Shown here: positions 1 through 32,000 of the stretch, one piece after another | Numbering within the stretch: position 1 is the stretch's first letter | Layout: each line of letters begins with the position of its first letter | Source of the DNA: Limnohabitans sp. 2KL-51 | Lineage (GTDB): Bacteria > Pseudomonadota > Gammaproteobacteria > Burkholderiales > Burkholderiaceae_C | Assembly: GCF_003063645.1 (NCBI RefSeq) | Contig: NZ_NESJ01000017.1 | Span: 5,181-37,180, forward strand | DNA length: 32,000 nucleotides | Reading direction: 5' to 3' | Made by a program: the position numbers and the translations under genes | Notes under the pieces: model-generated | Database searches by the model: none | Told to the model about the DNA's origin: nothing | Seen by the model: only the letters and a program-made list of their open reading frames with translations

Positions 1-2903
<2,903 letters not shown>

Positions 2904-2926
2904 TTCACAGGCAAAGGATTTAAACC

Positions 2927-7141
<4,215 letters not shown>

Positions 7142-7176
7142 GCGATGCATTCACCGCCTGCGCGGTGAAGCCCATT

Positions 7177-7214
7177 CAGCCCCTGTACCGCCATGTGGTC
7201 AGGGGCTGTTTTTG
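7177..7214 (+). terminator. Rho-independent terminator after rpoC
   Basis: CAGCCCCTG (7177-7185) pairs with CAGGGGCTG (7200-7208) and is followed by TTTTTGTTT. Confidence 0.7.
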
Positions 7215-7242
7215 TTTGGACGTGACCTGCGAGGAAAGCAAC

Positions 7243-7785
7243 ATGGGTGCTCTGGTGGTGGGTGTGGTGCTGGCTTTGTGCCTGTTCTGGTCGGTGGGTG
7301 CGCACAACCGCCTGGTGCGCTTGCGCTCTGAAGTCGTGCGCCAATGGAGCAGTGTGGATGCCGTTTGGCTGCGCCTCTTGGTGCGTTTGCAAGGAGGCTT
7401 GGCGGCACGCCAAAGCTTGGTCAGCGAGGACGAGGCGTTGGAACTGCAAGCCCTGCAAAATGCCAGCGACCAGATGTTGGAAGCCCTCACGCAGGCCCGA
7501 ATGCAGCCTTTAGACGAAGTGGTGCAAAAACAGGTGATCAGCCAGCACCTGTTGCTGGTCAGTGAAATCCGTTTGTTGCAGCAACAGGCCAACGAAGCCA
7601 TACGCCCAGACCTGGACATCGCGCTCAACCGCATGCGCCAGACCCTGCCCGCAGCCATGATTCCTTACCATGTGGCTGTCGGTGCGTACAACGATGCCTT
7701 GGTCATGCGACCGGCCTCTTGGCTGGCGCGGCGTTTGAATTTCAAACCCGCTGTGCGCATGGACTTGACCATGGCGTTCAACTGA
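7243..7785 (+). CDS. LemA-family membrane protein (putative)
   Basis: Start moved to the ATG at 7243 (AGGAAAG RBS) because the longer ORF from 7165 runs through the rpoC terminator. The product has an N-terminal TM helix followed by NRLVRLRSEV, and a C-terminal YNDALVMRPASWLARRLNFKP. Both resemble LemA N- and C-terminal signatures as I recall them. Confidence 0.6.
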   Translation: MGALVVGVVLALCLFWSVGAHNRLVRLRSEVVRQWSSVDAVWLRLLVRLQGGLAARQSLVSEDEALELQALQNASDQMLEALTQARMQPLDEVVQKQVISQHLLLVSEIRLLQQQANEAIRPDLDIALNRMRQTLPAAMIPYHVAVGAYNDALVMRPASWLARRLNFKPAVRMDLTMAFN

Positions 7786-7796
7786 GATTCGCAGCC

Positions 7797-9218
7797 ATGA
7801 GCCACAAGCCCCAAACGCACCAGGCGGGAGCCTCACCACGGCCAGCAGCCGCACGACCTCAAAGCCCAAGAACAGGCGATTCAAGCACTGCCCAGTCCTT
7901 GCCGCTGTGGCGGCAGCTGCAGGTCGCGGCTGCGGTGGTCCAGGCGGTGCGGGCCGGGCGCTCCTTGACCGCGGAATTGGCCAGCGTGACGCCCGAGCTG
8001 CGGCCGGGGGTTCAAGCCCTCACTTTTCAGGTGATGCGGCAACTGGGCCGGGCCATGGCGTTGCGCGAGAAGTTGGCCAACAAGGCACCGCCCCCTGCTG
8101 CCGACGCCTTGTTGTGCACAGCCCTGGCCCTGAGCTGGCAGGGCGACGACGCGCCCTACCCGGTGCACACCTTGGTCAACCAAGCGGTCGAGGCCGCCCG
8201 GCAGCAAAGGCAGACGCAGCCACAAAGCGGGTTCATTAACGGCTGTTTGCGGCGTTTCCTCCGCGAACGTGAAACCTTGGTGGCAGAAACGGACAACGAC
8301 CCACAGGCACGCTGGAACCATCCGCGCTGGTGGGTGACTCGTGTGCAGGACGAATACCCAGAAGACTGGCAAAAACTTCTCGACATGGCGCAACAACCGG
8401 CCCCCATGAGTTTGCGCGTGGACACCCGTCACCACAGCGTGGCCGAGTACCAAGCGCAGCTGCTGGTTATTGGGTTGGCCACCCAGGCCGTGGGCGCATC
8501 GGGTTTGCAACTCGAGCGCGCGGTGCCCGTGCACCAATTGCCCGGCTTTGCTCAGGGCCATGTGTCGGTGCAGGACGCCGCCGCGCAAGTGGCAGCCCCA
8601 CTGCTGCTGCAAGGGCGCGAGGCAGGGCAAGCGTGGCGCATTCTGGATGCCTGCGCGGCACCTGGCGGCAAAACAGGTCACTTGCTGGCCTGCTATCCCA
8701 ACGCACAGGTGTTGGCTCTCGATGTGGACGCAGAGCGGTGTCAACGCATCGCAGAAAATTTGCAGCGCTTGGGTGCACAAAATGAGGCCCGTGCCGAGGT
8801 ACGCGCCGCCGATGCCGCTCAGCCTGCGCAGTGGTGGGATGGCGTGGCTTTCGACGCAATCTTGCTGGATGCACCCTGCACCGCCTCTGGCATCGTGCGC
8901 AGGCACCCCGACGTGCGCTGGCTGCGCCGCCCTGGCGACAGCGCACAACTGGCCCAAACGCAGGCACGGCTGCTCAAGGCCCTGTGGCCCTTGCTATCTC
9001 CAGGGGGCCGTTTGCTGTATTGCACTTGCTCAGTTTTTCGATCAGAGGGAGAAGACACCGTACAAGCGTTTCTTCAGCACAACACCGATGCACGAATGCT
9101 GCCCTCACCCGGACATTTGATACCCGGCAAAATACCCACAGGCCTTCCTGTCAAGCACAATGCACTGGGTGAACATGACGGTTTTTATTACGCACTGCTG
9201 GAGAAGGATCGGGATTGA
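7797..9218 (+). CDS. rsmB: 16S rRNA (cytosine967-C5)-methyltransferase RsmB/Sun
   Basis: SAM-MTase motifs are present (ILDACAAPGGKTGHLL, DAILLDAPCTASGIVRRHPD, LLYCTCSV). Start chosen at the first ATG after the LemA-like stop; the exact start is uncertain. Confidence 0.85.
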   Translation: MSHKPQTHQAGASPRPAAARPQSPRTGDSSTAQSLPLWRQLQVAAAVVQAVRAGRSLTAELASVTPELRPGVQALTFQVMRQLGRAMALREKLANKAPPPAADALLCTALALSWQGDDAPYPVHTLVNQAVEAARQQRQTQPQSGFINGCLRRFLRERETLVAETDNDPQARWNHPRWWVTRVQDEYPEDWQKLLDMAQQPAPMSLRVDTRHHSVAEYQAQLLVIGLATQAVGASGLQLERAVPVHQLPGFAQGHVSVQDAAAQVAAPLLLQGREAGQAWRILDACAAPGGKTGHLLACYPNAQVLALDVDAERCQRIAENLQRLGAQNEARAEVRAADAAQPAQWWDGVAFDAILLDAPCTASGIVRRHPDVRWLRRPGDSAQLAQTQARLLKALWPLLSPGGRLLYCTCSVFRSEGEDTVQAFLQHNTDARMLPSPGHLIPGKIPTGLPVKHNALGEHDGFYYALLEKDRD

Positions 9219-9813
9219 GCTTGGCGCTTGGTTGGCCCGGGCTTTCGCCATTGCACTGTTGGGCCTAAGCGGTGCCTGGGCTCAAACCTCCAGCGTGGAG
9301 CTGACTGAGTTGATTCCGGTGCGCAAGGACAGTGCCCTGATGATCAATGCCCAACTCAAACTGGAGCTGGGTCCGGCCGTAGAAGACGCCCTCATCAAAG
9401 GTCTGGCGGTGCACTTTGTGGCCGAAGCCGAAGTGTTTCGCGAGCGCTGGTACTGGACCGATAAAAAAATCGGCGTGGCCAGTCGTTACTACCGTCTGGC
9501 TTTTCAGCCGCTGACCCGACGCTGGCGTTTGAATGTTTCCAGCGAACCGATTGCAGGCACCGGCTTGGCGGGGAGTATTTCACAGAACTTTGAAACGCTG
9601 GCCGAGGCCCTGAGCGTGATTCGTCGCCAATCGGCCTGGAAAATCGCCGATGCCCAGAACCTGGACCCTGATGCCCGACAACGCCTGCGCTACGAATTCA
9701 AGCTGGATGTCTCGCAGCTGCCCCGCCCCTTCCAGATTGCTGCAGGAAACCAGGCCGATTGGAACCTGCAGGTCAACAAGACACTGCGCCTGAGCGAAGA
9801 GTTGGTGCGCTGA
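9175..9813 (+). CDS. DUF4390-like periplasmic protein (start uncertain)
   Basis: Signal-peptide-like N-terminus (AFAIALLGLSGAWAQ) and an RYYRLAFQPLTRRWRL segment, in the conserved position between rsmB and the sensor kinase. It overlaps the rsmB 3' end. Confidence 0.6.
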   Translation: MTVFITHCWRRIGIELGAWLARAFAIALLGLSGAWAQTSSVELTELIPVRKDSALMINAQLKLELGPAVEDALIKGLAVHFVAEAEVFRERWYWTDKKIGVASRYYRLAFQPLTRRWRLNVSSEPIAGTGLAGSISQNFETLAEALSVIRRQSAWKIADAQNLDPDARQRLRYEFKLDVSQLPRPFQIAAGNQADWNLQVNKTLRLSEELVR

Positions 9814-9814
9814 C

Positions 9815-12112
9815 ATGTCGTGGCTCAAAGCCTCCCTTGACCAAATACCCGAGCGACCTTCCCGGACTGGCCAGTGGTTGATACTGGTGGGCGCCGTGAG
9901 CTTGGCTGCGATCGGCATTGGCTTGCTGGTGCTCATGACGCAGGCCACGGGCAACCGGGAAAGTTACAACCAGAACTACGAATGGCTGGTGATCATCAAT
10001 ACCGTGGTGGCCAGTGGTTTGTTGATCACCATTTTGTGGGGCATGGTGCGATTGCTGCGCAGCATGTACAAAGGCCAGTTCGGTTCACGCTTGCTGGTCA
10101 AACTGGCGGGCATCTTTGCTTTGGTGGGCGTCATTCCCGGTTTGCTCATTTATGTGGTGTCTTACCAGTTTGTCTCGCGTTCGATTGAAAGCTGGTTTGA
10201 CGTCAAAGTGGAGGCGGCCTTGGTGGCGGGTCTCAACTTGGGGCGGGCGACGCTGGACACCCTCAGTGAAGATCTGAACAAACAAGGCAAGGCAGCCGCC
10301 GCCAATTGGGCCGAAGCCAGTGAACTCAACCCCGCTTTGGCGGCTGAAAAAATCCGTACCCAGCTGGGCGCGATTGATGTCGCCATCTGGACCCAGGGCG
10401 GGCAAATGGTGGCCAACGCCGGGCCATCGCGCTTTCAATTGAGTGCCGATCGGCCTGCGCCGCAGCAACTGCGTGAGGCCCGTCAAAATGGCTCCATGTC
10501 CTGGGTGGAGGGTTTGGACGAAGCCAACCCCGGCGGCGACAAGGGTCGGATCAAGGTCCTGGTGCTGTTTCCCCAATGGAGCCTGGCTTTGGACGAAGAA
10601 CGGCGCTTGCTCATGGTGACCCAGGACCTGCCCCCCACACTGGTCAACAATGCGCTGGAGGTGCAAGCGGCCTACCGCGAATACCAAGAGCGGGCCCTGG
10701 CGCGTGACGGCCTGCGGCGCATGTACATCGGCACCCTGACGCTGAGCCTCTTTCTGGCTGTGTTGGGGGCTATTTTGCTGGCCGTGCTGTTGGGCAAACA
10801 GCTGGCCAGACCCTTGCTGTTGCTGGCCCATGGCATGCGCCAAGTGGCGGACGGCGACCTGCGGCCCAAACTGGCGCTGCAAGGCAAAGACGAGCTGGGT
10901 GGACTGACCCGATCTTTTGCCGAGATGACCCAGCAACTGGCCGATGCCCGTGTCAGTGGCGAACGCAGCCTGAGCCACCTCGACCAAGCCAGAGGCAAAT
11001 TGCAAACTATCCTGGACAATCTCACGGCTGGTGTCATGGTGCTTGACGCACAAGGCACCATCGAATCGACCAACCCAGGGGCCACGCGCATTTTGCGCGT
11101 GCCGGTCAGCGCGCACGAAGGCAAGGGCCTGCAAGGCCTGCCTGGTCTGCAGGCGTTTGCCCACGAGGTGGATGCCCAATTCAAAGCCTTGCATGCCGGC
11201 ACAGACGTACACGAATTGGACCACTGGCAAAAATCCTTTGACATCCATGCTGCAGGCCAGGGGCTGAGCCAAACCAGCGTGACCTTGCTCGCGCGCGGAG
11301 CTGTCTTGCCAGACGGCAAGCGCTTGTTGGTGTTTGACGATATCTCGGAAATCGTCTCGGCTGAACGCGCCCAGGCCTGGGGGGAAGTGGCCCGAAGGTT
11401 GGCGCACGAAATCAAGAACCCCCTCACGCCCATCCAGCTGTCGGCCGAGCGCCTGCAAAGACGCCTGATCGGTAAATTGGAAGCGCAAGACGACGCAGTG
11501 CTGACCAAATCTGTCAAGACGATCGTCGACCAGGTGGATGCGATGAAGCGCTTGGTCAATGAGTTTCGCGACTATGCCCGTTTACCATCGGCTGAGCTCA
11601 AGCCTCTGCAGCTCAACACACTGATCAGCGATGTGCTGGCCCTGTACGCCAGTGAGCCTCATGACAACGAGACGCGAGCCCAAATCCACACTGAGCTCGA
11701 TGCAGCATGCCCTGCCATCCTGGGAGACGAACAGCAATTGCGCCAGGTCATCCACAACCTGCTGCAAAACGCTCAAGACGCCTGCGAAACGCGTGGCCAC
11801 GGGCTGGCTACAGCCCGCGTACACGTGCGCACCGAGTGGCGCGAGCAGCGTCAACGGGTGCGAATGACGGTGACCGACACCGGCCCCGGCTTTGCCCCCA
11901 ATATCCTGCAACGGGCCTTTGAACCCTACGTCACCACCAAGGCCAAGGGCACGGGCCTTGGCCTGGCCGTGGTCAAAAAAATAGCCGATGAACACGGCGC
12001 AAACATCAAGCTGGGTAACGTGTCAGAAGGTGGCGACATTCAAGGTGCGCAAGTCTCGTTATCATTCGCTGTGGCGCAAACCGCACAGGGGCTGGAACAG
12101 CCCCCTTCATGA
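9815..12112 (+). CDS. NtrY-like sensor histidine kinase (TM, HAMP, PAS, HisKA, HATPase)
   Basis: N-terminal TM helices, H-box (RRLAHEIKNPLTPIQLSAERL), N-box (HNLLQNAQDA) and G-boxes (DTGPGF, GTGLGLAVVKK). Confidence 0.85.
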   Translation: MSWLKASLDQIPERPSRTGQWLILVGAVSLAAIGIGLLVLMTQATGNRESYNQNYEWLVIINTVVASGLLITILWGMVRLLRSMYKGQFGSRLLVKLAGIFALVGVIPGLLIYVVSYQFVSRSIESWFDVKVEAALVAGLNLGRATLDTLSEDLNKQGKAAAANWAEASELNPALAAEKIRTQLGAIDVAIWTQGGQMVANAGPSRFQLSADRPAPQQLREARQNGSMSWVEGLDEANPGGDKGRIKVLVLFPQWSLALDEERRLLMVTQDLPPTLVNNALEVQAAYREYQERALARDGLRRMYIGTLTLSLFLAVLGAILLAVLLGKQLARPLLLLAHGMRQVADGDLRPKLALQGKDELGGLTRSFAEMTQQLADARVSGERSLSHLDQARGKLQTILDNLTAGVMVLDAQGTIESTNPGATRILRVPVSAHEGKGLQGLPGLQAFAHEVDAQFKALHAGTDVHELDHWQKSFDIHAAGQGLSQTSVTLLARGAVLPDGKRLLVFDDISEIVSAERAQAWGEVARRLAHEIKNPLTPIQLSAERLQRRLIGKLEAQDDAVLTKSVKTIVDQVDAMKRLVNEFRDYARLPSAELKPLQLNTLISDVLALYASEPHDNETRAQIHTELDAACPAILGDEQQLRQVIHNLLQNAQDACETRGHGLATARVHVRTEWREQRQRVRMTVTDTGPGFAPNILQRAFEPYVTTKAKGTGLGLAVVKKIADEHGANIKLGNVSEGGDIQGAQVSLSFAVAQTAQGLEQPPS

Positions 12113-12131
12113 ACAGAGACAAAACAGGCAT

Positions 12132-12794
12132 ATGGCAAATATTTTGGTGGTGGACGACGAGCTGGGCATACGAGACCTGCTCTCAGAAATCCTCTTTGAC
12201 GAGGGGCACCAGGTGGAGCTTGCCGAAAACGCCGCGCAAGCGCGTGAGGCTCGCCAGAACATGCGCCCCGACCTCGTGTTGCTCGACATCTGGATGCCCG
12301 ACACCGATGGCGTGAGCCTGCTCAAGGAATGGGCGGCTACCGGCCTGTTGAACATGCCCGTGATCATGATGAGTGGCCACGCCACCATCGACACTGCGGT
12401 TGACGCCGTCAAGATCGGCGCGCATGCCTTTCTGGAAAAGCCCATTACCCTGCAAAAACTGCTCAAGGCGGTTGAACAAGCACTGGCCCGCGATCAAGTG
12501 CAGCAAGCCATGCTGGCCGCTACCCCGCCTCCGCCGCCCAGCGTGCTGTCCATGTCCTCGGTGGTCGTGACCAAAAACATTTCGGCCCCCGATGTGCAGC
12601 AAAGCTTCGAACTTGACCGACCGCTGCGCGAAGCACGTGATGCCTTTGAAAAAGCCTACTTTGAATTTCACCTGTCCCAAGAAGGTGGATCGATGACCCG
12701 AGTGGCCGAAAAAACAGGTCTGGAGCGCACCCACCTTTACCGTAAGCTCAAGCAACTTGGCGTGGACCTCACACGCAGCAAACGCAGCCATTGA
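12132..12794 (+). CDS. Response regulator: receiver domain plus Fis-type HTH (NtrX-like, no AAA+ module)
   Basis: Start at the ATG at 12132 (MANILVVDDE...); the listed 11988 start lies inside the kinase gene. Receiver motifs VDDE and DLVLLDIWMPDTDG are present, with a C-terminal HTH (RVAEKTGLERTHLYRKLKQLGV). Confidence 0.85.
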   Translation: MANILVVDDELGIRDLLSEILFDEGHQVELAENAAQAREARQNMRPDLVLLDIWMPDTDGVSLLKEWAATGLLNMPVIMMSGHATIDTAVDAVKIGAHAFLEKPITLQKLLKAVEQALARDQVQQAMLAATPPPPPSVLSMSSVVVTKNISAPDVQQSFELDRPLREARDAFEKAYFEFHLSQEGGSMTRVAEKTGLERTHLYRKLKQLGVDLTRSKRSH

Positions 12795-12914
12795 CTCTGG
12801 TGCCAGAGACGCTTGGAGACCAATGGCTGTCCCTGGAACGCAGCGGGCATTGACATCGGTGTTTGACGCAGTATTTTTTTGAGTTTTGCTCTCGGGCGCC
12901 CCCAAAAGACCTGC

Positions 12915-12920
12915 TAGAAT
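12915..12920 (+). promoter_or_regulatory. Possible -10 box (TAGAAT) of the tRNA-Phe promoter
   Basis: Near-consensus -10 hexamer 10 nt upstream of the mature tRNA 5' end. I could not find a convincing -35 at 17-bp spacing. Confidence 0.3.
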
Positions 12921-12930
12921 TCATGGCTTC

Positions 12931-13006
12931 GGCCCGGTAGCTCAGTTGGTAGAGCAGCGGATTGAAAATCCGCGTGTCACTGGTTCGATTCCAGTCCAGG
13001 CCACCA
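12931..13006 (+). tRNA. tRNA-Phe (anticodon GAA at 12964-12966), 76 nt with encoded CCA
   Basis: Hand-folded cloverleaf: acceptor GGCCCGG/CCAGGCC (one C5:A68 mismatch), D arm GCTC-AGTTGGTA-GAGC, anticodon arm GCGGA-TTGAAAA-TCCGC, variable loop GTGTC, T arm ACTGG-TTCGATT-CCAGT, discriminator A, CCA. Confidence 0.93.
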
Positions 13007-13007
13007 G
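12962..13007 (+). repeat. att direct repeat copy A (3' part of the intact tRNA-Phe; attL of island 1)
   Basis: TTGAAAATCCGCGTGTC..TGGTTCGATTCC...CCAGGCCACCAG recurs at 19623-19668 and, shortened, at 23655-23691. Confidence 0.85.
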
Positions 13008-13011
13008 TTCT

Positions 13012-13045
13012 ACACCGTAAGTGCGAAAGTGCTTACGGTGTTTTA
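13012..13045 (+). terminator. Island-supplied terminator for the reconstituted tRNA-Phe
   Basis: ACACCGTAAG (13012-13021) pairs with CTTACGGTGT (13032-13041), followed by TTTT. This differs from the hairpin that follows the two displaced tRNA 3' fragments. Confidence 0.6.
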
Positions 13046-13117
13046 CTTTGTAGTGTTAGCGTAATACATATGCTGCCAACGCTGCCTCAACTTGCCGCAC
13101 GCAGAGAGGCTTGCTAA

Positions 13118-14410
13118 ATGCAGCAGCCACCGCACTCCACCTTGTATTTAGACAACGAGCGACACGCGGATGGAAAAAAGTCTGCTTTTCAAAAAACCAC
13201 CCTCCGCAGCACCCTCACAGCCCTCCACGCTGCTCAACCGCAGTCCATCTACTTGCGTGACGGCGAACTTGTCTTGTATCGCCGCAGCCGCAGTCTGCTG
13301 TATCAATGTCGCTACCGTTTGGCTGACGGCAGTTGGGTGAGACAAACAACGGGTAAAGCAGCGTTAGAACACGCCATTGTTCGTGCTTGCGACATTTACG
13401 ACGAAGCCAGATACAGACAAAGGTTGGGATTAGCACACCGCACACACTCTGTAGCACTGATTGCTGCTGTTTGCTGTGCTGACTTGCGGCAGCAGATTGA
13501 CGGCAAAGGCAAGAAAACGGCGTTGAATGACTATGTCAGCATCATTGAACGCTACTTCGTGCCTTACTTTGGTGAGCGTCAGTTGGAGTCATTGACGCAT
13601 ACGGACATACGAGAGTTTGAACTGTGGCGGGACAGGCAAATGACACGCAAGCCCAAAACCAGCACCCTCAACAACTTCACCAGTGCGTGGAACCGTGTGA
13701 TTGCCACTGCTGTAGAACAAGGCTACATCTCAGAGCGTGTGCCAGTGCCAAAACTCACAAGCAAGGGCGAGAAGGGTAAAACACGCCCAGCGTTCAGCAA
13801 GGAAGAGATAGAACAGTTGTTGGCGTTTGTGGAAACTTGGCAGCACAAAGGGCGAATGGCAGTTGAGCAAGAGATACGCCCCTTGCTGCGTGATTACATT
13901 GAGATGTTGCTTTACACGGGTATGCGGCACGGCACAGAGGCAATGGGCATACGCTGGCGGGACTTGGAGTGGCACACAAAGGATGGTGTGCGGTATTTGC
14001 GTGTGTGGGTGGATGGCAAAACGGGCGGACGCTGGCTCATTGCCAAGCACAAGGCAGTGGATGTACTGCGTAGGCTACACGCACGGCAGCGAGATATTGC
14101 TGATGTGCCGTTTGAGGATGTGCTCACAACACGAGTGCCGCACTTGCTGTTCCGCTTCAGTGACGGACACCAGCCGCACAGTTTGGTGGGAACTTTTAGG
14201 CGGCTGATGCGGGACAGCGGCTTGTTAGTGGATAGTGCAGGGCAAACGCGAACCTTGTATTCGCTGCGGCACACCTACGCCACGCTGGCATTGTTGGAGG
14301 GTGGGGCTGACATACACACGCTCAGCAAGCAGATGGGCAACTCAGCGGCAATGATTGAGCGGCACTACAGCAAATTGACAGCGACTATGGCAGCAGACAG
14401 GTTGGCTTGA
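13118..14410 (+). CDS. Tyrosine-type integrase of island 1
   Basis: 430-aa ORF with catalytic-domain signatures (TGMRHGTE, DGKTGGR, LYSLRHTYAT, IERHY). It lies adjacent to the tRNA and is about three-quarters identical by eye to the interrupted integrase at 19784-21025. Confidence 0.9.
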   Translation: MQQPPHSTLYLDNERHADGKKSAFQKTTLRSTLTALHAAQPQSIYLRDGELVLYRRSRSLLYQCRYRLADGSWVRQTTGKAALEHAIVRACDIYDEARYRQRLGLAHRTHSVALIAAVCCADLRQQIDGKGKKTALNDYVSIIERYFVPYFGERQLESLTHTDIREFELWRDRQMTRKPKTSTLNNFTSAWNRVIATAVEQGYISERVPVPKLTSKGEKGKTRPAFSKEEIEQLLAFVETWQHKGRMAVEQEIRPLLRDYIEMLLYTGMRHGTEAMGIRWRDLEWHTKDGVRYLRVWVDGKTGGRWLIAKHKAVDVLRRLHARQRDIADVPFEDVLTTRVPHLLFRFSDGHQPHSLVGTFRRLMRDSGLLVDSAGQTRTLYSLRHTYATLALLEGGADIHTLSKQMGNSAAMIERHYSKLTATMAADRLA

Positions 14411-14473
14411 TGGGGTTGATTATTTTATTGAGATGTTTATGATAAAAGACGGACTACACTGAAAGGAAGTAAT

Positions 14474-14770
14474 ATGCGATTTCGAATTATGGGCTTGATG
14501 CTTGGTGTTGCGTTGCTAGCAACAGGATGTGCGGCACCAAAATATGATGGTCCTGGAACATTTCAAGACTTTGCGAATGCACGCTATCAATGTGTTCGCG
14601 AAACATCTGCCCGAGTCAGTGGTGCCGCAATAAATCAATATGGTGGAGCAGCAAGTAGTTCCGTAATGCCAAGTTGTTCAGCATTCCAAGCCTGCCTAGC
14701 ATCAAAAGGATACTATGAATCACCAAATGGACGGTTGGATGCCTCATCAATTGGTGTTCGTTGCAATTAA
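14474..14770 (+). CDS. Small Cys-rich lipoprotein (hypothetical)
   Basis: AAGGAAG RBS; signal peptide with lipobox LLATGC; 98 aa. Confidence 0.7.
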   Translation: MRFRIMGLMLGVALLATGCAAPKYDGPGTFQDFANARYQCVRETSARVSGAAINQYGGAASSSVMPSCSAFQACLASKGYYESPNGRLDASSIGVRCN

Positions 14771-14782
14771 GGAGCAACTGAA

Positions 14783-15040
14783 ATGAGCACACCACAACAA
14801 CGACTTGAAGAAATCGCAGAACAAGAAAAGAAACTTGCTGAAGAGAAGAAAAAACTGCTGGAAGCAAGTAAAGATGCTGACTTGGAACTGGTGAAGAAGT
14901 TGTGCAAGCAACACGGATTTACAGCAACACAACTGCGTGGAAGTTTGAAAGCCAAGGGCAGTAAGAAGACTTCTGCTGCAACTGAAAAGAAGCCTGCAGC
15001 AAAGAAGCCTGCAGCGAAGAAAACAGCCAAATCCAAGTAA
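14783..15040 (+). CDS. H-NS-like N-terminal domain protein with a Lys/Ala/Pro-rich histone-H1-like tail
   Basis: AAGGAG RBS. The product has a coiled-coil N-terminus (RLEEIAEQEKKLAEEKKKLLEA) and then LVKKLCKQHGFTATQL, which resembles the central dimerisation segment of betaproteobacterial H-NS-family proteins. The tail is KKPAAKKPAAKKTAKSK, encoded partly by a 15-bp tandem duplication at 14987-15016. The canonical H-NS C-terminal DNA-binding motif is absent. Confidence 0.6.
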   Translation: MSTPQQRLEEIAEQEKKLAEEKKKLLEASKDADLELVKKLCKQHGFTATQLRGSLKAKGSKKTSAATEKKPAAKKPAAKKTAKSK

Positions 15041-15062
15041 TCTCAACTTGATGTAGCAAGAG

Positions 15063-15094
15063 CAGCGTGGGCTAACAACTCACGCTGTTTTTTT
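15063..15094 (+). terminator. Rho-independent terminator
   Basis: CAGCGTG (15063-15069) pairs with CACGCTG (15081-15087), followed by a T7 run that ends directly at the next ATG. Confidence 0.7.
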
Positions 15095-15706
15095 ATGCCC
15101 AAACTTGATGGAACACACATACTTGAGCGTTTGACGAAACGCATTGAACAACTGGAAGCGGGTGATGAAATTGCTGACAAAGAAATCCGCAGTCTGCTCA
15201 ACGATGCACAACGAGCAGAGTTAGATAGTGCTTGGGAACAGCAGCAGCAACTGCGAAAGAACAAAAGAGCAAGAACAGAACAAGAACAGCAAGCACTGGG
15301 ATGGAAGAGCAAACGACAGGTGCGGATTGAAGTGTTGAAGGCTGCATTGAAAACTGCTTGGGATGGGATTGAAGCAGAGTTTGATAGGTTGAAAGATCAA
15401 GCAGAAATACGCGGTGCCAAAATCTACTTTGATACGCTGAACCAAGCATTGAAAGATGGCAAAGATAAGAGTGTTGCTACGAACTTGGCAAACAACGCAA
15501 TGACACGGGCAGGCTTGCGGCGAATGGATAAGCAACCGATTGGACTGCAGGGGCTGAACAAGCGAGACAGAGAAATAAGAGCGATGGAAGATGCGATACA
15601 GCAGAAGGCAGAGAGCGAAATGGATGACTATGAGCGTGAGCAACTTGAATTGCTACGAGAGCACGAAAGGGCTGTGCTTGCGAACAGGAAGAAACAAGGC
15701 AGGTAG
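15095..15706 (+). CDS. Hypothetical charged, coiled-coil-rich protein (203 aa)
   Basis: Long ORF in AT-richer DNA with protein-like composition. The ATG abuts the terminator T-tract with no SD, so expression and the start are uncertain. Confidence 0.55.
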   Translation: MPKLDGTHILERLTKRIEQLEAGDEIADKEIRSLLNDAQRAELDSAWEQQQQLRKNKRARTEQEQQALGWKSKRQVRIEVLKAALKTAWDGIEAEFDRLKDQAEIRGAKIYFDTLNQALKDGKDKSVATNLANNAMTRAGLRRMDKQPIGLQGLNKRDREIRAMEDAIQQKAESEMDDYEREQLELLREHERAVLANRKKQGR

Positions 15707-15755
15707 GCTGGAAGGCAGGTGAATAGGGGCTTTGCAGGCTTTTGGTAGGGTGGAA

Positions 15756-15825
15756 GGGTATGGTTTATTAAAAAGCACGGTTTTAGTCAGAGTAGGTTTG
15801 ATGTAGTGAAAAACCGTGCTTTTTG
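15756..15825 (+). repeat. Island-internal long-loop hairpin element, copy 1
   Basis: GGGTATGGTTTATTAAAAAGCACGGTTTT, a ~24-nt loop, then GTGAAAAACCGTGCTTTTT. A closely related copy lies at 18919-18983. Confidence 0.8.
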
Positions 15826-15864
15826 TTAAACCCAGTGTGTCCAGCATAACAAGTGGAGTAAAAA

Positions 15865-16533
15865 ATGGCAGCGGCAGCGAGAACGACAAAAGATATCATT
15901 CAAGCATACCGAACGGTGCGGCAAGTTGAAGCATTAGCACAAGCAAAGTTGGATGCGCTGCTTGAGACAAACGCACTCTACAAGTTGTTTGAACCAGATA
16001 CAAAGCATCCTTACTATGCGTTGGCAAGTGCTGGTAAAAATATGCTTGCTGCTTTTGAATCGAGTATCGCTGGTGTAAGGGAATGGACGATTGGCAGTGG
16101 AACAATTAGCGAAGAACTGGACAAAGTCAAAGCACGGCAGATAGTAAATGAAGAAGAAGAAGATGCTGAATTGGATGCATTGCGAATAATTCAGCCAGTT
16201 GCAATGACCGAAGCAGAAGTAGCAGATAAATTGATGTCAGCCTACTACTCTGCTTGTGCTGTTTGGATCAAAGTAAAAGAAAGTGTATTAAAAGCAGAAT
16301 TGTCCGATTTGTATGGCAAAAAGAACATCAATTTGCACAAAGAAAAACCTGAAGTAAAACTAACAAAAGAAGCAAATGCTGCGATTCGTCAAATCTTGAA
16401 AATTGCCAAACAACTGAGAGACTATGGAAATGGCAGCAGCACTATTCTAGTAGAACTGGAAAAGAAACAGGTTATGCGTGGATTGTCTGGACAAGGAAAA
16501 GATGCGTTGATTGAATTGATGTTGAAGCCGTAA
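15865..16533 (+). CDS. Hypothetical protein (222 aa)
   Basis: GGAG RBS and a long ORF. I recognise no motif. Confidence 0.65.
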   Translation: MAAAARTTKDIIQAYRTVRQVEALAQAKLDALLETNALYKLFEPDTKHPYYALASAGKNMLAAFESSIAGVREWTIGSGTISEELDKVKARQIVNEEEEDAELDALRIIQPVAMTEAEVADKLMSAYYSACAVWIKVKESVLKAELSDLYGKKNINLHKEKPEVKLTKEANAAIRQILKIAKQLRDYGNGSSTILVELEKKQVMRGLSGQGKDALIELMLKP

Positions 16534-17106
16534 TCAAACCAACTCAACTGCACGCCGTTTGACATCGTCATTGACGGTGATGTAGCGTTGTGTAGTTGAA
16601 ATGCTCTTGTGTCCAGCAAGTGATGCAAGAACGAACACTGAAACGCCTTGACTTGCAAGTGAAGTGAGAAATGTCTTGCGACCACTGTGCGAACTGGCAC
16701 CACTAACGCCAGCCTTTCGATACAGCCAATAAAAGTGTTGTGCCAGTGTGTTGGGTGAGAAACTGCAGCGTGGTCCGCGATGTGTGGGGAACAAAGGCAA
16801 TGCTGGGTCTTTGTTGGTGCGTGTAGCAATGTAGTCTGCCAACTCTTGTTGCAAACGGCTGTTGATGTAGATAGTGCGAGCGTGTTGGTGTTTGACACGA
16901 TGAGCAGCAAGAAAAACCTCACTACGCACACAGCCCTTGCTGTCTAAAACATCACCCAGTGTCAGTCCTGCAACTTCTGAAACACGAAGTCCTGCTGCAA
17001 CCGTCATCATCAGCATTGCCCTGTTGCGTTTTGCGTAGGGTTGAGTTGATGTGTAAGTGAGCACTCGATCAAGTTCTGCGGGTGTAAGTGATTTTGCTGT
17101 TGCCAT
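16534..17106 (-). CDS. Short (190 aa) catalytic-domain-only tyrosine recombinase
   Basis: ATG at 17106 lies 6 nt after GGAG; the listed TTG at 17118 is less likely. A full catalytic set can be read: R (GLRVSE), K (RVKHQHARTIYI), HxxR (SSHSGRKTF), H (AGHKSI), Y (TQRY). There is no N-terminal core-binding or arm domain; the size class matches FimB/FimE-type recombinases. Confidence 0.85.
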   Translation of the reverse strand: MATAKSLTPAELDRVLTYTSTQPYAKRNRAMLMMTVAAGLRVSEVAGLTLGDVLDSKGCVRSEVFLAAHRVKHQHARTIYINSRLQQELADYIATRTNKDPALPLFPTHRGPRCSFSPNTLAQHFYWLYRKAGVSGASSHSGRKTFLTSLASQGVSVFVLASLAGHKSISTTQRYITVNDDVKRRAVELV

Positions 17107-17986
17107 ATGTTGCTCCAAATAATGTGCGTGAAATAAGTGTGCGTTCTTATCGGTGATGAGGACAAGTGAAACCCGATGCTTTGGCGGGTTGATAGCGATC
17201 TGTTCAAAAACAAGAGGTTGCGTTGCCGTCCAAGTAGTTTGTGTATTCTGTTATCTCTCAAGTATTTACGCTGCAGCGTGGGTAGTGAGCAACGAAACGA
17301 GCAAGAACGCATAAAACGCCCTGCAACGGCGTTTTGACCGCCGCCAGCATCGCAGCGAGCAAGGACGAAAAGATCACCGCGTGTAGGGCTGATTTGAGGT
17401 GCTGCTGCGTGTTTGTGCCCAAAAGTCAGTTGCTGCACCAAAAAATCTGCTGCGTAATTTCTGCGTGGTTGCGAGATCTCACCACCTGGTGATTTGCACT
17501 AACACGGGTGTTGAACAAGAGTGTGGTCATACTTTCGTTTGACCGATGTTTTGCTGACAGATGAAACAAGGGTGTAGAGCGAACTGGCGTTCGCTGTGCT
17601 GTCGTAATGCTCAAGTCGCTTCGCTCCATCGCATTACTCAGCACCACTTGCTTCGCGTTCGGTGTTTGGTATTGACTGGTTTGGGAAAGTTTTGAGCAAA
17701 CGACGGCTATGTCATCGAAAGATGAACAGAAGCCGCCGTGTCGTTCTGGTCAGTGCAAAGCCCATCGCAGGACGAGATTGAAAGAGTTTGACGCAAGACG
17801 AATGTATTGAAACTTGCAAACTGCTTCTGCATTGATTTGCATTGCAGCAACTCTGCGGCTCACTCAATGCAACAAGCCTCCAATCCAACCTGTTGCGAGT
17901 GCGGGGTCATTAGCCGTCATATTACAACCCGCGTTTGTTCCCTTTGTTTGAGCAGTGGAGTATCTGCTGTAGTAGTGCCTGAATGT
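17107..17986. other. ~880-nt ORF-poor, hairpin-rich spacer (candidate ncRNA or cis-acting recombination/regulatory region)
   Basis: Only weak ORFs occur here: two of 73 aa (one running past 17986) and a TTG-initiated 143-aa ORF overlapping the recombinase start. Hairpins lie at 17313-17335, 17479-17492, 17578-17595, 17604-17637 and 17699-17745 (the last with a GAAA tetraloop). Confidence 0.4.
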
Positions 17987-18310
17987 TTAGTGTTGTGCCT
18001 GTGCCAAATGTCGGTGCTGTTTGAATAGTTGTCTGTTGATTTTGCTGCTGATGTTGAGAATGGGATTGGCTGCTGTGGGTTTGAGTTTTATTCTTGTGTT
18101 CTTGTGTGCCATTTGATGCTGAAATGTTTCCAGTGTCGTGCGTTGATATTGGGTCAGTAGGTTGCTGTGTTGTGTGAGTAGAGCGTGTGCCTGTTGTTGT
18201 GCCTGTAGTAGTCGAATGTGCGTAGTGCCAAATGTCTGGACAGCAATGCCGTTGTCTCGCAACCAGTCTGCTGTCAGTCCGTCATCCATAAAGTTCTTGT
18301 ATTTGTTCAT
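17987..18310 (-). CDS. Hypothetical Gln/His-rich protein (start uncertain; the ORF extends to 18385)
   Basis: ORF of 107-132 aa. None of the candidate starts (GTG 18385, ATG 18310, ATG 18289) has a clear SD. Confidence 0.45.
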   Translation of the reverse strand: MNKYKNFMDDGLTADWLRDNGIAVQTFGTTHIRLLQAQQQAHALLTQHSNLLTQYQRTTLETFQHQMAHKNTRIKLKPTAANPILNISSKINRQLFKQHRHLAQAQH

Positions 18311-18463
18311 ACAAGTATTTAGCAACGACCAAACAATGCCTGTGTAAAAGTGAATGATTGTTTGGTGTGTGTGGCACTTTGACACTGGACGGCATAAAGA
18401 GGTTGTCCAGATGTTGGTGATGAAAATAAAGTTAGTTCATTGCTACACAGAAAGGACAACGCA

Positions 18464-18904
18464 ATGACAGCACTGACAGGTTTGAAATTGACGGCGGCAC
18501 AGAAGCCCACGCAAATGAGCCCCGTTCAACAACGCCGCAACAAGTTGGCAAAACGCTTGTGGGAGCAAGCAGAGTTGGCGAAAGCACAGCAAACGGGTGG
18601 CACATTTGCACCCAAAAAGTTCCGCTCGATTACAGATGCGAACACTGGCGAACGCAAGCAAGTGGAAATGAGCAAACGGGTGAAGGCTTGGTGGTTTGTT
18701 GGTGATAACGGTAAGTTGGTATTGAGCGTGAGATACGGCACCAAAGTGCTTGAGTTGGCAAAGGGTAAGTGGGCAGTGGAAGTGGGTAGTGAAAAGGATT
18801 TGGTGCCCACGCTTGAACTGCTGAAGGGTGCGGTATTGGGTGGTGAGTTGGATGCACAGATTGAAGCAGCGTCCAACAAATTGCGTGAGGGCTTTGGAGG
18901 GTAA
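18464..18904 (+). CDS. Conserved hypothetical island protein (146 aa)
   Basis: AAAGGA RBS before the ATG at 18464. The sequence (SPVQQRRNKLAKRLWEQAELAKAQ...KRVKAWWF...GELDAQIE) resembles small proteins I recall from tRNA-associated islands, possibly the DUF6641 family. That recollection is unverified. Confidence 0.65.
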   Translation: MTALTGLKLTAAQKPTQMSPVQQRRNKLAKRLWEQAELAKAQQTGGTFAPKKFRSITDANTGERKQVEMSKRVKAWWFVGDNGKLVLSVRYGTKVLELAKGKWAVEVGSEKDLVPTLELLKGAVLGGELDAQIEAASNKLREGFGG

Positions 18905-18918
18905 GGATTGGGGGTAGA

Positions 18919-18983
18919 GGGTATGGTTTATTGAAAAGCACGGTTTTTGCCACGCTGCTTGGGTAGGGTGAAAAACCGTGCTT
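18919..18983 (+). repeat. Island-internal long-loop hairpin element, copy 2
   Basis: GGGTATGGTTTATTGAAAAGCACGGTTTTT, a ~20-nt loop, then GTGAAAAACCGTGCTT. Same orientation as copy 1. Confidence 0.8.
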
Positions 18984-19004
18984 ATCGATAAACAGGGGCT
19001 GTTG

Positions 19005-19373
19005 ATGCAGCAATATGTGGGCACTAAATACTTGATGAACAAATATTTGGTGACCGTGCGTTTAGGTGGGCAGTTGGTGAAAACAGCGGTCTTTGCTAAC
19101 AGCACCATCCACGCGAGACTGCTGTGTCAATACAAGTATGGGATGAACAGCATTGCTGTCAGTCCTGTGCGTGTAGATGAAGCAGAAGATGACAGCACAT
19201 TACTTGACAACACCATCAAGCCCAAGCCACCAACGACACCAGCCCAAGCCCGTATCAACTCGCTCAAGCAAGGCGTGGAGCGTAGTAGAGACCAACTACA
19301 CGCAGAACGCGAGCGACAACGACAGCAGCGTGAAGCAGAACGCAAACGCAAGCAACAACAGCAACGCTTCTAA
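19005..19373 (+). CDS. Hypothetical protein with a basic, Gln/Arg-rich C-terminus
   Basis: ORF 18978-19373. The ATG at 19005 follows AGGGG; the alternative ATG at 19035 would give MNKYLVTVRLGG. Confidence 0.55.
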   Translation: MQQYVGTKYLMNKYLVTVRLGGQLVKTAVFANSTIHARLLCQYKYGMNSIAVSPVRVDEAEDDSTLLDNTIKPKPPTTPAQARINSLKQGVERSRDQLHAERERQRQQREAERKRKQQQQRF

Positions 19374-19622
19374 CGCTGCGTAGTGCTGTGCTTGACAGCG
19401 TAGTGCAATGCTGAAATGTTGCAAAACGGCGTGAAAACGCTGGTTATGACGGCGAAATGAAGTGATTAAAAATTCTCGGCGACACGGATGAGAGGTATAG
19501 TAAAAATGGTGCGAGATACATTGACAGCAGCGTTTTACGAAACGCAGCAAAAACACGCACACCCCACTTTTGTCACGCTGCAAATGCTTGAGCAAATACG
19601 GTTTGCAGTTTGGAGAGGTGCG

Positions 19623-19668
19623 TTGAAAATCCGCGTGTCGATGGTTCGATTCCGTCCCAGGCCACCAG
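19623..19668 (+). repeat. att direct repeat copy B: displaced tRNA-Phe 3' fragment (attR of island 1, attL of island 2)
   Basis: TTGAAAATCCGCGTGTCGATGGTTCGATTCCGTCCCAGGCCACCAG. It has no tRNA 5' half, so it is not a functional gene. Confidence 0.85.
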
Positions 19669-19673
19669 ATTCA

Positions 19674-19712
19674 CCCCACAGTTTCGCAAGAGGCTGTGGG
19701 GTTTTTCTTTTT
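19674..19712 (+). terminator. Hairpin terminator element, copy 1 of 3
   Basis: CCCCACAG, loop TTTCGCAAGAGG, CTGTGGGG, then TTTTTCTTTTT. Confidence 0.7.
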
Positions 19713-19783
19713 CCGAAGCGTAAAACACACGTTGCTGCCTACGCTGTTGGAACTTTACGTTTACGTTGCTGTGACTTTGCCCT

Positions 19784-21025
19784 ATGACGCACAGCACAGA
19801 CACAGAGGTAGTGACACAGAACACGCGACTCCGCGTGTCAGTTGCCGCACTCGCAGCAGCACAGCCCAACATTTTGTATTTGCGTGACGGTGACGTGGTG
19901 TTGTACAGACGCAGCCGCAGTCTGCTGTATCAGTGCCGTTACCGACTTGCTGACGGTACTTGGCACAGAGTCAGCACACGCAAAGCGTCAGTTGAACACG
20001 CCGTTACCGTTGCGTGTGATTTGTATGACGAGTCACGCTACAGACAACGGCTGGGTTTAGCACACCGTACACACACAGTCGCACAGATTGCTGCTGTTTG
20101 CTGTGCTGAACTGCGTACAAAAATAGACGGCAGCACTGGCAAAACAGCAAGTCACGATTACCTGTCGTGTATTGAACGCTACTTTGTGCCGTACTTTGGC
20201 GAAAAATGTCTTGAACAGTTGACGCACACAGACGTGCGTGAGTTTGAGTTGTGGCGTGACAGACAGATGCGACGAAAACCAGCAACGTCAACACTCAACA
20301 ACTTTACAAGTGCGTGGAACAAGTTGATTGAAACTGCGGTGTCGCGTGGCTACATTTAAGAACGTGTGCCCGTTCCCAAGTTGACAGCACGTGGCGAGAA
20401 AGGGCGAACACGTCCAGCATTTACAGAACAAGAAGTTCAACAGTTGCTGACATTTATGGACGTGTGGCAAACGCAGGGACGTATGGAAGTTGAGAAGGAA
20501 ATACGTCCGTTGCTGCGTGACTACATTGAACTGCTGCTGTTGACAGGAATGCGACACGGCACAGAAGCAATGAACATCTGTTGGCAGCACATTGAGTGGC
20601 ACACGCACAAAGACGTACGTTACATACGCATATGGGTTGACGGCAAAACTGGCGGACGTTGGCTCATAGCAAAACACCGTGCTGTTGACGTGCTGCTGCG
20701 GCTACAGCAACGGCAAGCAGACATTAAACATTTGACGTTGGACACAGTGCTGTCAACACGTGCCACACACAAAATCTTTCGCTTCAGCAACGCCTACCAC
20801 CCGCACAGTTTTGTGGGCACGTTTAGACGCTTGATGCGTGATTCGGGTTTAGCACGGACAGCAGAGGGTGAAAACAGAACCTTGTACAGCCTACGTCACA
20901 CCTACGCTACGTTGGAACTGCTGAACAACAGCACAGACATACACACGTTGTCGAAGCAGATGGGCAACTCAGCAGCAATGATTGAGCGGCACTACTCAAA
21001 GTTGACGGCAACTATGGCGGCGTAG
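19784..21025 (+). pseudogene. Integrase of island 2, interrupted by an in-frame TAA at 20357-20359
   Basis: ORFs 19784-20359 and 20366-21025 are in the same frame and collinear with the island 1 integrase. Int1 reads GYISERVPVPKL where Int2 reads GYI*ERVPVPKL (TCA to TAA). A second stop (TAG at 21023) trims about 4 C-terminal residues relative to Int1. Confidence 0.85.
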
Positions 21026-21119
21026 AGGTTGGCTTGACAAATTTGTTGATTCTTTTTTTGAGATGTATAAGATGACGAACAGACACTAACAAATTCAACC
21101 AAACCTACTAAGGAAAAAT

Positions 21120-21452
21120 ATGAAAAATCTCATCAAATTGACATTGGCGGCAAGTGCTGTTGCTCTGCTGGCGGGCTGTGCTACGCCGACAGTAACGCAG
21201 GTTGTAAAGCCAGGTGATACAGGTCTTACTTGTGCTCAGATGCAAAACGAATTTGCTGATGTGCAGCGATTGAAAAAAGAAGCAGATGCCGAAAAAAGTG
21301 TAACAGGTGGAAATGTGGTCCGTGCATTATTTTTCTGGCCCGCAATCATCGGCACTGCTATGAATGCAAATGAAGCGATTGCTGCTGCTGACAACCGTAG
21401 CGTTCACTTAAGCAACTTGATGGCGCAAAAGAAATGCGAAGTTCCAAAGTAA
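21120..21452 (+). CDS. Lipoprotein (hypothetical, 110 aa)
   Basis: AAGGA RBS; lipobox LLAGC. Confidence 0.7.
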   Translation: MKNLIKLTLAASAVALLAGCATPTVTQVVKPGDTGLTCAQMQNEFADVQRLKKEADAEKSVTGGNVVRALFFWPAIIGTAMNANEAIAAADNRSVHLSNLMAQKKCEVPK

Positions 21453-21531
21453 AAAATTGAGTGTTGACTATGACAGCGTATGAATAATACACATTTAGAA
21501 ATACGCTGTTCAACATAATCGAAAGTCAGAA

Positions 21532-22236
21532 ATGAAAAACACAATCAAACTCTTACTCGCAACTGCCAGTGTTACGTTGCTCGCAGCATGTGGAGGTGGT
21601 GGCGGTGGAACTCCTGCTCCTGTTGCATCAACATCTACGTTCGATCTTCGAGCAGCCTACGTTGCTTTATACACAACGCCTTCATCAAATCAATTTACTT
21701 TGAATGGCACAGTCAATGGAGTAAGTGTCACAGGATCTGGCACGGCAACTTCGGGTGCTGTGACGACAGGAACTTTTGAAGGTTTGCAATCTTTACAACG
21801 TTCACAAACAATTTCCGCAACACTCTCAGGTAACGGTCAAACCTTACCATTGACCGTTACATCAACTGACTGGACTGACAGCAACTATGTGCCGCGAGGC
21901 TCAACTGGTGATGAATATGAAGTTGTTGTAGGGACACCAACCATTCCAACAACTGCACGTGTAAACGACACAGGTGTTTTGTATACGGCAACCTTGTATC
22001 CGGACAGCCGTAAGCAGTATCGAACTGGTAGTGTGGTTGCTTCTTATGTTGTAGAACCTGAAACAGCAACAACGGCAATAGTGAAGTTGATTCGTACATC
22101 TCGCGATACAAACTCAACTATTACAGACATCTCAACAGGTTCTTTTAGAATCGATGCGACAAACAGATTTGTTCGGTTGAATGAGTCACTGATTTCTATA
22201 TCTGATGCATCAACCCTGACCGTGACGTATCGATAA
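21532..22236 (+). CDS. Lipoprotein (hypothetical, Thr/Ser/Gly-rich, 234 aa)
   Basis: Lipobox LLAAC followed by a Gly linker. A 10-bp-stem hairpin lies downstream (CCGCAACTCA/TGAGTTGCGG, about 22248-22273). Confidence 0.7.
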   Translation: MKNTIKLLLATASVTLLAACGGGGGGTPAPVASTSTFDLRAAYVALYTTPSSNQFTLNGTVNGVSVTGSGTATSGAVTTGTFEGLQSLQRSQTISATLSGNGQTLPLTVTSTDWTDSNYVPRGSTGDEYEVVVGTPTIPTTARVNDTGVLYTATLYPDSRKQYRTGSVVASYVVEPETATTAIVKLIRTSRDTNSTITDISTGSFRIDATNRFVRLNESLISISDASTLTVTYR

Positions 22237-22302
22237 TATGTTTACCGCAACTCATTATTGTAGTGAGTTGCGGCTACAGACTTTACAAACATAGGAACTG
22301 AA

Positions 22303-22350
22303 ATGGCAACAGAAAAACTTGACCCACGTGCTGCTCTGAGGGTGTCCTAA
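22303..22350 (+). pseudogene. 5' stub of a gene truncated by the IS insertion (speculative)
   Basis: AGGAACTGAAATG matches the RBS-start context of the island 1 H-NS-like gene (GGAGCAACTGAAATG). The frame (MATEKLDPRAAL) runs into the IS left end at 22338 and stops inside it. Confidence 0.3.
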
Positions 22351-23654
22351 ATTTTGTGTAAACGGTCAAATGGCAGGAAACTGCCGAACATCCAGAAAGA
22401 TGAACCATGACCGTAAGCAACGAATTGATCGACCAGCTGCTGGCTGGCTACAAAAAGCCTGAAGACCTCATTAGCGAGAACGGCCTGCTCAAGCAGCTGA
22501 CCAAGCGCCTGGTTGAGCGTGCCTTGGAGGCCGAGATGACCGAGCACCTGGGCCACACCAAGAACGCCAGCGTGGCCAACGCCGCTGGCAACGCCCGCAA
22601 CGGCAAAAGCAAAAAGACTCTCAAAGGCGACTTTGGCGAACTGCCCATCGACGTCCCCCGTGACCGCCATGCCAGCTTTGAGCCTCAGATCGTGCCCAAG
22701 CACCAGACTCGCTGGACGGGCTTTGACGACAAGATCCTGTCCCTGTACGCCCGTGGCATGACCGTTCGGGAGATACAGGGGCATCTGCAAGAGATGTACG
22801 GCGCCGAGGTCTCGCCCAGCCTGATCTCCACTGTCACTGATGCCGTGATGGACGAAGCCAAGGCGTGGCAGGGCAGGCCACTGGAGTCGTTGTACCCGAT
22901 CGTTTATCTGGACTGCATCCATGTCAAAACTCGCGACTCAGGCGCGGTCAGAGCCAAGGCGGTTTACCTGGCGCTGGGCATCAACATTGCGGGCGAGAAG
23001 GAAATCCTGGGCCTATGGATCGCCCAAACCGAAGGCGCCAAGTTCTGGCTGCAGGTGGTCACGGAGCTCAAAAACCGGGGGGTGGCCGACATCTTCATCG
23101 CCTGCGTGGATGGTTTGGAGGGCTTTCCAGAGGCAATTGAGGCGGTGTATCCGCAAACGGCGGTGCAGCTGTGCGTGGTGCACATGGTGCGCCACAGCCT
23201 GAACTATGTGAGCTGGAAAATGCGCAAAGAGGTGGCCGCTGATTTGAAGGCCATCTATAGCGCTGCAACTGCAGACGAAGCGCTGCAGCGGCTGCAAGAG
23301 TTCGAGGACCAGTGGGGCCAAGGCTACCCGACCATTGTGAAATCGTGGCGCAGCAACTGGCAGCGGATCGTGCCGTTCTTTGAGTATCCGCCAGAGATTC
23401 AGCAAATCATTTACACGACCAACGCCATCGAGTCGGTGAACATGAGCCTGCGCAAGGTGACCAAGAGCCGTAGCTCGTTCCCCAGCGATGAGGCGTTGCT
23501 CAAATTGTTTTACTTGGCGCTGAACAACATCAGCAAGAAGTGGACGATGCCGCTCAGAGATTGGAAAGCCGCCTTAACCCGGTTTACCATTCAGTTCGAA
23601 GGCAGGATGCCCTAAGACTGATCCCAGCCCCGTTTACACAAAACTCTACACCCT
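22338..23654 (+). mobile_element. IS256-family insertion sequence (~1.3 kb)
   Basis: Imperfect terminal inverted repeats: GAGGGTGTCCTAAATTTTGTGTAAACGG at the left end, and the reverse complement of the right end reads GAGGGTGTAGAGTTTTGTGTAAACGG. It has a single transposase ORF and no matching flanking 8-9-bp duplication (TGCTGCTCT versus GCGTGTCAG). Confidence 0.85.
22407..23615 (+). CDS. IS256-family (mutator-type) DDE transposase
   Basis: 402-aa ORF with the typical family layout (LKQLTKRLVERALEAEMTEHLG..., YPIVYLDCIHVK, IFIACVDGLEGFPEAIEAVYP, IYTTNAIES). Confidence 0.92.
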   Translation: MTVSNELIDQLLAGYKKPEDLISENGLLKQLTKRLVERALEAEMTEHLGHTKNASVANAAGNARNGKSKKTLKGDFGELPIDVPRDRHASFEPQIVPKHQTRWTGFDDKILSLYARGMTVREIQGHLQEMYGAEVSPSLISTVTDAVMDEAKAWQGRPLESLYPIVYLDCIHVKTRDSGAVRAKAVYLALGINIAGEKEILGLWIAQTEGAKFWLQVVTELKNRGVADIFIACVDGLEGFPEAIEAVYPQTAVQLCVVHMVRHSLNYVSWKMRKEVAADLKAIYSAATADEALQRLQEFEDQWGQGYPTIVKSWRSNWQRIVPFFEYPPEIQQIIYTTNAIESVNMSLRKVTKSRSSFPSDEALLKLFYLALNNISKKWTMPLRDWKAALTRFTIQFEGRMP

Positions 23655-23691
23655 CGCGTGTCAGTGGTTCGATTCCACTCCAGGCCACCAG
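23655..23691 (+). repeat. att direct repeat copy C: shortened tRNA-Phe 3' fragment (outer attR) abutting the IS end
   Basis: CGCGTGTCAGTGGTTCGATTCCACTCCAGGCCACCAG. It begins exactly at the IS right terminus, so its 5' part (TTGAAAATC) is missing. Confidence 0.8.
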
Positions 23692-23696
23692 ATTCA

Positions 23697-23734
23697 CCCC
23701 ACAGTTTCGCAAGAGCTGTGGGGTTTTTCTTTTT
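23697..23734 (+). terminator. Hairpin terminator element, copy 2 of 3 (probably the native tRNA-Phe terminator)
   Basis: CCCCACAG, loop TTTCGCAAGAG, CTGTGGGG, then TTTTTCTTTT. Confidence 0.7.
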
Positions 23735-24061
23735 GGGTTCACCGTTCTGCACACGAACCCTGCGCAGTTCCAAAGCTACCATCACCCTCAAAACGGGGCT
23801 GGGCTTGCTGAATGACACAGCCACAGCAAGCCGACCAATATGGGTACAAAAACGACGCGCGGATGGGAAAAGGCTGCGTTTCCAAAAACCACCCAACCCT
23901 CTCTGCCCAGAGCCCGGCAACCTGCCCAACCCACTGTCATTTATGGGTGAGAGGGGAAACTTGCTTTGCTTCTAAATTGATAAAAGCTATAGTATTACTG
24001 TGACCATTCACCCTCGAATGCTCGTCCTGTCACCCTGTCCAGCCCTAAAGGAAATCGTCTG

Positions 24062-25036
24062 ATGTCCCTTTCCATGAGATCCGCTCTTGCCGCTGTTGCC
24101 ATGATGGCGGCGGCTTTTGGTGTCAATGCCCAGTCCGATTGGCCCAACCGTCCGCTCAAGTGGGTGGTTCCTTTCGCCCCTGGCGGGCCAACCGACTCGA
24201 TCTCCCGGGTGCTGTCTGCTCGTCTGGCTGAATCACTGGGACAGGGCGTGGCGGTGGAAAATCGAGCAGGTGCGTCGGGCGCCATTGGCTCGGAGTTCGT
24301 AGCCCGTGCCGCGCCAGACGGTTACACGCTCGTCTTTGGCACACAAAGCACGCACGCGTCGAACCTGATTTTTTTCCCCAACATGGCCTTCGACCCGATT
24401 CGTGATTTTCAGCCCTTGACGCTGGTGGGTACCGCCTGCCTGGCGCTGATCGTGCCGCCGAGCGTTCCGGCCACCAACGTGCGTGAACTGGTGGACTGGA
24501 TTGCGCGGCAATCGGGCGCGGCCAGCTATGGTACAGCCGCTGCAGGCAGTTCACAGCACGTGGCGGCTGAGCTGCTGCTGCGAAACAGCAATGTCAAAGC
24601 CATTCATGTGCCTTATAAAGGCAGCGGTGCTGCCATGCCGGACCTGCTTTCGGGCCGGCTGAGTTTCATGTTTGATAACTTGCCTTCGTCCTTGCCTTTG
24701 GCGCGCTCTGGCAAGGTGCGGGCGCTGGCCCAGACCTGCGCCAAGCGCTCGCCGGCGGCACCTGACCTGCCGACCATGGTGGAAGCCGGTTTCAAAGACT
24801 TTGTGATCGAGGGTTGGTACGGCGTCTTTGCGCCGGCCCGCACGCCGCGCCCCGTTGCTGAGCGTTTGTCGGCAGAAATCAACAAGGCTTTGCGCCATCC
24901 TGAATCGATGGAGCGTTGGAAGACCTTGGGTTTTGACCCCATTGGCAGCAGCCCCGACGCACTGGCCGAGCGACAGCGCGGTGATCTCGATTACTGGCGC
25001 CGCATGATCGAATTTACCGGCGTGAAGGTGGAATGA
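24062..25036 (+). CDS. Bug-family (TctC-like) tripartite tricarboxylate transporter substrate-binding protein
   Basis: Signal peptide followed by WPNRPLKWVVPFAPGGPTDSISR and VENRAGASG, typical of Bug/TctC receptors. Confidence 0.88.
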   Translation: MSLSMRSALAAVAMMAAAFGVNAQSDWPNRPLKWVVPFAPGGPTDSISRVLSARLAESLGQGVAVENRAGASGAIGSEFVARAAPDGYTLVFGTQSTHASNLIFFPNMAFDPIRDFQPLTLVGTACLALIVPPSVPATNVRELVDWIARQSGAASYGTAAAGSSQHVAAELLLRNSNVKAIHVPYKGSGAAMPDLLSGRLSFMFDNLPSSLPLARSGKVRALAQTCAKRSPAAPDLPTMVEAGFKDFVIEGWYGVFAPARTPRPVAERLSAEINKALRHPESMERWKTLGFDPIGSSPDALAERQRGDLDYWRRMIEFTGVKVE

Positions 25037-25040
25037 AGTC

Positions 25041-26750
25041 ATGCCTGATTTCGACCTGAAAATCACCGGCGGTATGCTGGTGGACGGTACCGGCAGCCCG
25101 CGGCGCCGGTGCGATGTGGGCATCAAGGACGGCCGTGTCGTCGCGCTGGGTGAAGGGCTCGGTGCGGCGCACCAGACGTTCGATGCGCAGGGCTTGGTGG
25201 TGGCCCCGGGCTTTGTGGACATCCACACCCACTACGATGCTCAAGTGTTGTGGGACCCCGAACTGACGGTCTCACCCTGGCACGGGGTGACCACCGTAGT
25301 GATGGGCAACTGCGGCTTTGGGGTGGCACCGACCCGCCCCGAGCACCGCGACCTGATCTTGCGCACGCTGGAGCGTGTCGAGGGCATGAGCCTGTCGGCT
25401 CTGGAGGAGGGACTGGGCAGTCCTTGGCCTTTCCAGACCTTTCCTGAATACATGGACTTGCTTGAGCGCACTGCGCTGGGCATCAATGTGGCGGTGATGG
25501 TTGGGCACACGCCGGTGCGGCTGTGGGTGATGGGTGACGAAGCCACGACGCGTGCGGCCAGTGCAGCAGAGGTGGCCCAGATGAAAACACTGGTTCGCCA
25601 GGCCATGGACGTTGGCGCCGTAGGCTTTGCCACTTCGGTCTCCAAGGTCCATGTGGGCTATGCGGGCAGACCCGTGCCCAGTCGTCTGGCCGATTTCGAA
25701 GAAATGCTCGAGCTCGCACGAGCGGTCGGTGAGTCCGGCCACGGATTGATCCATTACAACGTCGGGCGCGAGCCACTCTGGGCGGCCTATGAACAGCTCT
25801 ACGAGGTCAGCGGCCGGCCCGTGGTGTGGACTTCGCTGTTGGCCGGCTCGCTGGGGCCGGGCTCTCACCGTCTGCAGCTCGAACGCGCCGCGCAGCAACG
25901 ATTGAAGGGCCTGCCTATTTACGCCCAAGGCGCTTGTCGGCCGATACAGTTTGAGTTTGACTTTAGATCACCTGTGGTGTTTGACACTTGGGCATCTTTC
26001 GAGCCGGTGCGCCTGGCGGACGACGAGGCGCAGCGGCGTGCTGTCTACGCAGACCCGGCGTTTCGCGCCCGCCTGAAGCGACAGGTCGCAGGTCGCGGAC
26101 CGGACGACGCTTGGTTTGCTGGCAAAGAGGCTGAAGGCGACACGCGAAGGGCGTCCTTTCTGGAGATGGTGATTTCTGGGACGAACGATGCCAGCCTGCT
26201 CGAGCGCAAGCTGGTCGATCTGGCGCAAGAGCGGCAGGTGGATCCGGTCGACCTGATGCTGGATCTGGCCCTGGCCAGCGATTTGCAAATGCGCTGGCGA
26301 ATTGCCCTGCTCAATTTTGATGAAAGTGAGGTCGGCGAGATATTGGCCGACGCCCATGTGGTGCTGGGTCTGGGCGACGGCGGCGCGCACATGAGCCAGT
26401 TATGCGACGCATGCCATCCCACTTACCTCCTTGGCCATTGGGTTCGTGAACGTGGTGCTTTGAGTCTGGAAGAGGCGGTGCGGCGTCTGACCTCGCACCC
26501 TGCCGATGTATTTGGCTTGTATGACCGTGGGCGGGTGGCCTTGGGATTGCCTGCCGATCTGGTGGTCTTCGACCCTGAGCGTGTCGGTGCCGAACCGCTA
26601 GAGCGGGTCTATGACCTGCCTGCAGGGCAAGACCGGTTGATCAGCCGGGCCATCGGCGTCGAGGCGGTTTTTGTCAACGGTCACCGCTTGGGGTCGCAGG
26701 CTCATGCAGCCGGTCAGCTGCTGCGGCAGCGGTCCCATGCTGTTGTTTGA
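25041..26750 (+). CDS. Amidohydrolase of the N-acyl-D-amino-acid deacylase (D-aminoacylase) type
   Basis: N-terminus DLKITGGMLVDGTGSP...VGIKDGRVVALGE...APGFVDIHTHYD. 569 aa, starting 4 nt after the TctC-like gene. Confidence 0.85.
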   Translation: MPDFDLKITGGMLVDGTGSPRRRCDVGIKDGRVVALGEGLGAAHQTFDAQGLVVAPGFVDIHTHYDAQVLWDPELTVSPWHGVTTVVMGNCGFGVAPTRPEHRDLILRTLERVEGMSLSALEEGLGSPWPFQTFPEYMDLLERTALGINVAVMVGHTPVRLWVMGDEATTRAASAAEVAQMKTLVRQAMDVGAVGFATSVSKVHVGYAGRPVPSRLADFEEMLELARAVGESGHGLIHYNVGREPLWAAYEQLYEVSGRPVVWTSLLAGSLGPGSHRLQLERAAQQRLKGLPIYAQGACRPIQFEFDFRSPVVFDTWASFEPVRLADDEAQRRAVYADPAFRARLKRQVAGRGPDDAWFAGKEAEGDTRRASFLEMVISGTNDASLLERKLVDLAQERQVDPVDLMLDLALASDLQMRWRIALLNFDESEVGEILADAHVVLGLGDGGAHMSQLCDACHPTYLLGHWVRERGALSLEEAVRRLTSHPADVFGLYDRGRVALGLPADLVVFDPERVGAEPLERVYDLPAGQDRLISRAIGVEAVFVNGHRLGSQAHAAGQLLRQRSHAVV

Positions 26751-26784
26751 GTTGGCCAGAGCCCAAACCAGTTCACCACCGACA

Positions 26785-26820
26785 CCCCACAGTTTCGCAA
26801 GAGGCTGTGGGTTTTTCTTT
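26785..26820 (+). terminator. Hairpin terminator element, copy 3 of 3, between convergent genes
   Basis: CCCCACAG, loop TTTCGCAAGAGG, CTGTGGG, then TTTTTCTTT. It is identical over 29 nt to copy 1. Confidence 0.65.
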
Positions 26821-26827
26821 GGAGGCC

Positions 26828-27751
26828 TCAGGCGTTGTGCAAGACCCCATCGAGCTCTTGCATCGCGCCGCTGCGCGCCAGCTCGGCCAGCATCATGTCC
26901 AGCCAGTTGCTCAGGCTATGGCCTTGCCCAAAGCGCTGGTGCAGGTCGCACAAGTAAGGCATGTTCATGGCCCAGGCGCTGAATTCGGCTTTGGAGATTT
27001 GGCCCCATTCCAGCAGTTTGAACTTGAGTAAGACCTTGCTGCCGTAACGGGCGTGCCGCACGGGGTTTTGCGCAAAGCCTTCAAGCTTGCTGCGGGCCAG
27101 CGCCAGTGCGGGGGCCACTTCGGTGAACACGGCGCCGTGGCCCGGGATGATGGTGGCGGGGTCAAGCCGATCGATCAGGTCCAGGGTTTGGGCCACTTCG
27201 TCAAAGGCGTCAATGCCCACCAACTCAGGAAACACCACGCCAAAACCGTTTTGCCAGAGCGCATCGGCCGACATCAGCAAACGGTGCTCGGGGGCGAACA
27301 AGATGACCGAGTGCGGGTCGTGCCCGGGGGCCGCGTGCACTTGCCAGTCCATGCCGGCCCAGCGGTGGGTGCTGCCCGGTTGCAGCAAGCCGGTAAAAGC
27401 AAAGGCAGGGCAGTTCTGCCCTGTGGGTTGGTAGCTCAGTTCGTCTTCGCGCCAATGCTGCACGGCTTGGGACAGGCCCGGCGGAATCCAGGTTTTCAGG
27501 GCCGGGTAATGCGCCTGCAAGGCCTGGTTGCCGCCGCAGTGGTCGCTGTGCAGGTGGGTGTTGACCAGCTGGTCCAGCGTGCGGCCTTGCAGGGCCTGCT
27601 GCACCAAGGCCAAGGTTTGGGCCTGGTGGGTGACGTAGCCGCTGTCCACCAAGTTGGCGCTGTGTGAGTCCATCAGCAGCACATTGTTGGCCGACAGCCA
27701 GCCACGCTCGAACACGCGCACGCCAGGTGGCAGGGCGTTGTTTGGGGTCAT
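26828..27751 (-). CDS. MBL-fold metallo-hydrolase
   Basis: HLHSDHCGGN metal-binding motif. 307 aa, with a 4-nt overlap with the upstream ligase gene. Confidence 0.85.
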   Translation of the reverse strand: MTPNNALPPGVRVFERGWLSANNVLLMDSHSANLVDSGYVTHQAQTLALVQQALQGRTLDQLVNTHLHSDHCGGNQALQAHYPALKTWIPPGLSQAVQHWREDELSYQPTGQNCPAFAFTGLLQPGSTHRWAGMDWQVHAAPGHDPHSVILFAPEHRLLMSADALWQNGFGVVFPELVGIDAFDEVAQTLDLIDRLDPATIIPGHGAVFTEVAPALALARSKLEGFAQNPVRHARYGSKVLLKFKLLEWGQISKAEFSAWAMNMPYLCDLHQRFGQGHSLSNWLDMMLAELARSGAMQELDGVLHNA

Positions 27752-29433
27752 TTGGCGCTGCGCAGGTCGCGGCGCAGGATTTTGCCCACGTTGGATTTGG
27801 GCAGTTCGTCGCGGAACTCAATGTATTTGGGGCGCTTGTAGCCGGTGAGCTGGTCTTGGCAAAAACGCGACACGACTTCTTCGGTCAGCATCGGGTCGTT
27901 ACGCACCACAAACACCTTGATGGTTTCGCCTTGCATGCTGTCGGGAATGCCCACGGCCGCGCACTCGACCACGCCGGGGCAGGTCGAAATGACATTTTCC
28001 AGCTCACTGGGGAAGACGTTGAAGCCGCTGACGATGATCATGTCCTTTTTGCGGTCCACGATGCGGGTGAATCCTTGATCGTCCATGATGCCGATGTCGC
28101 CGGTGCGCATGAAGCCGTCAGCCGTGAAAGTTTTGGCGTTTTCTTCGGGCTGGTTGAAGTAACCGGTCATGACGTTGGGGCCGCGAATACAAATTTCCCC
28201 CGAGCTGCCCAAGGGCAGGCTTTCGCCATCGTCGTCCTTGATGGCGATGTCAATGCCCGGCAGGGGCAGTCCGATGTTGCCGCTGAAGGTCTTTTGCGTG
28301 ACCGGGTTGTTGGTGCCGATCGCGCAGGTCTCGCTCATGCCCCAGCCCTCGATCATGGCGCTGCCCGTGGCCGATTGCCAGTGCCGCGCCGTGCCTTCAG
28401 AGGCGGCCATGCCGCCTGCCTGTGTCAGTTTGAGCGACGAAAAATCGATGGTCTTGAACATCGGGTGCTGCATCAACGCGTTGAACAGCGTGTTCACCCC
28501 GGGCAGCACATGGAAGGGACGCTGCTTGAGCACGTCGATGAACTTGGCAAAGTCACGCGGATTGGGCACCAGCGTGATGAAGGAGCCTTGGCGCATGGCC
28601 AGCAGGCACAAAGTCAGCGCGAAGATGTGGTACAGCGGCAGCGCAGCAATGCTGTTGACTTTGCGCAGATCCCCTATTTCGGCCAAAGCCGGGGAGAACC
28701 AACCCTCGGCTTGCAAGATGGACGCGACCACGTTGCCGTGCGTCAACACGGCCCCTTTGGACAAGCCAGTGGTGCCCCCCGTATATTGCAAAAATGCGGT
28801 GTCGTCCATGGTCTGTGCTGTGGGCCGCAGGCTCAGGCCGCGGCCTTGGGCGATGGCTTTGTTGAACGGGGTGACGGTGCGACCGGCGCTCAGGGGCAGT
28901 TCGAACGGGGGGACCATTTTGGCCAGGTGCCGCACGGCAAAGCTCAACCAGCGACCGTTGATGGGGCCCAGCAAATCGCCGATCGATGCCAGCACCACAT
29001 GCTGCACAGCGGTGCGCTCGATCACGTCCTGCAAGGTGGCTGCGAAGTTTTCCAGAATCACGATGGTCGTGGCCCCAGAGTCCTTAAGTTGGTGCTCGAG
29101 CTCGCGTGCTGTGTAGAGGGGGTTGACGTTCACGCAGGTGTAGCCCGCCCGCAAAATGGCGGCCATGGTCACGGCAAACTGGGGCAGGTTGGGCAGCATG
29201 ATGGCCACCCGGCTGCCGGCCTCAAGGCCCTTGTTTTGCAGCCAGGCCCCCATGGTGGTGGACAATTCGTCGAGCTGTTTGTAGCTCATCCATCGGTTCA
29301 TGCAGACCGAAAACGGGCTGTTGCCGTGCTCGCGGAATGCCCGCTCGAGCAAGTCGGTCAGGCTTTTGTACTGAGAGGTGTCGATGTCGTGGGGCACACC
29401 GGGCGGGTAATTTTTGAGCCAAATACGGTCCAT
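27748..29433 (-). CDS. fadD: Long-chain-fatty-acid--CoA ligase (AMP-binding family)
   Basis: N-terminus WLKNYPPGVP; AMP-binding motifs YTGGTTGLSKGA and TGDIG. Confidence 0.88.
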   Translation of the reverse strand: MDRIWLKNYPPGVPHDIDTSQYKSLTDLLERAFREHGNSPFSVCMNRWMSYKQLDELSTTMGAWLQNKGLEAGSRVAIMLPNLPQFAVTMAAILRAGYTCVNVNPLYTARELEHQLKDSGATTIVILENFAATLQDVIERTAVQHVVLASIGDLLGPINGRWLSFAVRHLAKMVPPFELPLSAGRTVTPFNKAIAQGRGLSLRPTAQTMDDTAFLQYTGGTTGLSKGAVLTHGNVVASILQAEGWFSPALAEIGDLRKVNSIAALPLYHIFALTLCLLAMRQGSFITLVPNPRDFAKFIDVLKQRPFHVLPGVNTLFNALMQHPMFKTIDFSSLKLTQAGGMAASEGTARHWQSATGSAMIEGWGMSETCAIGTNNPVTQKTFSGNIGLPLPGIDIAIKDDDGESLPLGSSGEICIRGPNVMTGYFNQPEENAKTFTADGFMRTGDIGIMDDQGFTRIVDRKKDMIIVSGFNVFPSELENVISTCPGVVECAAVGIPDSMQGETIKVFVVRNDPMLTEEVVSRFCQDQLTGYKRPKYIEFRDELPKSNVGKILRRDLRSAK

Positions 29434-29592
29434 GCGCTTATCTCCTGTAGGCCTGCATTGTCACCAGCTCCCGCCGGAGCTGACACAGGGCAATTCCTGA
29501 GAGGTGGTCTTGGAGGTCTCACAGGCGACAAAACCCGTGAGAGCCGGGGCCAGGCAAAAGGGCGCACAATGGGGTTAACCCTAGGTTCCAAC

Positions 29593-30345
29593 ATGAACAC
29601 CCCCTCTGATTCGCGTACTAAAAAACTCACTTCCATGCTTCGGCAGTTTTGGCGAAGTGGGTTCGGCACAGCCGATGCGGCGCCGTTGGCTCCGACTGGG
29701 GTTGCCAGAAAGAGTGCCAGCTGGGTGCCTATCCGCTCGCTGTCGCCGCGCCACAAGCCGCGCATTGCCCGGCAATTGCGGGCCCTGCCCAACGCAGACC
29801 GCTACTTGCGCTTTGGCTATGCCGCCACCGACGAGCAAATTGAGCGTTATGTGCAGGGTCTGAATTTTGAGCGGGACGAGATTTTCGGAGTCTTCAACCG
29901 CCGCCTCGAGTTGGTGGCCATGGCGCACCTGGCCTATTCGGTCGACCCAAAATGGGCCACTTGCGCCGAGTTTGGCGTCTCGGTGTCACCGCACCAGCGT
30001 GGCAAAGGCCTGGGGGCCAAGCTGTTTGCGCATGCGGTGATGCACGCCCGCAACCAGGGGGTGAACCTCTTGTTCATCCATGCGCTGAGCGAGAACGTGG
30101 CCATGCTCAAGATTGCACGCCATGCAGGTGCCGTGGTGCAGCGCGATGGCAGCGAAAGCGAGGCTTACCTGTCTATACCAGAAGCTACCCTGGACAGCCA
30201 GCTCAATGGGTTGATGCAAGAGCAAATGGCCGAGTTGGACTACCAGCTCAAAATGCAGGCCCACCAGTTTCGCCAGTGGCTGGACACGGTGCAAGAAATC
30301 CGCCGCGGCGTGCGAGATGCACGTCACAGCACGCGCGGGCCTTGA
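29593..30345 (+). CDS. GNAT-family N-acetyltransferase (alternative start ATG 29569)
   Basis: This is the 3' portion of the listed 893-aa ORF. The acetyl-CoA-binding-like segment HQRGKGLGAKLFAHAVMHAR is present. The upstream part of that ORF is antisense to fadD and is not credible. Confidence 0.75.
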   Translation: MNTPSDSRTKKLTSMLRQFWRSGFGTADAAPLAPTGVARKSASWVPIRSLSPRHKPRIARQLRALPNADRYLRFGYAATDEQIERYVQGLNFERDEIFGVFNRRLELVAMAHLAYSVDPKWATCAEFGVSVSPHQRGKGLGAKLFAHAVMHARNQGVNLLFIHALSENVAMLKIARHAGAVVQRDGSESEAYLSIPEATLDSQLNGLMQEQMAELDYQLKMQAHQFRQWLDTVQEIRRGVRDARHSTRGP

Positions 30346-30428
30346 GTGGGCCATGAGTGGACCGTTGGTCATCCAAATCCGCTATCCTTGCAGTCTGTTC
30401 ACTACAGCATGTCCTGCAAGCCTAGACC

Positions 30429-31355
30429 GTGTCTGACCCTCACCCCGCGCGCCACGCCGAGCGCGAAGACAAGCGGAGTTTTCTGCAAAAACTCGCGGAG
30501 TTCATCCACCCTGGACCCGACTCGACCGATGAGCTGATCGAGACCTTGGCCGAGGCCGAGGACAACCAGATCATCAACACCGAGAGCCGTTTGATGCTCG
30601 AGGGCGTGATCCGCATGGCCGACATGACCGCCAGCGATGTGATGCTGGCGGCCCCGCGCATGGACTTGCTCAACATCGAAGACCCCGTGGACGAGTTGTT
30701 GCACCAGGTGATCGACACCGGGCATTCGCGTTTTCCGGTTTACGAGGGTGAGCGCGACAACATCATCGGCATCTTGTTGGCCAAAGACCTGCTCAAACTG
30801 CAGCGTGCGCCCGAGTTGAACATCCGCGCCCTGTTGCGCCCAGCGGTGTTTGTGCCCGAGAGCAAGGGCTTGAACGATCTGCTGCGGCAGTTTCGCGACA
30901 ACCGCAACCACCTGGCCATCGTGATCGATGAGTACGGGCGGACAGCCGGGCTGATCACCATCGAGGATGTGTTGGAGCAAATTGTGGGCGAGATCGAGGA
31001 CGAGTTCGACATCGCCGAGGATGCGGGCGATATCTTTGGTTTGCCCGACCGCAGCTTCAGGGTCAGCGGCGACACCGCCATCGAGCGCGTGGACGAGGCT
31101 TTTGGCGTGGATTTGAAGCGAGCGCGGCAGGCCGAAGACGAGCACGATTTTGACACCCTGGGTGGGCTGATTGCCCACGAGATGGGCCATGTGCCGCACC
31201 GGGGCGAAAGCTTCGAGCTGGCGGGCCTGCGCTTTGTCGTCTTGCACACGCGCGCTGGTGCGGTGCGCTGGTTCAAGGTGGCGCCCTTGCCTGCTGTCGG
31301 CAGCGACCAGCCTGCCAGCGCCAGCAACGCGACTGCACCTGGGCCCGCCGCATGA
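30429..31355 (+). CDS. corC: CorC/HlyC-family Mg/Co efflux-associated protein (CBS pair plus CorC_HlyC domain)
   Basis: Typical sequence (MLEGVIRMADMTASDVM, GHSRFPVY, LLRQFRDNRNHLAIVIDEYGRTAGLITIEDVLEQIVGEIEDE). GTG start as listed; the exact start is uncertain. Confidence 0.88.
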   Translation: MSDPHPARHAEREDKRSFLQKLAEFIHPGPDSTDELIETLAEAEDNQIINTESRLMLEGVIRMADMTASDVMLAAPRMDLLNIEDPVDELLHQVIDTGHSRFPVYEGERDNIIGILLAKDLLKLQRAPELNIRALLRPAVFVPESKGLNDLLRQFRDNRNHLAIVIDEYGRTAGLITIEDVLEQIVGEIEDEFDIAEDAGDIFGLPDRSFRVSGDTAIERVDEAFGVDLKRARQAEDEHDFDTLGGLIAHEMGHVPHRGESFELAGLRFVVLHTRAGAVRWFKVAPLPAVGSDQPASASNATAPGPAA

Positions 31356-32000
31356 GCGTTTGGCAGCCACGCGAGCGGGGCTGGCAGACTGTTTGGCCTG
31401 CTTTGGCAGGTGCTGCGCAGGCCGCGTCCATCGCTTGGCCGGGCAGTGGTCATGCCCTGGGTTGGTTGCAGCTCGTGAGTTTGACCCTCTTGGCGACGGG
31501 CTTGGCCCGCATGGCGCGTCTTGCCAGCGGACCCTTCACGCAGGGCCGTGGGGCCCACACCCTCAAAAAGGCGGCTTGGTTTGGCGGCGTGTTTGCCACG
31601 GCCTGGTTGGCGGGGAGTTTTTGGTGGTTGTATGTGTCCATGCACCAGGTTGGCGGTTTGCCAGCGCCTTTGGCTGTGCTGGCCGTGTTGGCGTTGGCAG
31701 CGGCGCTGGCGCTTTATTACGCCGCTGCTTCGGCCCTGTGGGTGCATCTGGCGCGGGGCCTGGTGACGGTCCGGCCTGGCTTGGCCAGCGCCCTGTTTGC
31801 CGCTTTGTGGACTTTGGCAGAGCTCATGCGCGGGCGCTGGCTCACCGGTTTTCCTTGGGGCGCCGGTGGTTATGCGCATGTCGACAGCGCCTTGGTGGCC
31901 TTCGCGCCATGGGTCGGCGTGTACGGCATGGGGGCCATCGCGGCTTGGCTGGCCATGCGTCTGGCGTTGACTGGCTGGCGCCTGGGGGCGCTCAGGCCCC
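31352..32000 (+). CDS. lnt: Apolipoprotein N-acyltransferase, N-terminal part (3' end lies outside the window)
   Basis: Not in the ORF track because it has no stop in the window. ATG 31352 overlaps the corC stop (ATGA). My own translation is stop-free to 32000, hydrophobic, and contains AELMRGRWLTGFPWGAGGYA, which resembles the Lnt TGFPW region. The corC-lnt order is conserved. Confidence 0.85.
   Translation, partial: MSVWQPRERGWQTVWPALAGAAQAASIAWPGSGHALGWLQLVSLTLLATGLARMARLASGPFTQGRGAHTLKKAAWFGGVFATAWLAGSFWWLYVSMHQVGGLPAPLAVLAVLALAAALALYYAAASALWVHLARGLVTVRPGLASALFAALWTLAELMRGRWLTGFPWGAGGYAHVDSALVAFAPWVGVYGMGAIAAWLAMRLALTGWRLGALRP

Follow-up and report, generated by a model that had tools for sequence, protein, structure and literature searches.

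A covarying 274-nt RNA and its small-ORF partner beside a catalytic-domain-only tyrosine recombinase in a Limnohabitans tRNA-Phe island: probably a phage/satellite module

Introduction

Tyrosine recombinases appear in a 2026 review of RNA-guided recombination as conventional, protein-guided enzymes only (PMC13604230). FimB and FimE (NCBIfam PRK09870) are ~190-200 aa long, consist essentially of the catalytic domain and have a long non-coding region adjacent to them, features shared by the recombinase described here. A structured non-coding RNA beside the recombinase gene of a mobile element is also found in IS110 (bridge RNA or seekRNA), and the locus studied here has the same layout; the IS110 enzyme is, however, a DEDD/RuvC-like transposase, whereas the island enzyme is a tyrosine recombinase. 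Orphan RNA classes have repeatedly led to new biochemistry, HEARO and IS605-orfB leading to the ωRNAs and the IS110 ends to bridge RNAs. Another orphan structured RNA, Polynucleobacter-1 (RF01718), was described in freshwater Burkholderiales (Weinberg et al., 2010, PMC2864571).

Small islands which encode a tyrosine integrase, insert into the 3' half of tRNA genes, form tandem arrays split by partial tRNAs and carry cargo together with phage-related genes are represented by PICIs, P4 and tycheposon-like islands (Hackl et al., bioRxiv 10.1101/2020.12.28.424599), all of these being traits of the island considered below. Furthermore, the phi29 pRNA, GOLLD and ROOL are phage-encoded multi-helix RNAs without a coding role, as is the RNA reported here, which lies beside packaging genes in several phages.

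In this work we analysed a window of 32,000 nt from Limnohabitans sp. 2KL-51 (RefSeq GCF_003063645.1, contig NZ_NESJ01000017.1, positions 5,181 to 37,180), where an island (island 1) carries a catalytic-domain-only recombinase preceded by a long non-coding spacer (Table 1). Part of this spacer is a structured RNA of 274 nt; our literature search found neither a description of it nor an RNA-associated tyrosine recombinase. Our preferred reading, to which we give a probability of roughly 0.6, is that this RNA and the small ORF upstream of it form a phage/satellite RNA-protein module, the recombinase being separate and not RNA-guided.

Table 1. Features of island 1 and of the cassette slot, in positions of the window.
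Feature	Position	Strand	Basis or remark
tRNA-Phe(GAA), 3' half = attachment site, attL side	12931..13006	+	ARAGORN; Rfam tRNA 70.3 bits
Full-length tyrosine integrase, 430 aa	13118..14410	+	PF00589, sub-threshold SAM-like N-terminal match, PHROG integrase
Tyrosine recombinase, 190 aa, Xer-like CAT domain only	16534..17106	-	Pfam, structure alignment, codon periodicity
Recombinase-proximal non-coding region, probable promoter/leader/DNA cis element	17107..17696	-	Conservation, codon phases, fold tests
Terminator-like hairpin AAAACGCC/GGCGUUUU with short U run	17313..17335	-	74-sequence alignment read by eye
Structured RNA, 274 nt, ~ten helices	17697..17970	-	Covariance model R1
RNA helix P1	17968-17964/17955-17951	-	R1 consensus
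RNA helix P2	17932-17928/17905-17901	-	Loop with 16-nt core AAUAUGACGGCUAAUG, invariant in 38/38 copies
RNA helix P3	17896-17887/17878-17869	-	R1 consensus
RNA helix PJ, enclosing P4 and P5	17853-17850/17787-17784	-	R1 consensus
RNA helix P6	17774-17768/17748-17742	-	R1 consensus
RNA helix P7, with inner P7b	17739-17731/17708-17700	-	R1 consensus
Small ORF, 107 aa + stop, all-helical, basic C-terminal part	17987..18310	-	Codon periodicity, family, AF2
Extended -10-like motif TGCTAAATA	18316..18324	-	Alignment; 5 nt before small-ORF ATG
DUF6641 protein, divergent, conserved flank of cassette slot	18440..18904	+	PF20346 1e-11; phrog_31551 8e-26; synteny
Partial tRNA-Phe copy (attR), end of island 1	19623..19668	+	Matching blocks; blastn

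The Island and Its Two Recombinases

Direct att repeats (12962-13007 and 19623-19668) bound an integrase-carrying island of ~6.7 kb, one of a family of roughly 6-7 kb islands which, in Limnohabitans (isolates Rim28 and Rim47 among the carriers) and further Comamonadaceae, occupy tRNA-Phe, often arranged in tandem; a second, degenerate island follows attR. The island has the tRNA 3'-half repeats and the integrase expected of satellites and tRNA islands, as well as a module common to the island and to candidate helper phages, and its sequence indicates that it is probably a phage satellite. No replication, replicase/primase, terS, terminase, capsid, packaging or known helper-sensing gene was recognised in the island, which departs from PICIs, P4 and tycheposons in this respect (no primase/replicase, terS or capsid) and in carrying a second, catalytic-domain-only recombinase together with an RNA cassette slot. 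Terminal overlaps of circular contigs were absent among the 89 loci.

The initial annotation had proposed a normal 430-aa integrase in island 1 and a second recombinase of 190 aa with all catalytic residues and without an N-terminal DNA-binding domain; both were found as claimed, the former by its Pfam and PHROG matches and the latter by Pfam and Xer alignments. PF00589 is the sole Pfam domain of the 190-aa recombinase (2e-26). Among solved structures, Xer catalytic domains resemble the protein most, and it aligns with residues 102-273 of the XerC-like 4a8e and 108-281 of XerD, that is, with the catalytic domain alone. The ~100-aa N-terminal core-binding domain of the Xer type is absent, the protein beginning at Xer-equivalent residue 102-108, and the R-K-H-R-H-Y set is complete when aligned to XerD and XerC-like chains (R41, K72, H140, R143, H166, Y175). 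Translation from the ATG after a GGAG Shine-Dalgarno sequence (17113-17116) gives 190 aa, a TTG start 194 aa; homologues number 2879, and most among the 120 listed are 190 aa long. Third codon positions hold 63-72% of the substitutions in the gene across 22 collinear relatives.

A Non-Coding Spacer of Two Parts

The ~880 nt preceding the recombinase on the minus strand have no codon periodicity. Across the same 22 relatives, the substitutions in 17107-17986 fall evenly over the codon phases (0.33/0.33/0.33), unlike those of the recombinase gene; the 143-aa and 73-aa ORFs of the spacer are thus not genes, and its description as an ORF-poor non-coding stretch holds. Recombinase homologues keep an adjacent conserved non-coding region (69 loci), as the initial annotation had suggested checking. 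The spacer is two parts joined, the RNA at 17697-17970 and the recombinase-proximal region at 17107-17696.

Regarding the latter, the sequence from 17107 to ~17520 is kept in the 69 distinct recombinase loci whichever cassette lies upstream, and on sequence conservation this block is the part of the spacer associated with the recombinase. Its consensus fold (17104-17520) is weak on both strands, at -32 and -39 kcal/mol over 416 columns (~84% paired), and this block was therefore rejected as a structured RNA; being conserved in sequence without a consensus fold, it fits the cis element that had been put forward as one alternative. For the whole of 17107-17696 a regulatory or DNA-level role is the likeliest; the region would comprise the promoter and leader of the recombinase, and perhaps also the DNA on which the enzyme acts.

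Every hairpin listed in the initial annotation exists where it had been placed, as does the near-repeat. On their own the hairpins are no more than chance would give, and comparative support was obtained for some of them; single-sequence folding was uninformative (MFE z-score of -1.5 for each spacer half). The hairpin at 17699-17745 is helix P7/P7b of the 274-nt RNA, the noted GAAA loop reading UUUC on the RNA strand. In the one at 17313-17335, which has the RNA cassette on one side and the recombinase leader on the other, the 5' and 3' arms change together between loci in a by-eye reading of the 74-sequence alignment; strict intrinsic-terminator scans do not call it. Besides, the 17578-17595 hairpin is conserved in sequence, and that at 17604-17637 falls in a poorly conserved stretch.

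Two DNA-level roles proposed for the spacer found no backing in these comparisons. Searched by blastn, the spacer matched none of 50,697 phage and 72,556 plasmid records; mimicry of an oriT or cos of known replicons is therefore not detectable, and the oriT-like reading is left without support. A phase-variable switch of the Fim type, in which the recombinase would invert a promoter-bearing segment of the spacer, could draw on the size and architecture of the enzyme, on a PRK09870 match spanning positions 11-180 of 200, and on imperfect inverted repeats in the spacer (e.g., 17373-17383 with 17483-17493). That match, however, reaches 31.7 bits (E 1.1e-7) against a family cutoff of 221, the conserved blocks of 17107-17726 contain no conserved inverted-repeat pair, and the 89 loci are all collinear, with no spacer segment in inverted orientation and an empty sensitive minus-strand search (word size 7, E<=0.05). 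We regard such a switch as extremely unlikely.

A Structured RNA and Its Small-ORF Partner

The RNA was modelled as covariance model R1, from an alignment trimmed from 334 to 277 positions, and R1 was searched against the retrieved loci; it scores 308 bits in the window. Among the pair cells of 38 island copies, 96.2% are paired; double (compensatory) changes occur in 34 of 58 pairs (20.2±2.0 after shuffling, with 0/500 shuffles as high), and the covariation score is 0.329 vs 0.128, slid controls reaching at most 0.059. Twelve independent phage copies, outside the building of R1, are 93.2% paired with double changes in 48/58 pairs and a covariation score of 0.574 vs 0.179, figures to be read with the bias of CM-derived alignments towards the structure of R1 in mind. 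The covariation check that had been recommended thus strongly supports the RNA in both sets, and the claim that the spacer is functional non-coding sequence and holds a structured RNA was right. The RNA pairs include 176 G·U and 24 A·C cells, and the minus strand is the folded strand because the former exceed the latter; this strand asymmetry, together with the gene orientation, suggests that the product is RNA rather than folded single-stranded DNA. Identity to the window amounts to 89-93% at 17684-17983, vs 77-86% in the recombinase gene. The suggested Rfam search came out empty, no family of Rfam 15 matching 17697-17970 at gathering thresholds in the window and the 12 phage loci, with chance-level hits alone at E<=5 in the window.

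The small ORF that precedes the RNA had been listed as a 132-aa frame, and is really 107 aa from the ATG at 18310, its stop lying 17 nt ahead of the start of the RNA model. About half of its substitutions (~0.5) are at third positions. Its family comprises 162 proteins with no Pfam domain, searches of Pfam, PHROGs and NCBIfam being empty; the AF2 model is helical (pLDDT 78), and Foldseek against the PDB returned no informative neighbour (best E = 3.2). The small ORF occurs upstream of the RNA in 38/38 RNA-positive island loci vs 0/20 RNA-negative ones, and accompanies it in all 13 phage contigs whose ORFs were listed, where it ends inside the first 20-55 nt of the RNA; island and phage profiles match over 90 columns (E 8e-5, probability 61%). 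Its C-terminal tail is rich in arginine and lysine, and this, with the co-occurrence, suggests that the small protein binds the 274-nt RNA. The motif TGCTAAATA precedes both of the cassette types described below and may be the promoter of the slot, possibly of a leaderless mRNA; a consensus promoter scan of 16300-18600 gave 0 sites.

Copies in Tailed Phages

The cassette of small ORF and RNA is present in at least 16 IMG/VR contigs of uncultivated tailed phages, and its phage versions have no match among cultured phages; of 77 new loci from short-motif scans of viral contigs, R1 confirmed 4 as full-length, the rest being mostly chance. The phage gene order runs tail fibre, TM protein, Zn-ribbon, small ORF, RNA, and then terS or terS-terL (PHROG terminase matches). 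The cassette is often just upstream of terS, the RNA directly preceding this gene in five contigs (L097, L130, L106, L093, L098), and an HNH endonuclease adjoins it in some others; in L101 it is a lone plus-strand unit amid minus-strand genes. The recombinase was not found by tblastn in any of the 12 full-length phage copies whose contig DNA was retrieved. Compared with phi29 pRNA, GOLLD and ROOL, phage type and architecture differ, and the 274-nt RNA always comes after the small ORF, which terminates inside the 5' end of the RNA or shortly ahead of it.

This neighbourhood invites the idea of a packaging element, either a pac/cos site by terS or a packaging RNA like phi29 pRNA, copied by the island so that a helper terminase packages it. 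Its position immediately before terS or terS-terL, or beside the HNH endonuclease, is what such an element would show; an island without terminase or capsid genes shares exactly this segment with phages, and the very long invariant stretches could be DNA recognition sequences. On the other hand, compensatory changes and the G·U asymmetry denote selection on a folded single strand, needless for a double-stranded pac/cos site, and no Rfam family, pRNA included, was matched. Neither a closing 5'/3' helix nor intermolecular loop-loop covariation is seen in the RNA consensus, and the alternative island cassette, searched with one motif, had 0 matches in viral contigs. A packaging element is in our opinion improbable.

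A cis-acting leader or read-through element, with an N/Q-like small protein, has a slightly better claim and is still unlikely. It would control the downstream terS-terL or recombinase, tying the island recombinase to the phage late programme, and would agree with the co-orientation of the RNA with downstream genes everywhere (terS coming next in the five contigs above), the basic tail of the small protein and the terminator-like hairpin between RNA and recombinase. Flanks of 12 phage and 8 island copies, however, show no consistent intrinsic terminator after the RNA (strict scan, 2 isolated matches), the L101 cassette is alone on its strand, and ~590 nt, partly variable, separate RNA and recombinase; to our knowledge, moreover, known nut/put elements are far smaller than 274 nt with ten helices.

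An origin or primer RNA of the ColE1 kind for the excised island was also considered, in which the recombinase would act on a site within 17107-17520 to resolve multimers. RNAII and Rop are loosely resembled by a long structured transcript with a small helical protein, none of the island genes was recognised as encoding a replication protein, and the block next to the recombinase shows conservation at the DNA level. Plasmid records showed no similarity, though, Foldseek no Rop-like fold, and in tailed phages the cassette has structural and packaging genes around it; a scan of the conserved blocks of 17107-17726 for the general layout of a dif/cer-like core (two ~11-bp inverted arms, 6-8-bp spacer) found none. 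We hold such an origin to be very unlikely.

The Cassette Slot and the Recombinase

Within the islands, the cassette slot is fixed between the DUF6641 gene and the recombinase, its first ~125 nt and last ~420-550 nt being common to loci of either cassette type. Twenty of the 67 recombinase loci with enough upstream sequence have no 274-nt RNA, and in 10 of these 20 a different, hairpin-rich non-coding cassette (type 2), with codon-phase shares of 0.33 each and compensatory-looking hairpins, occupies the same slot. The type-2 cassette of locus L004 holds Polynucleobacter-1 (RF01718, 47.6 bits), which in sister islands such as this one shares the slot between DUF6641 and the small recombinase. 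The two RNAs differ in sequence and structure, R1 missing the Polynucleobacter-1 loci and RF01718 missing the window, and the RNA of the window further differs in having a protein partner and phage copies. Type-2 recombinases are 84-88% identical to the query, inside the type-1 range.

These data bear on the idea that the RNA, with or without the small protein, gives the recombinase its site recognition as a cofactor or guide, comparable to IS110 bridge RNAs. The enzyme has no core-binding domain, and in 47 island loci its gene is preceded on its own strand by the RNA, with little variation in spacing (512-650 nt to the recombinase ATG, ~1030-1080 in three), from which there may be some functional RNA-recombinase link within islands; RNA-negative loci, in addition, often carry another structured non-coding cassette in the slot. 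Opposed to this, RNA and recombinase each occur alone, unlike the obligate pairs of bridge-RNA systems: the 12 full-length phage copies lack the recombinase in the retrieved DNA, the RNA is missing at 20/67 recombinase loci, and cassette type is independent of recombinase similarity. The loops of IS110 RNAs are programmable and complementary to target and donor, whereas those of the island RNA are invariant across the 38 island and 12 phage copies, and guide segments would vary. There is no match of at least 9 nt between the RNA and the attL/attR repeats and none of note to tRNA-Phe, a single 9-nt match joining the RNA 3' flank to DNA left of attR; the terminator-like hairpin, moreover, stands between RNA and recombinase leader. 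A guide or cofactor role thus appears highly improbable from this analysis, as does a particle of small protein and RNA docking on the recombinase to supply DNA recognition, i.e., an RNA-assisted tyrosine recombinase. If the latter were true, the alternative cassettes, such as the Polynucleobacter-1 one, would be modules that can be exchanged to give one enzyme different specificities.

The original interpretation is in this way supported in part: a conserved non-coding spacer with a structured RNA stands, and the assignment of that RNA to the recombinase does not, as it tracks the small ORF instead. Because it is paired with the small ORF and present in phages without the recombinase, we read the RNA as part of a phage/satellite module and not as a recombinase guide.

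Proposed Function and Significance

Our best conjecture is that a satellite-like island in tRNA-Phe here employs an RNA-protein particle of phage origin. The cassette would be transcribed on the minus strand from the extended -10 at 18316-18324, and the RNA would be the folded 3' portion of the transcript that also carries the small ORF. Bound by the basic protein, it would then form a particle serving a phage function, probably in the late or packaging phase, a timing proposed because the cassette precedes terS; with its own copy, the island may either exploit or disrupt the corresponding step of a helper phage.

The RNA constitutes a new orphan class of ~275 nt with ten covarying helices, an invariant 16-nt core in its P2 loop and an obligate small-protein partner, common to freshwater phages and to satellite-like islands of an abundant lake bacterium. 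Polynucleobacter-1, unexplained since 2010, gains a genomic home in the cassette slot of sister islands. Furthermore, two questions are now separated, namely the role of the RNA in phage and satellite, and how a recombinase without a DNA-binding domain finds its site, for which the candidate substrate now comes down to 400 nt of sequence conserved as DNA.

The Island and Its Setting

After tRNA-Phe comes a low-GC island of ~6.7 kb, whose ends are repeats of the tRNA 3′ half (12962-13007 and 19623-19668). Limnohabitans, other Comamonadaceae and lake metagenomes account for the overwhelming majority of relatives of its small recombinase. One contig, L003 (CALQKH020000010.1), is labeled as an Akkermansia muciniphila MAG, yet carries a Limnohabitans-type island at 81–91% nucleotide identity; mis-binning or contamination is the probable explanation. 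A second island (19623-21025), beyond the partial tRNA-Phe copy, is degenerate: its integrase is divided between two ORFs (19784-20359 and 20366-21025) and is hence a probable pseudogene. The compared locus L080 also has islands in tandem at this tRNA.

Features of the island (window coordinates) and of the alternative cassette (locus coordinates)
Feature	Position	Strand	Remarks
tRNA-Phe	12931-13006		
Integrase, 430 aa	13118-14410	plus	
Cargo and unknown genes	between integrase and small recombinase		
Small recombinase	16534-17106	minus	
Spacer	17107-17986		between small recombinase and small ORF
Small ORF	after spacer, before DUF6641 gene	minus	
DUF6641 gene	18440-18904	plus	
131-aa gene	after DUF6641		last in island gene order
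Type-2 cassette	L004 4950-5600		also L007, L033, L055, L059, L068, L071, L072, L082, L088

Two further elements of the island were observed. An ~80-bp repeat (~15770-15824 and ~18934-18983), with a 14-bp inverted repeat AAAAGCACGGTTTT ... AAAACCGTGCTTTT, is situated immediately upstream of a 222-aa gene and covers the GTG annotated as start codon of the 131-aa gene. Related loci have it too; its candidate roles are operator, bidirectional terminator and small RNA. The 85-aa protein encoded at 14783-15040, lysine/alanine-rich with a KKPAAKKPAAKK tail and kept in related islands and in the compared sequence L091, is a candidate DNA-binding protein of the histone-like or H-NS-like kind.

A Structured RNA in the Spacer

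When 22 collinear loci are aligned, substitutions in the spacer are spread evenly over first, second and third codon positions, the third-position share in the same loci being 63–72% for the recombinase gene, 49–66% for DUF6641 and ~50% for the small ORF; the spacer is therefore non-coding, and its 143-aa and 73-aa ORFs, already described as weak in the initial annotation, are spurious. Every hairpin listed there is present, but single-sequence folding energies are ordinary (z = -1.5 per spacer half), and it is comparison between loci, not the hairpins as such, that makes the case for function in the spacer. Not all of the spacer is equally conserved: identity across relatives reaches 89–93% in 17684-17983, above the flanking genes, while 17284-17683 is variable and 17084-17283 is conserved again.

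The block 17660-17990 was found by nhmmer in 46 loci, in one orientation throughout. Compensatory change is visible in the alignment flanking the loop of helix P2 (GCGGG...CCCGC vs CCAGU...ACUGG), in which a 16-nt core, AAUAUGACGGCUAAUG, is invariant. RNAalifold recovered the fold in part; ten helices were set by hand, and the covariance model R1 (277 positions, 58 pairs) was built from them. The window has a single R1 match, of 308 bits, on the minus strand at 17697-17970; its helix P7/P7b is the ~47-nt stem with a GAAA loop noticed earlier. Among the 89 recombinase loci, R1 finds copies in 47. Rfam 15 gave no match to the window RNA, whether with gathering thresholds or with the cutoff relaxed to E ≤ 5.

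Covariation supports the fold of 17697-17970: although pair counts come from alignments fitted to R1 and are hence somewhat biased toward it, standard pairs occupy 96.2% of pair cells in 38 full-length island copies, with both-side changes in 34 of 58 pairs against 20.2 ± 2.0 in shuffled alignments (0/500 shuffles as high) and a covariation score of 0.329 vs 0.128 (slid controls ≤0.059), and 12 phage copies left out of R1 building show 93.2% paired cells, double changes in 48/58 pairs and a score of 0.574 vs 0.179. G·U cells far outnumber A·C cells (176 vs 24), which identifies the minus strand, the sense strand of both neighbor genes, as the one that folds. A read-through leader is a less likely reading: in 12 phage and 8 island flanks, terminators after the RNA are not consistent. 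The P2 loop segment GACGGCU (17919-17913) is perfectly complementary to the P7 3′ strand AGCCGUC (17708-17702) on the minus strand; this would allow an alternative long-range pairing or switch, the loop segment itself being invariant.

A Small ORF, Not the Recombinase, as Partner

The partner of the RNA is the upstream small ORF and not the recombinase. This ORF is directly upstream in 38/38 RNA-positive island loci with enough sequence, and in none of 20 RNA-negative loci. A "132-aa" version (to 18385) begins too far upstream: conservation places the start at ATG 18310, giving a protein of 107 aa, all-helical by prediction (pLDDT 78), for which a Pfam or PHROG family and a structural neighbor were sought and none found.

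The P2-loop motif TGNAATATGACGGCTAATG is present in 14 IMG/VR contigs, with 13 full-length copies confirmed by R1 and four more from further motif scans. Only one of these contigs carries an island of the window's type; in 12 others, tblastn on the fetched DNA found nothing related to the small recombinase or to the remaining island proteins. The phage contigs encode tail-fibre-sized proteins, and terminase matches occur immediately downstream of the RNA (TerS and TerL in L097; a TerS-like gene in L130 and related contigs). On all phage contigs with ORFs listed, a small ORF (72–159 aa) stops in the first 20–55 nt of the RNA; an 'L(I/V)GYWAK..G' motif recurs in most of these ORFs and a basic tail in all, and comparison of their profile with that of the island small ORFs by hhalign gives a match across 90 columns (E 8e-5, probability 61%).

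The initial annotation had proposed that the region might be an RNA or DNA cofactor or target of the adjacent recombinase. A guide-RNA role is not supported: the att repeats are unmatched, the loops do not vary between copies, and the RNA and the recombinase are each found alone. Literature searches retrieved no RNA-assisted tyrosine recombinase, and a 2026 review covers these enzymes only as conventional protein-guided ones (PMC13604230).

A Swappable Cassette Slot

Upstream sequence of 900 nt or more is available at 67 recombinase loci, and 20 of them lack the RNA. Half of these (10/20) hold in the same place an unrelated ~500-nt element, the type-2 cassette. It is non-coding, with a share of 0.33 for every codon phase, and has many compensatory-looking hairpins. 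Within that of L004, Polynucleobacter-1 (RF01718) was identified at 5084-5181 (47.6 bits, E 7e-9), an orphan motif given as cis-regulatory with function unknown (PMC2864571). The other ten include four loci with a 153-aa ORF and four with a 453–530-aa ORF. In the latter (L005, L006, L050, L060) the ORF is on the opposite strand and short repeats come after it; a replication protein with its iterons is one possibility.

Loci of either cassette share ~125 nt adjoining DUF6641 and the final 420–550 nt before the recombinase ATG. The conserved sequence TGCTAAATA (18316-18324, minus) occurs 5 nt before the small-ORF ATG and, in the type-2 element, immediately ahead of its first hairpin, and we infer that it is an extended -10 promoter serving the slot; a consensus promoter scan found nothing for such a promoter. 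The closeness of this extended -10-like sequence to ATG 18310 suggests a leaderless small-ORF mRNA. Two other readings find no support. For a phase-variable, invertible switch, the 89 loci are collinear throughout, without inverted matches; for oriT or cos mimicry of known replicons, the spacer showed no similarity to phage or plasmid records.

The Small Recombinase and Its Own Conserved Region

The description of the small recombinase as catalytic-domain-only with all catalytic residues is upheld: PF00589 is its sole Pfam match, it aligns with the catalytic domains of XerC-like 4a8e (residues 102-273) and XerD (108-281), and R41, K72, H140, R143, H166 and Y175 are present. Most of the best 120 of 2879 homologues are also 190 aa long, and the short form is therefore the native one.

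This enzyme comes with a region of its own that is conserved at the DNA level: across 69 distinct loci, conservation is high from 17107 to about 17520, where the consensus fold is weak and neither strand better. This stretch includes a GGAG Shine-Dalgarno and the hairpin 17313-17335, followed by a short U run, whose arms co-vary in the alignment as judged by eye; neither a dif-like core site nor a conserved inverted-repeat pair stands out in it. In our reading, the stretch supplies the promoter and leader of the recombinase gene, and possibly the DNA on which the enzyme acts.

Biological Meaning

The initial observation was real and went beyond a chance set of hairpins; the proposed RNA–recombinase link was wrong in its main form. 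Structure, distribution and associations of the RNA are established. It is part of a phage-derived small protein and RNA cassette, carried by a satellite-like tRNA-Phe island in a slot whose content can be exchanged. We favor a mechanism in which small protein and RNA would form an RNA-protein particle that acts while a helper phage is in its late or packaging phase, and that the island would exploit. The orphan Polynucleobacter-1 motif gains a genomic context, upstream of a small recombinase in a satellite-like island.
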